This document shows positions 1-64,000 of a stretch of 64,000 nucleotides of DNA, in pieces. This DNA is from a virus. Lineage: Duplodnaviria > Heunggongvirae > Uroviricota > Caudoviricetes. The translations under genes and the position numbers were made by a program. Location: positions 189,232 to 253,231 of the IMG/VR virus record IMGVR_UViG_3300044878_000136; one strand, written 5' to 3'. The stretch's first letter is position 1. Every line of letters begins with the position of its first letter. A model generated the notes under the pieces. That model saw only the letters and a list, made by a program, of their open reading frames with translations, was not told where the DNA came from and did no database searches.

Positions 1-1
1 C

Positions 2-226
2 CAGATGCTTACAGACGCGACCGATATGCACAGCCAGGATGAGGCCGTAATCGCCACCTGTATCACCCAGTAGTTCCCCAACCACTTCTGGTGGAATGTT
101 AGCTCCGCCACCGTATTTCTTGACCGCCTTTGCTAGCCTCCTGTCGAACATCTTCTCAGATATACGAGATGACAGGTGTTCCACTCGAATTCGAACGTAT
201 AAAGCCAAGCGTTGCAATAGCTGCAT
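2..226 (-). CDS. hypothetical protein, N-terminal part (runs off the window start)
   Basis: Read by hand: GGAG SD, then ATG at 226, frame open to the window edge (MQLLQRLALYVRIRVEH...). Not in the ORF track. Confidence 0.55.
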   Translation of the reverse strand, partial: MQLLQRLALYVRIRVEHLSSRISEKMFDRRLAKAVKKYGGGANIPPEVVGELLGDTGGDYGLILAVHIGRVCKHL

Positions 227-237
227 AAAGACTCCTC

Positions 238-270
238 ACATTACCGTAGTGGTTTGCACTACGGTAATGT
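238..270 (-). terminator. 13-bp perfect hairpin downstream of the 285..1334 gene
   Basis: ACATTACCGTAGT-ggtttgc-ACTACGGTAATGT. Confidence 0.6.
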
Positions 271-287
271 ATTGCTCAAGAATATTA
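265..287 (-). promoter_or_regulatory. degenerate copy of the phage promoter motif
   Basis: The minus strand reads TAATATTCTTGAGCAATACATTA, resembling the five better copies, about 40 nt upstream of the ATG at 226. Confidence 0.4.
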
Positions 288-1334
288 CTCGGACTTCAAG
301 ACCGAGGTTGCCTCGATCAAGTGAATCATGGCCACGGTCACCGCGTGAGCACTTCGCTCCATGGCAGTGGAATCGTAACCGCGTACTTCGCCAGCAAACG
401 GGAACAGGTTAAGCATTGGACCCCACGCAGAGGACTGGCCTGGGAAGTGATGATCCCACCACTTGATCTCGTCAGTATCGTCGAGAGTCCAGTAGCCGTC
501 ATCCATCCCCTCGTCGACACCCATGAAGAGCTTGCCGGTGAGGGAGATCAGTTTGTCCAACTGGGCTTGAGTTGGATACTCGCACACGACGTGTTGTGGA
601 GAACCCATCTGCATGACGTGACTCATACCGCCATGCGGACCGGTGGTCAGTTCGAAGTCAGCCAATGGCAGCTCAGGTTTCTTCGGAGAGCTGTTGTTGA
701 TGTTGCGCATCTGCGCTTCAGCGTAGGCCCGTGCTTCCATGGGTTGCAAGGTCTCGCACTTCTTGTAGACCTTCTCGCACTTCTTGCAGTACTCGACGAC
801 GTCCTTCTGCATCTTGAACGTAGTCCGGATGTAGTCATCCAGGTTCTTGATCAGACCATTCCAGAACGGACCGGAGACTGGCTTCATGCGCAGCTTGGTA
901 GCCAGAGCACTGAAGTCAGCCGTACCTTCTTTAGGCTTGCGGCTGGATTCCGGGGAGTGGCTGAAGAGCATGTCGTAGTTCGGCTTGTCTTCAGTCTTGC
1001 TCGAACCACTTGGTCCAGTTGGCTTACGGCCAAGTGCAGCATTGAACATCGACTTGAACTTGTCGGTCAAAGACTCGAACGACGGGTGGACTTGTTGGTC
1101 GACGATGAGCTCGATGAATTCTGGGTTGTACCAGACATCACGAGATTCCATCGAATGACCACCGGCGCGGTCAGGAAGTTTATCGGCCCAGTGTTTGTCC
1201 TTGGCGATGTGTTCCTCGTCCTGCTCCAGGATATCGCGTGCGACGTCCTGACTCATCTTGCGCGATTTAGCAAACTCGCTATCTGCCACGACCTTAATAA
1301 GGAACGCGCGCTGGGCCTTACTCTTCGATGCCAT
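285..1334 (-). CDS. hypothetical protein (349 aa)
   Basis: ATG-started ORF with genome-typical codon usage. The N-terminus MASKSKAQRAF...EFAK resembles a short motif common in phage proteins. Confidence 0.75.
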   Translation of the reverse strand: MASKSKAQRAFLIKVVADSEFAKSRKMSQDVARDILEQDEEHIAKDKHWADKLPDRAGGHSMESRDVWYNPEFIELIVDQQVHPSFESLTDKFKSMFNAALGRKPTGPSGSSKTEDKPNYDMLFSHSPESSRKPKEGTADFSALATKLRMKPVSGPFWNGLIKNLDDYIRTTFKMQKDVVEYCKKCEKVYKKCETLQPMEARAYAEAQMRNINNSSPKKPELPLADFELTTGPHGGMSHVMQMGSPQHVVCEYPTQAQLDKLISLTGKLFMGVDEGMDDGYWTLDDTDEIKWWDHHFPGQSSAWGPMLNLFPFAGEVRGYDSTAMERSAHAVTVAMIHLIEATSVLKSE

Positions 1335-1409
1335 TTGTTATTCGCCTATGGTTTTGAATGCCTACCCCGATGGAGGGTCCATAGAATCGACAGCACAAAA
1401 AAAGAAACA

Positions 1410-1439
1410 GATACTGCGGAGCGTGAGCCCCGCAGTATC
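1410..1439 (-). terminator. intrinsic terminator
   Basis: GATACTGCGG/CCGCAGTATC stem, followed on the minus strand by TGTTTCTTTTTTT, just after the 1454..2173 stop. Confidence 0.75.
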
Positions 1440-1453
1440 CACTCCCTTACCAG

Positions 1454-2173
1454 TTACTCCTGATGGTCGTCGCGAGAGATCAAGTCCAATTTAGGGAACT
1501 CATCACGGAGCTCCGCAAACGTTTTGACTTCAAACTTCGGACGGCGATCAGTCAGGCCGTACTCGACAAAGAACGGCCAGCGGGTCATGAACGCTTCATC
1601 GAGGTCAGCATTCAGCTGCTCGATGTTCCCCGGTAGCAGCAGGCCCGTGTGGGTAGCCGCTTTCGGAGAGTCCATCACCCAGATCCCGGACCCTTGGTTA
1701 TTGGACCACTTGCCGTACAAGCCGATGTGGTGACGCAGCGCAGGTTGATTGCGGTTGCGATAGGCCGTCACGGTGGCGAGCGGACCCAAGAACATTTTAC
1801 AGAACACCCGCTGTCCGTCAGCCGAGAGCTCACCCATTTCGACGAACTGTTCCTTATCCAGATGCCAGGCAGGCAACAGGCCAGCCACCTTAACCGCCTC
1901 TGTCATCGGGATACCCAGACCGAAGTAGAACTCCGACAGGGCCGTTTGGAACTCTGGGGCGTTTCGGTGTGCACGAAGAACGCCCCAGTTGATTTCGCCG
2001 GTGTACTCAGGGTTCAGTCGAACGTAGATAAATCCAGTCGACAGCGCCATGATGTCTGGGTTCAATACCCGGCAGACTTGATGCGGGATTTCGGTCAAGC
2101 TGTTGATTGCGTGCGGGGACGTAACCAGTTCTACTTCGTAGCAGCCTTCGCGGAAAACGTTCAGTTGAGTCAT
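1454..2173 (-). CDS. hypothetical protein (239 aa)
   Basis: ATG with upstream GGAG, own promoter motif and terminator; no recognisable domain. Confidence 0.8.
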   Translation of the reverse strand: MTQLNVFREGCYEVELVTSPHAINSLTEIPHQVCRVLNPDIMALSTGFIYVRLNPEYTGEINWGVLRAHRNAPEFQTALSEFYFGLGIPMTEAVKVAGLLPAWHLDKEQFVEMGELSADGQRVFCKMFLGPLATVTAYRNRNQPALRHHIGLYGKWSNNQGSGIWVMDSPKAATHTGLLLPGNIEQLNADLDEAFMTRWPFFVEYGLTDRRPKFEVKTFAELRDEFPKLDLISRDDHQE

Positions 2174-2265
2174 TGCATTACTCCATTAACTATCCGTACT
2201 TTCTGTGGTGAAAGTGGAATCGTGTTTAGGTAGATAGACGAACCGGGATTGATTCATCTATACAG

Positions 2266-2288
2266 TAATGTAGGCCTGTAAGATTTTA
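2266..2288 (-). promoter_or_regulatory. phage promoter motif TAAAATCTTACAGGCCTACATTA
   Basis: Near-identical to the copy at 51080-51102; intergenic, upstream of a minus-strand gene. Confidence 0.75.
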
Positions 2289-2290
2289 CA

Positions 2291-3415
2291 TCAAGCGGGC
2301 GAACGACTCTCGTCGATGCAATGGATCACGTAGTCCGAGATGGACGATACGGCGTAATCGCGAGGTACGCCAGCAATGCCGTATTGGTTGCAGTATTCGC
2401 AGATACCCCAACGACCGTCTTCGGTGAAAAACAGATCCACCGACTGCATTGGACCGATCACTTCTTCCAGCAGCTTCTCGAACACCTGGAGCTCTTGCTC
2501 GTCACCGAACATTTCGAGCAGGTCGTTCTTGTAGATCTGTTCGATGTTCTCGAGCAGAGGCGTGGCGCTGGTGGCTTGCTTGTACACGTCACCGATACGC
2601 GAGCGGACGCAGGCAAAGCCGATGTCACTGACGTGGTTGGTGAGGATGCGCACTTCGGTCTTGATGTTGTCCACGTAACGCTGGAAGGTGAAGTTACCTT
2701 CTTCCTTGACCTTCTGGGACTCTTCATCATCCCAAGCCTGGCCGTGCGACAGATGGGCGTGAGGAGCGTACTTCTCAGCCATGTCAGCGATGCTGGTCTT
2801 GCCGTACAGGTCACGCAGGAACGGACCCACGGACACCTTGTCGAAGTCCACCACGAAGTGACACAGGCCGCGAGCGCCGTCTTCTGGTTTGACCACGATC
2901 TTGCCGGTCAGCTCAGTACCCAGGTATGACGGATGGTAGGTGTCGCCGAAGTTGCTGCCGTAGGTCGGAACGATCAGTGCCTTGACGGTCTTGGCTTCAC
3001 GCAGGAATTGGTTGATCGCAATCGCTTGACGGGTCTTGCTAAGACGCTTGGTCAGGAATAGACGATCTTGAGGGACGATACCTTTCCACTTCTCATCACC
3101 GGTGATCAGGACGTCGAAGTTGAAGCACGGCAGACCTTCTTGCATGACCCACTTCGGATCGTTGTGCACGCTGACGTCGTACCAGGCGCTCTGGAAGCGC
3201 GGCGGGATCATGTTGAACTGATTGATCGAGTGCGGCTCATCGATACACACGACGACGTGGTTGTTGGACATCACGGCACGATGATCACCATCCTTGATAC
3301 CGCAGAAGTTAACGCGGGGCAGGGCATTCTTGATCGATTCAGCAGCTTCAGACATTTGTTGTTCATTCCAGAGGGGTGGAGGGATTTGGATGGAGGCGCA
3401 ATACGGTTGAGTCAT
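2291..3415 (-). CDS. ATP-grasp fold protein (putative amide/peptide ligase)
   Basis: IVVKPEDGARG, FQRYV, EVRIL and SVDLF...GICEYCNQYG match the ATP-grasp motif order (K-P-x-x-G, QxY, ExR, D...ExN). Confidence 0.7.
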   Translation of the reverse strand: MTQPYCASIQIPPPLWNEQQMSEAAESIKNALPRVNFCGIKDGDHRAVMSNNHVVVCIDEPHSINQFNMIPPRFQSAWYDVSVHNDPKWVMQEGLPCFNFDVLITGDEKWKGIVPQDRLFLTKRLSKTRQAIAINQFLREAKTVKALIVPTYGSNFGDTYHPSYLGTELTGKIVVKPEDGARGLCHFVVDFDKVSVGPFLRDLYGKTSIADMAEKYAPHAHLSHGQAWDDEESQKVKEEGNFTFQRYVDNIKTEVRILTNHVSDIGFACVRSRIGDVYKQATSATPLLENIEQIYKNDLLEMFGDEQELQVFEKLLEEVIGPMQSVDLFFTEDGRWGICEYCNQYGIAGVPRDYAVSSISDYVIHCIDESRSPA

Positions 3416-3444
3416 CGGGACTATCCATGTGAATTTACAGCACA

Positions 3445-3466
3445 GACGGAGGTGTTACCCTCCGTC
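3445..3466 (-). terminator. hairpin between the GNAT and ATP-grasp genes
   Basis: GACGGAGG-tgttac-CCTCCGTC immediately after the GNAT stop. Confidence 0.55.
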
Positions 3467-3471
3467 GATGT

Positions 3472-3900
3472 TTACCAGGTGATAGACTTCATTACACGCT
3501 TCTCATACTGGAGGTATTGCTCATCGCCCTTACGGTAGACTTTCCCCGTTTGGACGAACCCAGCAGCAGAGAACGACTTTCGACTCGGGATATTCGTAGG
3601 GTCGATATAAGCTCGGCCGTTCCGACTCTCGAAGAAAGATTTGATAAACGTTGTTGCAACACCTTTACCGCGTTGGGAGGAATCCACGTAGATCGGACCC
3701 ACCCGGTAGAAACCGTGCTCCAAGCGAGGCATCGCAAAGCCAATCAACTTCGTACCGTCCATGATCAGAATCATCTGGTCGGTCTTGCGCTGATATACGA
3801 TGTCACCTAGGTACTGGTCGTGGCTAGCGTCTGCCAACATCTTCTTCAAGGCTGGCGTGTCGTGGGTGTACTTCTCGTAGGTGATAATTTCAGACTCCAA
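3472..3900 (-). CDS. GNAT-family acetyltransferase
   Basis: IYVDSSQRGKGVA (acetyl-CoA motif A) and N..S..SF...GF (motif B). The start is uncertain: TTG at 3900 or ATG at 3840. Confidence 0.8.
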   Translation of the reverse strand: MESEIITYEKYTHDTPALKKMLADASHDQYLGDIVYQRKTDQMILIMDGTKLIGFAMPRLEHGFYRVGPIYVDSSQRGKGVATTFIKSFFESRNGRAYIDPTNIPSRKSFSAAGFVQTGKVYRKGDEQYLQYEKRVMKSITW

Positions 3901-4673
3901 TCATAGACATTGACTTGGATGCCGGAATTAGCGAAGACTTCCTCGAGGATGGGGCGGACATCTGCAAAGTAGTCAAGACCACCCGTATGTTCGCCACACC
4001 CAACCCGTGGTAGATGACACTCGGTAATCCCATGAGCGTCCAGGTAGTTTCGTAAACGGACCGCACTACGATGCACCAACCGCGGACAGGAAGGGTTCTT
4101 CCAGAAATACTTGGTAGGGAACAGAGCCACCTTAAAGGCTTCCTCTTCGACTACTTCCATATCCCCGGTGTTGATCTTACCTGTGTTGCAGAGGCGCATG
4201 TAACGGCCCAGTGCTGTCTTGTACATGGTCCGCATATACAGGGCAAGACCTTTGCCATGCACACCGACCGTGTTAACTGGAATTGCTATGACAGACCCTT
4301 TGGGAGCGAGCTTCAACATACTCCCAGTAATGTCATTGATCACGGCAGGCCTCCCTCTACAATCCAAACACACTGCCTGGGTCCTAGCCCCGTGTACTTC
4401 GGGTTCAAGGACTCCCTCACAGAATGGGCATTCGGTTGGTAGAGGAGGGGTAATTCTGTCTTCCATGTCGTTGGTCTCAACGAGGCTATTAATAGCCCAC
4501 GTCTTTTCATCGAAGTCCACCACGTCACGTTCATCAAGAGCGAGGTTCTGATAACGATACGTGTTGAGGTAGATCGTGTGGTATTCGGCGTGTTTGTTCA
4601 TTAACGTTACGACTGCACGTAGGATGCCAGACGCAGTAAGATTGAAGCGGATATTCTGGACCGTAGCGAGCAT
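3846..4673 (-). CDS. zinc-ribbon plus macrodomain protein (DarG/Poa1p-like ADP-ribosyl hydrolase)
   Basis: CPFC..CLDC, followed by IAIPVNTVGVHGKGLA, FPTKYFWK and LPRVGCG..GGL, the characteristic DarG/Poa1p macrodomain motifs. Confidence 0.8.
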   Translation of the reverse strand: MLATVQNIRFNLTASGILRAVVTLMNKHAEYHTIYLNTYRYQNLALDERDVVDFDEKTWAINSLVETNDMEDRITPPLPTECPFCEGVLEPEVHGARTQAVCLDCRGRPAVINDITGSMLKLAPKGSVIAIPVNTVGVHGKGLALYMRTMYKTALGRYMRLCNTGKINTGDMEVVEEEAFKVALFPTKYFWKNPSCPRLVHRSAVRLRNYLDAHGITECHLPRVGCGEHTGGLDYFADVRPILEEVFANSGIQVNVYDWSLKLSPTRSTPTTRQP

Positions 4674-4786
4674 GTTCGTCTCGTTTTCGTGCTAAGTTCA
4701 TATCCTCCCGAACACCTGTAACGAAATATATGAATCAACCTCCTTTTGTATGGGGGTTCAATCACCACAACCCGAGTGACCAAACA

Positions 4787-5935
4787 ATGAGTGAGTTCGG
4801 CGAAGCAATTAAAGACATGATGATTGAGGCGGAGATCAAAGATCTGCCTAAAGATGTAGTGGAGCATTTCGAGGAAGAAGCCAAGGTCATCGGCGCCGAC
4901 ATCGACAAAGACTTCAACCTGGGCGTTACTGCCGAGAAGTTGGGCAAGGTCGGTGAGTCCATGGAAGCCTTCATGGCAAACTTCCTGGACAGCGTCTCCA
5001 ACGAATCCTGGGACATCCGCACCGCGCGTCAGTTCGACATGGGTATGCAAACCATCCTCGGCGTTGCCGGGCTTGATGCAGCCACTGTAGGCTTCGAAGA
5101 ATCCTTCGAAGACGCTGGCAAGTTCATGGGTAAGGAAGAGCAGAAAGAACACGCCGAGAAAGGCGGTGAAGGCGTTCTGCGTAAGATCTGGGGTTTCCTG
5201 GTCAACGCACTCAAGAAGCTGGTTGCCGGTATCACCGGTTTCTTCTCTGCGCTCGAGCGTATGGCCACTTCGATCGAGAAGATCGGTAAGGACCTCGGCA
5301 CGCTGGTTAAAGGTCGCAGCTTCCGCACTGGCGAAGTGAAGGGCTCTTGGGCTCGTTACCTGTTCGACGGCGGCAAGACCTACAGCGGTTCCGAAGCGAT
5401 CAGCAAAACCCAACAACTGCTTCAGTCCGTTACTGGCGCGTGGAGCAAGGACACTGCGGCTGCTCTCGCTTCGGCGAAGAATGGCGGCAGCAAGCCTAAG
5501 CTGGGTCTGATCTCCGGTCTGCACTGGCCTATTACCTGGCCGGGTGGCGTGGTCATGAAACTCGAAGGCGGTGGTGACGATCTGTCCGCTGCCAAGTTCT
5601 CCGTCTCCAAAGGCGAAGGTTCCAAGTCCAGTGCTGACGCGCTGACTCGTATCGAAGCCGATGCCCTGGTGAAGGTCATCATCGGTTCTGCGGGCACTGT
5701 CCGTAACCTGCGTACCGCCCTGAAGAAGGACGTGGACCAGTACTCGGCAATGGCCAACCAATTGGCAACCGCGCAGAACTTCAAACGTGGTGGTGACATG
5801 ACTACCGGTCGTGTTGCGGCAGCCCTGACCAACAAGGCTAACACCGTCAACAAAGCCTGCGCACAGGTAATGTTGGACAACGTCCGCTGCGCTGTGGCGC
5901 ACATCAAAGCAAGTTTCGGGGGTAGTGCAGAATGA
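4787..5935 (+). CDS. head/inner-body protein paralog (phiKZ gp93/gp162-like family)
   Basis: Acidic N-terminal segment ending in ESFED, then an amphipathic LRKIWGFL helix, as in 17301..18635. The track starts it at 4730; ATG 4787 is preferred. Confidence 0.6.
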   Translation: MSEFGEAIKDMMIEAEIKDLPKDVVEHFEEEAKVIGADIDKDFNLGVTAEKLGKVGESMEAFMANFLDSVSNESWDIRTARQFDMGMQTILGVAGLDAATVGFEESFEDAGKFMGKEEQKEHAEKGGEGVLRKIWGFLVNALKKLVAGITGFFSALERMATSIEKIGKDLGTLVKGRSFRTGEVKGSWARYLFDGGKTYSGSEAISKTQQLLQSVTGAWSKDTAAALASAKNGGSKPKLGLISGLHWPITWPGGVVMKLEGGGDDLSAAKFSVSKGEGSKSSADALTRIEADALVKVIIGSAGTVRNLRTALKKDVDQYSAMANQLATAQNFKRGGDMTTGRVAAALTNKANTVNKACAQVMLDNVRCAVAHIKASFGGSAE

Positions 5936-7374
5936 GCACCATTTTCAACCAACTCGTAGCCAGAAACTTGGCTAACCTGTCCACTGAATCGGTTGAAGTC
6001 GAGAAGGTGGCTGGTGAAGGTCCTAAGGGCGCTGATCTGGTCGGTGCCAAGAACACCGACCTGCCAAAGACCAAGGACAATGCCGACGAGGGCAACAACA
6101 AGGTCATCGATCTCGTTGATGCGAAGAACACTGACTTGCCGAAGACTGCGAACAACGCAGACGAAGGTAACGATGAGGTTCACGACCTTGTTGAAGGCAT
6201 GATGTCCGAAAGCAAGAAGATGGAAGAGAAGCAGAAGGAGTTCGAGGAAGGTGGTCGCGTCCACGCTTCCATGGAATCCCTGCTGATGGGCACCCTGAAC
6301 ACCTACGGCGCCAACGGCATGAGCGAACAAGCTCTGGCCCTCTACTCCATCTCGGTTGAGTCGGCTCTGCGCGTAGCTGGCCTGGACAACCTACCGCTGT
6401 CGGTCATCGTCCCATCGTTCGAAGCGGCTGACACCCAGCTGGCTGTCGTCGACAAGGTCGAGAAGAAAGGCCAGGGTATCCTCAAGACCATCATCAGCTG
6501 GGTGGTCAAGGCGTTCAAGTACATCGGTCAAGCACTGACCAAGTTCGCCGCCCTCTTCAAGGCTAACAAGAAGAAGGTTGCTGATCGTGCCGGTCGTCTG
6601 ATCGCCATGGTCAAAGGTCAGAAGCCTACCGAGGCAGCAACTGCGGCCAAGGACGACACCAAGGCCATCGGTCAGGACAAGACTTCCGACTCCAAGGAAG
6701 TGGCACTCGTCTCCGAAATCAAGGTGAGCGACACCGAAGCGAAGATCATGTCTCGCGACGGCACCATCACCACCATGGAAGAGGCTGCCAAGTCTGCTGC
6801 CGAGAACTACAACAAGGCCATGCGCGCTTGGGGTACTTCGTTCGACGTGCTGATCAACATGCCTGCCGTATCGGTTAACACCGACGCTGGCGAGAACCTG
6901 AAGAAGCTGACCACCAGCATCGCTTCCAAGGCTGGTAAGGGCTTCAAAGAAGACCTGAACGTCAACGAAGAGCTCGTGGTTACTCCAGGTAAGGACAGCA
7001 CTTACCCAATGATCGGCGCTGATGTCAAAGTCATCCCGATGCACGAAGCCAAAGCAGCCGACATCAAAGTGCCTAGCAAGGACGCGTTGGTCAAGCTGCT
7101 GGAAACCATCCAGGAAGAGCTCAACTCTCAGAGTCAAGCTGAGCAGGGTCTGAATGGCGCCATCGCCCACGTCAACAAGTCGGCCGCTGAATACGAAAAG
7201 ATCTCCGGCGAAGTCAAGAACTCCGAAGGTCTGGACGTAACCAAGGCCACCAGCAACCTGATGTCCGCTACCTCGATCTTCTCTCGCGGTATCGCATTGG
7301 CTGGTACCAGCTACGTGACTACCCTCAACACCATCCTGAACGTTGTTCAGCGTAGTGTTGACCACGCCGCGTAA
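5932..7374 (+). CDS. head/inner-body protein paralog
   Basis: LSTES, ASMES and PSFEA processing-like motifs; ATGA overlap with the upstream gene. Confidence 0.6.
   Translation: MSTIFNQLVARNLANLSTESVEVEKVAGEGPKGADLVGAKNTDLPKTKDNADEGNNKVIDLVDAKNTDLPKTANNADEGNDEVHDLVEGMMSESKKMEEKQKEFEEGGRVHASMESLLMGTLNTYGANGMSEQALALYSISVESALRVAGLDNLPLSVIVPSFEAADTQLAVVDKVEKKGQGILKTIISWVVKAFKYIGQALTKFAALFKANKKKVADRAGRLIAMVKGQKPTEAATAAKDDTKAIGQDKTSDSKEVALVSEIKVSDTEAKIMSRDGTITTMEEAAKSAAENYNKAMRAWGTSFDVLINMPAVSVNTDAGENLKKLTTSIASKAGKGFKEDLNVNEELVVTPGKDSTYPMIGADVKVIPMHEAKAADIKVPSKDALVKLLETIQEELNSQSQAEQGLNGAIAHVNKSAAEYEKISGEVKNSEGLDVTKATSNLMSATSIFSRGIALAGTSYVTTLNTILNVVQRSVDHAA
6034..6183 (+). repeat. two tandem 75-bp (25-aa) repeats
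   Basis: DLVGAKNTDLPKTKDNADEGNNKVI / DLVDAKNTDLPKTANNADEGNDEVH. Confidence 0.9.
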
Positions 7375-7388
7375 CAAAAAAAGAAAGC

Positions 7389-7422
7389 GCATAGAGCCGG
7401 GGAGTGATCCCCGGCTCTATGC
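7389..7422. terminator. bidirectional terminator, GCATA...TATGC class
   Basis: Perfect 15-bp stem GCATAGAGCCGGGGA-GTGA-TCCCCGGCTCTATGC between convergent genes. Confidence 0.85.
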
Positions 7423-7424
7423 TG

Positions 7425-7865
7425 TTAACGTAGTTCCATACGCTGGATGACGTTAGCCATATTGATCTCGCGAGTGACGTTGAGACCGGTAGCGGGATTG
7501 ACCACAGAGATCATGATCTCACCCGAGATAACACCACGCTTGACAAAGGTCTCCAACGTTAAGTCGAAGATCTCGTCCACGGTGTACTCGTAGTCCGGTT
7601 CCATCTTCACTGCGATTTCATACTCGTAGCCCTCGCGCCACGCTTTGCCGAGTACGGTCTCGATCTTGGCGTGAACCACTTCTTCGTTGATGATGTCAAA
7701 CGCATCAGCCGACTTGGAGAGTGGGAGGAGGGTAGCCTTACGCACAGCGCCTGGGGCACGATCAGCCAATCGCTTCGCTGTTTCACGCACCGCTTCGTTG
7801 GTACCGTGGATCACCGCAGCCAAGCCGAGGGTCACCATGTAGTTTTCACGTACTTGGGTTTGCAT
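7425..7865 (-). CDS. hypothetical protein (146 aa)
   Basis: Overlapping run of minus-strand ORFs with typical codon usage. Confidence 0.7.
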   Translation of the reverse strand: MQTQVRENYMVTLGLAAVIHGTNEAVRETAKRLADRAPGAVRKATLLPLSKSADAFDIINEEVVHAKIETVLGKAWREGYEYEIAVKMEPDYEYTVDEIFDLTLETFVKRGVISGEIMISVVNPATGLNVTREINMANVIQRMELR

Positions 7866-8358
7866 CGTCTGACTTCCTTACTTTGTAACTGTTGTCGAGG
7901 GTAACGCGGATCGTGTCCTGGTTACGGGACATGTGGTGCAGTGGCGTACGATCCCATGGTGTCGGTGGGATTACTGCGTGGTTGTAGAAGTCACCCTTCT
8001 TCAAACCACCGGTGAAGTACGGCGATAGGAACGAAGGGATGATCTCACAGATCGGCCGCGACTTACCTTCGGACCGTCCGATCTGGTAATGGCTGAAGTC
8101 AACGCCGGGGAGGGGATTGAAGTTCTTGACCAGATGAGGCTCCATGTCAATGCGTGGACCATCGGACATGATCACCAGAGCCTTAGCCCATTCGTTCAAC
8201 TCGGAGAGCTGGTGTTGGATTTCAGGATCGTCGGAGGCGATGAACCGATCCATGTCGACCTTGGTGCCGAAGTCTTCTTGACCTTCGACGAGGAACTTAC
8301 GCAAGGCGGCAATGTCACGATACTTTGGGTGTGTTTTGATACTAACTACTTTACTCAT
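7846..8358 (-). CDS. hypothetical protein (170 aa)
   Basis: GGAG SD before the ATG; overlaps both neighbours. Confidence 0.75.
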   Translation of the reverse strand: MSKVVSIKTHPKYRDIAALRKFLVEGQEDFGTKVDMDRFIASDDPEIQHQLSELNEWAKALVIMSDGPRIDMEPHLVKNFNPLPGVDFSHYQIGRSEGKSRPICEIIPSFLSPYFTGGLKKGDFYNHAVIPPTPWDRTPLHHMSRNQDTIRVTLDNSYKVRKSDDANPST

Positions 8359-9059
8359 GAATGGACTCCTACTAGGGTGTCTTGAGATTGTGCCAATTCA
8401 GATCGGCCGATGTAGGCTCTAAGCGCCAAGTATTCATCGGGATGCTTCTCTGAAATGTACTGAGTAAGCCTTGTTTCGATTTGTTGCTGTAAATCATCCG
8501 GGAAGTCAGCACCACTTGGGCCAACGATATCCAGCGTGAACCAGCGCTCGACGTTACGACTGCACGAAATGCACAGTTTGGCGTAACCGAGGGTGAAACC
8601 TTTATCAACGTGCATCAGGTGCAGATCACCTTCTGGTCCGTTGAAGTGCCAGCAGTTGTTGCGGACATCCTTCACGATCGCATCGACCAACCGACCCCGA
8701 TCATTCAGCTTGTCTTTGTAAACCAACATCACAGCTTCTGAGACGCGTCCTACGATCCCCAGATCGAGAAGAGCGGCCTCACATTCAAACACCAGCTCGC
8801 GCTCCACCAGCAGCGCTCCAAGGCGTTCGTAGACGTCTTCCGTCTTGTAGATCCCTTCGCTCCGCACCTCTTCCAACAGATCACGGTAATCGAACGGTTT
8901 AGCGACGATGTAATACTTGTACGTCAGCTTATCGTTCTCATCCTTCACGAGTACGTTGAGGATATTCCCAAACTTTACAGTTGGGTTGTCAATAGACATC
9001 CGACCATGCATAAATCCTCCGACTAACTCATTAATAGCTTCCTTTGTGGACAGTGACAT
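8355..9059 (-). CDS. hypothetical protein
   Basis: ATG 9059 follows GGAGGGAG. The track start at GTG 9131 lies directly beside the promoter motif. Confidence 0.75.
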   Translation of the reverse strand: MSLSTKEAINELVGGFMHGRMSIDNPTVKFGNILNVLVKDENDKLTYKYYIVAKPFDYRDLLEEVRSEGIYKTEDVYERLGALLVERELVFECEAALLDLGIVGRVSEAVMLVYKDKLNDRGRLVDAIVKDVRNNCWHFNGPEGDLHLMHVDKGFTLGYAKLCISCSRNVERWFTLDIVGPSGADFPDDLQQQIETRLTQYISEKHPDEYLALRAYIGRSELAQSQDTLVGVHS

Positions 9060-9136
9060 AAATCGACTCCCTCCACCACCGGCAGAGGGAATCTTGCTAC
9101 CGCTACCTAAGTACTCTTGTCTGGTGTACACAAGAG

Positions 9137-9158
9137 TAATGTATTACTTAAAATTTTA
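9137..9158 (-). promoter_or_regulatory. phage promoter motif
   Basis: The minus strand reads TAAAATTTTAAGTAATACATTA. Confidence 0.6.
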
Positions 9159-10574
9159 CAGAGGATCTATTTGCGGAGTGCCTGAGATGGAACCACCCTT
9201 GGCCAAGAAGGCCTTGAAGTCAGGGTCATCCCGATCCAAGAACACCTCGATCATGGTCTTGCACTTGAACGCCCGGTTAGGGGTAGGTCCTTTGCCTTGC
9301 AAGACGTACTGACTCTTACCGCCTGTCAGCGTACCGCTCATGATCTTGATCTCTCCCCCAGCGTCGTAGTAGACCTCCACAGCCATCGAGGGGATCAACA
9401 GGTCTGGGTTACTGCATTCCCAAGGCACCAGCATGAACTGGCCCGAACGTCTGGCCATCTTACTGGCTTCCACGTAAGGGTTGGTGGTGAACCCAGCCTT
9501 GGACTTCTTCGCGTACATCGATCCATTACCCACCACGGTAGTCGCGAACTCACTGTTGTTCGTGCTACGGTTCATGGTGAACTTGTTACCCTCCGCTTTA
9601 CCCATACCGCCGATGAGATTGTTGGCGTCCGAGAACCGAGTGGCGTTACCTTCGGTGTTCAAGATGTCCAGAGAATCATTCAACAGCTTAGGCGCACCAG
9701 CAGACCATACCGAAATACAGCGACCATCGTCAGACCACGTCCTGTCCACCCCCGATGTGGATTGTGATGGCGCTAGGAAGATCTGTAGCACCCGCTTAGC
9801 CTTGTCCAGACGTTTGGTGTCGTAGAGTGGCCATGCGTAAGTGAACTGTCCCTGGATGTAAAAGCCGAGGCCCGAGGAGTAGATGCCACCTTTCTCGTTT
9901 TGCAACAAGTCAGCCAGTTCTACCAGCTCAGTTCCGTCTTCCAGCTCGATGTGATCGCGAGGCGCTTTGTTGCTAGGCTCCTCCATCTGGAACCCACCGA
10001 TCTTAGAGTCGGTTGGAACCTGAATCGATTTCAAGGCATTGCTGATAAACGTCTTCAACACCATGTACGGCGGTGTAGCCCGCACGATGGTACCGATCGA
10101 CATCTTCCGCAACTGGGTAACCGCCACCTCTTCCAACACAAACGTCAACGTCATCGTCTTGGAACGGTTAGCCGTCTCACGGTCTTTGAACTGTGGGGCT
10201 GCGGAGATCTCAGGACCGCGTGGGATGTCGTCAGTGAGGTAGGCGGTGTAAGTCCTCGCCTCAATGGCTCCGTCGCCCTCACCGCCGTTGAAGCCACTCA
10301 GGACGTGTCTCTTGATCGTGATCGTCAGGTCGTCCTGGAATGGGGCGATGTCAAATATCACCGTCCCCGCTCCGTACTGCATGGTAACCGAGTGGTCATC
10401 CATGTAGGCGCCTTTGTAATCCCGATCCACGTCACAGGCCGTAGGTTGCAGGGGACTCAGCTGCCGACCCCCTGCGTTAACGAACATCTCGAGCATGTAG
10501 TACGGACTGCCCGGTTTAGCGGAGATCCGTTGCAGCTCCAGCCCGAGTGCCGATGACTCAACTGCGACTGCCAT
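9156..10574 (-). CDS. virion structural protein (phiKZ gp101-like; possible baseplate hub/tail tip)
   Basis: Last gene of the structural operon; size and position match the gp98-gp101 block. Confidence 0.55.
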   Translation of the reverse strand: MAVAVESSALGLELQRISAKPGSPYYMLEMFVNAGGRQLSPLQPTACDVDRDYKGAYMDDHSVTMQYGAGTVIFDIAPFQDDLTITIKRHVLSGFNGGEGDGAIEARTYTAYLTDDIPRGPEISAAPQFKDRETANRSKTMTLTFVLEEVAVTQLRKMSIGTIVRATPPYMVLKTFISNALKSIQVPTDSKIGGFQMEEPSNKAPRDHIELEDGTELVELADLLQNEKGGIYSSGLGFYIQGQFTYAWPLYDTKRLDKAKRVLQIFLAPSQSTSGVDRTWSDDGRCISVWSAGAPKLLNDSLDILNTEGNATRFSDANNLIGGMGKAEGNKFTMNRSTNNSEFATTVVGNGSMYAKKSKAGFTTNPYVEASKMARRSGQFMLVPWECSNPDLLIPSMAVEVYYDAGGEIKIMSGTLTGGKSQYVLQGKGPTPNRAFKCKTMIEVFLDRDDPDFKAFLAKGGSISGTPQIDPL

Positions 10575-11196
10575 GTTCTAATCTCTCCAGATAACGTTCG
10601 ATGGTGTCCATGCGAGACAGGGACTTCGGTACTTCGGCAGGTTTGTCTTCCGCCGCTTCTTCGGTCTTGAGGAGCGCGTAGCTGAACGAAGGACGTACCG
10701 GCAGAGCACTGCGCATTTCGCTGGACACGACCGTGTGGTCGATATCGGTGTTGTGCTCTTTGGCCCACGGACGAATGACCGTCGCGAACTCTGACATGGT
10801 CTGGAGGTCTTCTACCGGAGGTGGGATGTACATGACGTCAGTCCGCATCTCCCGCAGGTGGAACTCCAGGTGATCGACGATCCGCTTATAGACGTCGGCT
10901 GCGATCGCATTGCTGTTGAAGCTGATGGACGCACCGTCGCCGAAGAGATCGACGATCTCCATGATGGTCCCACCCGTCGGGATCATCTCACCGGTGAGGC
11001 GAGTCATGTCGTCCTCACTGCCGTCAGAGACGATGGAGATGTTCAGGGTCTTGTTACGAGCCCTGAAACTGGCGTGGTCCAGATTGAACAGGACTTGGTA
11101 GTCCTTGTCGAACAGGTAGTACGCTGTCGACTTGTTGCGGACCTTCTTCGGCGGAGCCTTATGAAAGCCAGACCGTTGGATGGGCATTGATTGCAT
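10558..11196 (-). CDS. conserved phiKZ-like protein (gp100-like)
   Basis: Overlaps both neighbours in the operon; synteny. Confidence 0.55.
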   Translation of the reverse strand: MQSMPIQRSGFHKAPPKKVRNKSTAYYLFDKDYQVLFNLDHASFRARNKTLNISIVSDGSEDDMTRLTGEMIPTGGTIMEIVDLFGDGASISFNSNAIAADVYKRIVDHLEFHLREMRTDVMYIPPPVEDLQTMSEFATVIRPWAKEHNTDIDHTVVSSEMRSALPVRPSFSYALLKTEEAAEDKPAEVPKSLSRMDTIERYLERLEHGSRS

Positions 11197-12572
11197 CAGA
11201 GAACCCCAGGGGCGAGTTTAATCAAAGCCAGGACCAGGGGAGTGTAGTAGAAGCGTTCCAGGTTATTCCACCGCGGAGCTGCTTCCGCCACACGCAAGAG
11301 GTCTTGGAGGTTGGAGGATTCAGTGTCGAGTCGATCGTAGAGCAGTCGTTCGAGGACGCTCTTGTGTTGACCGTCACTGTAGAAGTTATTGCTGAGGATG
11401 TAGCAGTCGTCAGAGAACGCAGGATGGATCAACGGGATCTCCTGCACCTTGACTTGGCTGTTATCCGTCATGTCGAGTTGCGGGAGGAGTTTGTCGATCT
11501 CACCGGACCGTACACCACCCTTCTCGAACGCTACCAGACCGTGCGCCATCTGACCCGCCGAGTCTACCGAGAACGGCACATCGGTCATGGTCACTACTTG
11601 GTGGATACCACTGAAGTAGATGGAGTTCATCATCGGACGAGCACGGAAGCTGTTGATGCTGGACAGACCTGCATGCTTGGACACGCTATACAGTAGCGAG
11701 ATGTCCATGCGCATGATCGCATCAAATAACGAGTACTGGTTAGCAAATACATCGTAAGCCACACCGAGCTCGGTAATCTGCAACACCTTCGGGTACGACC
11801 GGCTGTCCAGCGTGGCACGAATGAAGCGCACCATGTACGGATCGTAGGTCGGTTGCTGTTGATCAGGCACCACCAGCGTCTTGAATTCCGTCGAGTAGAA
11901 GTCCCGCAGGAACAGGTGAGCCAACCGATCGTAAGCACGGCCCAAGCGATGGAGGACATCTACCTCTTCTTCACGGATCAGGCACTGAATGCCATTACGC
12001 ATGTTCTCGCGGTCGAAGATGAAGGTCGCAACCGTCTTGTTCTTCAGCGAGGCCATTGTCGAGGCGGTGATGTTGCGCGTTGCTCGGTAACTGATCTCAG
12101 TACCAGACTCGGTGTAGATGGTGTTACGTTTGACCTCGGTAACTTGGAACAGTGCCGAAGCACCATCGCCGATATCACCGATAAAGATGTCGCCCAAGTT
12201 AGGCGTCATCGGACTGTAGACCATCGACGAGCCGGTACCTTCCCAGCCGCGGTTGTCTTCAGAGTTCTGACTGAAGGACAATGGTTGCGTTACCACCAAC
12301 TCCCAACCACGGATCAGGTGGAGTTGTTGCAGGGCTGCCAGCAAGTCCTCTTGGAACGAGGCGGCTGCGTTGTCACGCATCTGGACTTGGTTGTAGAAGT
12401 CAACCACCCAGCGCTGACCCGAGGGAAAAGCAGCTAGCGTGTTGTAGGGACCTTTCCGGGTATCGACTACCGGAGACTGATAGACCTCTTCATGCTTCTT
12501 GAGGTTCGGAACTTCGGGCGCTTTGGCCACAGGTACGTTTGGAAGCGGCATAACTGACTCCAAGTTAGCCAT
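11196..12572 (-). CDS. virion structural protein (gp99-like)
   Basis: Synteny and size. ATG 12572 is preferred over GTG 12602. Confidence 0.55.
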   Translation of the reverse strand: MANLESVMPLPNVPVAKAPEVPNLKKHEEVYQSPVVDTRKGPYNTLAAFPSGQRWVVDFYNQVQMRDNAAASFQEDLLAALQQLHLIRGWELVVTQPLSFSQNSEDNRGWEGTGSSMVYSPMTPNLGDIFIGDIGDGASALFQVTEVKRNTIYTESGTEISYRATRNITASTMASLKNKTVATFIFDRENMRNGIQCLIREEEVDVLHRLGRAYDRLAHLFLRDFYSTEFKTLVVPDQQQPTYDPYMVRFIRATLDSRSYPKVLQITELGVAYDVFANQYSLFDAIMRMDISLLYSVSKHAGLSSINSFRARPMMNSIYFSGIHQVVTMTDVPFSVDSAGQMAHGLVAFEKGGVRSGEIDKLLPQLDMTDNSQVKVQEIPLIHPAFSDDCYILSNNFYSDGQHKSVLERLLYDRLDTESSNLQDLLRVAEAAPRWNNLERFYYTPLVLALIKLAPGVL

Positions 12573-12683
12573 CTCAATGGATATACCAACCGATATACCC
12601 ACTGAGACGCTCTGTAATGACGTACACCGCGTTTAATCAATAAAGATAAACGCATGTATACCTTTCGGCAAACGTCGCTGGTA

Positions 12684-14630
12684 TCAACGCATAGCCATGA
12701 TGGAGAGGAACTGCACGTAATGCGGACCAGGGTTGGTGCGGGAACGTACGCCAGGGCTGGTGATATCACCCCAACCGCCAGGATGAGGGCCAGTGCCACC
12801 GGAGTCACCAGGAACCCAGTTCCCGTTTTCATCCCAGTGTCCACCGCCAGTGCCTGGCACCCAGTTACCGTTCTCGTCCCAATGACCACCCGAACCTGTA
12901 TCGACCCAGTTGCCATCCTTATCCCAGTAACCGGTATTGCCACCACCGCCCGAACCGTCCGGGTTGGTGATGCCACCAGGAGACATGTTCACTCGCCAGT
13001 TGCTACCGGTGAAGAGACTCGGATCACGAGGACCGTAGTTCTTCACCGCCGCAGTGAACTTCCCATTAGGGTCCACACGCCCACCACTGGAGCCGGCAGT
13101 CTTCCACCGAGTGTCGATGATACCGTTCAACTCAGAGCGATGTCCGCCTTGGTTGAACATGCCGTAACCATGCGCCATGATGAACTGGAAGAACCAGACC
13201 AGATAGTTGGTGGCGATGTACTTCCCATCGATCAGTCGACGGATAGCCCATTCCACGTCCAACACCGGTACCACGGTTTGGAACAGCAGCAGCGTAGCGA
13301 TTGGGTTGGTCTTCATGTCCATGATCGCATCGGGCAGGAACATCCCGTAGTGAGTCACGAACGACATCCGCAGGTGATAGCTGCGACGCATGTCCAGTGG
13401 TCGAGTAGCCCTGACACGCAGATGCTCATCGATGGTGATGAGTTCTTGCGCCATGGCCGTGTCTTCACAGAACAGCGTGAACAACACCGGGGACTGGCCA
13501 CGGTTGGTGAGTCGACTTGGGTCCTTACGGAACAGGTCGTCGATCTCCTTGATGAACGTCATGTCCGGCAAGGCCGTCAGGTCGAGGATGTCCTGAGGAT
13601 CATTCGGGTCCAGCACAATCATCCACGAGATGATGGGTACCGAGTAAGCCGGTTGGGCACTCTTCGGAGGAATCCATTCATCGTAGTACGGAACCCGCAA
13701 CCCACCCGTTGGAGCTGGGTAGTAGTTGACCCACTCGTTCATGGTGTCAAGCGCACGGATACCGATCGAGCCATGCTTGTCGAGTTCTTCCACACTGAAC
13801 TTCGGCGTGGAGTCAAAGAACAATGCACCGACGTGTTGCTGATGCACGACCAACGGGTAAACGAAGTACAGGTGCGTGCAGCGATCGTATTGCAGGTTGT
13901 AGCTGAATTCGATTTCCCACGTCGAGTTACCGGCGGTCTTGCGTTCCTTCGGGATGTCGCTGAAGTCGAAGTAACCGGTGAGGGCTGCTTGCTTCTGCTT
14001 GACCATCATGTTCAACGTATCTTGACGACCGTCGATAGTGCCGATCAAGTGGAACGGGACGCACTGGTTCGCCTTGAAGTACTGAGGGAAGGTGTCACCG
14101 TAACCTGCGATCCCTTCACGGAGTTCATGCAGGTGAGCGAGCGTACCGATGGTACCGTCCGAGATGGGAATGTCGTATTCGATCTCGTGGGTGATCGAGG
14201 TGCGGTTCTGCTTACGCTTCATCGCCATCTCGTCACGCCAGTTGATCGCTTCCTGCCGAGTAGCGCAGGTATACTTGAACGACAACGCCAGATCCGAGGT
14301 GATGAAGCAAGGACGCAGACTGATGCCGAGCTTACGGTCTTCCCAGAACGGAGGTTGATCGTTACTCATGACATCGCCAGTCAGCATCGAGTCGTTCTTG
14401 ATACTGTCGTCTGCCACCATGACCACTCGGCGGTTAGACGACCAACGGATCTCTTGCGATTCTCCGAGACCTGTGCCTGGCTGGTTAACAGTCTCGAACT
14501 CACCTGGCATGTAGAGGGGAGTGTCCTGATCAATATCGCAGATGCGCATCACATCGCGTGCAATCGACATCGCCACAGGACGCGTGATATTTTCATAATT
14601 GGTCGTTAACGCCAACGTGATCCGGGGCAT
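12684..14630 (-). CDS. virion structural protein (gp98-like) with a Gly/Trp-rich C-terminal extension
   Basis: Starts MPRITLALTTNYENITRPVA (ATG 14630). The track start at 14687 lies inside a terminator hairpin. Confidence 0.6.
   Translation of the reverse strand: MPRITLALTTNYENITRPVAMSIARDVMRICDIDQDTPLYMPGEFETVNQPGTGLGESQEIRWSSNRRVVMVADDSIKNDSMLTGDVMSNDQPPFWEDRKLGISLRPCFITSDLALSFKYTCATRQEAINWRDEMAMKRKQNRTSITHEIEYDIPISDGTIGTLAHLHELREGIAGYGDTFPQYFKANQCVPFHLIGTIDGRQDTLNMMVKQKQAALTGYFDFSDIPKERKTAGNSTWEIEFSYNLQYDRCTHLYFVYPLVVHQQHVGALFFDSTPKFSVEELDKHGSIGIRALDTMNEWVNYYPAPTGGLRVPYYDEWIPPKSAQPAYSVPIISWMIVLDPNDPQDILDLTALPDMTFIKEIDDLFRKDPSRLTNRGQSPVLFTLFCEDTAMAQELITIDEHLRVRATRPLDMRRSYHLRMSFVTHYGMFLPDAIMDMKTNPIATLLLFQTVVPVLDVEWAIRRLIDGKYIATNYLVWFFQFIMAHGYGMFNQGGHRSELNGIIDTRWKTAGSSGGRVDPNGKFTAAVKNYGPRDPSLFTGSNWRVNMSPGGITNPDGSGGGGNTGYWDKDGNWVDTGSGGHWDENGNWVPGTGGGHWDENGNWVPGDSGGTGPHPGGWGDITSPGVRSRTNPGPHYVQFLSIMAMR
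12808..12930 (-). repeat. three W-D-x-x-G-N-W-V peptide repeats
   Basis: GYWDKDGNWVDTG / GGHWDENGNWVPG / GGHWDENGNWVPG. Confidence 0.85.
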
Positions 14631-14661
14631 GGATAAATGTCCTTGGTAGAAACGATACACA

Positions 14662-14699
14662 GCATAAAACGGAGGTGGGTCAACCACCTCCGAGTTATG
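14662..14699 (-). terminator. hairpin, GCATA class
   Basis: GCATAAAA-CGGAGGTGG-gtcaa-CCACCTCCG-AGTTATG. Confidence 0.75.
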
Positions 14700-14706
14700 G
14701 GCATTA

Positions 14707-16029
14707 TCAGTCTTGGATGACCGATTCCTCAGCCAAGGTCAACACGCCGCTGGCGACGTACATCAGACGCGCCATGACGGTGTTGATGGTCCAGGACAAG
14801 CCGTTGATGACTTCAACGATCTCGTACTCGGTGTCCATCACACGGCCGATGCTGCTGGTGGTTTCGGTTTCAACCACAACAACCGGACGACCTTCAGCGT
14901 CTACCGACTGACGTTCCAGGTCACGGCTGGTGACGTACTTGGAAGCCACGCGATCCACAGCCTGGTCAGCGATCTTGCAGATGCGAGCCGATTCCTTCTC
15001 GATACCACGAATGGTAGCCATGGCCGTATCGAGGATGGTGTCGATAGCGTCGAGGTAGGTGGTCACTTGCTCAGGAGACAGCGAGCGCAGTGCACCGCCG
15101 TTCTTGGCCACGGTAGCAGCGTCAGGTGTTGCGGAGATGTAGGCCAGTAGGATGAAGTCATCTTCGTCATCGTCTTGAGTGACGAGGTGTGAGTTGCCCA
15201 ACAGGTGGGACGGTTGCGACTTCACTGCGGCTTCCAGGTCAGCGATGACCTTGCTCATGTCAGCACGGAACATGGCCGAAGCAGGACGGTCGGTAGCGAG
15301 CAGTTGATCCAGACGACTGGTCAGAGTTGCTTCGACGCTCGATTGAGCGGCCAGCAGGATCTGGCTGAGCTTGATGCACAGTGCAGCCTCTGTGGACATG
15401 GCAGCCAGTGGATCAGCGCAGTAGCCATCGCCTTGCACCAGGTTCGCTGCGTACTTGCCGAGCTTCAGGTCCTTACCGCCGGTACCCTTACGGGAACCTT
15501 GACGAGCGCGAATGTTGTTCAGACGCTTACGCAGGTTTTCCAGGGTAACGAAAGCACGACGCCACCACAGAGCGATGCGGCCGAAGAAGTTCTTCACCGA
15601 CGCCCTGAAGGACGAGGACGCTTGACCAACCCAATCACGCAGGCTGTCGATCGATTCCACGGAGATCTGGCCGTTGAGCTCCTGGTGCAGCTTAGGAACG
15701 GCGATGTCCAGGATACGGCTGAAGGATTCCAGCGAAGCGTTGGCGATCGGTACGTAGGCGTCAGCGGCTACTGGGTCGATGGTTGGAGCAGTGGTGACGA
15801 TCTCACCCACCATGGCAGCCGAAGAGGCGATTGCCTGGCCGTCTTGTGGTTCTGGTTCGATCATGGCTTCGAGGACAGCGTCGACGTCTGCACGGTCTTC
15901 ACGGATCTCGAGCACGTCACTGGATTCCAGCGGCAGATCGGTGGAGAGTTCGCTAGGCACGGCCACGGCGGATTCGAAGCTCGCCTCGCCACGCATGTAG
16001 TTTTTGAAGTCCTTGGAGATTTGAGACAT
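14707..16029 (-). CDS. head/inner-body protein (phiKZ gp93-97 paralog block)
   Basis: ASFES, ASLES and ISVES motifs in an acidic propeptide; position in the block. Confidence 0.65.
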   Translation of the reverse strand: MSQISKDFKNYMRGEASFESAVAVPSELSTDLPLESSDVLEIREDRADVDAVLEAMIEPEPQDGQAIASSAAMVGEIVTTAPTIDPVAADAYVPIANASLESFSRILDIAVPKLHQELNGQISVESIDSLRDWVGQASSSFRASVKNFFGRIALWWRRAFVTLENLRKRLNNIRARQGSRKGTGGKDLKLGKYAANLVQGDGYCADPLAAMSTEAALCIKLSQILLAAQSSVEATLTSRLDQLLATDRPASAMFRADMSKVIADLEAAVKSQPSHLLGNSHLVTQDDDEDDFILLAYISATPDAATVAKNGGALRSLSPEQVTTYLDAIDTILDTAMATIRGIEKESARICKIADQAVDRVASKYVTSRDLERQSVDAEGRPVVVVETETTSSIGRVMDTEYEIVEVINGLSWTINTVMARLMYVASGVLTLAEESVIQD

Positions 16030-16034
16030 GAGGA

Positions 16035-17216
16035 TTACCTTTGTGCTTTCAATGAAGAATGGCAGTAATGCAGCACCGCCTTACATACCGATATTGCATC
16101 GTTACCCAGAGGGCGACTGATGTTTGTGGACCAGTACATCAATGCGTTGACCGTCTTACGGATGTAATCACGATCACCAGCACTGAGCGAACCGTCTTGA
16201 GCAATACGTGTACTGAAGTTCTCAGCCACACTCTTAGCCCGTTTGACTTTCGCGATGGTTGTACTGTTACTGGCACGACTCACTGCATCGAGGATCTCGA
16301 TCAGGATCTCCGGCATCTTCACGATGTCGAGAGGTCCCAAGGTATCGAACTCTCGGGTGGGGGCGTAATCAAACTGCTCGACCGTCGACTCCGCATAATG
16401 GAAACCGTGGAAGCGCAAACCGACCGTACCCTTAGCCCGCAAGTCCGACTGGAACAAGAAGACCGAACTACCGCCGATCAGCGGCTTGGTACCCAGGACG
16501 TTGTCCCGCATGAAGCGTTCGCGAGGAACCGGGTTCATGTCGAGCTTGTTGGCCAACCGTTGGAACGGAATGCTTTCGACGATCTCGATACACGCCAGCT
16601 TCTTATCGGTAGCCACCTGTACGGTGGGCGTTCTGTCGAGTGCTTTCAGGATCTCGAGTGGCAGCTCGCCAAAGGATACCTTACACACGTTCAACATTAC
16701 CTTGAGCTCATGCTCGATCCGGATCGAGTCTTGCATGTAGCTGTGGCCACGACGCAGGTAACGGTGCAGGCGGTTTAGGGAAACGAACGGTTCCACAACC
16801 TGACGACCCCGAGCAGAGATCGCTGCGCGCTGCATCATGAAGGAACGACGACGCAACACTGTTACCATGATGTCGATCTCCGACATCCAGTTCAGGAAGC
16901 GTCTGAAGAACTCTGCGATGGCCCGACCGATCGCTTTGGCCACTGCGACCAACGCGTTCTCACTGGCTTCGAAACTCATATCGATGGATTCCAGACTGAT
17001 GTCCGTTCCATCAACTGCCAGCTTATACACGTTGGTCGAAGCTTCACGGAACTCGTGATCCGACATATCTGGTTTAGCCAACACGAGGTGGGACAGAGCG
17101 TCGTGCGTGTCCAGCAAACGGACCACCGCCTCGAAACTCTCGTCAACCAACCGGTCGTGTTCGTACAACACGTCTACCGACTGATCATCGTCGATAGTTT
17201 CAAGTTCTGACTCCAT
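16035..17216 (-). CDS. head protein (gp94-like)
   Basis: ESFEA, ISLES and MSFEA motifs, then an amphipathic AEFFRRFLNWM helix. Confidence 0.65.
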   Translation of the reverse strand: MESELETIDDDQSVDVLYEHDRLVDESFEAVVRLLDTHDALSHLVLAKPDMSDHEFREASTNVYKLAVDGTDISLESIDMSFEASENALVAVAKAIGRAIAEFFRRFLNWMSEIDIMVTVLRRRSFMMQRAAISARGRQVVEPFVSLNRLHRYLRRGHSYMQDSIRIEHELKVMLNVCKVSFGELPLEILKALDRTPTVQVATDKKLACIEIVESIPFQRLANKLDMNPVPRERFMRDNVLGTKPLIGGSSVFLFQSDLRAKGTVGLRFHGFHYAESTVEQFDYAPTREFDTLGPLDIVKMPEILIEILDAVSRASNSTTIAKVKRAKSVAENFSTRIAQDGSLSAGDRDYIRKTVNALMYWSTNISRPLGNDAISVCKAVLHYCHSSLKAQR

Positions 17217-17258
17217 ATCTCCACCACTGGTAGGTTAAGCTATATGATTCAGGAAACA

Positions 17259-17287
17259 GCATAAAGAGGGGGACGAACCCCCTCTCT
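17259..17287 (-). terminator. hairpin, GCATA class
   Basis: GCATAA-AGAGGGGG-acgaa-CCCCCTCT (UUCG-type loop on the minus strand). Confidence 0.8.
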
Positions 17288-17300
17288 ACACTAAGGCCAT

Positions 17301-18635
17301 TTACACGACGGCGACGCCGGTACCTGGGGTCTTCTCTTCAGGCTTCTCAGCACCGCTCTTGTGAGCAGCGGCCGACGCCATGCCCAGGGAGTAGGCTTGT
17401 TTAGCCACGGTACCCATGAACTGAACGTACTGCGGAGCGTAGCTGGAGATCTGCTTGACCAGCGAGGTAGCGGTGCTGAACAGCTTCTGCGCTTCTTTGG
17501 CTTCGACTTTGTCGTCGCCCTTGTCTGCGCCGCGCTTGGCAGCATCGATGACCGCTTTGGCCTGACGCACGGATTCGTTGGAGTCCGAAGCGATCTTTTC
17601 CATCAGCGAGCCGATGGATTCGATACGACCGCCAAGCTTGACGATATCGGCGCCAGACAGTGCTTCGAAGTCTTCGCCGGCTTTCGGCGATTCGCCTTTG
17701 ACGATGGCGAACTTGGCTTTCAACACGCCGTCCATACCACCGCCTTCACCTGGGGTGAACTTGATGGCGTAGCCGCCGGTCAGGTCGTGATCCTGCTTGT
17801 GCAGCTTGGTGTCGATGGTGCGAGCAAACGCGCCGATCGAACCGCTGTCAGGCTTGGAGATGGAGTCGGTCAGTTTCTTGGCCACGTCACGCAGTTCTTT
17901 GGTGACAACCAGAACGCCGCTGGTCCAACCCTTCTCGACTTCATCCAGAGCCAGCTCAGGATTGATCTTGCCGCCAACTACCAGGGCACTGTAGGACGAA
18001 CCTTTCAGCTTCTTGGTGGCTGCGCCAGTAACCTTACCGCCGACTGCTTTCAGCTTGGCGCCGGAAGCTTTCACTGCGGAAGCGGATTTGCCGATGGAGG
18101 CAACCCAGTTGGTCAGACGGCTGATCGCGCCCATTACGGCGGTCTTCAGAACGTTCCAGATGCGGGTCAGAATGTTGCCAGTCTTTTCCTTGGCTTCTGG
18201 AGCAGCGTCTTTAGCGCCGTCATGGCCGATGGCCAGAGCTTCGAAAGATTCCTGAGCCGCGAACAGGTCGTTGGCAAACAGTTCTTTCGGAATGTCACGC
18301 GCTTCCAGGGAAACCGCAACACCTTGCAGGAACAGCTGGGAAGCTGCGCCGTCCAAAGGAATGCCACGAGCTTCGAAGCTGGACAGTTGCAGCATGAACG
18401 ATTCCAGCGACTCGGCTGCGTCCACCAGCTTTTCAGCGCCGGCGTTCGATTCGTTCAGCTTGATGACGTCCTGTGCGGTTTCTTCGAGGGCTTCCTCGAG
18501 GTCGCTGCGGGTGTCATCGGTCACGACTGTCAGTTCGCCGGCACCGGCGTCGTTCAGTTCGTTGACTGGTGCGGTTACGGCGACTGCTTCGCCAGACTCT
18601 ACCGCGTAATCCATCAAGGCTTGGCCGAGATCCAT
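17301..18635 (-). CDS. major inner-body/head protein (gp93-like)
   Basis: Highly biased codons; ESLES, SSFEA, VSLEA and ESFEA motifs; GGAG SD. Confidence 0.7.
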   Translation of the reverse strand: MDLGQALMDYAVESGEAVAVTAPVNELNDAGAGELTVVTDDTRSDLEEALEETAQDVIKLNESNAGAEKLVDAAESLESFMLQLSSFEARGIPLDGAASQLFLQGVAVSLEARDIPKELFANDLFAAQESFEALAIGHDGAKDAAPEAKEKTGNILTRIWNVLKTAVMGAISRLTNWVASIGKSASAVKASGAKLKAVGGKVTGAATKKLKGSSYSALVVGGKINPELALDEVEKGWTSGVLVVTKELRDVAKKLTDSISKPDSGSIGAFARTIDTKLHKQDHDLTGGYAIKFTPGEGGGMDGVLKAKFAIVKGESPKAGEDFEALSGADIVKLGGRIESIGSLMEKIASDSNESVRQAKAVIDAAKRGADKGDDKVEAKEAQKLFSTATSLVKQISSYAPQYVQFMGTVAKQAYSLGMASAAAHKSGAEKPEEKTPGTGVAVV

Positions 18636-18735
18636 AATTGACTCCAGGTTCTATTGATTGTGCAGGACGACTCGCCCCGCAGTACACGTCGTGAGGCGTG
18701 GGGTATTCATACTAACTACCCCACACTATCCATCA

Positions 18736-19239
18736 TTACTGTTGGATATCGCCGACGTAGATTTTCATGGTGCCGATCAGGTCTTCGAAACCGGCGGTGA
18801 GGATCCACTTCTGGATCAGACGATCGATGGACAGACCAGCGCACATTTGCAGCGTCTGGATTGCCGCATCGTTCAACTGAGGTGGACCGACTTTGGTGTC
18901 TTCGCTTGGCTTGAGCAACAGAGCCCAATCCTGGAACGACAGACCGCGACGGGATTTGTCCCCGTTGACGATTGCTGCTGTTTCCAGAACAAAGGATGTC
19001 ACCGAAGCCGAGACGAGTACACCTTGTTGCAACAGGTTGTCGAACAACCCACCAGCAGCGGACCAGGCACGGATGACTGTTTCCAGGACGGCTAGCTCCT
19101 CAGGGAAGCTGGTCTCCGTGGAAAGGCCCGAGGTCGCGTACAACGCATCAATATTAGCGTCGTGGTAGCGAACCTCGTTGTCCTTATCGGCTGCTTGGTT
19201 GTTGGTCGGGAACCCGTTTACGGTGTAAACGAGGCTCAT
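18736..19239 (-). CDS. conserved virion-associated protein (gp91-like)
   Basis: Stop/start overlap with the upstream gene; synteny. Confidence 0.55.
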   Translation of the reverse strand: MSLVYTVNGFPTNNQAADKDNEVRYHDANIDALYATSGLSTETSFPEELAVLETVIRAWSAAGGLFDNLLQQGVLVSASVTSFVLETAAIVNGDKSRRGLSFQDWALLLKPSEDTKVGPPQLNDAAIQTLQMCAGLSIDRLIQKWILTAGFEDLIGTMKIYVGDIQQ

Positions 19240-20138
19240 CAGTTACCCTCCATCTGCGCGACCTTCGCGCGGACCAGCACGAGCTCACGCTCGTAGCCTT
19301 CGATGATCGACTGGGTGCGAGCATCCGCACCGCCGCGTGCAGATTGAGTCAATGCTTCGAGACGCATCTCGATGGCACGACGTTCTTTCTTTGCACGCTC
19401 ATAGCGCTCGATGTCACGGTTGACGGAGCGAACACCGACTGCCGTGAACAGGCTGGACAGCAGCGGAACCACACCCAGCTCCAGAGGATCGCCAGCGCCA
19501 CCCATCAGAGCAGGGACAGGGATTCCGCTACCAGCGTCGGAAACCACCAATTCCGGGATGGCGTGCAACTTCCCCATGATGACCCGAGGATCATCGTAGA
19601 GTAGTTCCAGGATCCGGAAGTAACTCGCACGGTTGTTGTCCAACCATTCGATTTCAGCTTTGCTCAATTCACCTTTCTCAGGAGACTGGAAGACCAGTAC
19701 GTTGGTCTCCGCCGTAACCAGTCGCAACATCATGCGGCTGGTGTAGTCACCGAAGAAGTCAAGGATCTCGATCAGCCGCAACACGGTCACGGTCTGGTAC
19801 GTGATGCCTTCCACGAAGATCGTGTCTTTCAACACTTTCGCCGTGTGATCGGTGAGCAACTCACCGAGCTTGAGGGCATTGTCCTTGGCCTGTTCGATGG
19901 TCTCGATCAGAGGGTTGCGCAGGTTACGAACCCGCGACGGAACGAACTTCAGGAACGCCGCCAGGAATTCCTTACCGTACTGCGACGTGTACACGCCGGT
20001 TGGCAAGGCCTGGGCCAGGTTCTCCAGAGCTGGTGCGACGACGTCGGCCAACTTGGACAGGGCGAGGCGCAATTTCTCACGCACATCCTTTTTGCCGAAC
20101 GTCGGCAACAGCTTGCGGATAAACTCAAGGGGCTTCAT
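19239..20138 (-). CDS. inner-body protein (gp90-like)
   Basis: 299 aa with a C-terminal coiled coil; follows the gp89-like gene. Confidence 0.6.
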   Translation of the reverse strand: MKPLEFIRKLLPTFGKKDVREKLRLALSKLADVVAPALENLAQALPTGVYTSQYGKEFLAAFLKFVPSRVRNLRNPLIETIEQAKDNALKLGELLTDHTAKVLKDTIFVEGITYQTVTVLRLIEILDFFGDYTSRMMLRLVTAETNVLVFQSPEKGELSKAEIEWLDNNRASYFRILELLYDDPRVIMGKLHAIPELVVSDAGSGIPVPALMGGAGDPLELGVVPLLSSLFTAVGVRSVNRDIERYERAKKERRAIEMRLEALTQSARGGADARTQSIIEGYERELVLVRAKVAQMEGN

Positions 20139-20166
20139 GTGTGCTCACTCGATGCAGGGGTGGGAA

Positions 20167-21411
20167 TTACAGACGGCCTGGAACGCGACCTTCCATGAAC
20201 AGCTTCATCATGTCGGTCAGGTCGTTGGACTTGCCAGCGCCCTTCAGGTCCTTCATAGCGTAGACGCCAGGTTGTTCGATGTCACGGGTGTACAGCGTGA
20301 CGGTGTCGTGGTCGGTGTCGATCACGAACAGCAGCATCAACATCGAGTCGTCGAAGATCTGTTGACGAATCGCGAAGTCGTCGATACGCCCGGAGATGAT
20401 TGATTCCACGTCACGGATGGTGTCACGCGTGGTGATGGCAATGGAGGACGCAACGCCCACCGAAGTTTCACCGGTCATCAGAGTGGCCAGCAGACCTTTG
20501 TTCGCGCGTTTGTACGCGGACTTGAAGTAGCCGGACTTGTCGGCCATGGCCGCTTGACGGTAACGGTCGATGTAGTCCTGGTTCATTACCAGGTCACGCC
20601 ACATGGAGATCTCGCCCACACGCCATTTACGCATACGAGCCGAACGGGAGCGGTCTTCGCCACCCAAGGCCAGGATCTCTTTCATCACCGCTGGATCAGC
20701 GCCGATGGTGCGCAGACGGATCTGCACAGGCAGAGTAGCCTTCTTGCCGTTCTTCTCGATGGTCACGTCAACGATCTGACCAACGGCCAGGTTGTCGATG
20801 TCCTTGGCGGTAGCGGTAGCGGCGCTGGAAGAGATGCCAACGTCGCGCTGACCATCAGCTTTAATACCGGCAGCATCAAGCACGCCCGACAGGACGGTCG
20901 GGTTGGAGTTGACGGACTGTGGCAATGCGGCTTCGGTGCAGTAGTTGCTGTAACGTTCCAGACCAGCAGCTTCGCCAACAAATGGCAAACCGAATTGGTA
21001 TGACTCGGTAGACAACATGCCCAATGTGGCCAGGCCGGCAGAACGGTCAGGGGCGAAGCGATCCAGGTACTTGGAGACCTTGATACCTTCAATGGTGTTA
21101 TCCGCAGCAACAGCCATCAGGTAGTACGCAGTGAACAGGCGCTGAGCGGTGTTCAACACGTCTTTGATGTTCTGGTAGCGAGCGGCGCGTGCGTCGATCA
21201 GGCAGAAGGGTTCGACACGAACCGACTGAGTAGCCTTGACGTAGTTACCTGGAGAACGCTCCATGGTAGTGGTCAGGGCTTTGACAGCAGAATCGATACC
21301 GGTATCGACACCTTTCTTGACGACGGCTTGTACACCGGCTTCAATCGCAGATGTCGCGGCTACAGTGCCAGCGAGCTTGAGCCCGGTGACGAGCAAAGAT
21401 CCGAAGGACAT
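20167..21411 (-). CDS. inner-body/head protein (gp89-like)
   Basis: LSTES motif, size, and divergent orientation from the gp88-like gene. Confidence 0.6.
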   Translation of the reverse strand: MSFGSLLVTGLKLAGTVAATSAIEAGVQAVVKKGVDTGIDSAVKALTTTMERSPGNYVKATQSVRVEPFCLIDARAARYQNIKDVLNTAQRLFTAYYLMAVAADNTIEGIKVSKYLDRFAPDRSAGLATLGMLSTESYQFGLPFVGEAAGLERYSNYCTEAALPQSVNSNPTVLSGVLDAAGIKADGQRDVGISSSAATATAKDIDNLAVGQIVDVTIEKNGKKATLPVQIRLRTIGADPAVMKEILALGGEDRSRSARMRKWRVGEISMWRDLVMNQDYIDRYRQAAMADKSGYFKSAYKRANKGLLATLMTGETSVGVASSIAITTRDTIRDVESIISGRIDDFAIRQQIFDDSMLMLLFVIDTDHDTVTLYTRDIEQPGVYAMKDLKGAGKSNDLTDMMKLFMEGRVPGRL

Positions 21412-21469
21412 GGGGTTCTCCTAGAGGGCGTAGGGGTGTTGAACATAAAATTTGAAGACGAGGTTCACG

Positions 21470-22540
21470 ATGGCAGCAAACACAGAGGATTTCCTTTATA
21501 AAGAAGTCCTAACCGCAGTAGCCGCACAACAGGGTCAGCAGAACACCTGGGATGTAGTCGATAACATCTCCCGGTCGATGGGTAGCGGCTCCGAATACAG
21601 TCGTTATGGCGACTACTTCTACGGCCTTAATCGATTACCCAACCTTGCACCACTTCCAACACATCAGGAGCTGCAAGGCCTAGTCCTCTTCACAAGGCCC
21701 AGCCTTAATCTGTCATACGATAACATCTCGTATCTCAGGACCATGACTCACTTGCTGACTCAAGATCCTCAGAGCTACCAGTATGCGGTTCGCATGATGT
21801 TGGACACCACGACGAATCGGGCGACTATTAACAAGTCTCCGTTGGTCGATCCATACATGCCGTACCTGACTTTGCTGAGCAACAGTATCGTCACGCTGAG
21901 TCCTCCGCCTGACATGGGGATCAACACCTACGTCAGTCCAGAAGGTCTGATGAAAGAAGCGTGGATCATGAACGACTCTATCGCAGAGTATAATGGCCGC
22001 TACGATCTGACGGCTACGTTCAACAACGTGAAGGGCGGGGCGATCCCGATGATGTTCCACGCATGGTTGTCGTACATGGGTGCCATCCGGATTGGTCCTG
22101 CGGTTCCTCACGCTGAGGCTCGACGTAAAGACTGTATGGATTACTTTACTCGCATCGAGCGTTATAAGTTCGACACGAGTGGTCGCTTCATCGAACAGTG
22201 GTTCCACACCGGCGCCAGCCTTCCGACCAACATCTCGATCGGTAGTGCGTTTGGCTACAACCGTGAAGAAGGCATCGAGATGGAGAACAAACAGTTCTCG
22301 GTGCAGTTCGCCTCGGTGGGTGCGGTCTACAACGATCCGATCCAATTGATGGAGTTCAACCTGCGGATTGAGAGCTTCAACAAGAAGATGGTCGCGCGTG
22401 GTTTGCACTACGTGAAGATCCCTCACTCCCTCATTGCGGCGACGAACTACTACGGCTATCCGTACATCAACCTCGCCACTTACGAGTTGGAGTGGTGGAT
22501 CGAAAAAGAACTCCTGGACAAATTGACGAAAGGGCTTTGA
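21470..22540 (+). CDS. virion structural protein (gp88-like; tail/baseplate)
   Basis: ATG 21470 follows GAGG (the track uses TTG 21452); directly abuts the 976-aa gene. Confidence 0.6.
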   Translation: MAANTEDFLYKEVLTAVAAQQGQQNTWDVVDNISRSMGSGSEYSRYGDYFYGLNRLPNLAPLPTHQELQGLVLFTRPSLNLSYDNISYLRTMTHLLTQDPQSYQYAVRMMLDTTTNRATINKSPLVDPYMPYLTLLSNSIVTLSPPPDMGINTYVSPEGLMKEAWIMNDSIAEYNGRYDLTATFNNVKGGAIPMMFHAWLSYMGAIRIGPAVPHAEARRKDCMDYFTRIERYKFDTSGRFIEQWFHTGASLPTNISIGSAFGYNREEGIEMENKQFSVQFASVGAVYNDPIQLMEFNLRIESFNKKMVARGLHYVKIPHSLIAATNYYGYPYINLATYELEWWIEKELLDKLTKGL

Positions 22541-22541
22541 A

Positions 22542-25472
22542 ATGATTTCCAGCGATATCCTGAACATGATGTCGGAGTTGCGCTACGAGCCAACCCGACT
22601 TCAAGGTTACTTGATGGGACTGGTGGAGGACGTGTTTGACGGAGAGGTTCTCCTGACTGACCCGAGCCTTCCCTTTCCCTTCCTGATGGAGTCTTCGGTA
22701 CTGCTGACCGCTGGCGCTGTCCAGCGTGATGAGGTCCTCACGTCCCGTCAGTTCCCCAACATGGCCAAGACTGATGAAGACTTGTACCACCACTTGACCG
22801 ATGCTGACTTCTCCAAGATGTTCGGCTCGGCAGGCGAGGGTTGGTTCTACATCTATCTGTCCAAAGAAGAGGTGTTGGCCAATGCCGTGCAAGTGGGACA
22901 AACCCGCACACGCAAGCTGACCATTCCTCGCCACACGTCGATCACCGTGAACGGCTTGGTCTTCACCATGCAGTATCCGATCAACTTCATCGTGAAAGCT
23001 CACGGTGGCATTGACGTGGTCTACGACGCTTCGATCACCTCGCCACTCCAGACGCTGAAAGGCAACCGGGTAGAAGTGGACACCGTGAAGTTGCGTTCGG
23101 TGACTGATGGTCAAACGCCGATCGAGTTCCTGCGTCTGCGCGTCAAACTGAAACAAATGAAGCTGACCTCGTACGTCGCTTCGTTGACCTCGTCGACTTC
23201 CCTGAAGAAAGTCTACGAGCTGACCGACAACTACTTGTACACTCGTGCGTTCTACCAGCGTACGGATGGCAAGTGGGAACCGATGCAGACCACTCACTCG
23301 CAGCAAGTGTTCGATGCCCTGAAACCGACTCTCTTGCTCAAGGTGATCGGTAATGAGTTGACGGTGGAATTGCCGTACGTCTATTACCTCAACAAGACGG
23401 TCACCCGGAACATTCGTGTCGATGTCTACACCACCAAAGGTGAGATCAACATGAACCTTGGTACGGTTGAGGCGAAGGGCTTCCAAGCCGATTACCTCGA
23501 TCTGGACAACGATGACAACGGTATCTTCACTGCACCGCTGGAAGTCATGTCGACCATCAGCATCATGTCCACCGACACTGCATCGGGCGGTACGTCTGCA
23601 CCGAGCTTTGCTGAACGCCGTGACCGGATGCTCAACAACGCCACTGGTCCTCAGGTGATCCCGATCAGTAACGCGCAGATGGAAACGACGTTGGAAGACT
23701 TGGGCTTTAATAGCTCGATGTACGAAGACGACGTCTCGATTCGTACCTACATCGCGTCGAAGGCCATGCCGAACCATGCGCAAGGTCAGGCGTCGACGGG
23801 TATCGATACCGCTGTGATGACCATGAAGACCACGCTCGAGGAAATCTCGGGATTGGAAACTGTGATCGTCAACGGCGATCGGTACACGATCACTCCGAAG
23901 ACCATGTATCGCAACATGGATGGCGTGTTGACCATTCTGAACGATACGCAGCGTAAGGCGCTGAGTCTGATGTCGGGCGAGCAACTGGTGAACGCCATCG
24001 CTGGCAAGAACTTCTTGTTCACGCCACTGCACTACGTCCTCGATGCAACAGAGAATCGGTTTGTGGTGCGTCCGTACTACCTGTCCGATCCTACGTTTGA
24101 CCTGACGTCTTACTCCTCGAGTAACGACACACTGGGCCTGACCATCACTAGCTCCAACACCCGTTCGATTCGTCAGACGGATGCGGGTTACGTGATCCAG
24201 ATCCAGACGCAGTCGAACGACGTGTGGAAAGCGCTACCGGATGAACAATGCCATGTGCAACTTGCGTACATGCCAAAGTACGAATCCAACTACGCTTACC
24301 TCAAGGGCGTGCAGATCGGCAAGACCAAGGAAGGCGAGCGGATCTACGAGTTCACGGTCGGCACTAACTGGGACATCGATGAGCTGCACCAGTTGACCAC
24401 CCGCTCGTTCCAGATGTTCGATGACACTCCACGTAACTTCAAGTTGTCGCTCGATACCGAGCTGATGCTTCTGTGGTCGGTATCGGACTTCAACGTGGTC
24501 GGTGCTAAGGCCTCTGACGTAGACAGCTTCCTGGGTCGCTTCCAGCTGCCTTACGAAGTGATCGGTGTCTATCATGAGAACATCGGTTTGAAGTTCGGTG
24601 ACGAGCTCACAGGGCTTTGGGCAGGGTCTCGTGGTATGGTGGGTGATCGTAAGCCTCTGGTCTACGATGGTGACGTACCTGCGACCTATCAGACCACGGT
24701 CTATGAGATCGATCCAGACACCAAGCGTCCTAAGGTGGTCACGGTCGATGGTCGCCGTACACTCGTGGTGAAACACGCCAAAGGTGACTTTGAGCTGAAC
24801 GAAGACGGCACTCGTCGCATGCGCTACTTCAAAGGCGAAGCGATGATGGATGAATACGGGAACGTCATCTACGAAGGTGAACGTAACCTCATCCGTTGGT
24901 GGGATGTCTGCTTGTTCGACGCCGTGTATCGTTACAGTACTGACGTCAACGACGTGAAGTACCTGCGTACTGTTCCGGCTATCCTCGTGGAATGGATCAA
25001 CGATCTGTTGGCTCCTGTTCGCACGGGCGTGTTGGATCGCACCCTGCTGTTCTACCAACCGCTGAACTCGTTGAAGCACATCGACGTGTTGGTGGAAGAC
25101 GGGGAAGATCGCGTCATCTACGCCGCTCAAGATCTGCGCATCGACTACTACGTCAGCAAGCAGGTCTACGAAGACTCCGGTCTGCGTACCACACTCCAAG
25201 ACTCTGCGATCGCCGCAGTGATCAAAGGGCTGGACAAGGTGGTGGTATCGCGCAACGGTCTGGAAACAGACATCAAGGCCACTGCTGGCGCTGACGTGAT
25301 CAGTGTCCGGGTATCTGGTCTGGGTGGTTTGGAGAACGACTTCAACGTGATCACCATCAAGGATGAATCGGCACGCATGTCGGTAGCCAAGACCCTGACG
25401 ATTCGCCCTGATAACACCATCAGCGTGATCGACTCGATCAAGGTTAACTTCCTGCGTCACACCGAGAGCTAA
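22542..25472 (+). CDS. large virion protein (gp87-like; probable baseplate wedge)
   Basis: 976 aa; size and synteny. Confidence 0.6.
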   Translation: MISSDILNMMSELRYEPTRLQGYLMGLVEDVFDGEVLLTDPSLPFPFLMESSVLLTAGAVQRDEVLTSRQFPNMAKTDEDLYHHLTDADFSKMFGSAGEGWFYIYLSKEEVLANAVQVGQTRTRKLTIPRHTSITVNGLVFTMQYPINFIVKAHGGIDVVYDASITSPLQTLKGNRVEVDTVKLRSVTDGQTPIEFLRLRVKLKQMKLTSYVASLTSSTSLKKVYELTDNYLYTRAFYQRTDGKWEPMQTTHSQQVFDALKPTLLLKVIGNELTVELPYVYYLNKTVTRNIRVDVYTTKGEINMNLGTVEAKGFQADYLDLDNDDNGIFTAPLEVMSTISIMSTDTASGGTSAPSFAERRDRMLNNATGPQVIPISNAQMETTLEDLGFNSSMYEDDVSIRTYIASKAMPNHAQGQASTGIDTAVMTMKTTLEEISGLETVIVNGDRYTITPKTMYRNMDGVLTILNDTQRKALSLMSGEQLVNAIAGKNFLFTPLHYVLDATENRFVVRPYYLSDPTFDLTSYSSSNDTLGLTITSSNTRSIRQTDAGYVIQIQTQSNDVWKALPDEQCHVQLAYMPKYESNYAYLKGVQIGKTKEGERIYEFTVGTNWDIDELHQLTTRSFQMFDDTPRNFKLSLDTELMLLWSVSDFNVVGAKASDVDSFLGRFQLPYEVIGVYHENIGLKFGDELTGLWAGSRGMVGDRKPLVYDGDVPATYQTTVYEIDPDTKRPKVVTVDGRRTLVVKHAKGDFELNEDGTRRMRYFKGEAMMDEYGNVIYEGERNLIRWWDVCLFDAVYRYSTDVNDVKYLRTVPAILVEWINDLLAPVRTGVLDRTLLFYQPLNSLKHIDVLVEDGEDRVIYAAQDLRIDYYVSKQVYEDSGLRTTLQDSAIAAVIKGLDKVVVSRNGLETDIKATAGADVISVRVSGLGGLENDFNVITIKDESARMSVAKTLTIRPDNTISVIDSIKVNFLRHTES

Positions 25473-25474
25473 CA

Positions 25475-25525
25475 GCATAAAGCCACCTACCCCGCAAGGA
25501 GTAGGTGGCCTTGTGTCGCTTATGC
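25475..25525. terminator. bidirectional hairpin, GCATA class
   Basis: GCATAAA-GCCACCTAC...GCAA...GTAGGTGGC...TTATGC between convergent genes. Confidence 0.75.
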
Positions 25526-27313
25526 TGCTTCCATATCCAGCTTGGCTTGCGCTACCCACTGATCGAGCGTAGGCATCTTGCAGATGGTCTCCACGATCTC
25601 GATGCAGTTCTCTTGCGGACCAGTGAGGTTGATCGATGCATGTCGCTGCACCTCACGTCCCACACCACGGATCTTGCACGGTTCATTCATCGTCGTCTCT
25701 TTCGAGAGGTTCTGAATGATCTCCGCCGTCGGGTAAGTAGTTTCCACGTCGGCGTCGGAGTTGAATACGTGAACCATACTTCGGACAGTCGGCATGTCTT
25801 CGAATAGACAGAGACCGGTGTCCACCACGTTGTGGCTTGGGAAGGTTACGATCCACCCATCCTTACCCATGACCTTGGCGTCGTTTTCGTCAGCCATCTG
25901 GTCAGAAGTAGCGCAGATGATCTTCTTGCGTTTCTTCATGATGGAGAACATCATGTCGATAGCGTTGATCGTTGGCTGCGAGTTGAAACGAGAGTAGTCG
26001 CAAGGACCGGCCAGCATGGAGATCTGCGACGACAAGTCGGAGTTCTTCTTGTCCAACACCCACAGACCCAAGGAGTCGAAGATGTTGTACACGCCGTAAC
26101 GGACTTTGTGGTTCTTCTGCATGTCCATATGCCAGTGGATGGTACCGGACGGAACCGAGGAGTCCTCGATATCGTACTTGATCTTACCAATACCCAACTG
26201 ACGCGTCAGAACAGCGTCTAAGCCGTAGCCGCCCGATTCCTTACCCTTCGCCTTACGCAACTGCCAATACGTCTGCATCGCGTCCTGGATGCGCCAGGAG
26301 GAGGATGTCAGGGAGATGTCCCAACGCTCCTGAGGATCCAGACGCATTTCACGACCAGAAGCCGTACGCTTGACTGCTTGACCCTGTTTAATGAAGACGT
26401 TACGGAACTCGTACGGAACACGATCGTCCGAAACCAAGTCCACCATGTCGATCCCGGCATGTTGGCACGACGCTTCGATTACCTTCACGTCGTACATCAC
26501 GTTCCAGCCGGTTACCAGGTCGGGTTGCGTGTCATGCAGATGATCCACCACACCACGGGTGATGCCTGCGTGATCACCCAACTCATGGACGGTCACTGGC
26601 ATCTTCATGATGTCATCAAGGAACGATGGGTAAGCACCGGTTTCCTTGTTCTTCAGTTTGTTGATCACTGTTTGCTGCCAACCAGCCAACGCCAACTTGA
26701 ACTCGGCAATCACTTGCTCGGTGTAGTTGGTGATCTCTGGACACCATTCACGATGAGCCACGTACAGCTCAATACCGTCATCACTTACAGCCGACCACAA
26801 GATCGGACGAGTCCAGTCGCCGAACACGTCGGTCTCGGAGTCGATTACGGTGACCTTGTTCGGACGGAAGGTGTCTGGCCACTTCTGTGCGTAGGTCTGC
26901 TTCATGAAGACTTCAGGACCAGCATCGAGACCGTAGAGGTATTGGCTACGTGCCAACATCTTCACGCCGTGTGCTGGGTTACCGAAACCCAATCTGAAGC
27001 AGATGTCTTGACGCAGGTTCATTTGCGTGGACTTGAACATGTCAACGCGCGCCAGATCTTCGAACTGAATCTTGTCTGGGTGGGTCCGGAAGTGTGGCTT
27101 GGTTACCCAGTAAGGACGCTCGTAGTTCTTACGCAGGCGGATGTTCGGGATACGACGGCCGTCTTTGAGGATCAGGTATTCCTTGATCGTCAGCATGTCA
27201 TCGCGAGAACCTTCACCGCTAGAAGTGGTGTAGGTGATGTGCTTGCATTCACGCGCTACAATGTCGCCTGGCTGTAGCGAGGCAATAATGGCATCAGCTT
27301 CTTTGCGTTTCAT
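25520..27313 (-). CDS. DNA polymerase 3'-5' exonuclease-containing subunit (phiKZ gp82-like)
   Basis: ExoI IDSETD, ExoII GWNVMYD and ExoIII YNIFD motifs; no C-terminal DTDS motif. Confidence 0.8.
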   Translation of the reverse strand: MKRKEADAIIASLQPGDIVARECKHITYTTSSGEGSRDDMLTIKEYLILKDGRRIPNIRLRKNYERPYWVTKPHFRTHPDKIQFEDLARVDMFKSTQMNLRQDICFRLGFGNPAHGVKMLARSQYLYGLDAGPEVFMKQTYAQKWPDTFRPNKVTVIDSETDVFGDWTRPILWSAVSDDGIELYVAHREWCPEITNYTEQVIAEFKLALAGWQQTVINKLKNKETGAYPSFLDDIMKMPVTVHELGDHAGITRGVVDHLHDTQPDLVTGWNVMYDVKVIEASCQHAGIDMVDLVSDDRVPYEFRNVFIKQGQAVKRTASGREMRLDPQERWDISLTSSSWRIQDAMQTYWQLRKAKGKESGGYGLDAVLTRQLGIGKIKYDIEDSSVPSGTIHWHMDMQKNHKVRYGVYNIFDSLGLWVLDKKNSDLSSQISMLAGPCDYSRFNSQPTINAIDMMFSIMKKRKKIICATSDQMADENDAKVMGKDGWIVTFPSHNVVDTGLCLFEDMPTVRSMVHVFNSDADVETTYPTAEIIQNLSKETTMNEPCKIRGVGREVQRHASINLTGPQENCIEIVETICKMPTLDQWVAQAKLDMEAA

Positions 27314-27420
27314 TGATTCGGTGGTCCTGCTTAGTTAACTATCCAATGAACAGACGTTGTAATTAATTATCGCGTCTGCTGAAAAGGGTATGTATAAAAC
27401 CTCATTCGAAGGACACCGCT

Positions 27421-28734
27421 ATGTTCGATTTCACCGACCTGTCCCAGGAAGCCATCAGCCTCCAAGTGAACAGTGCGTACCCTAAAGCTGTTACTGCGAT
27501 CTTCGAGAGCTGCATCGCTCAGAAGGACGATCACTCCGCGGTATTGATGCAGCTGGAAAAGCTTGCAAGCCTCACCATGGACGAGGTAGGCATTAACGTG
27601 ACCTTCGGTTACCTTCAAGCCGAATTCATCGCAGGCAAGTACCTGTGCAGTATCAAGCCACCTCAGTTGACGTCCTTCAATCCGCTGATGCCAAAGATGA
27701 TGGCGCGGGTGGCTGAACTCGATTACACCAACTTCGTACCAGACGAAGTGCTGAGCGGTAAGCTCGACATGCAGCGTGTCAAGGCGTCTGGCTTCTATAG
27801 TCAGATCCAGTTCTTGATCAAGTTCACTCCTGAGATGTTTGATGGCACACTCGATGCCAAAGAACTCTGCGCTGTCTATATCCACGAGCTGGGTCACGCC
27901 TGGACCATCCTCGAGTTCATGGGTCAGACCGTGATCACCAACGCCATCCTCGCTGAGTCGATCGGCAAGCTGGGCCCTGACGATAGCGCCGAACGTGTCT
28001 TCGAAGTCGGCCGTGCTGCGATCCTGATGGCCGGGGGTGATGTACCGGATGAAGTCACCGACATGATGGACATCGTGGTCTGCATCCAGCAGGGTCAGGA
28101 GAAGCGTATCCAGAATCGTCTGTCCTCTAAGTTCGTGGGCAATCGTCTGGTTGAGCGTGTAGCAGATCAGTTCGCTTCTCGCTTCTTGTTGGGCGCATCC
28201 CTGGTGACTGCATTCGGCAAGATCGAACGCAACCGTAACCCGATCATGGCGAGCACTGGCTACGATCCTAAGTGGGTGGGTATCACGTCCAACCTGCTGA
28301 GCATCGTGACCTTCCCATTCAGCTCAGTAACCAAGGGTGCATTCAAGCTGACCCTCAGTATCCTGAAAGGCTACTCGTTGTCCATCGCCTCCCCGCTCCT
28401 TAAAGCAGCGACCACGGACTACATGAACGATCGCTTCGGTCTAGCAGACCGTGAGACGCCATTGGAGCGTACTGCGTCGATTCGCCGTGAGATGGTGGGC
28501 TATCTGAAGAACCCTTCCCTGGACGCTGATATACGCAAGCAGGTGATGGCTGACATCAACACCATCGACGTGGAATTGCGCAACGTTCACAAATACGGTG
28601 ACGTCATCAGCAAGGTCTTCACTGGCGCATACAACCTCGCTATTGGGCGTAGTCATGCTGTGGGTCAGGCTACCGTGCAGGAGTCTCTGGCCAACAACCG
28701 TTTGTATGAAGCCGCCGCTGCCCTGAAAGGATAG
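27421..28734 (+). CDS. virion protein with a zincin (HExxH) motif
   Basis: IHELGH, ERVADQFA and TPLER in M48-like order; LSQEA near the N-terminus. Confidence 0.65.
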   Translation: MFDFTDLSQEAISLQVNSAYPKAVTAIFESCIAQKDDHSAVLMQLEKLASLTMDEVGINVTFGYLQAEFIAGKYLCSIKPPQLTSFNPLMPKMMARVAELDYTNFVPDEVLSGKLDMQRVKASGFYSQIQFLIKFTPEMFDGTLDAKELCAVYIHELGHAWTILEFMGQTVITNAILAESIGKLGPDDSAERVFEVGRAAILMAGGDVPDEVTDMMDIVVCIQQGQEKRIQNRLSSKFVGNRLVERVADQFASRFLLGASLVTAFGKIERNRNPIMASTGYDPKWVGITSNLLSIVTFPFSSVTKGAFKLTLSILKGYSLSIASPLLKAATTDYMNDRFGLADRETPLERTASIRREMVGYLKNPSLDADIRKQVMADINTIDVELRNVHKYGDVISKVFTGAYNLAIGRSHAVGQATVQESLANNRLYEAAAALKG

Positions 28735-28741
28735 AGTCACC

Positions 28742-29158
28742 ATGAACAAACTCGCCATCGCCCAAGAACTTGCCGTCCTCCCGGATGGCATCATGATCGA
28801 AAACCGGCGTCAGCGCATCACCGCACAACTGGGCCTGGCATCTGGACTGATCGTTCCACTGTCTGGCACAGAGCTCCCACCCGGCGAGCAACGCAACTAC
28901 TTCTACGCCAACGCCGAAGAGATTCAATCGGTGTTGTACCAGATCAACGAATGCATTCCTTTCATGGTCGAACGTTCCATGGAAATCGGCTATCGTGTCT
29001 GGGCACAGCGTCACGAGCAAGCCTTCCGTCCGAAAGCTCTCGATCTGTATGAAGGTGGTTGTGTGCGAGCCATCACTCCTGAAGCGACTGAACTGCTACT
29101 CACCGCTGCTGACGTAGAACGCGGTGTGGCACTGATTCGTGAAGGGTTGGCTGTATAA
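28742..29158 (+). CDS. virion-associated hypothetical protein (138 aa)
   Basis: In an operon with the flanking structural genes. Confidence 0.65.
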   Translation: MNKLAIAQELAVLPDGIMIENRRQRITAQLGLASGLIVPLSGTELPPGEQRNYFYANAEEIQSVLYQINECIPFMVERSMEIGYRVWAQRHEQAFRPKALDLYEGGCVRAITPEATELLLTAADVERGVALIREGLAV

Positions 29159-29178
29159 CGTCGAAACATTAGAAGGAC

Positions 29179-30519
29179 ATGAGCATGAGCGCTGTAACCT
29201 CCCTCAATAATCTCTCGATCGAATCGGCTGAAGTCGATTTCAACGAGCGCGTCGATAGCGAAGCTGGGTTCCGTGATCAGATCGCTAACCCGATCTTCGC
29301 CAAAGAGTACGAAGACGCCGAACTGGTGTTCTCGACTTTCAAACGCGTCAACGAACGTGGCTACGTTTGCCGCGGTGACATCGAGCCAGTCAGTCACTTG
29401 GCCGATCAGTACCCAGCGATCAAGCGCATGCTGACGCGTTACCCGATCAACAGCTTCACCGAAGAGCCTAGCCGGGTAAACTTCGAAGTGTCGAACGAGT
29501 CGATCGTTCGCTCTGTGTTGACCGCATTGAAGGAAGCCTTCTTCCGGATCATCAAGTTCCTGCGTGAGTCGCTGACTCGTGTCTGGGACAACTTGACCAG
29601 CGGTCGCAAGCGTACCGTTGAAGTCGACAAGATCGGTCCGCGGGTTACTGCGATGCAGAAGTACGTCCTCGAAGTCGACCTATTGATGATGGACAGCCAG
29701 GTCAAGGAAGATTACCTGCCTTGGCAGCGTCGCAACATCAAGTCCGCCGCTGACAACCTCAGCAAGAACTGGAACTCGTTGAAGAACAACGTGACCACCA
29801 ACCAGGCAAAGAGCAAGGAACTCGTGGGCGTATTCGTCGACACGCTGATCCTGCGTACTGTGCCGATGGCGATCATGATCGAAGAGTTCCTGACCGACCT
29901 GGGTGGTGCGAAGACTCCTGGCGATATCGGCGCAGCCGTGGCTAAAGCGCAGATGTTCAACATGACCACTCAGACCATGGCGGCATTGGCCAACCAGGTT
30001 GGATGGAAAGCGAACGGTCCTCGTGATCCACGTCTGACGCCATTCAAGAGCATGGTCAGCTTCATCTCCGGTTCCTTCCGTAGCCAGAGCAACAACCGTG
30101 TCGACCTCTCCTCCGCTCAACTCACTGCCATCATGGCAGAGCTGAAGATCGAAGGCTGGGGCGATCTGGTACCATCCGACCTGACTGACGCCCGTAAGCG
30201 CCTGGAAGGTTCGCTGCGTAAGCTGCAAGACTACGACGTGGACAAGAACCTTGATCCAGGTCTGGAGATGCACTACACCTCCATCGTGATTCCGTTCATC
30301 AACCAGGTGAGTGTGAACGTCTCGGCGTTGAATGACTTGCAGGCTTTGGCCAGCATGATCATCACCACTCGCGACTCTGCGATGCTGGACATCGCTAACG
30401 CCTGCTTGGGCGTGGTGAAAGGGATGGACAGCTTCATCAGCAAGAACCGTGACAAGCTGCCACCTGCTACCATGCTGGCGGTTACTCGTTACAAAGCCGC
30501 TGTAACTCAGTCGCTGTAA
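29179..30519 (+). CDS. head protein (gp86-like)
   Basis: LSIES and VSNES motifs, then an amphipathic LKEAFFRIIKFL helix. Confidence 0.6.
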   Translation: MSMSAVTSLNNLSIESAEVDFNERVDSEAGFRDQIANPIFAKEYEDAELVFSTFKRVNERGYVCRGDIEPVSHLADQYPAIKRMLTRYPINSFTEEPSRVNFEVSNESIVRSVLTALKEAFFRIIKFLRESLTRVWDNLTSGRKRTVEVDKIGPRVTAMQKYVLEVDLLMMDSQVKEDYLPWQRRNIKSAADNLSKNWNSLKNNVTTNQAKSKELVGVFVDTLILRTVPMAIMIEEFLTDLGGAKTPGDIGAAVAKAQMFNMTTQTMAALANQVGWKANGPRDPRLTPFKSMVSFISGSFRSQSNNRVDLSSAQLTAIMAELKIEGWGDLVPSDLTDARKRLEGSLRKLQDYDVDKNLDPGLEMHYTSIVIPFINQVSVNVSALNDLQALASMIITTRDSAMLDIANACLGVVKGMDSFISKNRDKLPPATMLAVTRYKAAVTQSL

Positions 30520-30521
30520 AC

Positions 30522-30563
30522 AGCATAGACACCCCTGGGTTTACGCCCAGGGGTGTCTATGCT
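30522..30563. terminator. bidirectional terminator, GCATA class
   Basis: 18-bp perfect stem AGCATAGACACCCCTGGG-tttacg-CCCAGGGGTGTCTATGCT. Confidence 0.85.
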
Positions 30564-30570
30564 CACCACG

Positions 30571-31041
30571 TTAGGATGGCAACGCGTTGGGGTTGTTCTT
30601 ACCCCGTCTGTTCCCTTTGGGATTCTGCTTGTTAGCAGCCATCTCCTCCAGGTTCTTACGCATCTTCTCAGCTTCCTCTTCCTCCGCCTTACGCACCTTC
30701 CTACCATCTTCCAGGAGTTTATCCAGGAACCAGCGAGGGTAGGAGAGGAGCTCAAGCAGGGAGGTGTTGGTCAACTCAGGAAGACGACACGCCACCAACT
30801 CTAAACTCATCAGTTCCAAGCGAGAACCGTTGATCGCATTTTCAGCAGGATGCATGCCGATGACCGATAAAGGATCATCGAGCATGTGGGCGTCGTGGTC
30901 GAAGATGCCGTAGTACTGATCGTACTCTTCCATCATCGACAACTGCGCCGTCCAGTCATCCTTACCCTTCCAGTTCAAGATGTTGTCCATGATTGGACTA
31001 GCACTGGCGTACGGGAATTTGTTGCGACCAAAGCCTAGCAT
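30571..31041 (-). CDS. small baseplate-assembly-like protein (T4 gp51-like, tentative)
   Basis: SLLELLSYPRWFLDKLL helix pattern; lies downstream of a gp26-like gene. Confidence 0.4.
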   Translation of the reverse strand: MLGFGRNKFPYASASPIMDNILNWKGKDDWTAQLSMMEEYDQYYGIFDHDAHMLDDPLSVIGMHPAENAINGSRLELMSLELVACRLPELTNTSLLELLSYPRWFLDKLLEDGRKVRKAEEEEAEKMRKNLEEMAANKQNPKGNRRGKNNPNALPS

Positions 31042-31076
31042 TGAAACGTGATGGTATTCACGCTTGCCTTCGAGGG

Positions 31077-32915
31077 TTACCCGCCAGCTTGCTTGACTTT
31101 GTGGTGGATTAGGGTAAAAAAAACTTCGATTGGGTTGATGCTCACGAGGTGTGGGTGCTTCGACAACGAGTCACCGGTGAGTGGGATACCGCACGAAGGG
31201 CAGGCAGACTTCGGAACCGCTACAGTGGCGAGGGTCATCGCGTTGATGAACTTCTCGATACCGTCGGCGATCTTGGCCGTCAGCTCACCATCGTCCGCGA
31301 AGGATTCCAGCAGGCGATCCAGGTCTTGGTCCGCTTGGAACTGGAGTTCGAGGTCGTTGGCTTCTTCACCTTGCAGAACACGAGTCAGCACGGTAACCAC
31401 ACCGTCAGCCGCGTTCTCGTCTTCTTCCACCACGGATTCGATCCAGTGGCTGTAGGTCATGACCATGGCGATGTTGTTGGCACGCAGCATGTAGGTCTGA
31501 CGGTCAGCCTCGTTCGCGTAGCTGGTCATCAGCACACGAGCGCGGTTGTCCATCTCGTCCATCCACGCAGTCGCCTGACGCTCGTAGTCAGCCAGCGTAG
31601 GAACACGCATCTTGACGCGCAGACCATTGCCGATGTCGATGTAACGGCTGACTTCAGGACGAATGGATTCCTGATAGGCCTTGACCGTCTTGATGTCGAC
31701 ACGGGCGGCACGCTTGGCCATCAGCGCGAACTGGTTTTCGTCAATACGGCTACGGCGCACGAACAGCATGCGGCGCAGGTTGACTTTACGAGTCAGCGTT
31801 TCACCACAACCGCCGTGAGTGGTCAAGCATGGACGGTCGAGGTTGTAGCCATCCGGAAAGATGGTTGCCGCGCAGGCCAGTGTCAGAGGCTCGAGGTCGG
31901 TCAACAGGATGACCTTCTTCAGCTCTTCCACGTTGGTGGTGCCGATGGTGGACTTGGTCACGAAACCGAGGATGAAGTCAGCCACGGCTTTGTTCAGGTA
32001 CACCGACGAAGCCGAGTACACCAGGCCGTTGGAATCACGCGCCATGGCGATCTTCTCATCCAGCAGCGATGTTTCCAAACGCAGTTGGCTGAGGACCGGT
32101 GGACCTTCCAGCGTCAGGTGCATACCCGTGTGCCACAGGACCGCGTTACCTTCGGTTGCCAGACCCAGCTTGCCACGAATCCGCATTACCGGGTCGTTGC
32201 TCTTGGCCGGGTTGTTCGCCGTGATGGCGATCTTCTGGTCACCGTTGGTCGGCAGGTTGTTCCAGGTGTCTTCGCCTTCGAAGATCTTGTAACCGAAGCC
32301 CACGCGCAGGGACTTGGTGTACGAGGAAACGTTGTTAACCGCTTCCATTTCTTCACGGGTCAGGAACACGGTACGCTGATCCATGTCCACCGGGGTGAAC
32401 GGATGGCGTTGACCAGTCTTGACGATGGCGTGACGATTCTTCTGAGCAGCGAAGATGCGACCGTAGATACCACGACGGATCACTTCCAGCTCATCGGCCT
32501 CGAAGTTCGATAGTGCCATGGAGCCTAGGTGTTTGATCGCACCGTCTTCGAGAACCGGAAGGGATTCTTCACAGTTCAGACGGTTGATCAGCTCACCTGC
32601 CCAGGGTGCCTTGACAGTAGGTGCTGCCTCCGCCTCTGGTTCCTCAGCAGCCGGTGCTTGCGCCGGAGCCTCTGCACTGGGAGCTGCTTCAGACGCCGGC
32701 CACTCGTGACCGTCTTTCGGGAATGCGTCTGAAGCAGCCGGCAGACCTTCAACTGCGGCAAAGAACTCACCGGTCAGTGGGCGCGTAGGTTGGAGTTCAG
32801 CCTCCTCAGCCGCTGGGAGGGTGGGCTCTTTTGGGATGGTTTCCCATTGGACGTTTTGTCCGTCCCCAACGGAACCTGTTGGCTCGTCGACGGGGGTTCC
32901 TTGTTCATCGCTCAT
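31077..32915 (-). CDS. baseplate hub-like protein (T4 gp26-like, tentative) with an acidic N-terminal tail
   Basis: IFPDGY..RPC....C and C-terminal CPSCG; pairing with the downstream small gene. Confidence 0.45.
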   Translation of the reverse strand: MSDEQGTPVDEPTGSVGDGQNVQWETIPKEPTLPAAEEAELQPTRPLTGEFFAAVEGLPAASDAFPKDGHEWPASEAAPSAEAPAQAPAAEEPEAEAAPTVKAPWAGELINRLNCEESLPVLEDGAIKHLGSMALSNFEADELEVIRRGIYGRIFAAQKNRHAIVKTGQRHPFTPVDMDQRTVFLTREEMEAVNNVSSYTKSLRVGFGYKIFEGEDTWNNLPTNGDQKIAITANNPAKSNDPVMRIRGKLGLATEGNAVLWHTGMHLTLEGPPVLSQLRLETSLLDEKIAMARDSNGLVYSASSVYLNKAVADFILGFVTKSTIGTTNVEELKKVILLTDLEPLTLACAATIFPDGYNLDRPCLTTHGGCGETLTRKVNLRRMLFVRRSRIDENQFALMAKRAARVDIKTVKAYQESIRPEVSRYIDIGNGLRVKMRVPTLADYERQATAWMDEMDNRARVLMTSYANEADRQTYMLRANNIAMVMTYSHWIESVVEEDENAADGVVTVLTRVLQGEEANDLELQFQADQDLDRLLESFADDGELTAKIADGIEKFINAMTLATVAVPKSACPSCGIPLTGDSLSKHPHLVSINPIEVFFTLIHHKVKQAGG

Positions 32916-33442
32916 TCGCTTCTCACTTCAGCAGGTGTTGGAGCTTGGTAGGCGGCTACGATGGCCAGCATCGTTTCCAAACCTTTCAAGGTGTGGTTCG
33001 CCAACTGGCGCGAGGCCAGCTTGCGTTTCTGACTTTCTGGCGCCCAAGGTTGCAGGCGAGCACCAGTGAGGTTCACGAAGGACACCGCCACGGTGCCGTC
33101 GAACGCGGTACCTGGCAATGAGGTAATTAGAGCGATCGTGTGGTTACCGATCTCAATACCCTTGATGATCACTTCGTGTGGTTCAATACGCACCACAGCC
33201 TGGGCGTTAACCATCTCCAGGAAAGCATCCACCGACGTGGTCATTGGACCGATGGTGGTTTCTGGAGTGATGTGATTCGAGCCGATGACACGGACCAAAG
33301 AAGCGGTCAATGGTTTCTCATCGAGTTCGAAGATCGCAGCGACCTCAGTAACCAAAGCTTTGGTCAGACTGTTCAGGAGCTTCTCCGGCACGGGAGTAGA
33401 CACCTGGGGCAGGACGCTGTATGACACTTTCTTTTTAGACAT
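32912..33442 (-). CDS. hypothetical protein (176 aa)
   Basis: Overlapping operon member. Confidence 0.7.
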   Translation of the reverse strand: MSKKKVSYSVLPQVSTPVPEKLLNSLTKALVTEVAAIFELDEKPLTASLVRVIGSNHITPETTIGPMTTSVDAFLEMVNAQAVVRIEPHEVIIKGIEIGNHTIALITSLPGTAFDGTVAVSFVNLTGARLQPWAPESQKRKLASRQLANHTLKGLETMLAIVAAYQAPTPAEVRSE

Positions 33443-33899
33443 TAGCTGGCTCGGCGGGTTTATTGAGGATCTCTTCGTAGTCGCTAGCGGACTTGCTGAG
33501 CGTCGACGTAATGCGATCGTTGAGGTCGATGTACTTCAGACCTGTCATGGTCAAGTCCATGTGATGCTTGGACAAGTCCTTCTTCTTTGCGGGCGGGTTG
33601 TTGACGATCTTGTCGAACTCGGTGTCGAGCTCGGCGCGTTCTGCGCTGAACTTGTCGAAGTCCTGAGCGATGGTTGTGCCCAAGGCTAGGATTTTCTTCA
33701 CGTCCCCGGAACGCCCTTGCTCTTGCAGAGTCTTGAGCGAGTTAGGCATCTGAACGATCGGTTCAGCAGCAGCGCGTAGGGACAGCGAAACGGAGTCTTT
33801 CAGGCCGCGAGTTGCTTCCTCGGCTTCGTTGATAGACTTCTTGTGATCGACATCCGACGTACGGTATGAAGGCGAGCGCTTCGAGGACATGTTGTCCAC
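33435..33899 (-). CDS. hypothetical coiled-coil protein (154 aa)
   Basis: First gene of the minus-strand operon; GAGG SD. Confidence 0.7.
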   Translation of the reverse strand: MDNMSSKRSPSYRTSDVDHKKSINEAEEATRGLKDSVSLSLRAAAEPIVQMPNSLKTLQEQGRSGDVKKILALGTTIAQDFDKFSAERAELDTEFDKIVNNPPAKKKDLSKHHMDLTMTGLKYIDLNDRITSTLSKSASDYEEILNKPAEPANV

Positions 33900-34004
33900 C
33901 TCGTGATTATGGTCTGAGTCTTAGACGCAGTACCTCAAGTTGATTAATACGACCTATATAAAGGATCGTTAGTATATTTTATTACATTCTGAACAGGAGT
34001 CATC

Positions 34005-34901
34005 ATGACCGACGCGCTTATTGAAGCCGACACCGACGATGCGTCCCAAACACTTATCGCGGCGTTAGCCTACGGTCAGTGCTCCCCGGAATTGCAATCG
34101 AGCTACAGCCGGTTGGCATCCATCCTCAACGATGTGAACTTCACAGGTCATATTGATGAGCTCGATCTGTTGTTCGCTCTGGTCAACGATCACAATATCG
34201 ACACCACCGAAGTTATCCCGTCCATCGACGCGATCTTCCGTGTAGCAGCCGAACGCTGCCTGCAATCGATTGGCGTTGAGCTGGATGGCGACACCCCTCT
34301 GGCAATGCTGGAAGACGCACTCAGCACGCTGTTGCAGTTTGACCCAACCGATGCACCCGCTGTGTTCGTTGGGATTGTCGATGCGTCGGAAGATGACGTA
34401 GAGGCCTTACTATCAATTCTCGCCTATGTAGGAAATTACGATGAAGAGACTTGGTTCCCGTACATCGTTGACGTCAGTGAGAACACGGTTCGTCGCATCC
34501 GTGAAATCTCTACCAAAGAAGATCAGCGCATACAGTCCAAAGAGGATACTGTCAACCCTGATGAGCTGAACCAGCGTGTAGCGCGCATGGCGGCGCTTCG
34601 TCCTGACAGCCTAGGCGTTGAGCTGGCTCGTGACAACATCGGCGTAGGCGCGTCCATGGAGAGCCTGTACGGCTGCCATGTGGAACGTCTGATCGATCTG
34701 TCCACAGAACAGGCTGTGATCGAGTTGTTCTCCCTCGCGGCTATCTCCAACGAGAGTTACGACAAGCTGGAGCAATCCATCTCCGTGGCACTTGATGACC
34801 TCTGCTTTGAGATGGATGACCGTCGTAAGGCAGAACAGCTTCGGGTGAACATGATGAAGTCGTACCGTCCAATCTTCGGTATCGAAAATGAAAAGATTTG
34901 A
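34005..34901 (+). CDS. conserved acidic protein (gp81-like)
   Basis: AGGAG SD; overlaps the RNAP subunit gene. Confidence 0.7.
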   Translation: MTDALIEADTDDASQTLIAALAYGQCSPELQSSYSRLASILNDVNFTGHIDELDLLFALVNDHNIDTTEVIPSIDAIFRVAAERCLQSIGVELDGDTPLAMLEDALSTLLQFDPTDAPAVFVGIVDASEDDVEALLSILAYVGNYDEETWFPYIVDVSENTVRRIREISTKEDQRIQSKEDTVNPDELNQRVARMAALRPDSLGVELARDNIGVGASMESLYGCHVERLIDLSTEQAVIELFSLAAISNESYDKLEQSISVALDDLCFEMDDRRKAEQLRVNMMKSYRPIFGIENEKI

Positions 34902-36186
34902 TTACTTCACTCAGGCGTTGCGGGCTAAGGCTCACTACAACCGTGAGTGGGTGCTGCGGGCGATGTCCGTCGTACTGACCCCACCGAAAGAAGACACGCC
35001 TTGGTCGTTGCGTCAAACCAAGACCGGGGTGGAAGTCTACGTACCGGATGTGGGTAGCGTGGATGACAAGTGGCACTGGGAAGTGTTGGAAGGCGTAGGG
35101 GCTTACGAGATTCCCTTCGTCTACCATGACTGGGCTGGTGCACTGAAACCAGGTGATGTCGAGAACGTGATCGATCCTATCGACAACACGACCTGGGGCG
35201 ACATCCTCTTCAACAGCCGGGTATTGGTCTACTCTTGCGGTGACCTGATTCCTTACGTGTTGGGTCCGGTGAACCTCGGTAACATCGAGGACCGTATCGC
35301 CAAGAAGATGATCGACAACCCCAAGCCGGGCGAAGAACATGTGGCTGGTCAGATGTACGTCTACCACTATATGCGTTTCGGTAAGGCCGTGGGCGACTTG
35401 GCTGGTTACGAGCTGTTCGTTCCATCGGTGACTGAGCGGGCGTTGCAGCCTCCGCCTAACCGTAACGAGCTGCGTGACAGTCTGCTCGAGCAATACAAAG
35501 GCCAGCTGGAAGATCCGGTCGTACAGACCAAGATCCAGACGGCCATGGTGGACTCCTACAAGGAATGGATCAAAGACGACCCATCCGAGGGCTTCATCTA
35601 CAAGAACAAGTCGATCAACACCGCACTCAAGCGGATGTTCCTTATCCACGGTCCAGAAGCTGGATTCGAGGAGGGTGGTCGGGCAACGTTGGTAATAAAT
35701 TCCCTCGAGGAAGGTATCGACACCTCGCACTACCCAACCATGGTGAACTCACTCCGTGCCGGTTCCTACTACCGGGGTGCGTTGACTGCATTGGCTGGTG
35801 AAGACGTTGACTTGATGGCTCGGGTATTCCAGAACGCTCGGATCCTCTCCGACTTCTGTGGTACCAAAGAGACCTACGACGTGAAGGTGACGAAGGATTA
35901 CATCGGTCGTACACTCAACGTCAACGGCAAGATGGTCAAGGTCTCCGAAGAGAACCTCCCTGAGTTCCAGGGTAAGATCCTCGGGATGTACTCCTCCAGC
36001 TACTGCAAGTCCACACGCAGTGACGTGTGCTCTGTCTGCGCTGGCGATAAGCTGGCAGCCTTCCCTGAATCGATGGGTTCGATGGTCGGTGACATCCCTT
36101 CTACTATGATGCTCGTAATGATGGGATCGGCACACGCCAAAGAGCTGAAGACCACTCCTATCGATATCGATAACTTCTTGAGGTAA
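34888..36186 (+). CDS. virion RNA polymerase beta' subunit, middle/C part (phiKZ gp80-like)
   Basis: RAGSYYRG..TALAGE (bridge-helix-like), DFCGT, and the CKS...VCSVCAG zinc site. Confidence 0.8.
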   Translation: MKRFDYFTQALRAKAHYNREWVLRAMSVVLTPPKEDTPWSLRQTKTGVEVYVPDVGSVDDKWHWEVLEGVGAYEIPFVYHDWAGALKPGDVENVIDPIDNTTWGDILFNSRVLVYSCGDLIPYVLGPVNLGNIEDRIAKKMIDNPKPGEEHVAGQMYVYHYMRFGKAVGDLAGYELFVPSVTERALQPPPNRNELRDSLLEQYKGQLEDPVVQTKIQTAMVDSYKEWIKDDPSEGFIYKNKSINTALKRMFLIHGPEAGFEEGGRATLVINSLEEGIDTSHYPTMVNSLRAGSYYRGALTALAGEDVDLMARVFQNARILSDFCGTKETYDVKVTKDYIGRTLNVNGKMVKVSEENLPEFQGKILGMYSSSYCKSTRSDVCSVCAGDKLAAFPESMGSMVGDIPSTMMLVMMGSAHAKELKTTPIDIDNFLR

Positions 36187-36190
36187 TCTC

Positions 36191-37867
36191 ATGGCTACTA
36201 ACAAAACCATCCGTCGCCAACAAGCTGCCGCTGCACTGGCTGCTGAACAGGCGCCTAACCTCGAAACCGCTGAAGAGGTGACTGGTGATGCACTCGATAC
36301 GTCGTCCGAATCCGAAGTTTCGGGATCTGTTGTCATTGATCAAGACACGGGACTTGTGGAAGGGGATCAGCCGGCTGCGGACACCGCCGAAGGATCCGAC
36401 GCGCCACAAGCGATCACCGAACAGCCGGAAGGTCTGGTAGGCGACGAATCCGACGGTCCTGCCGTACAGTTCCTGGAAAACGACGAAGGTCGTGAACTGG
36501 CTACTCGTGACGGTCTGGTGGTCAGCGATCGTGGTCTGACTGAGTTCGTGACTCCGGTTGACGAATTACCACATCTGCCAGAGACTCCGGTTTCGGAAGA
36601 AGAGCAAGCAGCCTCTACCGCTACCCTGCTGGAACAGGAACCGCAACCTGAGCCAGAAGCTCCAGCTGTTGACGTCGCTCAAGTCCTGGCTGACCGTACC
36701 GTCAAAGACATGTTCGACGGTGCTGACGAAGCGACCACTCCCGTGGGTGCCGCTGTGGGCGTGGTGGTTGCTGCGCTGGAAGAGTCGGTTGAAGACGAGC
36801 AGGCGGCTCTGGTTGCTCCTGAGCCAGAGGTGGTTGAGCCTGTCGCAGAAGCACCTGTAGTTGAAGAAGGTACTGAGGTGGATTACACCACCTACACCAC
36901 CGCTCAACTGCGTATGGCGCTGGCTCCGGCCGTGGGTAAGATCCCATCGGAAGCCTGGTCCCGTGAAGACATGCTCCTGTACCTTCTGAAAGGTGTGTAT
37001 CCACAGAAGACCGGCCGCAACAACTGGATCTACGACGCCCGTCGCGCTCACCGTGTGAAGACCTGGACTCACACCGAGATCCTCGACTTCATCGAAGGTA
37101 AGCTGAAGCTCGACCCACACGTCGTCGAAGAAGAAGTCTGGGAAGAAGCCTACGCTCGCTACAAGGTTCCAGCCAGCTGGACCATCGATGCGTTCAAGGA
37201 ATATGTATGTAACGGATCTGTTCCCGAATATACCGCCAGCGGCCTTTTGGTCAATGATCGTCAGCGCGATCAGAAGAAGCCTGGTCACTTGACCTTCCGC
37301 GAAATCCGCGGTGCATTGCTGGGTCACATCCAGACCAAGTTCACCCACCAGGAACTCCTGTCCCAGTACCGCAAACGCTTGGGCATCAGCGAGTCCTACA
37401 GCGAAGAGCGTCTCCTTGCCGAGATGCCTAATCAACCCGATGAGGTTTCCATGAACAACACGATTCTCCGCGCCAAGCTCGACGAGTACAAAACGGCGAT
37501 CACCAAGAACTCCGGCACTCAGACCGAGCAGACTGCGGGCGAATGCCAAGGCATGCTGTACAAGGCCGTGCGCGAAGTACTCAAGCGCGAGTTCAACGAG
37601 TTCGTTGAAGGCTGGAACATCATCCTGGACTTCGTGAACGAGAACTACACCGCTCTGTTCGCGCCTGAGAAGGCTCGCCGTGGCTGGTCGCAAGTAGCGC
37701 TGGGCAAATCCCAACTGCAATTGTTCGAAGACCTGCTGACCGTCCTGATCGCTACCCGCGAGCCGGGCAACCGTGCGAAGAAGCAGACCTACAACCTGGA
37801 AATCGTCCTGCGCCACCTGCCGGAAGAAAACCAGCGTCAGAATCTGTTCATGTACTACGCTCAGTAA
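36191..37867 (+). CDS. conserved protein (gp79-like) with a long acidic N-terminal region
   Basis: Follows the gp80-like gene; E/A/P/V-rich first 230 aa or so, folded C-terminal half. Confidence 0.65.
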   Translation: MATNKTIRRQQAAAALAAEQAPNLETAEEVTGDALDTSSESEVSGSVVIDQDTGLVEGDQPAADTAEGSDAPQAITEQPEGLVGDESDGPAVQFLENDEGRELATRDGLVVSDRGLTEFVTPVDELPHLPETPVSEEEQAASTATLLEQEPQPEPEAPAVDVAQVLADRTVKDMFDGADEATTPVGAAVGVVVAALEESVEDEQAALVAPEPEVVEPVAEAPVVEEGTEVDYTTYTTAQLRMALAPAVGKIPSEAWSREDMLLYLLKGVYPQKTGRNNWIYDARRAHRVKTWTHTEILDFIEGKLKLDPHVVEEEVWEEAYARYKVPASWTIDAFKEYVCNGSVPEYTASGLLVNDRQRDQKKPGHLTFREIRGALLGHIQTKFTHQELLSQYRKRLGISESYSEERLLAEMPNQPDEVSMNNTILRAKLDEYKTAITKNSGTQTEQTAGECQGMLYKAVREVLKREFNEFVEGWNIILDFVNENYTALFAPEKARRGWSQVALGKSQLQLFEDLLTVLIATREPGNRAKKQTYNLEIVLRHLPEENQRQNLFMYYAQ

Positions 37868-37882
37868 CACAAAAAAAAGAAG

Positions 37883-37918
37883 GCATACAGCCAGGGCATG
37901 GAAGCCCTGGCTGTATGC
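37883..37918. terminator. bidirectional terminator, GCATA class
   Basis: 15-bp perfect stem GCATACAGCCAGGGC-atggaa-GCCCTGGCTGTATGC. Confidence 0.85.
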
Positions 37919-37927
37919 TGCTAACGT

Positions 37928-38503
37928 TTACTTGTACCAAGGTTCCATGGTTTTATCCAGACTCTGAATGTGGTCAGCCATGTTATTAACGATGACAGGG
38001 GCCGTCAGCGCAAAGCCCATGCAGAAGTAGCCGAGCCACAGTTTCCACATCTCAGGATCCTTGACGTTGTCAAGCGACGCACCTGGGAAGTGGTCATGGA
38101 CGTAGAAGAACGCGGCCATGAAGTCCATCAGGTATTTGTGCTCGGCGTTGAGTGGAACCAGCAGTACGATGTCGCTGTTGGTGTAGCCGAGTTTGGTCTT
38201 CAGCGTCTGTGGCTTGATCTTGGAGCTTGCGAAGGCTTGATAGTCCTTCAGAGGCGTTGGGTCGGCCTCCAAGGCCGTATGGGTAGTGACGACCAATTCC
38301 ATACCCAGGTAGTCTCTGGCCACGCGGATAGGACCGTACTTGGCGAACAGGTAATGGAACTGACTGGTTACCACGACGGCTGGGTCAACTCGACCAGCCA
38401 GGCGCTTCTTACCAATCGGGTGGTGGTAGTAGTTAGCGGAGTTGATGCGGATGGTTTCAGTGCGACCATTGTGGATAAGGCGGTGCAATACTTCACGAGA
38501 CAT
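37928..38503 (-). CDS. hypothetical protein, possibly a stand-alone fragment homologous to phiKZ-type RNAP beta N subunits
   Basis: HYLFAKYG, FFYVHDHFP, WKLWLG and HIQSLD recall motifs of the gp123/gp178 family (from memory, unverified). Confidence 0.45.
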   Translation of the reverse strand: MSREVLHRLIHNGRTETIRINSANYYHHPIGKKRLAGRVDPAVVVTSQFHYLFAKYGPIRVARDYLGMELVVTTHTALEADPTPLKDYQAFASSKIKPQTLKTKLGYTNSDIVLLVPLNAEHKYLMDFMAAFFYVHDHFPGASLDNVKDPEMWKLWLGYFCMGFALTAPVIVNNMADHIQSLDKTMEPWYK

Positions 38504-38513
38504 AATGGATTCC

Positions 38514-38888
38514 TTAACGTTTGCGACTAAGACGCTTGACTTGACCTAAGCGGCCTATCTGAGGGTTGTTGCTGGGAGTCGGTGGGATGACACCACGACG
38601 CATTAATGCATCGCCGCTGTAGTCGCCACCTATGCGGCGCATGGCCGCAGTATCCTTGACATCGAGAGCGAACAGGTTCTCGATTAGAGATGGATCAAAT
38701 ACGTGGTTGTTGTTGTCGGTGACCTTCTTGGCTTCTGCCAGTACGTCATCGATCGTCTGCTCACCGATACTCACCAGGATCTGGCGGTTCGGGTTTTCCT
38801 TAACGATGTCAAGGAGGCATTTCAAATCCTCACCTTCTTTGAGGTGGACCAAGACCATCGTGCTGGCGATCTCGCGTACTTCAGGCAT
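38514..38888 (-). CDS. hypothetical protein (124 aa)
   Basis: Operon member. Confidence 0.65.
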   Translation of the reverse strand: MPEVREIASTMVLVHLKEGEDLKCLLDIVKENPNRQILVSIGEQTIDDVLAEAKKVTDNNNHVFDPSLIENLFALDVKDTAAMRRIGGDYSGDALMRRGVIPPTPSNNPQIGRLGQVKRLSRKR

Positions 38889-39483
38889 CTTTGTGTTCCT
38901 TGTTAGCGTGGTATTCTTTAATAGCGGCAGTGTCCGCTTCGAATTCTGCGATAGCTACGTCGATAAACACGGCAACCTTACCGTCCGTCATGCAGGTAAT
39001 GACTTGACTACCGGTATTGGCATCGATGGTGGTTTTCCAGTCCATCTTCGTGAGGGTGTCCATAAGGTCACGCACGGGGTTCAGGAGACAGGTCAGGCTA
39101 AGTCCTGGATTCTCCTCTAGCGCCTTCCGTAACATCTTAGGAGGACCCAGATCAGACGACTGAGAGTGGATCGGCTGAGGGAATCTCTCAAACTGTAGCG
39201 AGACCAACTGATTGCCGTTACCCGTGCCAGTTTGTCGGTATACGGAGAGCATCTTGAGTACGTCGGCCTCAGGCTCAGACAGAAATAGTACTGACCGCTG
39301 CTCCGCCGGAACTTCTTTCTGAAACGCATCCAAGCAGTTGGTCAAGCAGCTGTAATACGTCCGTGCCGAGTGGTGAAGCTCCTCATGTCTACGGAAATGA
39401 TGGATGAACCGACTGAGGTGGTTATCGACGTGGTTCAGGTAACGTTCTGCGATGAAACTTAATCCGGGTTCTAGCGGTGCCAT
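38881..39483 (-). CDS. hypothetical protein (200 aa)
   Basis: GAGGAAGG SD; operon member. Confidence 0.7.
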   Translation of the reverse strand: MAPLEPGLSFIAERYLNHVDNHLSRFIHHFRRHEELHHSARTYYSCLTNCLDAFQKEVPAEQRSVLFLSEPEADVLKMLSVYRQTGTGNGNQLVSLQFERFPQPIHSQSSDLGPPKMLRKALEENPGLSLTCLLNPVRDLMDTLTKMDWKTTIDANTGSQVITCMTDGKVAVFIDVAIAEFEADTAAIKEYHANKEHKDA

Positions 39484-39508
39484 TTAATGATTCCTTCCTC
39501 AGGATGGG

Positions 39509-39536
39509 GCATAAAGCCGGGAATGTACCCCCGGCT
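39509..39536 (-). terminator. hairpin after the homing endonuclease gene, GCATA class
   Basis: GCATAA-AGCCGGG...CCCGGCT. Confidence 0.65.
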
Positions 39537-39542
39537 CTTGCG

Positions 39543-40295
39543 TTAAACACTGATTGGAGCCTGTTCGACTCCGTGGTTATATTCCGGGTAACGTGGATCT
39601 TTCAATCTAACGCTAACCGTGCGACGCGTGACGCCTAATGCAGCCGCCGCTTCAGATATCGACGGGTAGGATACATTATCTACAACGACTGTAACTTTTA
39701 ACTGTTCTGCGCGAACCTTGGCTGCTGCGGCCATGTTTGCCTTACGTTCTTCACTAAATACTTGACCCTTACGCCTAGGGCGGGAATTCATTATCCTCAT
39801 CTTAGCGCGTGTCTCTTCGGAACGTTTTTGACCACGGGGGTAAGTCGATGGGTCGCGCCTTGCCGCGGCAGCCCTGATCTTCTCTTTGGCCTCTTCGCTA
39901 TGCTTGTGTCCGCGTGAGTAGGTGCGGTTACGATTAGCCTCGTGCCCAGCAGCCGCAAAAGCAGCCATCTTCTCAGCTGGAGCAGTGCCTGGTAACCAAC
40001 TACCCCTAGCGCAGTTGTGTACGTTGGTACAGTTAGGTTTCCCTACACAACGGTCAAGATACTTCTGCTCGACGTCGTAAGCCTCGTCACGACTATCGGT
40101 TACGATTGTTTCTATCGAGATGACAGGATCGTCATTGAAGACCTCCTGTAATCGTGGATTCTTATGGGTATTGGATTTAAGGGTTGAGAGGTGAACATGA
40201 TAGCGCTCGTAGATGTTCGAGGAACTCCCAATGTAATACAGTCCTGATTTAGGATGGGTTATTTTGTACGCACCTGTAGCCTTAGGAATATCCAT
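39543..40295 (-). mobile_element. free-standing GIY-YIG homing endonuclease with NUMOD3-like repeats and a C-terminal HTH
   Basis: GAYKI..LYYIGSS..ERY (GIY-YIG), E..YLD, the repeats HSEEAKEKIR / RSEETRAKMR / FSEERKANM, and YPSISEAAAALG. More AT-rich codons than the neighbours. Confidence 0.9.
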
Positions 40296-40311
40296 GATTT
40301 TACCGTTAAGA

Positions 40312-40336
40312 GCATAGAGTCGGGTTTCCCCGACTC
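40312..40336 (-). terminator. hairpin after the helicase gene, GCATA class
   Basis: GCATA-GAGTCGGG-tttc-CCCGACTC (GAAA loop on the minus strand). Confidence 0.7.
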
Positions 40337-40346
40337 ACGCTTGTGA

Positions 40347-41870
40347 TTAGACACTGATGGGGGCTTGTTCTACCCCATGATACAGTACCTTATTTTTGAA
40401 AAAAGCCATCTTGTTCTCGTGATACCGAACGTGTTTATCGATACTCGTGGAGCAGAAGTAGAAGAACTCTGGGGTGATGTCCGGCCAGTCTTTCAACCGA
40501 CGTGTACGCCCCAAGGTTTGTTCGTTCGACTGCTGAGAATCGATAGCGGTGGTCATCAGACCGATACGCAGGTTCTTGATGTCTACCGCAGTACCGGCGG
40601 AGAGCACAGTACTGATGATGATATCCGACGCCTCAAACACAGACATCTTGTCACCAGACACGTAGCGCCCGATCGAGAGATTCGGGAACTTCTTCTGGAG
40701 GTACTTCTGCACCAACGTACAGAACTTAACCGTACCGCAGAAGATCAACATCTTCTGACCATTCTCCATTACCTTGACGAACTTCTCGTTCGCGCACCAA
40801 TGGATGAGATCCAGGTAGTTCTTGAGTTCCACCCGGTTCTTGGCAGTCATCATCGAGGCTTCGTACGTGGTGTGGTTGTAAGCCCCACCGAAACCTTTCC
40901 AACGCAATGCCTTAGGCCGTTGTAGCTGGTACTTGATCGCACAGACCTTGATGTACACGTCGTAGTAATCGCCGTTATAGCGCTCAGGACGCGGATACAT
41001 CAGCTCGTACATCTTCGTCATGAAGGCGTCCTGAGTATCCAGGGTGGCCGACAAGGTGATGAACTTCGGAATGTGGGTGTAGCAAAACAGCTTCATTACC
41101 TGATGGGGGTTTTGGTGACCCTCGTCAAGTGCTGCCATCCCGATGTTCAACCGACTGAAGAACTCGCCAGGAGCAATCGGATAGGTTTCCGACACGCCGT
41201 TGGCTTCAAAGTCCTTGATGTATGCCGAGTAGGTGTTGATGGAGATGAAGATGGCCGTGGTTTTACCCAAGTCTCCCTCCAGCGCCATGTGCATGATGGC
41301 CGATAGCGATTTACCACCGCGTACCACCAGCAACTCACCTGCCTTGAAATGGAAAGACTCTTCCATGTCAGGGGTCCAACGGTCAATAAAGCCGCCTTTC
41401 ATGAAGAAGCACGAACGCAATCCCAGTTGGTTCATGGAGTACTTCGTTAAGAAGGTCTTCCCTTTACCGGTCTGGAGTGTAACGATCTTGTTCGAGCCCT
41501 CAGATAGGATGTGGTTGATGATCTTAGGCTGAGGATCCCTTGGCTCAGGGAGATCCTTGACCTTGAACTTCACCCGGTGACGATCCTCCACAGCGAAGGA
41601 ATGTTTGTGGACCACATACTCAGCCTCACGGATCTGATTGTACGAGAGGTGATCCAGAAACGGTTGAAGTGCGTTGATGTGAAGTCGATAGTAGGTCCGA
41701 CTGTCGTTCGCCGAAGCAAAAACCTTCGCCGCCTTGTAGGACTTCACTCCCTCGGTGATGACCATCTCGAACTGCACCAACCCACGGCAGAAGGAGTCAA
41801 TCACTTTCTTCTGGATATGGGAAGGTTCGGTGATCATGAAGCAGTGACTAAATACATCGATCTTCATCAT
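40347..41870 (-). CDS. superfamily 2 helicase (phiKZ gp75-like)
   Basis: LQTGKGKT (motif I), DEGH (II), LSAT (III) and QTLGRTRR (VI). Confidence 0.9.
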   Translation of the reverse strand: MMKIDVFSHCFMITEPSHIQKKVIDSFCRGLVQFEMVITEGVKSYKAAKVFASANDSRTYYRLHINALQPFLDHLSYNQIREAEYVVHKHSFAVEDRHRVKFKVKDLPEPRDPQPKIINHILSEGSNKIVTLQTGKGKTFLTKYSMNQLGLRSCFFMKGGFIDRWTPDMEESFHFKAGELLVVRGGKSLSAIMHMALEGDLGKTTAIFISINTYSAYIKDFEANGVSETYPIAPGEFFSRLNIGMAALDEGHQNPHQVMKLFCYTHIPKFITLSATLDTQDAFMTKMYELMYPRPERYNGDYYDVYIKVCAIKYQLQRPKALRWKGFGGAYNHTTYEASMMTAKNRVELKNYLDLIHWCANEKFVKVMENGQKMLIFCGTVKFCTLVQKYLQKKFPNLSIGRYVSGDKMSVFEASDIIISTVLSAGTAVDIKNLRIGLMTTAIDSQQSNEQTLGRTRRLKDWPDITPEFFYFCSTSIDKHVRYHENKMAFFKNKVLYHGVEQAPISV

Positions 41871-41946
41871 TCATCCCTTTCACCGAACACCGTAAGGACC
41901 CCCTGCGTCACCAGAGGGTGATGGCGGGTTTCCCCGCCAACGTTCC

Positions 41947-43914
41947 CTACAGGGGATGGATCAGAGGGTCCAGCAAGTGCTGCGGCCGATCAGTGTTCAA
42001 GTACTGTCCAACTTTGGTCAGCTGCTCAGCGCCGCCCTGGTATGCAAACAACGCTCCCAGAGAGCCTCCGTTGATGACCTCGTCGTATTTAGCGAAGCGG
42101 ATGGGTTGCCCTACCTCTGGGATTTTGTAATGCCCAGAACCGACCGCAGGGACCATCAGCGCCAACATAACAACTGCGAGATGTGTGAAATGAACATGTA
42201 CCTTCGGCTGGATCAACGCATGCAGGTCCAGGAGCGCTTCCACCGGGTCCGTGTATTGACGGAGCTGGCGGAGCTGACCCAGGTGCCGGGATGAGTCGTC
42301 GTGCGTGGAACGGATAAACACTTCAACTTCTGCCGCAAAGTCTTTCATGCTGACATGCTTGTTCGGCATCTCAAACACAGGCTTGCTGAAATCCCAGTCG
42401 CTCAGATCGATGTGGTACATCGCATCGTCCTGAATACTGAAGCCTTTCTTCAAGAACCAGCGAAGGAACTCGTTGGTCAAGTACGACATCCGAGCACCAC
42501 GGCTAACCGATACGTGGAAACGCACTGGCCGCTTGGTGGTGGATGGAATCTCGAAGCTGACATCCCGGAACTGGGAATGCTTCGCTGCCGACATCCCTTC
42601 CTGTACATCGGACTTCTTGAGGATCGGGAGTTTCGAGGCGTTGGCTGCACGGGCTTTCGGCGTACTGCGCAACAGCAACTTGACACCCTGGGTCTTCAGT
42701 CGTGGGTTGAGGTTGATCTGGTTGATCTCCTTGCCCGGCAGGATGTATTCCCGTTCGGCTGAGTTGATCTGGATCGCTTCGGATACCGTGGAGGATTCCG
42801 AGTGCTTAACCTTCAGTACCCGCTGGGATACCTCGGACTGCGTCTTGGTGGACGCGATATGGCCGATGTTAGCGCCGTAAGGGATGTTGTACGCCAAGTC
42901 GCCGTAGCACACAGCGCAGACGCAGTTCATGTGGCGGTAGCGGCAGTTGAATGCCAGGCGGAACTCGAGCTTCTGGTCGATCAGTTTCTTGTCTGACTGT
43001 TCCAGCGCCCGCATGCGCCCTGTACGAGGATCCCGGAAGTGCAAGCCCAACATCGACTTGAAGCGCTCGTCGGTAACTTCGATCTCGGACAGGTAGTTCG
43101 TACCACAGTCGCCCATCACCAACAGATCCACCCGCTGCGAGGTGAACTGTAGTTTACGGTTGGCGTATTCCGTCTGTTCCAACGGAGCGCCCGTAAAGAT
43201 GATGGACTTACCGGCCAGGGTCGATTCCATCATGGCTTCCGCTGGGTCATGGATACCCGCGAAGTAGTTGCCCATGATTGGCGTCTTATAGATGAAGTCG
43301 TCGATGTCGGTGTTTGCACCCCGTACGACGATAATCTGGAGCAGCTGCTCCATCTTCATGATCCCACAGCGCAGGTCACTGACCACCGGGTTCCGGCTAA
43401 TCGACATATCGTGGAGAAGGATATCCTCGATAGTCTTGTAGCCCTTGGCGATGGACAGGTCGTTGGGCTTGATCGCATCCCGTGCCTCCTTGATCGGAGG
43501 GTGGTTGTAGAGGCGACGATAGTGGAAGGAGTTGACACTCCGAACGTATTCGGAGTAGTCCACGATGGCGGTGTTGAACAAACGCTCTTCGGCCTTGTAA
43601 ATCCAGTACCAAAGTTCCTCACGGTTGTAGTTACCCGTACCGTACACCTCCTGCATGTCGCGGGCTACCGCGGACAGGAGATTCTGGATCGTCTTGTTGG
43701 GCAAGGATCCTTTCGGGATAACGTGGCGACTCAACAGCTGAAGGCGAGGGTACTGCTCGTGGGGAAGCCAGAGCATCTTACTGACCTCCATCCGAGCAGT
43801 CGTCACGACCTCTTTGGTACCGTCATCGAATTCCAGCATGAAGCGTTCGTTGTATTCGCATTCCCACGAGTGGCGTGGCGTATCGAAGAAATGGCGTACA
43901 TGGAACTGACGCAT
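41947..43914 (-). CDS. non-virion RNA polymerase beta' subunit, C-terminal part (gp74-like)
   Basis: DCGT; FNCRY...CVCAVCYG zinc site; NIGHIAST...SQRVLKVKH (trigger-loop region). Confidence 0.85.
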   Translation of the reverse strand: MRQFHVRHFFDTPRHSWECEYNERFMLEFDDGTKEVVTTARMEVSKMLWLPHEQYPRLQLLSRHVIPKGSLPNKTIQNLLSAVARDMQEVYGTGNYNREELWYWIYKAEERLFNTAIVDYSEYVRSVNSFHYRRLYNHPPIKEARDAIKPNDLSIAKGYKTIEDILLHDMSISRNPVVSDLRCGIMKMEQLLQIIVVRGANTDIDDFIYKTPIMGNYFAGIHDPAEAMMESTLAGKSIIFTGAPLEQTEYANRKLQFTSQRVDLLVMGDCGTNYLSEIEVTDERFKSMLGLHFRDPRTGRMRALEQSDKKLIDQKLEFRLAFNCRYRHMNCVCAVCYGDLAYNIPYGANIGHIASTKTQSEVSQRVLKVKHSESSTVSEAIQINSAEREYILPGKEINQINLNPRLKTQGVKLLLRSTPKARAANASKLPILKKSDVQEGMSAAKHSQFRDVSFEIPSTTKRPVRFHVSVSRGARMSYLTNEFLRWFLKKGFSIQDDAMYHIDLSDWDFSKPVFEMPNKHVSMKDFAAEVEVFIRSTHDDSSRHLGQLRQLRQYTDPVEALLDLHALIQPKVHVHFTHLAVVMLALMVPAVGSGHYKIPEVGQPIRFAKYDEVINGGSLGALFAYQGGAEQLTKVGQYLNTDRPQHLLDPLIHPL

Positions 43915-43946
43915 TCGGTTACTCCTTGGTGAATGGTACCACCCGC

Positions 43947-46130
43947 TTAATCGCGGGTGATGTTCTTGCCGGAAACGATCAGCTGGTGGATAGCAAACGC
44001 CAGAGGGCGATGTCCGCCAAGCTTGAACTTCGTCCGGTCGATGACACGTTCGATGTTGGTTGGCTGCTCAGCCGTGAGGATGTTGTAGCACACCTCTTTG
44101 TGAGCGGTTGGGTTGTTGTTAAGGTCCATGATGTCGGCGATGATTTCCGCCCCCATCGCATGAGCCATGTTCCGAACGGTGGATTCGTCCATAGACCGGG
44201 TAACGGTCTGACGGCCAGGCGACGAGTACTTGTCCGCGTTGGTGAGACGGGCAGTGGTCCCGAAGTGGCTGGTCTTGGAGGAAGATACACCGGACCAGTC
44301 GGTAGCGGTCTTTTCCAGGATCAGGTAGTAGTTCGGCCCGATCAGGATAGGCTGCTTACTGGTCACCATCCGGCCACCGTGGTCACGGTAGGTAACCCGA
44401 GTGATTTCCGGCGCGTATGGGCAGTTCTCATCGTCCAACACATCCAACACTTGGTCCATACGGACTGGGGTGGTGGCTGGCAGGTTGAAGTAGGTGCCCC
44501 ATGGCTCATCGCCATCTTTGATAACCTGTGCCAAGTGACGCAACCAACGGTCGGTGGTCTTGACGTGTGGTTTGGACAGTGCTGCGTAGTTCTCGGTCGG
44601 AGCAATCAACTTGTACCAACCCATCAGGTACTCGAACTGCACTTCCACGATGTCGCGGTTGCGCGGGTCAAACACCACGTCGTTGATCTTGTCCATGGAA
44701 ATGTAACCCATGTCCTTCAGATCCAACGCTCGACGGATCCGCTTGATCACATCTCGCCCAGCAGCCCCGATCATTTGTTCATGAATCAGCCCAGGGTTCA
44801 TCCGGTTACCGACCGAGGTACACAGCGCCATGACCTCAGCGCGGTTGCCGTTCTCATCGATTGGCATGTCTTCGTCAGGACGAACCTCACCCGATACCCC
44901 TTTGTTACCGTGCATGCCGGTACCTTTGGAGCCTTCCTTTACCTGCGCCAGATACTCGTAGGTAACTTCAACCCGATACTCGTCCAGCGTTTCGCCACGA
45001 TAGCGGCGGTTCACTTCGAGAGCAGCGGTGTTGTCGTACGGCCACAGGTCTTCGTCCAGCAGGTCTTTGCCGCAGAATGCGAAAGCTTCGTACAGCAACG
45101 CATTCAGACGCATCGACAGGTTAGGGCGGGCATTCAGGTATTTACCGGAACGCTTCAGGGCAGCCTTGATGATTTCCTGATAGTAGCGCTTATCCGCCTG
45201 ATAGTAACGATCGAGCTGTTTCACCAACTCTTCGGGCAGACGACGATCACGAACCGACTCGTTCCGTACTACCTTGATGTCAACTACCACCGCATCAGGC
45301 ACGCCGTATACTGGCGTATCCATCCCGTAGACCGGTTTGAGCAGCTTCTTCGCCGACATGTACACAGCGTCCAGGATCGGATCGTATGGACGCATGGCGC
45401 ACAGCAGGCCGTTGGAGTGGATCTTGTCGCCTACATCTGGCAACACCTTGCATTCGGAAGCGGTACCGTAGGCATTGATCGGATAATGAGTCCGGCCAAA
45501 GCCAAAGGTGCGGCTTTCGTAACCGGTGGTCTGGATTCGTTTGGCGTACGATTCACTGTACACCAAGGCGTCTTCAGTTACCGCCGGATCGGTGATCAAC
45601 ACGACGTTGGTTTCCAAGCCCGGCATATAGTCGCCGTCTTCCGTCACGTTGGGGCTGCGCATCAGGATCGTGCCAGCCGGGAATGTTGGTTTGCTGTTGG
45701 TTCTCAGCTTATCCATCAGGTCTTCGTTTTCGACATAACGGAATCCGTAATGCTGGTGCATTACGTGAAACTTGCTGAGTTCGAGTACGTCGAGCTGCGA
45801 GGTTTCGTAGTTCTCGAAGATGACGATCTCGAGTGGGTTGATTTTAAACTCCCCATGAATACCGTCGTTCTTAAACCGGGGAATCACCGCTAACACCATG
45901 GCGTCAACATCGAATTGATGACGGAAGGTGGCTTTGGCCAGTTCTTTCTCGAGCGCTGACCGCTGGCGTTTACGCGTACGTCCTACCACGGACAATTCTT
46001 GGGTACGGTTACCGGTATACATCACCTGACGAGCGGCCGACACGTATTGAAAGTACGGGTTCGATCCGCTGATGGGTACCATCTCGATCGGGATGACTCT
46101 TTCTGGTAACTGTTCTGGCGTATCCATCAC
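43947..46130 (-). CDS. non-virion RNA polymerase beta subunit, C-terminal part (gp71-73-like)
   Basis: GSKGTGMHGNKGV, NRMNPG and YYLILEK correspond to conserved beta-subunit regions. Confidence 0.9.
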   Translation of the reverse strand: MMDTPEQLPERVIPIEMVPISGSNPYFQYVSAARQVMYTGNRTQELSVVGRTRKRQRSALEKELAKATFRHQFDVDAMVLAVIPRFKNDGIHGEFKINPLEIVIFENYETSQLDVLELSKFHVMHQHYGFRYVENEDLMDKLRTNSKPTFPAGTILMRSPNVTEDGDYMPGLETNVVLITDPAVTEDALVYSESYAKRIQTTGYESRTFGFGRTHYPINAYGTASECKVLPDVGDKIHSNGLLCAMRPYDPILDAVYMSAKKLLKPVYGMDTPVYGVPDAVVVDIKVVRNESVRDRRLPEELVKQLDRYYQADKRYYQEIIKAALKRSGKYLNARPNLSMRLNALLYEAFAFCGKDLLDEDLWPYDNTAALEVNRRYRGETLDEYRVEVTYEYLAQVKEGSKGTGMHGNKGVSGEVRPDEDMPIDENGNRAEVMALCTSVGNRMNPGLIHEQMIGAAGRDVIKRIRRALDLKDMGYISMDKINDVVFDPRNRDIVEVQFEYLMGWYKLIAPTENYAALSKPHVKTTDRWLRHLAQVIKDGDEPWGTYFNLPATTPVRMDQVLDVLDDENCPYAPEITRVTYRDHGGRMVTSKQPILIGPNYYLILEKTATDWSGVSSSKTSHFGTTARLTNADKYSSPGRQTVTRSMDESTVRNMAHAMGAEIIADIMDLNNNPTAHKEVCYNILTAEQPTNIERVIDRTKFKLGGHRPLAFAIHQLIVSGKNITRD

Positions 46131-46168
46131 TAGCTCCTACTGCTATTAGTGAATGTGGGTCAGTCTGA

Positions 46169-46190
46169 TAATGTATGTCTGCAATTTAAA
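46169..46190 (-). promoter_or_regulatory. phage promoter motif upstream of the RNAP beta gene
   Basis: The minus strand reads TTTAAATTGCAGACATACATTA; it overlaps a plus-strand TATG. Confidence 0.6.
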
Positions 46191-46199
46191 GGAGTAATC

Positions 46200-46535
46200 A
46201 TGGCCAGTAGTCTCGATAACGCAATGATCGCCAAACCAGCGGACTATACGCTGACCGACGAATACAAAGCGTTCGTAGAATCCATCATTCCCTCCCTCAG
46301 GGAATCCCCGACAACCAACACCCTCACGATCCCAACTGAAACAGGGTATTTGTTCCGCTACGACTTGACGTCGTTCCTACTCGATCAGAAAGTAGCCATT
46401 GAGGACCATTTGGTCATTATCCGGCTCAACGACTTGAACGGTCCGCAGGACTTCGATGAGAACACCACCAGACTGTTGGTTCCAGACCAGCAATTCCTGA
46501 GTCAACTCAAACAAGTCTATCGCACCCGTATCTAG
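46200..46535 (+). CDS. small conserved virion protein (baseplate wedge/LysM-like, tentative)
   Basis: AAGGAG SD before ATG 46200; YLFRYDL..FL and IIRLN.L pattern; the only plus-strand gene in the block. Confidence 0.6.
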   Translation: MASSLDNAMIAKPADYTLTDEYKAFVESIIPSLRESPTTNTLTIPTETGYLFRYDLTSFLLDQKVAIEDHLVIIRLNDLNGPQDFDENTTRLLVPDQQFLSQLKQVYRTRI

Positions 46536-46551
46536 TACAAAAAAGAAAAGG

Positions 46552-46585
46552 ATAGAGGAGGGTTTGACCCCTCCTCTATTTATGC
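46552..46585. terminator. bidirectional hairpin, TATGC class
   Basis: ATAGAGGAGGG-tttgac-CCCTCCTCTAT-TTATGC, with an A-run on the left. Confidence 0.8.
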
Positions 46586-46594
46586 CGCTACCTG

Positions 46595-47881
46595 TTACCA
46601 GGAACGCCCGCTGCCACGGCGGCTCGTGTAGCGGCTGTTACGTCCGCCGTCACCACGGCCACCGCGATCACGCGCGCCATCGCGGCGAGAACTGCCACGG
46701 CGACTGTCGTCACGATCGTCATCATCACGACCACGACCAGCACGACCCAGGATATCAGCCAGAGAACGGCCACCGCTGTCATCACGATCGATTTCGATAC
46801 GTGGTTCTTCACGATCACGGCGATCACGTTCGTCACGACGTGGGCGCTCATCACGCTCGTCCCGACCATCACGGCGATTGCGCTCACGATCACGCACATC
46901 GCTATCACCCCGGCGAGGGCGATCTTCTTCAGCCAGTCCTAGGTCTGCATCGTCCAACTCCAGCGATTCTTTCTTGATCGCTTCATCACGCTCTTTGCCA
47001 CGGTTACCCGGCAGTACCGGAATAGCACGGCCGTGAGTCGCTGCGAAGTTGGTGAAGTCAACCAGTTGTTCAGTCCACGCCAACTCAAACCGCAGGCCGT
47101 CCAGGCTGGAGCAACCAGCTTTGTGACGATCAATCAGTTTGTTCAGGTGAGTGGCCATCGCATGGAACGACAGGAGCAGCGAGTGGAAGTAAGGCGCCTC
47201 ACCGTCATTGGACGACTTGGTGTATGCCTTGCGTTCTTCCTCGCTGCCCAGTACGTATTCCAGCAGGTTGACGATCAGGTGCTTGTCCTTTGTCTTGCGC
47301 GCCATCTTGACGCCAAAGAACGTGGTGGTGTCTTCCGCAGCGGCATCTTCCATGATTGGGAAGGAAACCACGCAGCTACGGAGTGCACCACCCTCGCCAC
47401 CATTCTTCAGGAACAGCGAGACCAGACGTTTCTCGGGAGCAGCAGCTACCGCGTTCAGTACACGGATCAGCGTGTCCAGCGTCTTTTGGTCAGCTTCGAC
47501 CAGCAGTTGCAGGAACTTCGCCGCATCGGCCTTCAGGCCTTTGTGACGTTTCTGATCAATGGCCAGTTCCATCAGGGCGAGGATTACCGCCTTGAAGGTT
47601 TCTTTCAGGCGCAGCTGAACGTATTCCTTGTAAGCATTCAGGACAGGGCTTGGACCCTGACTGATCTGCTCAGCCAACGGAGCGAACGCGATGCGCCGTT
47701 CCCACGTACCGTCATCCAGAATCTGGCGGGTAGGCAGGCAGAGGCGCTTGTTGCCGATGGTGACCGGCTTTGGAAGGTCGTCTGCCAGATACGACAGGAA
47801 ACCTTCACCGCTGGCGTCGAACACCCCAACATCTTTCAGGACGTTGGCTTCAAACTCCAGTACTGCTTCTTGCTTCGACAT
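46595..47881 (-). CDS. conserved phage-nucleus-block protein (gp70-like) with an R/D-rich C-terminal tail
   Basis: Synteny between the PicA-like gene and RNAP beta; a mixed-charge tail of about 100 aa. Confidence 0.65.
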   Translation of the reverse strand: MSKQEAVLEFEANVLKDVGVFDASGEGFLSYLADDLPKPVTIGNKRLCLPTRQILDDGTWERRIAFAPLAEQISQGPSPVLNAYKEYVQLRLKETFKAVILALMELAIDQKRHKGLKADAAKFLQLLVEADQKTLDTLIRVLNAVAAAPEKRLVSLFLKNGGEGGALRSCVVSFPIMEDAAAEDTTTFFGVKMARKTKDKHLIVNLLEYVLGSEEERKAYTKSSNDGEAPYFHSLLLSFHAMATHLNKLIDRHKAGCSSLDGLRFELAWTEQLVDFTNFAATHGRAIPVLPGNRGKERDEAIKKESLELDDADLGLAEEDRPRRGDSDVRDRERNRRDGRDERDERPRRDERDRRDREEPRIEIDRDDSGGRSLADILGRAGRGRDDDDRDDSRRGSSRRDGARDRGGRGDGGRNSRYTSRRGSGRSW

Positions 47882-47895
47882 GTTGTTGCTCCTAG

Positions 47896-49452
47896 TTACC
47901 AGGCTGGGCGGCCGTCACGACGACCACGGGAACTGTCCCGCTCGTCGCGTGCGTCTGCCACGTCTGTGCTGAGACTGATGCCACGATTGACTTCGACATG
48001 GCTTGGGCGGCGGTCTTCGCGAGCAACGCGAACCCCTTCGGCCAACTTGACGATTTCGTCGGACAGCAGATCAACGGTTTGGATAGAGTTGCTCAGGGTC
48101 GGTGCTACCAACGAGTCGGCGGCACTGAAGAACGGGAAGTACTGCTCAGGACCATTGTCAAGACTGATCCAGATTTCGATATCCTGGTCAATGTTGGCGT
48201 TGATTGTGCAGTCGATGTCCATCATGCCACCGTGACTGATGGCTTGGAGGATCACCGTTTCCACGGTGGATTCGAAATACTCCAGAGTGGAAGTAGCTTC
48301 CAGACCCGGTACGAACGGCGTGCAGCGACCGGCCAATACGCGAGGCTCGCCCACACGGGCGCGAGTGTTCAGGATGAGGTTATCAACCTTCGAGTACATG
48401 GCGTTGATCATAACGACTGGAAGGCTCTGGGCAATGATGGTAGCTGCCAGGCATTCAGGACTGTCGGAGTTCCAGCTGGAAGCGCCAGACAGGTCGATGG
48501 AGCTGTTACGCATTTCGTACGGCGTGAACGGTAGCGACTCGTCCTCGTCAAACTCAGGGTTCAACTCCATGAGCTCGCCGAAGGTGATGTAGCCAGAGTC
48601 CATGATGCCGCTTACACGACGCAACTCTTCCAGGTACGGATCCACATCCAGGCAGTTCTCAGGTGCCGCATCGGATGCAGAAGCCATTACCAGATCGTCA
48701 TCTTCACGATCCAGATCGCTCGCGCCACGAGCAGAGGTTGCACGGGAGTGTGCAGTCAACGCTCGGGACAGGAAACGGGATGGGTCGTTGTTCTCACGGG
48801 TCGATGCCCGCAGCTGAGAGCTAAAGGAACCGGTGGTGTTCGTACCGATAGAACCGCTCGCACGCAGATGGCTACCGAATGCGGATTCGGAACCTTTGCG
48901 GTTGAACAGGTCCATTGGACGCAGAGTCACCGGAGTCAGGTCAGTACGACGACGCTCGCCATTGATGGCCGAACGGTTGAGGATCTGGTCGTGCGCCTTG
49001 ATGGACGGTTGCCAGATTTGCGAACCACCGCGGTAAACCGCCTGGGACATGTGGACTCGAGTGATCGAGTTGAAATACATCCGCATGTCAGGGTCGAACT
49101 TCGCACGGCCAGACAGCTGACTGTAGTCGGCATGGTCGGTGTAACCCACGATGTACTCATAGTGGGAGGAGGTACGACTGGTGGCAATCTCTACCACCAT
49201 GGCAAACATCAGGCGACGTTCGCCCCAGCCGTTTTCGATCTTCGAATCCATCTTGAATTCGGTGGACGGGATGATCATGCCATCACTGGCGGAGATCGCG
49301 TGAGCCAAACGTTCCGCGCTAACACTACGACCGTCGTCGGTCAGGTTAATCACGCGATCGATGTCGCTTTGGGTGAAGTCGGTGTCGAATGGACGGATAA
49401 CGCCCTGTACGGCACCATTGGTTTCCACCACGCTCAATTTCAATAGACGCAT
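47896..49452 (-). CDS. picA: phage nucleus protein-import factor PicA/Imp1-like (gp69-like)
   Basis: Immediately downstream of the gp68-like gene, with the expected size. The assignment rests on synteny. Confidence 0.6.
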   Translation of the reverse strand: MRLLKLSVVETNGAVQGVIRPFDTDFTQSDIDRVINLTDDGRSVSAERLAHAISASDGMIIPSTEFKMDSKIENGWGERRLMFAMVVEIATSRTSSHYEYIVGYTDHADYSQLSGRAKFDPDMRMYFNSITRVHMSQAVYRGGSQIWQPSIKAHDQILNRSAINGERRRTDLTPVTLRPMDLFNRKGSESAFGSHLRASGSIGTNTTGSFSSQLRASTRENNDPSRFLSRALTAHSRATSARGASDLDREDDDLVMASASDAAPENCLDVDPYLEELRRVSGIMDSGYITFGELMELNPEFDEDESLPFTPYEMRNSSIDLSGASSWNSDSPECLAATIIAQSLPVVMINAMYSKVDNLILNTRARVGEPRVLAGRCTPFVPGLEATSTLEYFESTVETVILQAISHGGMMDIDCTINANIDQDIEIWISLDNGPEQYFPFFSAADSLVAPTLSNSIQTVDLLSDEIVKLAEGVRVAREDRRPSHVEVNRGISLSTDVADARDERDSSRGRRDGRPAW

Positions 49453-49473
49453 TTCTTCCCACTCCTTACTTAA

Positions 49474-51060
49474 TTAACGGACGTGATCGTTCAGACGAAT
49501 CAGGATTTCTGCCAGGCGATTGCGGACGCTCGGCGAGATATCCAGGTATTCGGAAAGATCAGCGCGATTGTATTCTACAGCGAGCTGTTTCGGGCAGTCG
49601 ATAAACCAATCGGACCGCATGAACTCTTTGATGATCTCTTCGATACCGCGCACGGCAGAGTTGCCAATGAAGAGTTGGTCATCACGTTTTGGATCAGGCA
49701 ACATGTACGGGTTGATTACATCCAACACGTCACGGTGCGACTGGCTAACCTTAGCCTTGCTGAGTTCAGTGGTGATTGCCGACGTATCTTTACGAGCTGT
49801 CAGCATGATGGCCAGATCCAGGAATCCCCATTCCCAGAGAATCGTCTGCGCTACAGCCATATTGTTCTTCAAGGTTTCCATGTCGAACATGTCGATCACC
49901 ACGCCGGCGATAACAGTTGACATGATCCAAGCAGCCAACCCTTTCTGGGCCCGCGTTGGGTTGAAGTCCTCGATGGTCTGGATGTGTGCGATACTTGCAG
50001 CCAACCGCTCCGGCATGTAGTTCGGATCGATAGCAGCAGCGCAGGTATGATACTCGTTCACGTACAGCTGAATGAGCGTCAGTTCACCGGCAGTAATCGC
50101 TTCCTTCATCTTGTACATCGACCAGACGGAAGAGTTATCTTCCACTGGACCAGCGCCGCTTTTCTTCTCAGCGACTTGCTGTTTGAACTCGGTGGCCATG
50201 CGGTCAAACCGGCCATCGATATAGTTGTACAAGATTTTCATCAGGTGATCACGCTCACGCTCAATCGAGAGTGGTGCGATCGACAGTTTACGGATAACCG
50301 CCAAGGCCAGCAGGTACGTCGGGATTTCTTCCGACGACATGAAGTTCAAGGCAGCGGTGATGTCGTAGGTGGTTTCTTTGAGGTTAGCTCGAACGTACAC
50401 GTCCAGACGAGTAAACGCCGGGATCTTGTAGAACTTGCTGTTCATGATCAACTGGTAGGAGGTGAACTCCTTCATGTTGATGTTTGACTCTTTGCCTGCA
50501 ATCGGCAGATAGAAACCCCAGATTGGGATCATCAGACGAAGGCCCAATGCCACTGCCACCAGATCAATGTATTCCTGGAGACGGTAGGTCAAGGACCGAT
50601 AGGTCGGGGTGATCTTATCTTCGGTCACATAGTCATCACTCAATTCCTGGGGAAGACGGATCTTCGGATTGGTGACGATGAACTCCCGCAGCTGGTCGAA
50701 CTTCACGATATTGTAAATACCGTTGACTTCGCGAGTGATCGCTTTTGTCAGGTCGTCCACGTTGCAGTCTTTCGGGTTGGACTGAGTAAAGATACCTTCC
50801 AGCTTTTCATAGTGACTGAACAGCTGGTCCTTCTGATCTTCGGACAAGTACTTTTGCAGAAACTGGTTGATCTCCGCAAACATGTCCAGATGGCTCCCAA
50901 TCTCATCGTCTTCACGAACGGAAGCGTTGGGACGGGCAGTCGAGTAGCCTCCAGTTGGGAAGAACAACTCACCTTCCGTACCGGGTTCCCGAGTCAGGGA
51001 GACTGCGGAGAAACTTCGTTCGGTGTAGGTAGAGATTTTAAATTCCATCACGGACTCCAT
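49474..51060 (-). CDS. non-virion RNAP promoter-specificity (sigma-like) subunit (gp68-like)
   Basis: 528 aa, helical; position between the ChmC-like and PicA-like genes. Confidence 0.7.
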   Translation of the reverse strand: MESVMEFKISTYTERSFSAVSLTREPGTEGELFFPTGGYSTARPNASVREDDEIGSHLDMFAEINQFLQKYLSEDQKDQLFSHYEKLEGIFTQSNPKDCNVDDLTKAITREVNGIYNIVKFDQLREFIVTNPKIRLPQELSDDYVTEDKITPTYRSLTYRLQEYIDLVAVALGLRLMIPIWGFYLPIAGKESNINMKEFTSYQLIMNSKFYKIPAFTRLDVYVRANLKETTYDITAALNFMSSEEIPTYLLALAVIRKLSIAPLSIERERDHLMKILYNYIDGRFDRMATEFKQQVAEKKSGAGPVEDNSSVWSMYKMKEAITAGELTLIQLYVNEYHTCAAAIDPNYMPERLAASIAHIQTIEDFNPTRAQKGLAAWIMSTVIAGVVIDMFDMETLKNNMAVAQTILWEWGFLDLAIMLTARKDTSAITTELSKAKVSQSHRDVLDVINPYMLPDPKRDDQLFIGNSAVRGIEEIIKEFMRSDWFIDCPKQLAVEYNRADLSEYLDISPSVRNRLAEILIRLNDHVR

Positions 51061-51079
51061 GGGTGTGTGGTCATTAGTA

Positions 51080-51102
51080 TAATGTATGCCTGTAAGATTT
51101 TA
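51080..51102 (-). promoter_or_regulatory. phage promoter motif TAAAATCTTACAGGCATACATTA
   Basis: 22 of 23 bases identical to the copy at 2266-2288; 20 nt upstream of the gp68-like start. Confidence 0.8.
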
Positions 51103-51112
51103 TCACGAACAG

Positions 51113-51152
51113 GCATAAGTCCAGAGATACAGGCCTTTTGGGGCCTGTATCT
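51113..51152 (-). terminator. hairpin, GCATA class
   Basis: GCATA...AGATACAGGCC-ttttgg-GGCCTGTATCT. Confidence 0.7.
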
Positions 51153-51184
51153 TATTCCAGTTACCTTGGTTTACTTAGGGTTCC

Positions 51185-51973
51185 CTAGAACGGGATATCG
51201 TCATCAAAACTGTCGGACGCAGGCGCCGTTGGTTGTGGAGGACGTTGTTGTTGCTGCTGACCGCCGTTGTAATTGTTGCCACCACCGCCGTTACCGTTAC
51301 GGTTGTAGTTGTTACCGCCACCACCTTGACGCTGACCACCGCCGTTCTGAGCATTCTGCATGCGCTCAAGACGTTTCTTCTTCTGGAACTCAGGCTCGCG
51401 CCAGTTCACAGCGAAGTTGGTGTTGTAGATGTCGCCCAGTGCTTTGGCCCAACCGGCCGCCGAAACTGGAGAGGTGATCTTCAGAGGAGCCGGCTGGCCG
51501 TTCTGAGTGATCGGGTGGAAATCGCCCGGTTCGAATACGAACTCGACAACTTGCATCTTCTTGGCAGCCAATGCGATGGTAACAACACCATCGGCGCGCT
51601 TCTGGACCTGGGTCTTCGAAATGATGACACGGTCTTTGGAGCGAATGGACTTGCCTTGATCGCGGTCCCAGATGAATGGGTGGCCCCAGTTCTCGATTTC
51701 AAACGAGATTTCATTCGGGTAGGCCGCAACCTTCTCGATGAGGATCAGCAGAGTGTTGAACTCTTTCGGGTCCATCGGACCTTCGATCTTCATCGGGTAG
51801 CCTTTCTCGGTTTTCATGCCGAGGTCGACTTCGATGCACGGGTTGTTTTCGATCAGCTTGATGCGCAGACTTGGAGGGTATGCGCCTTCCTGGATTGGCT
51901 TGCCGTACAAGCGCAGCTTGCTATCATCCATGCAACCAGGATCGCGGCGGGCTTTATCATTTCCGTTGGACAT
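51185..51973 (-). CDS. chmC: ChmC-like nucleic-acid-binding protein (gp67-like) with a G/N/Q-rich tail ending DDDIPF
   Basis: Directly upstream of the gp68-like gene, as ChmC is in characterised chimalliviruses; beta-rich core and low-complexity N/G tail. Confidence 0.6.
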   Translation of the reverse strand: MSNGNDKARRDPGCMDDSKLRLYGKPIQEGAYPPSLRIKLIENNPCIEVDLGMKTEKGYPMKIEGPMDPKEFNTLLILIEKVAAYPNEISFEIENWGHPFIWDRDQGKSIRSKDRVIISKTQVQKRADGVVTIALAAKKMQVVEFVFEPGDFHPITQNGQPAPLKITSPVSAAGWAKALGDIYNTNFAVNWREPEFQKKKRLERMQNAQNGGGQRQGGGGNNYNRNGNGGGGNNYNGGQQQQQRPPQPTAPASDSFDDDIPF

Positions 51974-52036
51974 TGGTACTTCTCGTAAATAAGTGGTGGA
52001 TAGTACGTTACAACTGATTCGTACGGCGTGTAAAAT

Positions 52037-52894
52037 TTAAAGACGGTAGAGGTCTTTCACCAGGGCTTCCAGTGCGGGGTCCCGGTTCTGCTCCACACAA
52101 TAGATGACGAAGTCCTTCGTGGTCATGGGAGTCCACTTGTTCTTCTCCGAGAGCTCCACCATCTTCTGACGAACCTTGAGATTCATCGGAGTAAAGGTGA
52201 CGCCATCCCCAAACATCTGGAGAGTCATCCGGTCAAACGGAATCCGCTCCAGCTCTTTACCGTCCTTGAGTTTGGTGTTCCACATGTTCGGCGGCTTCAC
52301 GGCACCGGTGTGGGATTCCAGCAAGGAGAGGCTTTCGAACTGGTAACGCTGAAGGAGATCCACAGGATAGTGAGAGAGCAGCAACGCTCGCACATGCACC
52401 TCTGGAAACTTCCGCGTCAGGGACAGATACGGAATGTGGCCTTGGTATTCGGTATCGATTACCTTGAGAACCGCTTCCTCGAAGATCCACGCCAACTTCT
52501 GACCCGGAGAGGTCGGCATCTTGAGGATGGCCTTGTTGTAGCTGTAGGACAGGTCGGAGTAGCTACATTTATAGTAGGCTACTTCGAACCGCCCATCGCC
52601 GTGCTCAATGCAGACTGTTTCAATCGCCCGCATCTCATTGACGATGTACTCGGCAACGGTATGCTCAGTCAGGTGTTTGCGGTCCTCTGTCTTGAGCGAT
52701 CCCATCAGGTTACGGATGAGTGTCCGCATATTAACCCAGAGGGTGTCGTGGTCACGGATCGGCGGATGAGCGCTGGGGGCGTCTGGGAAGATACCGATCA
52801 ACGACTCAATGGCCAGGGAGGTTGCTACGGAGATGGGAAACTGACCAACCGCTCGATTGGTCAAGAGCTCCCGTGAGACGGATTCTAAGGACAT
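52037..52894 (-). CDS. conserved phiKZ-like protein (gp66-like)
   Basis: N-terminal RAVGQFPISVATSLAIE; synteny. Confidence 0.6.
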   Translation of the reverse strand: MSLESVSRELLTNRAVGQFPISVATSLAIESLIGIFPDAPSAHPPIRDHDTLWVNMRTLIRNLMGSLKTEDRKHLTEHTVAEYIVNEMRAIETVCIEHGDGRFEVAYYKCSYSDLSYSYNKAILKMPTSPGQKLAWIFEEAVLKVIDTEYQGHIPYLSLTRKFPEVHVRALLLSHYPVDLLQRYQFESLSLLESHTGAVKPPNMWNTKLKDGKELERIPFDRMTLQMFGDGVTFTPMNLKVRQKMVELSEKNKWTPMTTKDFVIYCVEQNRDPALEALVKDLYRL

Positions 52895-52913
52895 GATGTC
52901 ACTCCAGGAGCGA

Positions 52914-53114
52914 TCATTGGTTACCCGGCCAGGTTACGACGTCGGCCTTACCCTTGAAGACCTTCCAGGCTAGCTTGAGGCGGTGAAAGAATCCGCCATA
53001 ACCTAGAGGTCGGGCTGGGACCCATTGGTTGTTGATGAGAACTCTAGTGCCTTCGTTACCGGCAGTTGTTGCGATCAATTGACGCAGCGTGTACAACCGT
53101 GGGATTTGCTTCAT
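52914..53114 (-). CDS. small phage protein (66 aa)
   Basis: WVPARP...RLKLAW.VF.GKAD..TWP, a pattern common in small phage ORFs; ATGA overlap. Confidence 0.7.
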   Translation of the reverse strand: MKQIPRLYTLRQLIATTAGNEGTRVLINNQWVPARPLGYGGFFHRLKLAWKVFKGKADVVTWPGNQ

Positions 53115-54298
53115 GCAGCCTCCGCTAGGATTTGTTGGATACAGTCAAGCACGGGTTTGTCTACATCTTTCACACGCGACCACAAGAGGTCGTTGATCGT
53201 ATCAGGACGGATAGCCGTGATGACTGGCCGTTCAATCAGATCGGTGGTGTCCGGGGTGAAATTGTCCGCTTCAACTACTTTGGTTCCGATGTTGAACTGC
53301 GGGAACAGGGACTTGATCTCTGCCAGCCCTGCATACACTGGGTCTTCCCGACTGAGCTCTAGGCGGATGTTGCTGCCCTGCGGGTAGTGGTCGATCGTGC
53401 GCAGGAACTTGATGGCTGCTTTGAGTTCCATCCCTTTGACATCGTACGTCGAGAAGATTGTGGCTTCCTCGTTGACGATGAACAATTCGTTGTGTGTTTT
53501 CCAATCTTTGCAGATCGTAAACTGGAGGTGGCCTTTGTCCTCCTCCTCATTATGCCGCAAACGCTCAGGAGAGCCCGGCACAACGATACGCCCACAGGTG
53601 GTGTGAGTGTGGTGGTGACCAATGTAGATCCGCTCAGTCACGATCGAGTGATAGTTATCCACGTTGTGACTCACTACCGTCCGGATCGGTTCCTGGTAGG
53701 TGAACATGCCGTGCATAAAGGCATACTGCACCTGAGAGACCCCACGTTGACGCAGGAGCTCGTTTACCTGCATCCAGGTAACACTGGCGTCATGGTTTAC
53801 TTCGTCCGGCACATACAGCGCCAGAGGCCCTCCCTCGTACAACTCATCAATCGCCAGCGTGCCGTAGTACTTGATGTCGAGGTTGATGTTCGACATGTCG
53901 TTAATCAATGGCAGCCAACGCGACTGTTTGTTGTCGTGGCTAGGCGTACCTTCCAGAACCCGCAGCGCTACGCCGTGTTTGGCGCATTGGCGGAGGAAGA
54001 TCTCGATCCACCGGGTGATCAGCAATGCATCATCGCTGTCGTAGGTCAATCGTTTATCAAACAGGTCACCAGTGATCATGACCATATCGAGGGTCTTTAG
54101 ACGCTCCTCTGGGAACATGGTGTTGAGCGTCTTGATCACTTTGGTGGCGTGGACTCGTCCGTGTCCCAAGTGGACGTCGCTGATGAGCGCTACGGTATAA
54201 CTATCTTCGATCGCTCGAATAGCAGCAGTTATACCGTTGAGCTTAACGCGGAGGATGCGAGTCTCAGTAGATGAGGTCATCGTCTGAGGGTTCGTCAT
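53111..54298 (-). CDS. SbcD/Mre11-like metallophosphoesterase nuclease (gp65-like)
   Basis: SDVHLG, GDLFD, GTPSHD, HG and GHHH motifs. The start is 54298 or 54280 rather than 54331. Confidence 0.9.
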   Translation of the reverse strand: MTNPQTMTSSTETRILRVKLNGITAAIRAIEDSYTVALISDVHLGHGRVHATKVIKTLNTMFPEERLKTLDMVMITGDLFDKRLTYDSDDALLITRWIEIFLRQCAKHGVALRVLEGTPSHDNKQSRWLPLINDMSNINLDIKYYGTLAIDELYEGGPLALYVPDEVNHDASVTWMQVNELLRQRGVSQVQYAFMHGMFTYQEPIRTVVSHNVDNYHSIVTERIYIGHHHTHTTCGRIVVPGSPERLRHNEEEDKGHLQFTICKDWKTHNELFIVNEEATIFSTYDVKGMELKAAIKFLRTIDHYPQGSNIRLELSREDPVYAGLAEIKSLFPQFNIGTKVVEADNFTPDTTDLIERPVITAIRPDTINDLLWSRVKDVDKPVLDCIQQILAEAA

Positions 54299-54911
54299 GG
54301 GACTCTTCTGGCTGAGGTGTAGGCAATGCACCGGGTTTGCCGGCCTTGCGTTTGTTTGCGAGCTCCAGGATCTCGTTGGCTTGAGGTCCTAGGAGTTCTT
54401 CCATAGGTATCTGGTAGAACTTGTAAATATCTACAAGCATCATAATCGCATCGGTACGATCATGGATTTCGGTACGAGGCTTGTGGGCTTCGTAGATACC
54501 TTCCTCGATAGCCATGACACCGCGCATATCGCCGTTCACGATCATATCGGACTGTTGCTGTACGATGTGATGGGTTGTGGTGATACGCCCCTCAGGCGGC
54601 TTTGTGTTGAGGCGGATGTCGATGAACGCAGGCGGGCAGGTAAACAATAGCTCACCGGAATCATTGACGATGTTCATCGGGTTGTTCAGGCCGTCTGCCG
54701 TGTTCAACCACACGCCCAAGTCTTCGCACACCTCGTTACGTACACGCTTGCGTACGATAGGCAGTATGACCGCCTGGAAGTACTTCTCCCGCACGTTACG
54801 GATTCGGGCAGAGCTACCCCGGTTAATAGCTTCAACCGCACTGTCGAAGCCTTCCAGGCCCCGACGTACGATTTCTTGATAAGTGTGGTTGGCTTGGTCT
54901 TGAGTGGACAT
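54264..54911 (-). CDS. conserved hypothetical protein
   Basis: ATG 54911 is preferred; the track extension to 55049 crosses a terminator and overlaps another gene. Confidence 0.7.
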   Translation of the reverse strand: MSTQDQANHTYQEIVRRGLEGFDSAVEAINRGSSARIRNVREKYFQAVILPIVRKRVRNEVCEDLGVWLNTADGLNNPMNIVNDSGELLFTCPPAFIDIRLNTKPPEGRITTTHHIVQQQSDMIVNGDMRGVMAIEEGIYEAHKPRTEIHDRTDAIMMLVDIYKFYQIPMEELLGPQANEILELANKRKAGKPGALPTPQPEESHDEPSDDDLIY

Positions 54912-54927
54912 AAATGAAATCCTGTCA

Positions 54928-54954
54928 AGCTGGAGGGGACGAACCCCTCCAGCT
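54928..54954 (-). terminator. hairpin terminator
   Basis: AGCTGGAGGGG-acgaa-CCCCTCCAGCT. Confidence 0.75.
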
Positions 54955-54972
54955 GTGATTGTTGCCGACGAA

Positions 54973-55578
54973 TTACTGCACGGACGCCAAGGTTTTCGCC
55001 TCGGTCGATTGCAGCAGTTCTTCAGGGCTTGCGTTGTCCAGCTTTTCACGCAGCTGGTCTTGCGCCTGGAACATGTCGGTCATGGCTTCCATGTGCGCTT
55101 CGATACCGGCAGCGGTGGTCACGTAGAACACTTGGCCTGGCTGAACTGCTTGGGACAGTACAGTTTTGGCCAGCATCTCGTAGGCACCTTCTGGCAGAGG
55201 CATGAGTTCCCAGACCGGGCGGGTCAGTTGCATGCCGTTGACTTCGTGCGGTTCGGTAACCACTTTACCTTCGGCGTCTTTGACTTCTTGCTCGAAGCGA
55301 ACGAAGAGGTCGGTGTTGTGGACGGTGTCCAGCTCGATGGTGGCGCGAGCCGAACCACGGTAGTAAGTGGAAACCACGACTGGACGGAACTGGGCACGGT
55401 CGTCTTTCGCACGACGTTCCTGAACCAGACCCAGCAGGAAGCCCAGTAGGGATTCGGCCTGGATGGCTTTGTTTTCCGGGATGGCCAGCAGTTCGCTCAT
55501 GGTACCAGCGACGAAGCCACGCAGCTCTTCGGTAGTGGTAGGGAATACGGCTGGAGCTGCGGTTTGTACTTGGGACAT
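54973..55578 (-). CDS. hypothetical protein (201 aa)
   Basis: AGGAAG SD and highly biased codons. Confidence 0.75.
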   Translation of the reverse strand: MSQVQTAAPAVFPTTTEELRGFVAGTMSELLAIPENKAIQAESLLGFLLGLVQERRAKDDRAQFRPVVVSTYYRGSARATIELDTVHNTDLFVRFEQEVKDAEGKVVTEPHEVNGMQLTRPVWELMPLPEGAYEMLAKTVLSQAVQPGQVFYVTTAAGIEAHMEAMTDMFQAQDQLREKLDNASPEELLQSTEAKTLASVQ

Positions 55579-55608
55579 TGTTGCTTCCTTAATAGGCGGG
55601 GTTTTGAA

Positions 55609-56034
55609 TTAAGTGGTGTAAACAACGGTTCCGTTGCTCACGTTCACGATCGACTTGAGTGCGGACTCTCGAGTCGTCAACGAATACCCCACACTCGCGG
55701 TGGTAGTACCCGAAGCCGTGCTATCTGTCACCGTCGCCTCAACCTTGAGATTGATTCCCGGATCGTCCCCATCTTCTTCGACGGATACGTTCACGGTGGC
55801 GCTGGAGAAGAATTTGCCCAGGAACTTCTGTAGCTCGGATTGAACCTCCCCGGCAATGGTCAGGTCATCGTCCCCGTAGAGTTGGATGATCTTGGCCAAG
55901 CTGGTGACGTTATCGCGGTACAGGGTCGTCTGGCTGTGTTTTGCGAAGAAGAAAGAACACATCAGGTAGTCGATCTTGATATCGATATCAGCGATGACCC
56001 CTTCCTTGCCCAGTCCTAGGATGCTCGTAGACAT
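55609..56034 (-). CDS. gp25-like sheath initiator/baseplate protein (phiKZ gp62-like, tentative)
   Basis: 141 aa with the alpha-alpha-beta-beta-beta pattern typical of the gp25 fold; synteny. Confidence 0.5.
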   Translation of the reverse strand: MSTSILGLGKEGVIADIDIKIDYLMCSFFFAKHSQTTLYRDNVTSLAKIIQLYGDDDLTIAGEVQSELQKFLGKFFSSATVNVSVEEDGDDPGINLKVEATVTDSTASGTTTASVGYSLTTRESALKSIVNVSNGTVVYTT

Positions 56035-56115
56035 AGGATGCTACCTTGGTCATGGAATACATCCTATTACTAAAAAAAGAAAGTTGGAGCAGGGGAGCCT
56101 AAGCCCCCCAGTCCT

Positions 56116-56739
56116 TTACAGCGTCTTGCGGGTTGGACTACCAGGATCCTGCTTACCCCGATTCAGGATCTCATCGAGAGTCCTGTGGGTGTCGCGGGCG
56201 ATATCTTTCTGGTTCTGGTTGAACTTGGCATCGCCGTATTCATCCACAACCCCGAGGTAGGAGACGAAAGTATCTTCGCCCTCTTCCCCTTCGACATACG
56301 CACCGTTGTAGATCTCACGGTACATGTCGTGTTCACGACCGATGCTGTCACGTTCGTCGTCTTCATACAGACCGTCGTACCCATCTGCCATGCCTTTATA
56401 CCACAGGGCACGGTAGCGTGGGAACGCCATGACAATAGCGCGGTTTAGTGGTTTGGCATTCTGGAAATCGCCGAGGTCTACCATTGGAAGAATGCGGTCT
56501 TCATCCCAGCGTCGCCCGAACCGATCCCGCATACCTTCCACACGATCGCGGATGGAGCTGAAGTCGAAGTTATCCAACGCTTCTTTCGCACGTCCCAAGT
56601 ACCGGGACGCAAAGTTCCCAGCGCTACGGGCGACTTTGTCGAGACGATCCCGGAAGAATTCCAGGTCGTTGCGCGACATCATCCCGTGTGTCGATGCGTG
56701 TATCACATCGGCGTCACCGTCTGATACAATGTACGCCAT
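56116..56739 (-). CDS. conserved protein downstream of beta' N
   Basis: GGAGG SD; core-block position. Confidence 0.75.
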   Translation of the reverse strand: MAYIVSDGDADVIHASTHGMMSRNDLEFFRDRLDKVARSAGNFASRYLGRAKEALDNFDFSSIRDRVEGMRDRFGRRWDEDRILPMVDLGDFQNAKPLNRAIVMAFPRYRALWYKGMADGYDGLYEDDERDSIGREHDMYREIYNGAYVEGEEGEDTFVSYLGVVDEYGDAKFNQNQKDIARDTHRTLDEILNRGKQDPGSPTRKTL

Positions 56740-56744
56740 GATCG

Positions 56745-58235
56745 TTAGCCCTCCAATTCAACAGAATAATCTTCCCCTTCCTCAAGTCTAGCGTTGATGG
56801 TCGACAATACCGGAGCCGGGATCATCGCATGGTCGCTCACCTGGAACGGAACGTCCAAGTCCATGATACCAGTGCTAGGTGCCATCCGATCAAATGCGCG
56901 GGCTGTGAAGTTATCCAGCGCCAGCTGACCAGACATGTAGTCGCCGTCAAAGTCGGCGTTTGGTGCCTTGAGGCAGAGTACCGAGATACTGGTACTCAGT
57001 TGGTTCGGATCACGCTTGATGGTTCTGATGTAGAAACGCTGCGTAGAGCCGCGCTTCAGTGATGGGAATCGCGTGAATGTACACGGAATCCCTTTACCGC
57101 CTGGTGTTTCCGCGATCAGTTGATCGAAGATCCGTTCCAGTTTGTGGTGAGTCCGGAGAACGTTGTCGTAGATGAGGGTGAAGATCTCGTTAGGAGTATA
57201 ACCTTCTCTACGTAATTTGTTCGCGATGTGAAGTTTTAACGTTAAGACCGCAGTGCCCCAAGGAATGTCGAGTTCTTCGTGGTTATGCGGCGTGTGTTTG
57301 GAAGTGATCACCGTCCGGAAAGTCCAGTGCGGATCAACCCCGTAGGCCAGTTTGCGGAAGATCCCCTTCTTCGGGAAGATCTTGTTCTTTTCGTTCTCCT
57401 GATAGTACATCGTCAGGTTAGCCAGAGATCGAGCCACGCGGGACTCTACTTGGGCCATGGAACGTTTGCGCGCACGTTCAGTGTTCGCAATGGACAGCAA
57501 TGCGTTTAACGCAGGAGCCATCTTCGGGTCTGCGTAGATTCGTTCCCCTACGGTTTCCAGAATGAACCCGATCTTACTCGGGAATGGCAGGTATTTGCAG
57601 AACACTTTGTTGCGGATGTACTCGATGTAGCGGAGCATTTCCTTCCCTTCTTTATCAGGGAAGAATGTCCGTGTGCGGCATAAAGCAGTAATGATGTCGT
57701 CAAAGTTGTCATGGAACGAGGTCAGACCACGCTTGAACCCCATACGGGTTACGACAGCTTCAACGGGACAGTCCTCTTTCAAGGCCTGATAAGACGGGTC
57801 CAAGAACCAATCCAGTGCAGAGAATCCATTCTTTAACAGCTTCTTACGGAGCTGCGTATAAACGGTGAGGTTGAGGAACCCAGGGATTCCTTCCGGTACG
57901 CGCACCCAGACCAGAGGTTCAATACTCTGCTCAGTAACGGGTAGGCATTCAAAACCACAGTTCGGACACCGGCGATGAACCAGGTGACCACCTTTTGTCT
58001 CGCGACAGGGGCACGAGGGAACGTTAGAGAACACGTCACCATCGTAGCTACTGTACACCAGACGGTTAAACCGGACTCGACCTTCTTCCGTCGACAGGTC
58101 AATGTCGTTTGCCAACACTGGCTCGGTACCCAAACGGCGAAACAGATCGTCGTAATCCACGATGACTGGATAGATGCCCTTACGTCCGATGTACCGGAAT
58201 CGGGGCTCTGTAATATCGCCTGTAATGAGTTCCAT
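56745..58235 (-). CDS. non-virion RNA polymerase beta' subunit, N-terminal catalytic part (gp55-like)
   Basis: N-terminal zinc finger (CPC...CPNC), R.VIT, and the catalytic NADFDGD motif. Confidence 0.92.
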   Translation of the reverse strand: MELITGDITEPRFRYIGRKGIYPVIVDYDDLFRRLGTEPVLANDIDLSTEEGRVRFNRLVYSSYDGDVFSNVPSCPCRETKGGHLVHRRCPNCGFECLPVTEQSIEPLVWVRVPEGIPGFLNLTVYTQLRKKLLKNGFSALDWFLDPSYQALKEDCPVEAVVTRMGFKRGLTSFHDNFDDIITALCRTRTFFPDKEGKEMLRYIEYIRNKVFCKYLPFPSKIGFILETVGERIYADPKMAPALNALLSIANTERARKRSMAQVESRVARSLANLTMYYQENEKNKIFPKKGIFRKLAYGVDPHWTFRTVITSKHTPHNHEELDIPWGTAVLTLKLHIANKLRREGYTPNEIFTLIYDNVLRTHHKLERIFDQLIAETPGGKGIPCTFTRFPSLKRGSTQRFYIRTIKRDPNQLSTSISVLCLKAPNADFDGDYMSGQLALDNFTARAFDRMAPSTGIMDLDVPFQVSDHAMIPAPVLSTINARLEEGEDYSVELEG

Positions 58236-58271
58236 ACTACTCTCCGGTGGGACATAAATAAAAAATAGAAA

Positions 58272-58291
58272 CGGAGGGGTTTCCCCCTCCG
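58272..58291 (-). terminator. terminator after the chimallin gene
   Basis: CGGAGGGG-tttc-CCCCTCCG, followed on the minus strand by TTTCTATTTTTTATTTATG. Confidence 0.8.
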
Positions 58292-58320
58292 CTCCAGGTT
58301 TACGCTACTACCAGTACAAC

Positions 58321-60300
58321 TTAGTAGTAGTTACCACCGCTGTACGGACGGCGACGGCGGTCGGCGCTGTCGTCGGAACGGGTACGGCGAGTACGGCCGA
58401 TTTCGCTGGTAGCGTAGCGGCTGTAGCCATCGTGACCGATCGAACGGCGGGTCGACAGACCATCGTTGGACGAAACGTGCGGAGACATCTTCGCACCATC
58501 CAGCGCGTCTTGCAGAGCGATCAGGTAGTTCAGGTCGAACGCCAGTTGCTCGGCAGTGCCGGTAACGTGCAGACCAGGAACCACTTTACGCAGGATCGCG
58601 TAACGCTCAGCCAGGTTGAACTCGATCGAACGACGGGTGTCTTCGAAAGTAGCCTGGAAGTCCTGTACCAGGTCCAGGTTCTTCTCGCCAACACGGGTCA
58701 GCAACGCAGGGACGTTCCATTCACGGATGTCACGGCGGTTCTGGTTGTCGTCCAGCCAGGTGCCCAGCAGGGTGCGGCTACCGGTGGTGTACACCGGACG
58801 GTAGTCGTTACCCAGGTTACGTTTGGCCAGCGCGTCGCTGAAGCGATTGCCGGTCAGTACGTCAGCCGAAGCGTGCAGCAGGTCGATCAAGTCGTCCAGC
58901 TCGGAACCAGGCTCTGCGATCGCGATGCGCTCGTAGATGCTCAGTACCCAGGACTTCTCGCCCGAGGATGGAACGGTCATGCCGAACGCCACATCTGGCT
59001 TGACGGTCAGGTCGAGGTAATCGGCCAGATCGTTGTCGCTGATGTTCGGACCGATGTCCTTGGCGACGCATGCGCTTTCTTCGTCCGGGTTCATCAGGAA
59101 CAGATGACCCAGGGAAGTCAGCGGCTTCAGACCTTCAGCCATGGTGCTACGTGGACGCAACATGGTAGCCCAACGGTAGTCGTTGGACTGCTGTACCGCT
59201 TGGGCGATCAGCAGCTGTGCCAGCTCGAGGCTGTACGGGAAGTCACCCGAACCAACGGCGTTGATGTTCAACACTGCTTGCCAGAACGGAGCTTCCAGAT
59301 CGCGACCACGGCGGCGACGACCACCGAAACGACGCTGTTGGCTTTCGCCGTCTTCGTCGTAGGAGACGAACAGGTCCAGGCCGCAACGGATGTCACCCAT
59401 CTTGGTCCGGCTGAACAGGTTGTCTTCGCCGTTAGGCTCGCTGTAGTACAGGTTGGTCGTTACGTCCGAACGAACTGGCAGACCACTGGTGTCAGTGATT
59501 TGCTTGCCGCTGTAATCGAATGCAACTTCCAGACGGCTGCCCTTGCCCATTTTGTCCGGGCTAACACGGAACTGCGAACTGCGGCTGCCCGACTTGGCGT
59601 CGATCATGTTCTCGCGGAAACCGCAGATTGCCTCAAAGGCATTGTCGTAGATGTGAGCAACGATCTGCTCCATCTCTTTCTCGGTGCGGTGAGTGAAGGT
59701 GTCAGCCAGGATGACCTGATTGCCAACTACACGCGCCACGCCGCCGCAGGCCGCCGAAGCCTGATCACGTACGATGTTGATGTACGTTTCAGTCAGGTGG
59801 TCCTCAGGGAGAACCAGGGCATCGAACGTATCGCCACGCTCTACCAGCGGACGGGTTTGTACATCGCCGGATTGCTCGATCAGCAGGATGTAGGCCAGAG
59901 CGTAACGCTCAGCGCCGATGGTTGCTGGCAGAACGACGATCAGGCTGGACTGCGAAGAACGCGCCAAGCTGCCATCCATTGGGATGACCTTGAACTTCTC
60001 GCGTTTGGTTTCGGCAGGAACGCCTGGCTTGTCGTAGGTCTTGGCGTTTTCGAACGTGTTGACCAGCAGGGACAGAACCGCATCGCTCAGGCCGCCCATG
60101 GAAGGACGGGCTTGCAGACGCGACATGTCGGCGAAGGTCACTTGGCTTTCGCGATCACTACGATCACGGTCACGGCCACGGCTGCCACGGTCATCACGGG
60201 TATCACGCTCGTCGCGGCTGCGGTCTTCACGCAGTTCGGCACGGGTGTCTTCGCGACGTGGTTCCGAGGCAGGGGCGTCAGTTACAAAAGTATCGCTCAT
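58321..60300 (-). CDS. chmA: chimallin (phage nuclear shell protein)
   Basis: 659 aa, very biased codons, disordered N- and C-terminal tails, located between the DNA polymerase region and nvRNAP beta' N, the invariant position of phiKZ gp54. Confidence 0.8.
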   Translation of the reverse strand: MSDTFVTDAPASEPRREDTRAELREDRSRDERDTRDDRGSRGRDRDRSDRESQVTFADMSRLQARPSMGGLSDAVLSLLVNTFENAKTYDKPGVPAETKREKFKVIPMDGSLARSSQSSLIVVLPATIGAERYALAYILLIEQSGDVQTRPLVERGDTFDALVLPEDHLTETYINIVRDQASAACGGVARVVGNQVILADTFTHRTEKEMEQIVAHIYDNAFEAICGFRENMIDAKSGSRSSQFRVSPDKMGKGSRLEVAFDYSGKQITDTSGLPVRSDVTTNLYYSEPNGEDNLFSRTKMGDIRCGLDLFVSYDEDGESQQRRFGGRRRRGRDLEAPFWQAVLNINAVGSGDFPYSLELAQLLIAQAVQQSNDYRWATMLRPRSTMAEGLKPLTSLGHLFLMNPDEESACVAKDIGPNISDNDLADYLDLTVKPDVAFGMTVPSSGEKSWVLSIYERIAIAEPGSELDDLIDLLHASADVLTGNRFSDALAKRNLGNDYRPVYTTGSRTLLGTWLDDNQNRRDIREWNVPALLTRVGEKNLDLVQDFQATFEDTRRSIEFNLAERYAILRKVVPGLHVTGTAEQLAFDLNYLIALQDALDGAKMSPHVSSNDGLSTRRSIGHDGYSRYATSEIGRTRRTRSDDSADRRRRPYSGGNYY

Positions 60301-60489
60301 GTTGCATCTCCAGATGTGTATACACGTTTTATTAGCGAGTGGGACTATTCCCAGAATTCAGTACGATTCCTTCGTATCGCTATAGAAGGTTCCCAGGGGT
60401 GGATTCTACCGTCGTAGACCACTGGGCCTACTTGTCCGTTGTACTAGCGGACTGCGGGTTAACAACAGTTGCGGTCTGTGTCACTAGAA
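60301..60489 (-). other. long structured 5' leader of the chimallin gene
   Basis: Several hairpins and a three-way junction lie between the promoter motif and the GGAG SD. Confidence 0.5.
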
Positions 60490-60512
60490 TAATGTAGGTC
60501 TGTGAATTTTTA
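60490..60512 (-). promoter_or_regulatory. phage promoter motif upstream of chimallin
   Basis: The minus strand reads TAAAAATTCACAGACCTACATTA. Confidence 0.7.
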
Positions 60513-60640
60513 CAACGAGATCCTTCATTCCTAGCTAAACGTTTGCGTACGCGGCCTAGACGCTTGCCCGGCTGTGACACCAGGCTAGTTATTTTACATA
60601 CTATACATACAGGTATGTAATTTTTTACATCATTCAATGG

Positions 60641-61726
60641 ATGTCTGAAATGCTCACGAGTTTTAACCGAACTAACGCATTCGATAACAGTCCGTTTCAG
60701 TACGCCCGAATGACCTATCTCCAGGGTCGGGTTGCTGAGAACCTCAAGAAGTACACGGACCTCCGCCAAACCATCTCTGGTCGACTGAATTCCTCACACC
60801 TCCTCATGAAGCTCCTAGCCACCCTGACCACAGAGTTCCGCGGTGACCTGGTAAGCTACATCGATCGCGTCACGTCTGATTGCGAACGAATCTGTGGAAC
60901 GCTTGGCATCACTTCTGCCTATAGCCGTGGACGTGTCCATAAGGAGGGACACTTCTACGACAACTGCCCAGAGATCATCACCTTCGTCCGGTCTGAGAAC
61001 TGGAACTGGATGGACCTCTGGAAAGACTGGCGTGCTGTATCTGCCATCGAGGTGTTGGAGCACCCCGTTACTGAACTGACCGTCTACGAGTTGGGCGTCA
61101 TGAACGAAGCCCGTACCTCGAAGCGGGGACTTGCGGTGGTAAACATCGACATCCCACTTCTGGCGTGCCAGTGGCGGATGTGGAAAGCCGCTAACCCCTT
61201 CGATGGCAATGAAGCATTCATCACCTCTGTGCTACTCCCAGGGATGATGAAGAGTCATCTGGATCAGGTGATGTTCAACAAGATGCTGGTCAAGTGCGGC
61301 CTCCGTAAGGAATGTACCGTCAAGACCAACCTCCTGTTCGCTCAGACCCCTACTGACACGCATGCAGACGAAATCATTGAGGATGCCCACAGTAAGATCT
61401 TATCGCGCCGTATGACGGCCAACCAGATCCTTGCAAGCATTCCCACTCTTTATAGCCAGGATGCACTGGAAGCAGGGGCGTTCCCTAACGCTACCCCGAC
61501 CCACCAGATCCTTTGGGCGATTATCACCCAGAAGGAATCACGGGCAGCATTGGCCATCCACTTTGCGGATATCCAAGGGGAAGACAAGATGCTCCCCACC
61601 ATGATCCAACTCCGTCGTACCGTTATCCGGGCCGAACAGGACAAGATCTTCAGCGCTGGCCAGACGGCGGCTGACGCTGCATGGTTGGAAGATCGGTTTG
61701 TGCGTTACGTTTCTTCGAAGCTATAA
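60641..61726 (+). CDS. conserved protein divergent from chimallin (gp52/53-like)
   Basis: 361-aa ORF with TATG in the upstream AT-rich region; synteny. Confidence 0.65.
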   Translation: MSEMLTSFNRTNAFDNSPFQYARMTYLQGRVAENLKKYTDLRQTISGRLNSSHLLMKLLATLTTEFRGDLVSYIDRVTSDCERICGTLGITSAYSRGRVHKEGHFYDNCPEIITFVRSENWNWMDLWKDWRAVSAIEVLEHPVTELTVYELGVMNEARTSKRGLAVVNIDIPLLACQWRMWKAANPFDGNEAFITSVLLPGMMKSHLDQVMFNKMLVKCGLRKECTVKTNLLFAQTPTDTHADEIIEDAHSKILSRRMTANQILASIPTLYSQDALEAGAFPNATPTHQILWAIITQKESRAALAIHFADIQGEDKMLPTMIQLRRTVIRAEQDKIFSAGQTAADAAWLEDRFVRYVSSKL

Positions 61727-62196
61727 ACCAGACGAGGGGGTGTAACAACCTCCTCGTTTGTGCCGTCATCGATCGACTCGCTGTAGTAGCGACCAATCCC
61801 AAGGCCAGGCGGCTTATTAGCGAACATGTCCTTAGTGGCGTTGGTGGGAATGATCAACCGCTTACGGATAGCCAGAGGATCGTGGTCCGTCCCATCGCTG
61901 GTGGGTTTGGATCTGCCGTAACTTCCGGCACGAATGCGAGTTACCAAATCGGTAAGCACATTGTCGCGGAACGTCTCGGCTAAAGCGTCGAGGGTGTGTT
62001 CGTGCGCTACCGGAAAGCGCATCGCCCCAGCAGTGCCCAATGGATCTGGATCGTTCGGGTCCAGCTCGCAGGAGAAACCCTTCCGGGCCGCGGCAATACC
62101 CGGTTCGCAAAAGAACGACCACTCTGTCCAGTCACGCAGAACCTTCCGCTTGGGAGTCAGCTCCGCCTCGATCAAACAGTCATCCATGATCACCAC
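61705..62196 (-). CDS. hypothetical protein (163 aa)
   Basis: Overlaps the upstream gene; its convergent end overlaps the plus-strand gene. Confidence 0.6.
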   Translation of the reverse strand: MVIMDDCLIEAELTPKRKVLRDWTEWSFFCEPGIAAARKGFSCELDPNDPDPLGTAGAMRFPVAHEHTLDALAETFRDNVLTDLVTRIRAGSYGRSKPTSDGTDHDPLAIRKRLIIPTNATKDMFANKPPGLGIGRYYSESIDDGTNEEVVTPPRLVYSFEET

Positions 62197-62791
62197 CTAC
62201 CGTGTAAATGTGGGTATAAGGAAAGGGAGTCGATTGCTCACCCTTCTCCCGTACTTTGGCCAACGACGCAGACAGCCGCTCATGGAGTGGCTTCATGTTA
62301 GCCAGCATGATCTCGGCTGCGTGACCTGACGCGGCCTCAAACCGTCCCAACACCCCCAGACAGGAGACCTTACGAACACCTTCCACCACTTTGTAATCCT
62401 TGGCGATGTAGTAGGCTTCGTATTCTGGGGGACTGGTGCAGATCCGACAATGGCACTTGAAGAAGTCTGTCGATATACGCATATCCGCAAACGAGAGACG
62501 TCGCCGTGGGGTGATTTCACAGTCATGGATCATCCCACGCTCTGTGAGAGCCGCCATGTAGTCAGTGAACGCCTTGTCGTCGTCCATGTAGTAGAAGTAG
62601 TATTTCACCCCTCCTATTTCACGCTCCTCCCGGCGACTGTAGTTCTTCTGGTCAGCTTCCGGGATGTCGTAGGTAATGGGACGGATTACAAACGGTAGCT
62701 TTTCTGAGGCGTCGCCGAAATGCAGGCGGTTAGGGTCAAGTCGGCCACCGGGCAGAGTTGGGTCGGACTCGTCAATGATCTTTACTGTCAT
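62180..62791 (-). CDS. hypothetical protein (203 aa)
   Basis: ATGA overlap with the polymerase stop. Confidence 0.7.
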   Translation of the reverse strand: MTVKIIDESDPTLPGGRLDPNRLHFGDASEKLPFVIRPITYDIPEADQKNYSRREEREIGGVKYYFYYMDDDKAFTDYMAALTERGMIHDCEITPRRRLSFADMRISTDFFKCHCRICTSPPEYEAYYIAKDYKVVEGVRKVSCLGVLGRFEAASGHAAEIMLANMKPLHERLSASLAKVREKGEQSTPFPYTHIYTVGGDHG

Positions 62792-64000
62792 GGTTCCAAT
62801 CCTAGGAAGTCGTACACCAGCCGCAGGTTGTTCCGATCTACCACGAACAGTCCCAGAGACTCCAGGATGCGGTAGAAGCCAGAGTTGATCTGGTAGGCCA
62901 GCTTACGCACGTTAGCGGCCTGCTGCACCTCTACAGGCAGACCATGACCACGGATGGCTTGTGTCGGCAGCAGGATGGTGTTCAGGTCCTTACGGTTGTA
63001 CTTGTCCATCCAGAGCTTCATCCGCTCAGCGAACGCTTTGTCGTCCAGACTGTCCAACCACATGGTCACAGCGGTTTTGTTGTTCAGGTCGGTGGAGAGT
63101 TTCACGCACGCGTACGGAGGTTCGCTCATTACGCCATACTTCGGCGCAAACACATCCTGCCACAGTTCGTGGTACGGCATCTTCTTGCTGTCTGGCTTGA
63201 TGTTGTCAGACTTGAGGAAGGTGTATTCCCCACGCAGGATGGACCGCACGGTATCGAGCTCATAGTTGGCAATCCGCAGGAGGAGTTCGCCAGCATTGAG
63301 TTTCTTACCTTCGTTCACTGTGTTCAGGACGTCGGACATCAGCTGTTCAGTAGCTTTCAGGATGTGTTTCTGCGAAGTCGATCCCCGCAGCTCTACACCT
63401 TTGATCTCCAACTCCAGCTCTTTATAGACGTTACCTTCCCGCATGGACATGGTCGAGTAGTAGTGCTTCGCCAGATTCGTCAGAGCGAACTGAGGGAACG
63501 CGTACTCGTTCTTCATCGCCAGACGGAAGGTCTGGGACTTCTCCACGCCAATGTTGGTGGACAGCTTGGCCAACGAGTGGGCAATGCACTGGCAGACCAT
63601 GTAAGTGGCCAGATACCAGATACGGTCCTGTTCCTCACCACGCATCAGGTTACCCGAGTACCACTCAACCCAGCCTTCGCAGGTAAAGATGGAGGAGTCG
63701 GTATCCGCTGCCAGACATACCCGACGCTGAATGGACTTCAACGAGGCTACGGTTGGCGGTAGGTGGCTAGTGGCGAAGAACAGGTTGATGAAGTCGGCGT
63801 AGTGGTTCAGACCTTCCTGGACCTTCCACGCTACTTTACCGATGGTTTGCCAGCCAGCAGGGTCATTGGCCTTTACCCGGTCATAGGTCGAACCACGCAG
63901 GATCGTGGCGCACAGGGCGTTCACGTAAGCCAGATCGGTAGGATCCATGCCCTTGATCACGTCATCGGTGACCACTTCCGGTACATCGCTGATGTCGATC
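62788..64000 (-). CDS. family B DNA polymerase, catalytic subunit, C-terminal part (phiKZ gp50-like; 5' end outside the window)
   Basis: ADTDS (motif C), KNEY, K.Y and IKGVE motifs. The frame stays open to the window end, so GTG 63975 is internal. Confidence 0.92.
   Translation of the reverse strand, partial: IDISDVPEVVTDDVIKGMDPTDLAYVNALCATILRGSTYDRVKANDPAGWQTIGKVAWKVQEGLNHYADFINLFFATSHLPPTVASLKSIQRRVCLAADTDSSIFTCEGWVEWYSGNLMRGEEQDRIWYLATYMVCQCIAHSLAKLSTNIGVEKSQTFRLAMKNEYAFPQFALTNLAKHYYSTMSMREGNVYKELELEIKGVELRGSTSQKHILKATEQLMSDVLNTVNEGKKLNAGELLLRIANYELDTVRSILRGEYTFLKSDNIKPDSKKMPYHELWQDVFAPKYGVMSEPPYACVKLSTDLNNKTAVTMWLDSLDDKAFAERMKLWMDKYNRKDLNTILLPTQAIRGHGLPVEVQQAANVRKLAYQINSGFYRILESLGLFVVDRNNLRLVYDFLGLEP

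Follow-up and report, generated by a model that had tools for sequence, protein, structure and literature searches.

A GIY-YIG homing endonuclease gene as a probable free-standing cassette in the helicase gene end of a jumbo phage, with the presumed original gene end displaced downstream

Results

A helicase gene and the adjoining gene end in the same peptide

We analysed a 64,000-nt stretch of a Caudoviricetes genome (IMG/VR record IMGVR_UViG_3300044878_000136; hereafter the window), in which a helicase ORF (40347-41870) and an adjoining ORF (39543-40295), both on the minus strand, each terminate in HGVEQAPISV followed by a stop codon. The locus comprises the following features, with hairpin z scores calculated against shuffles.

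40347..41870, minus strand: SF2 helicase gene (507 aa, phiKZ gp75-like), the putative host gene of the insertion, adjoining the non-virion RNA polymerase genes
40350..40454, minus strand: last ~35 helicase codons (473-507), diverged and probably foreign or co-converted, judged by identity, synonymous rate and CAI
40350-40379, minus strand: recoded HGVEQAPISV of the helicase, the presumed functional tail, within the diverged tract
40311..40341, minus strand: putative cassette-borne, terminator-like hairpin ending TATGC (-21.8 kcal/mol, z -5.3)
39576..40295, minus strand: endonuclease proper, residues 1-240, with a GIY-YIG domain (~40053-40274), a NUMOD3 linker and a putative HTH-like region at the C-terminus
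39543..39575, minus strand: putative displaced helicase tail remnant, HGVEQAPISV and stop, as an in-frame extension of the endonuclease ORF
39509..39541, minus strand: putative native helicase terminator-like hairpin ending TTTATGCCCC (-23.9 kcal/mol, z -3.2)
38881..39483, minus strand: downstream 200-aa gene, the right-hand homology flank, with a homologous ORF in all relatives

The two copies of HGVEQAPISV-stop, at 40347-40379 in the helicase and at 39543-39575 in the endonuclease ORF, are unlike at 7 of 30 bases and 7 of 10 codons, with changes at third bases alone. The initial annotation had reported this shared end with exclusively silent differences, and we confirm it in both ORFs (7/7 changes silent). 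In simulation, seven random substitutions in a 30-nt tail were all silent with p = 1.5e-5, and we conclude from the sequences that both tail copies have diverged under protein-level selection. Moreover, every copy is trailed by its own stable hairpin, as had also been noted before and is borne out by the folding energies given above, and in each of them GC..G base pairs with TATGC. The first hairpin lies between the helicase stop (40347-40349) and the start of the endonuclease gene, and past the second comes the ribosome-binding site from which the next gene would be translated. The same layout recurs in three independent assemblies (the window and the related loci L008 and L010), which led us to reject an assembly artefact. 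The further claim that the endonuclease copy uses the more genome-typical codons holds in part: with the long ORFs of the window as reference, the CAI of the downstream copy is higher than that of the helicase copy (0.70 vs 0.57, a weak difference over only ten codons), but GC3 does not separate the two (5/10 vs 4/10, again over ten codons each).

The helicase, called essential in the initial annotation, is widely conserved. Matches to it were found by tblastn in 308 phage records, where the annotation reads DNA helicase or RAD2/SF2 helicase; PHIKZ075 is among them. Pfam Helicase_C gave a weak match. A C-terminal tail of the form ...KVL.HG.EQAP..V is kept across the helicase homologues. A preprint on transposon mutagenesis of phiKZ is silent on gp75 in its main text. 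As a separate observation, relatives carry a LAGLIDADG intein in the helicase P-loop, and the window is without it.

The second ORF encodes a predicted I-TevI-like homing endonuclease

The second ORF matched the Pfam GIY-YIG family PF01541 with 34.4 bits (cut-off 22.6) and NUMOD3 with 28 bits (cut-off 20.4), and HTH_8 and HTH_23 scored 17-18 bits, under their cut-offs, at its C-terminal region. A single-sequence search against PDB sequences gave zero matches; a profile built from 21 homologues of the endonuclease matched the I-TevI catalytic domain (1MK0/1LN0) with an E value of 5e-24. Y21, R31, H35, H44, E76 and N91 are invariant among the homologues and Y10 is nearly so, and we take these conserved Y, Y, R, H, H, E and N residues to correspond to the catalytic residues of I-TevI. 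The ORF is therefore predicted to encode an intact, I-TevI-like GIY-YIG homing endonuclease (its gene is hereafter the HEG). GC3 is 0.47 in the HEG and 0.70 in the helicase gene. An intron- or intein-encoded endonuclease was rejected, because the helicase ORF runs uninterrupted to its stop and the endonuclease starts 52 nt beyond it. This agrees with the earlier proposal of an insertion without an intron, in the form of a free-standing GIY-YIG cassette at the 3′ end of an unbroken helicase ORF.

The endonuclease is patchily distributed among related loci

We recovered 15 related loci, 10 of them empty and 5 with a homologous HEG at the same spot; the loci named as empty alleles are L001, L002, L011, L034-L037 and L041-L045. 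Empty alleles have the order helicase, terminator, next gene. With the window counted, the 10 empty alleles stand beside 6 occupied ones, which are scattered on the helicase tree. HEG homologues of ~60% identity occupy the locus in L008, L009 and L010, and an upstream helicase copy and a downstream displaced copy flank the HEG in L008 and L010 as they do in the window. The occupied alleles differ in what has become of the displaced tail and of the enzyme: L010 has a HEG with an in-frame tail remnant, the HEG of L008 ends immediately ahead of a remnant that is out of frame and whose differences are still silent only, L009 has a HEG and no tail remnant, and L046 has neither a remnant nor an intact nuclease, its GIY-YIG core having suffered an in-frame deletion. 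The HEG at this locus thus shows the signature of mobility, namely patchy presence and decayed copies. Among public phage records, a DNA-level search returned two short helicase matches only, at ~71% identity, and the closest cultured relative, with a helicase protein 44% identical, was too distant to serve as an empty allele. TGA is the helicase stop codon in three of the five occupied alleles.

The alignment of HEG homologues also bears on the end of the window's enzyme. The homologues stop 1-3 residues past a conserved DY, and the last ten residues of the window's endonuclease are therefore foreign to the HEG proper. This is in line with the initial view that the endonuclease adopted the original tail as its C-terminus, since the remnant is fused in frame and is absent from the ends of the homologues.

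It had further been suggested that the shared peptide points to a common binding partner or localisation signal. In that reading, the C-terminal peptide would be selected in both proteins as a common tag and would have been captured by the endonuclease for its function, which would be consistent with the conservation of the tail across the helicase family, with the in-frame fusion in two occupied alleles (the window and L010) and with the silent nature of all differences between the copies. The suggestion is contradicted by the homologous endonucleases at the same site that lack the peptide: those of L009 and L046 end 1-3 residues past DY without any remnant, and that of L008 stops before it. 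Because the out-of-frame remnant of L008 has still diverged silently only, silent-only divergence does not need translation of the remnant, and a single fusion ancestral to the window and L010, with in-frame odds of one in three, suffices for the fusions observed. We therefore find a shared functional peptide unsupported and its selection in both proteins highly improbable. We consider it very improbable, too, that the helicase peptide is a docking or import tag that the HEG lineage of the window and L010 captured in frame as a route to the phage nucleus or to the partner of the helicase, with the fusion being adaptive.

The downstream copy resembles relatives without the element

If the downstream copy is the original one, empty alleles should match it, as the initial annotation predicted, and they do so for the terminator and in L008, but not for the coding bases of the window. 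In alignments with the empty alleles L001, L002, L011 and L035, the 48 nt past the downstream copy scored 28-34 of 48, compared with 6-14 of 48 for the 48 nt past the helicase copy, which scored 34 of 48 against the L010 cassette. In layout and sequence alike, the region of the downstream hairpin is almost the same as what follows the helicase stop in these four empty alleles. The L008 remnant is identical to the nearest empty-allele tails at 28 of 30 bases and the upstream copy of L008 at 24 of 30, while each of the window's two copies matches the empty alleles at ~22 of 30 coding bases, without discrimination. These comparisons indicate that the downstream terminator is the native one and that the displaced downstream copy is likewise native, being closest to relatives without the element. 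Further downstream, an extra ORF of 117-140 aa lies between the terminator and the 200-aa gene in relatives and is missing from the window.

With the polarity reversed, the helicase tail would be native, and a cassette made up of the terminator, the endonuclease gene and a carried tail fragment would have been inserted directly past the helicase stop, the downstream copy being the imported one. The equal likeness of the window's 30-nt copies to the empty alleles is compatible with this order, as are two observations in other loci: the helicase end of L010 is native-like, with a synonymous divergence from L002 of 0.32 in tail and gene body alike, and at a different locus of L034, where another GIY-YIG gene lies between two copies, the upstream copy is native and the downstream one diverged. 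We nevertheless regard reversed polarity as quite improbable for the window, because the downstream copy is contiguous with a native-type terminator and the downstream genes, because the L008 remnant agrees with its nearest empty alleles far better than with the other remnants (20-21/30), and because the break in codon usage and divergence at the window's helicase end fits a foreign origin.

The last ~35 codons of the helicase gene are diverged

This break is visible in several measures. Over codons 473-507, nucleotide identity to the closest relatives drops from ~0.85 to 0.60-0.68, and synonymous differences at identical residues between the window and L001 amount to 0.55 in the 3′ tract versus 0.27 in the gene body (p = 0.002). 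Synonymous divergence over the last 40 codons is raised in the pairs window-L001 (p = 0.002), L008-L042 (p = 0.01) and L046-L043 (p = 2e-4). The CAI is 0.58 in the 3′ tract, 0.71 in the gene body and 0.53 in the HEG, and C473, N486, F490 and KN492-493 of the window's helicase are states typical of the other helicase clade. The low-GC diverged stretch begins at ~40454-40460 (codon 473), and the AT-rich helicase end had thus been placed too far downstream when it was described as reaching back to ~40403. Similarly, the replaced tract, first estimated at ~17 codons, is probably longer and closer to ~35, because the last ~35 codons are diverged and have HEG-like codon usage. The helicase end of the window is probably of foreign origin; its donor was not found among the sampled relatives, to every one of which the tract is 60-68% identical, and an exact search of IMG/VR with 25 nt of the cassette hairpin gave zero matches.

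A different history would start from two identical native copies, of which the helicase copy was then silently changed in place under selection, either for escape from the endonuclease or against repeat recombination that deletes the cassette. Such recoding would directly account for the tail peptide being identical within each genome and unlike between genomes (ISV, VMV and VNV endings among the window, L008 and L010); otherwise, this identity implies that donors and recipients were close relatives, or that another force was acting. It would also fit the comparison of the window with L010, in which the left end of the cassette (40340-40266) is 91% identical and the adjoining helicase tails only 60-62%, so that the replacement tail was not simply inherited with the cassette. 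In addition, the empty alleles among themselves show a synonymous-divergence hot spot at the helicase 3′ end. This agrees with recoding in place, and some of the divergence seen in the window may be a feature of the region as such. Against this history, the diverged tract of the window extends ~25 codons upstream of the duplicated part, its other-clade residues (C473, N486, F490 and KN) are not producible by silent change, its codon usage is like that of the HEG, and the adjoining terminator is clearly non-native. We therefore hold recoding in place to be unlikely, and favour a foreign replacement end.

The helicase end seems to be particularly prone to exchange or escape. Tentatively, the synonymous hypervariability that all lineages show over the last ~40 helicase codons might be the trace of an arms race, in which endonuclease cleavage is countered by silent escape of the target site, although we lean against this possibility. 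Inspection of the alignment for an immunity-site candidate, that is, a position consistently separating occupied upstream tails from empty alleles, brought out none apart from the TGA helicase stop noted above.

Discussion

We consider it likely, from sequence comparison, that a free-standing, I-TevI-like GIY-YIG cassette has entered the helicase 3′ end of a chimallin-encoding jumbo phage, and that the displaced native tail is now read by the endonuclease. Three parts would make up the cassette: a replacement end for the helicase gene, a hairpin of its own that has a TATG motif, and the gene for the endonuclease. On its arrival, the original last ten codons, stop and terminator would have been pushed behind the endonuclease, which would have lost its own stop codon and now read through the ten displaced codons. 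In a mixed infection with a cassette-free relative, the enzyme would cut the native helicase end or terminator region, and the break would be repaired from the cassette-bearing genome, with the helicase body as left homology and the remnant, native terminator and downstream genes as right homology. About 35-45 helicase codons would be co-converted alongside the cassette. The helicase would remain whole, and therefore neither an intron nor an intein would be needed. The sequences show the anatomy of the locus; that the enzyme cuts, where it cuts and in what order the steps took place is what we infer, and the recoded tail might conceivably be immune to cleavage. The duplication itself most likely had a single origin, for which we envisage the mechanism put forward for mitochondrial mORF gene hybrids: homologous repair at the left end, combined with illegitimate or microhomology-based joining at the right.

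If this explanation is correct, a selfish endonuclease that brings along a spare gene end can settle in the coding end of a conserved jumbo phage gene with neither an intron nor an intein. A single locus would then present several stages together, namely empty alleles, an in-frame remnant, an out-of-frame remnant, remnant-free copies and a copy whose nuclease is dead. For genome annotation, a C-terminal peptide common to neighbouring proteins can be the footprint of a mobile element and is not necessarily a functional motif.

The window's HEG shares with I-TevI and Seg-type enzymes the GIY-YIG domain with its conserved residues, the NUMOD3-type linker and, putatively, the C-terminal HTH-like end. 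Unlike I-TevI, which resides inside a group I intron, it is without an intron, and like the T4-like Seg-type genes of intronless homing it is free-standing beside conserved genes and patchy among relatives, with predicted co-conversion of the flank (PMC2988022). Seg and Mob genes are described as lying between genes and cutting a neighbouring gene, and duplication of the end of the target gene is unmentioned in that review of T4 (PMC2988022). Homing endonucleases affect competition between nucleus-forming phages: an intron-encoded endonuclease of PhiPA3 acts against PhiKZ and matters in co-infection (PMC11620839). The PhiPA3 enzyme and the window's HEG are thus both homing endonucleases of nucleus-forming jumbo phages, but their architectures differ, as the former is intron-encoded and comes without a replacement gene end (PMC11620839).

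A literature search of partial coverage for a phage description of a HEG with a duplicated gene end gave fungal mitochondrial papers only. The mORF gene hybrids of fungal mitochondria, for example those of Allomyces macrogynus atp6, Rhizopus oryzae atp9, Mortierella cox2 and Glomus atp6, atp9, cox2 and nad3, have the same architecture with mostly or wholly silent divergence between copies (PMC3630166 and works cited there). Judged by sequence features, the layout in the window matches that of the mORF hybrids, and the architecture is already known there. In both systems, on our reading of the window, a conserved gene has an endonuclease ORF (GIY-YIG or LAGLIDADG in mORFs) inserted in its 3′ end, its coding sequence is completed in frame by an inserted C-terminus, the native C-terminus has moved downstream, and the native copy is nearest to element-free relatives. 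Unlike mORFs, the element in the window has a dsDNA jumbo phage as host and not an organelle, its endonuclease has its own start behind the cassette hairpin, out of phase with the upstream gene, and the endonuclease gene continues at its 3′ end into the displaced native tail. The duplicated coding stretch is also short in the window, 10-13 codons, and the duplication includes the terminator.

The helicase locus and its endonuclease ORF

Chimallin-type genes and genes of the non-virion RNA polymerase are present in the 264-kb IMG/VR virus record that contains the window, and every gene discussed here lies on the minus strand.

Gene order around the helicase 3' end
RNA polymerase beta-like gene, minus strand, first in order, before the 655-aa ORF
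655-aa ORF, minus strand, between the RNA polymerase beta-like gene and the helicase
40347-41870, minus strand, helicase, after the 655-aa ORF
39543-40295, minus strand, GIY-YIG ORF, after the helicase
38881-39483, minus strand, 200-aa ORF, after the GIY-YIG ORF

The initial annotation had described a C-terminal end shared by the helicase and the GIY-YIG ORF, in two silently different copies each followed by a hairpin, and we confirm this anatomy by direct observation. The helicase terminates in ...KNKVLYHGVEQAPISV-stop and the GIY-YIG ORF in ...RYPEYNHGVEQAPISV-stop, and the ten codons common to both copies carry seven differences, all at third positions (p=1.5e-5 that seven random substitutions in the shared stretch are all silent). 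A strong hairpin with TATGC within its base stands 3' of each copy; the two fold at -21.8 and -23.9 kcal/mol, and 0/200 and 1/200 shuffles, respectively, folded as well. GC..G/TATGC-closed hairpins recur 3' of genes in this phage clade (window 40311-40341 and 39509-39541; L001, L002, L010 and other related loci), and the next gene starts 15-30 nt beyond them. In phiKZ, TATG marks late promoters, those of the non-virion RNA polymerase, so these hairpins may be terminator-promoter units.

We identify the GIY-YIG ORF as an I-TevI-like homing endonuclease gene (HEG), apparently intact and of foreign composition. It matches the Pfam families GIY-YIG (34.4 bits) and NUMOD3 (28 bits), each above the cut-off, and its C-terminal region gives sub-threshold Pfam HTH matches. 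A profile built from 21 homologues matches the I-TevI catalytic domain (1MK0, 1LN0; E 5e-24), and in the family alignment Y21, R31, H35, H44, E76 and N91 are invariant and Y10 nearly so. Both GC3 (0.47 vs 0.70) and CAI (0.53 vs 0.71) are lower in the HEG than in the helicase.

Empty and occupied alleles in relatives

Searches with the helicase and the HEG as queries recovered 15 informative loci. Ten of these are empty (listed as L001, L002, L011, L034-L037 and L041-L045); in these, a hairpin terminator with TTTATGCCC(C) at its end comes after the helicase, and then a 117-140-aa ORF and a homologue of the 200-aa ORF. The other five carry a HEG ~60% identical to that of the window at exactly the same position. 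In the occupied locus L010 the HEG continues in frame through QVLYHGTEQAPVNV, which copies the tail of the L010 helicase; in L008 it ends at TAG, and the following bases encode, out of frame, VLYYGVEQAPVMV, again matching the tail of that locus's helicase apart from nine silent differences. L009 lacks both the remnant and the second terminator, and L046 lacks the remnant and has the GIY-YIG core of its HEG deleted in frame. In a helicase tree that excludes the intein and the final 45 codons, both main clades have occupied alleles interspersed with empty ones. This observed comparative pattern is what invasion, decay and loss of a homing endonuclease would be expected to leave.

The 117-140-aa ORF (MTNP...), present 3' of the helicase terminator in 15/15 relatives, is missing from the window, where its place would be at ~39484, after the native terminator and before the start of the 200-aa ORF; no copy was found in the rest of the genome.

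The initial annotation had also predicted a match between empty alleles and the downstream copy, and this was borne out. Over the 48 nt from the stop codon, alignment of the downstream copy to L001, L011, L035 and L002 scores 34, 33, 33 and 28 of 48, and that of the upstream copy 6, 6, 6 and 14. It is the equivalent element of L010 that the upstream post-stop region matches (score 34), and the window and L010 are 91% identical over the stretch that runs from the hairpin into the beginning of the HEG; L008, L009 and L046 have a second cassette class in common. Since the helicase-side terminator matches L010 and the HEG-side terminator matches empty alleles, the former travels with the HEG and the latter is the resident one. 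The window's 30 coding bases are uninformative, either copy matching empty alleles at ~22/30. L042 and L044 are close empty relatives of L008, and their tails match its remnant at 28/30 and its upstream copy at 24/30. Together, the terminator match and the L008 remnant support the core of the earlier reading, in which an endonuclease cassette occupies the helicase 3' end, the upstream tail being the replacement and the downstream one the original.

Extent and origin of the proposed replacement tail

The window helicase is 0.80-0.95 identical to its closest relatives up to ~codon 465, beyond which identity to every relative drops to 0.60-0.68. Silent differences, counted solely at codons with identical residues, are likewise raised in the last 40 codons relative to the gene body, both against L001 (0.55 vs 0.27, p=0.002) and against L002 (0.53 vs 0.30, p=0.009), as they are in other pairs of occupied and nearest empty alleles (L008-L042, p=0.01; L046-L043, p=2e-4). 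For codons 473-507 the CAI is 0.58, near that of the HEG and ~2 standard deviations under the mean of 35-codon windows elsewhere in the helicase, and these codons bear residues typical of the other helicase clade. We read them as a co-conversion tract of ~35 codons from an unsampled donor. A replaced tract had been proposed before; it is probably ~35 codons long rather than the ~17 then suggested, as judged by the identity drop, silent differences and CAI. The last ~40 helicase codons (window 40350-40470 and homologous regions) are a silent-divergence hot spot in nearly every relative pair, empty-empty pairs included, and may bear the mark of endonucleases passing through repeatedly or of escape at the target site.

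Because the helicase tails of the window and L010 are only 60-62% identical despite nearly identical cassette left ends, the replacement tail is not simply inherited along with the cassette; the L010 helicase end is native-like relative to L002. Within each of the window, L008 and L010 the two copies encode one same peptide, and tails vary between genomes. Two processes could account for this pattern, singly or together: repeated rounds of homing among close relatives in which conversion tracts vary in extent, and selection that favours silent escape variants of the target.

A functional role for the shared C-terminal peptide, suggested in the initial annotation, found no support. The ...KVL.HG.EQAP..V tail is conserved in the helicase family and not characteristic of the HEG family, in which homologues stop 1-3 residues beyond a conserved DY. 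Because the L008 remnant is untranslated, yet differs only silently from its partner, silent-only divergence is explained by both copies having been helicase tails in separate lineages, and not by selection on the HEG fusion. The best reading of the fusion in the window is as a side effect of the loss of the HEG stop, together with a few codons, at the junction.

Proposed mechanism and known parallels

What the data show is the anatomy and the comparative pattern; we infer cleavage, its site, immunity and the origin of the duplication, for which we propose homologous repair at one side and an illegitimate join at the other. The feature is real, and its layout is already known from mitochondrial mORF gene hybrids, in which a C-terminus is inserted and a LAGLIDADG or GIY-YIG ORF separates it from the displaced native C*-terminus, the native copy being closest to relatives and the DNA-level differences silent (PMC3630166). 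A review of T4 mobile elements does not mention gene-end duplications of this kind, and our literature search, partial in coverage, found no phage description of such a layout.

Other selfish elements

A LAGLIDADG intein of ~346 aa occupies the helicase P-loop of five relatives (L008, L041, L043, L044 and L046), after codon 138 (GKGK|T; window ~41456); the window lacks it, and L037 (without the intein) and L041 (with it) are almost identical hosts. With the HEG at its end, the helicase gene is therefore a target for selfish elements of two kinds.

Outside the window, the same genome has another I-TevI-like GIY-YIG endonuclease (L007:688-1842, minus strand; G000:C1:41334-44606). It matches Pfam GIY-YIG and I-TevI_DNA-bd and is fused in frame to its downstream gene, and its N-terminal HNPLDDGMSHIN recurs, with codons recoded, as HNPLDDGITHVN at residue 231, which looks like a mirror-image, 5'-end form of the replacement trick.

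In the close relatives L034 (6960-7870) and L036, compared with L035 (6960-7050), a different GIY-YIG gene of 243 aa lies between the 199-aa ORF and the convergent gene. On either side of it stands one of two diverged copies of the last bases of the upstream gene, plus a hairpin and T-run; the upstream copy is that of the empty allele, and the C-terminus of the convergent gene also differs (SSAS vs APAQ).
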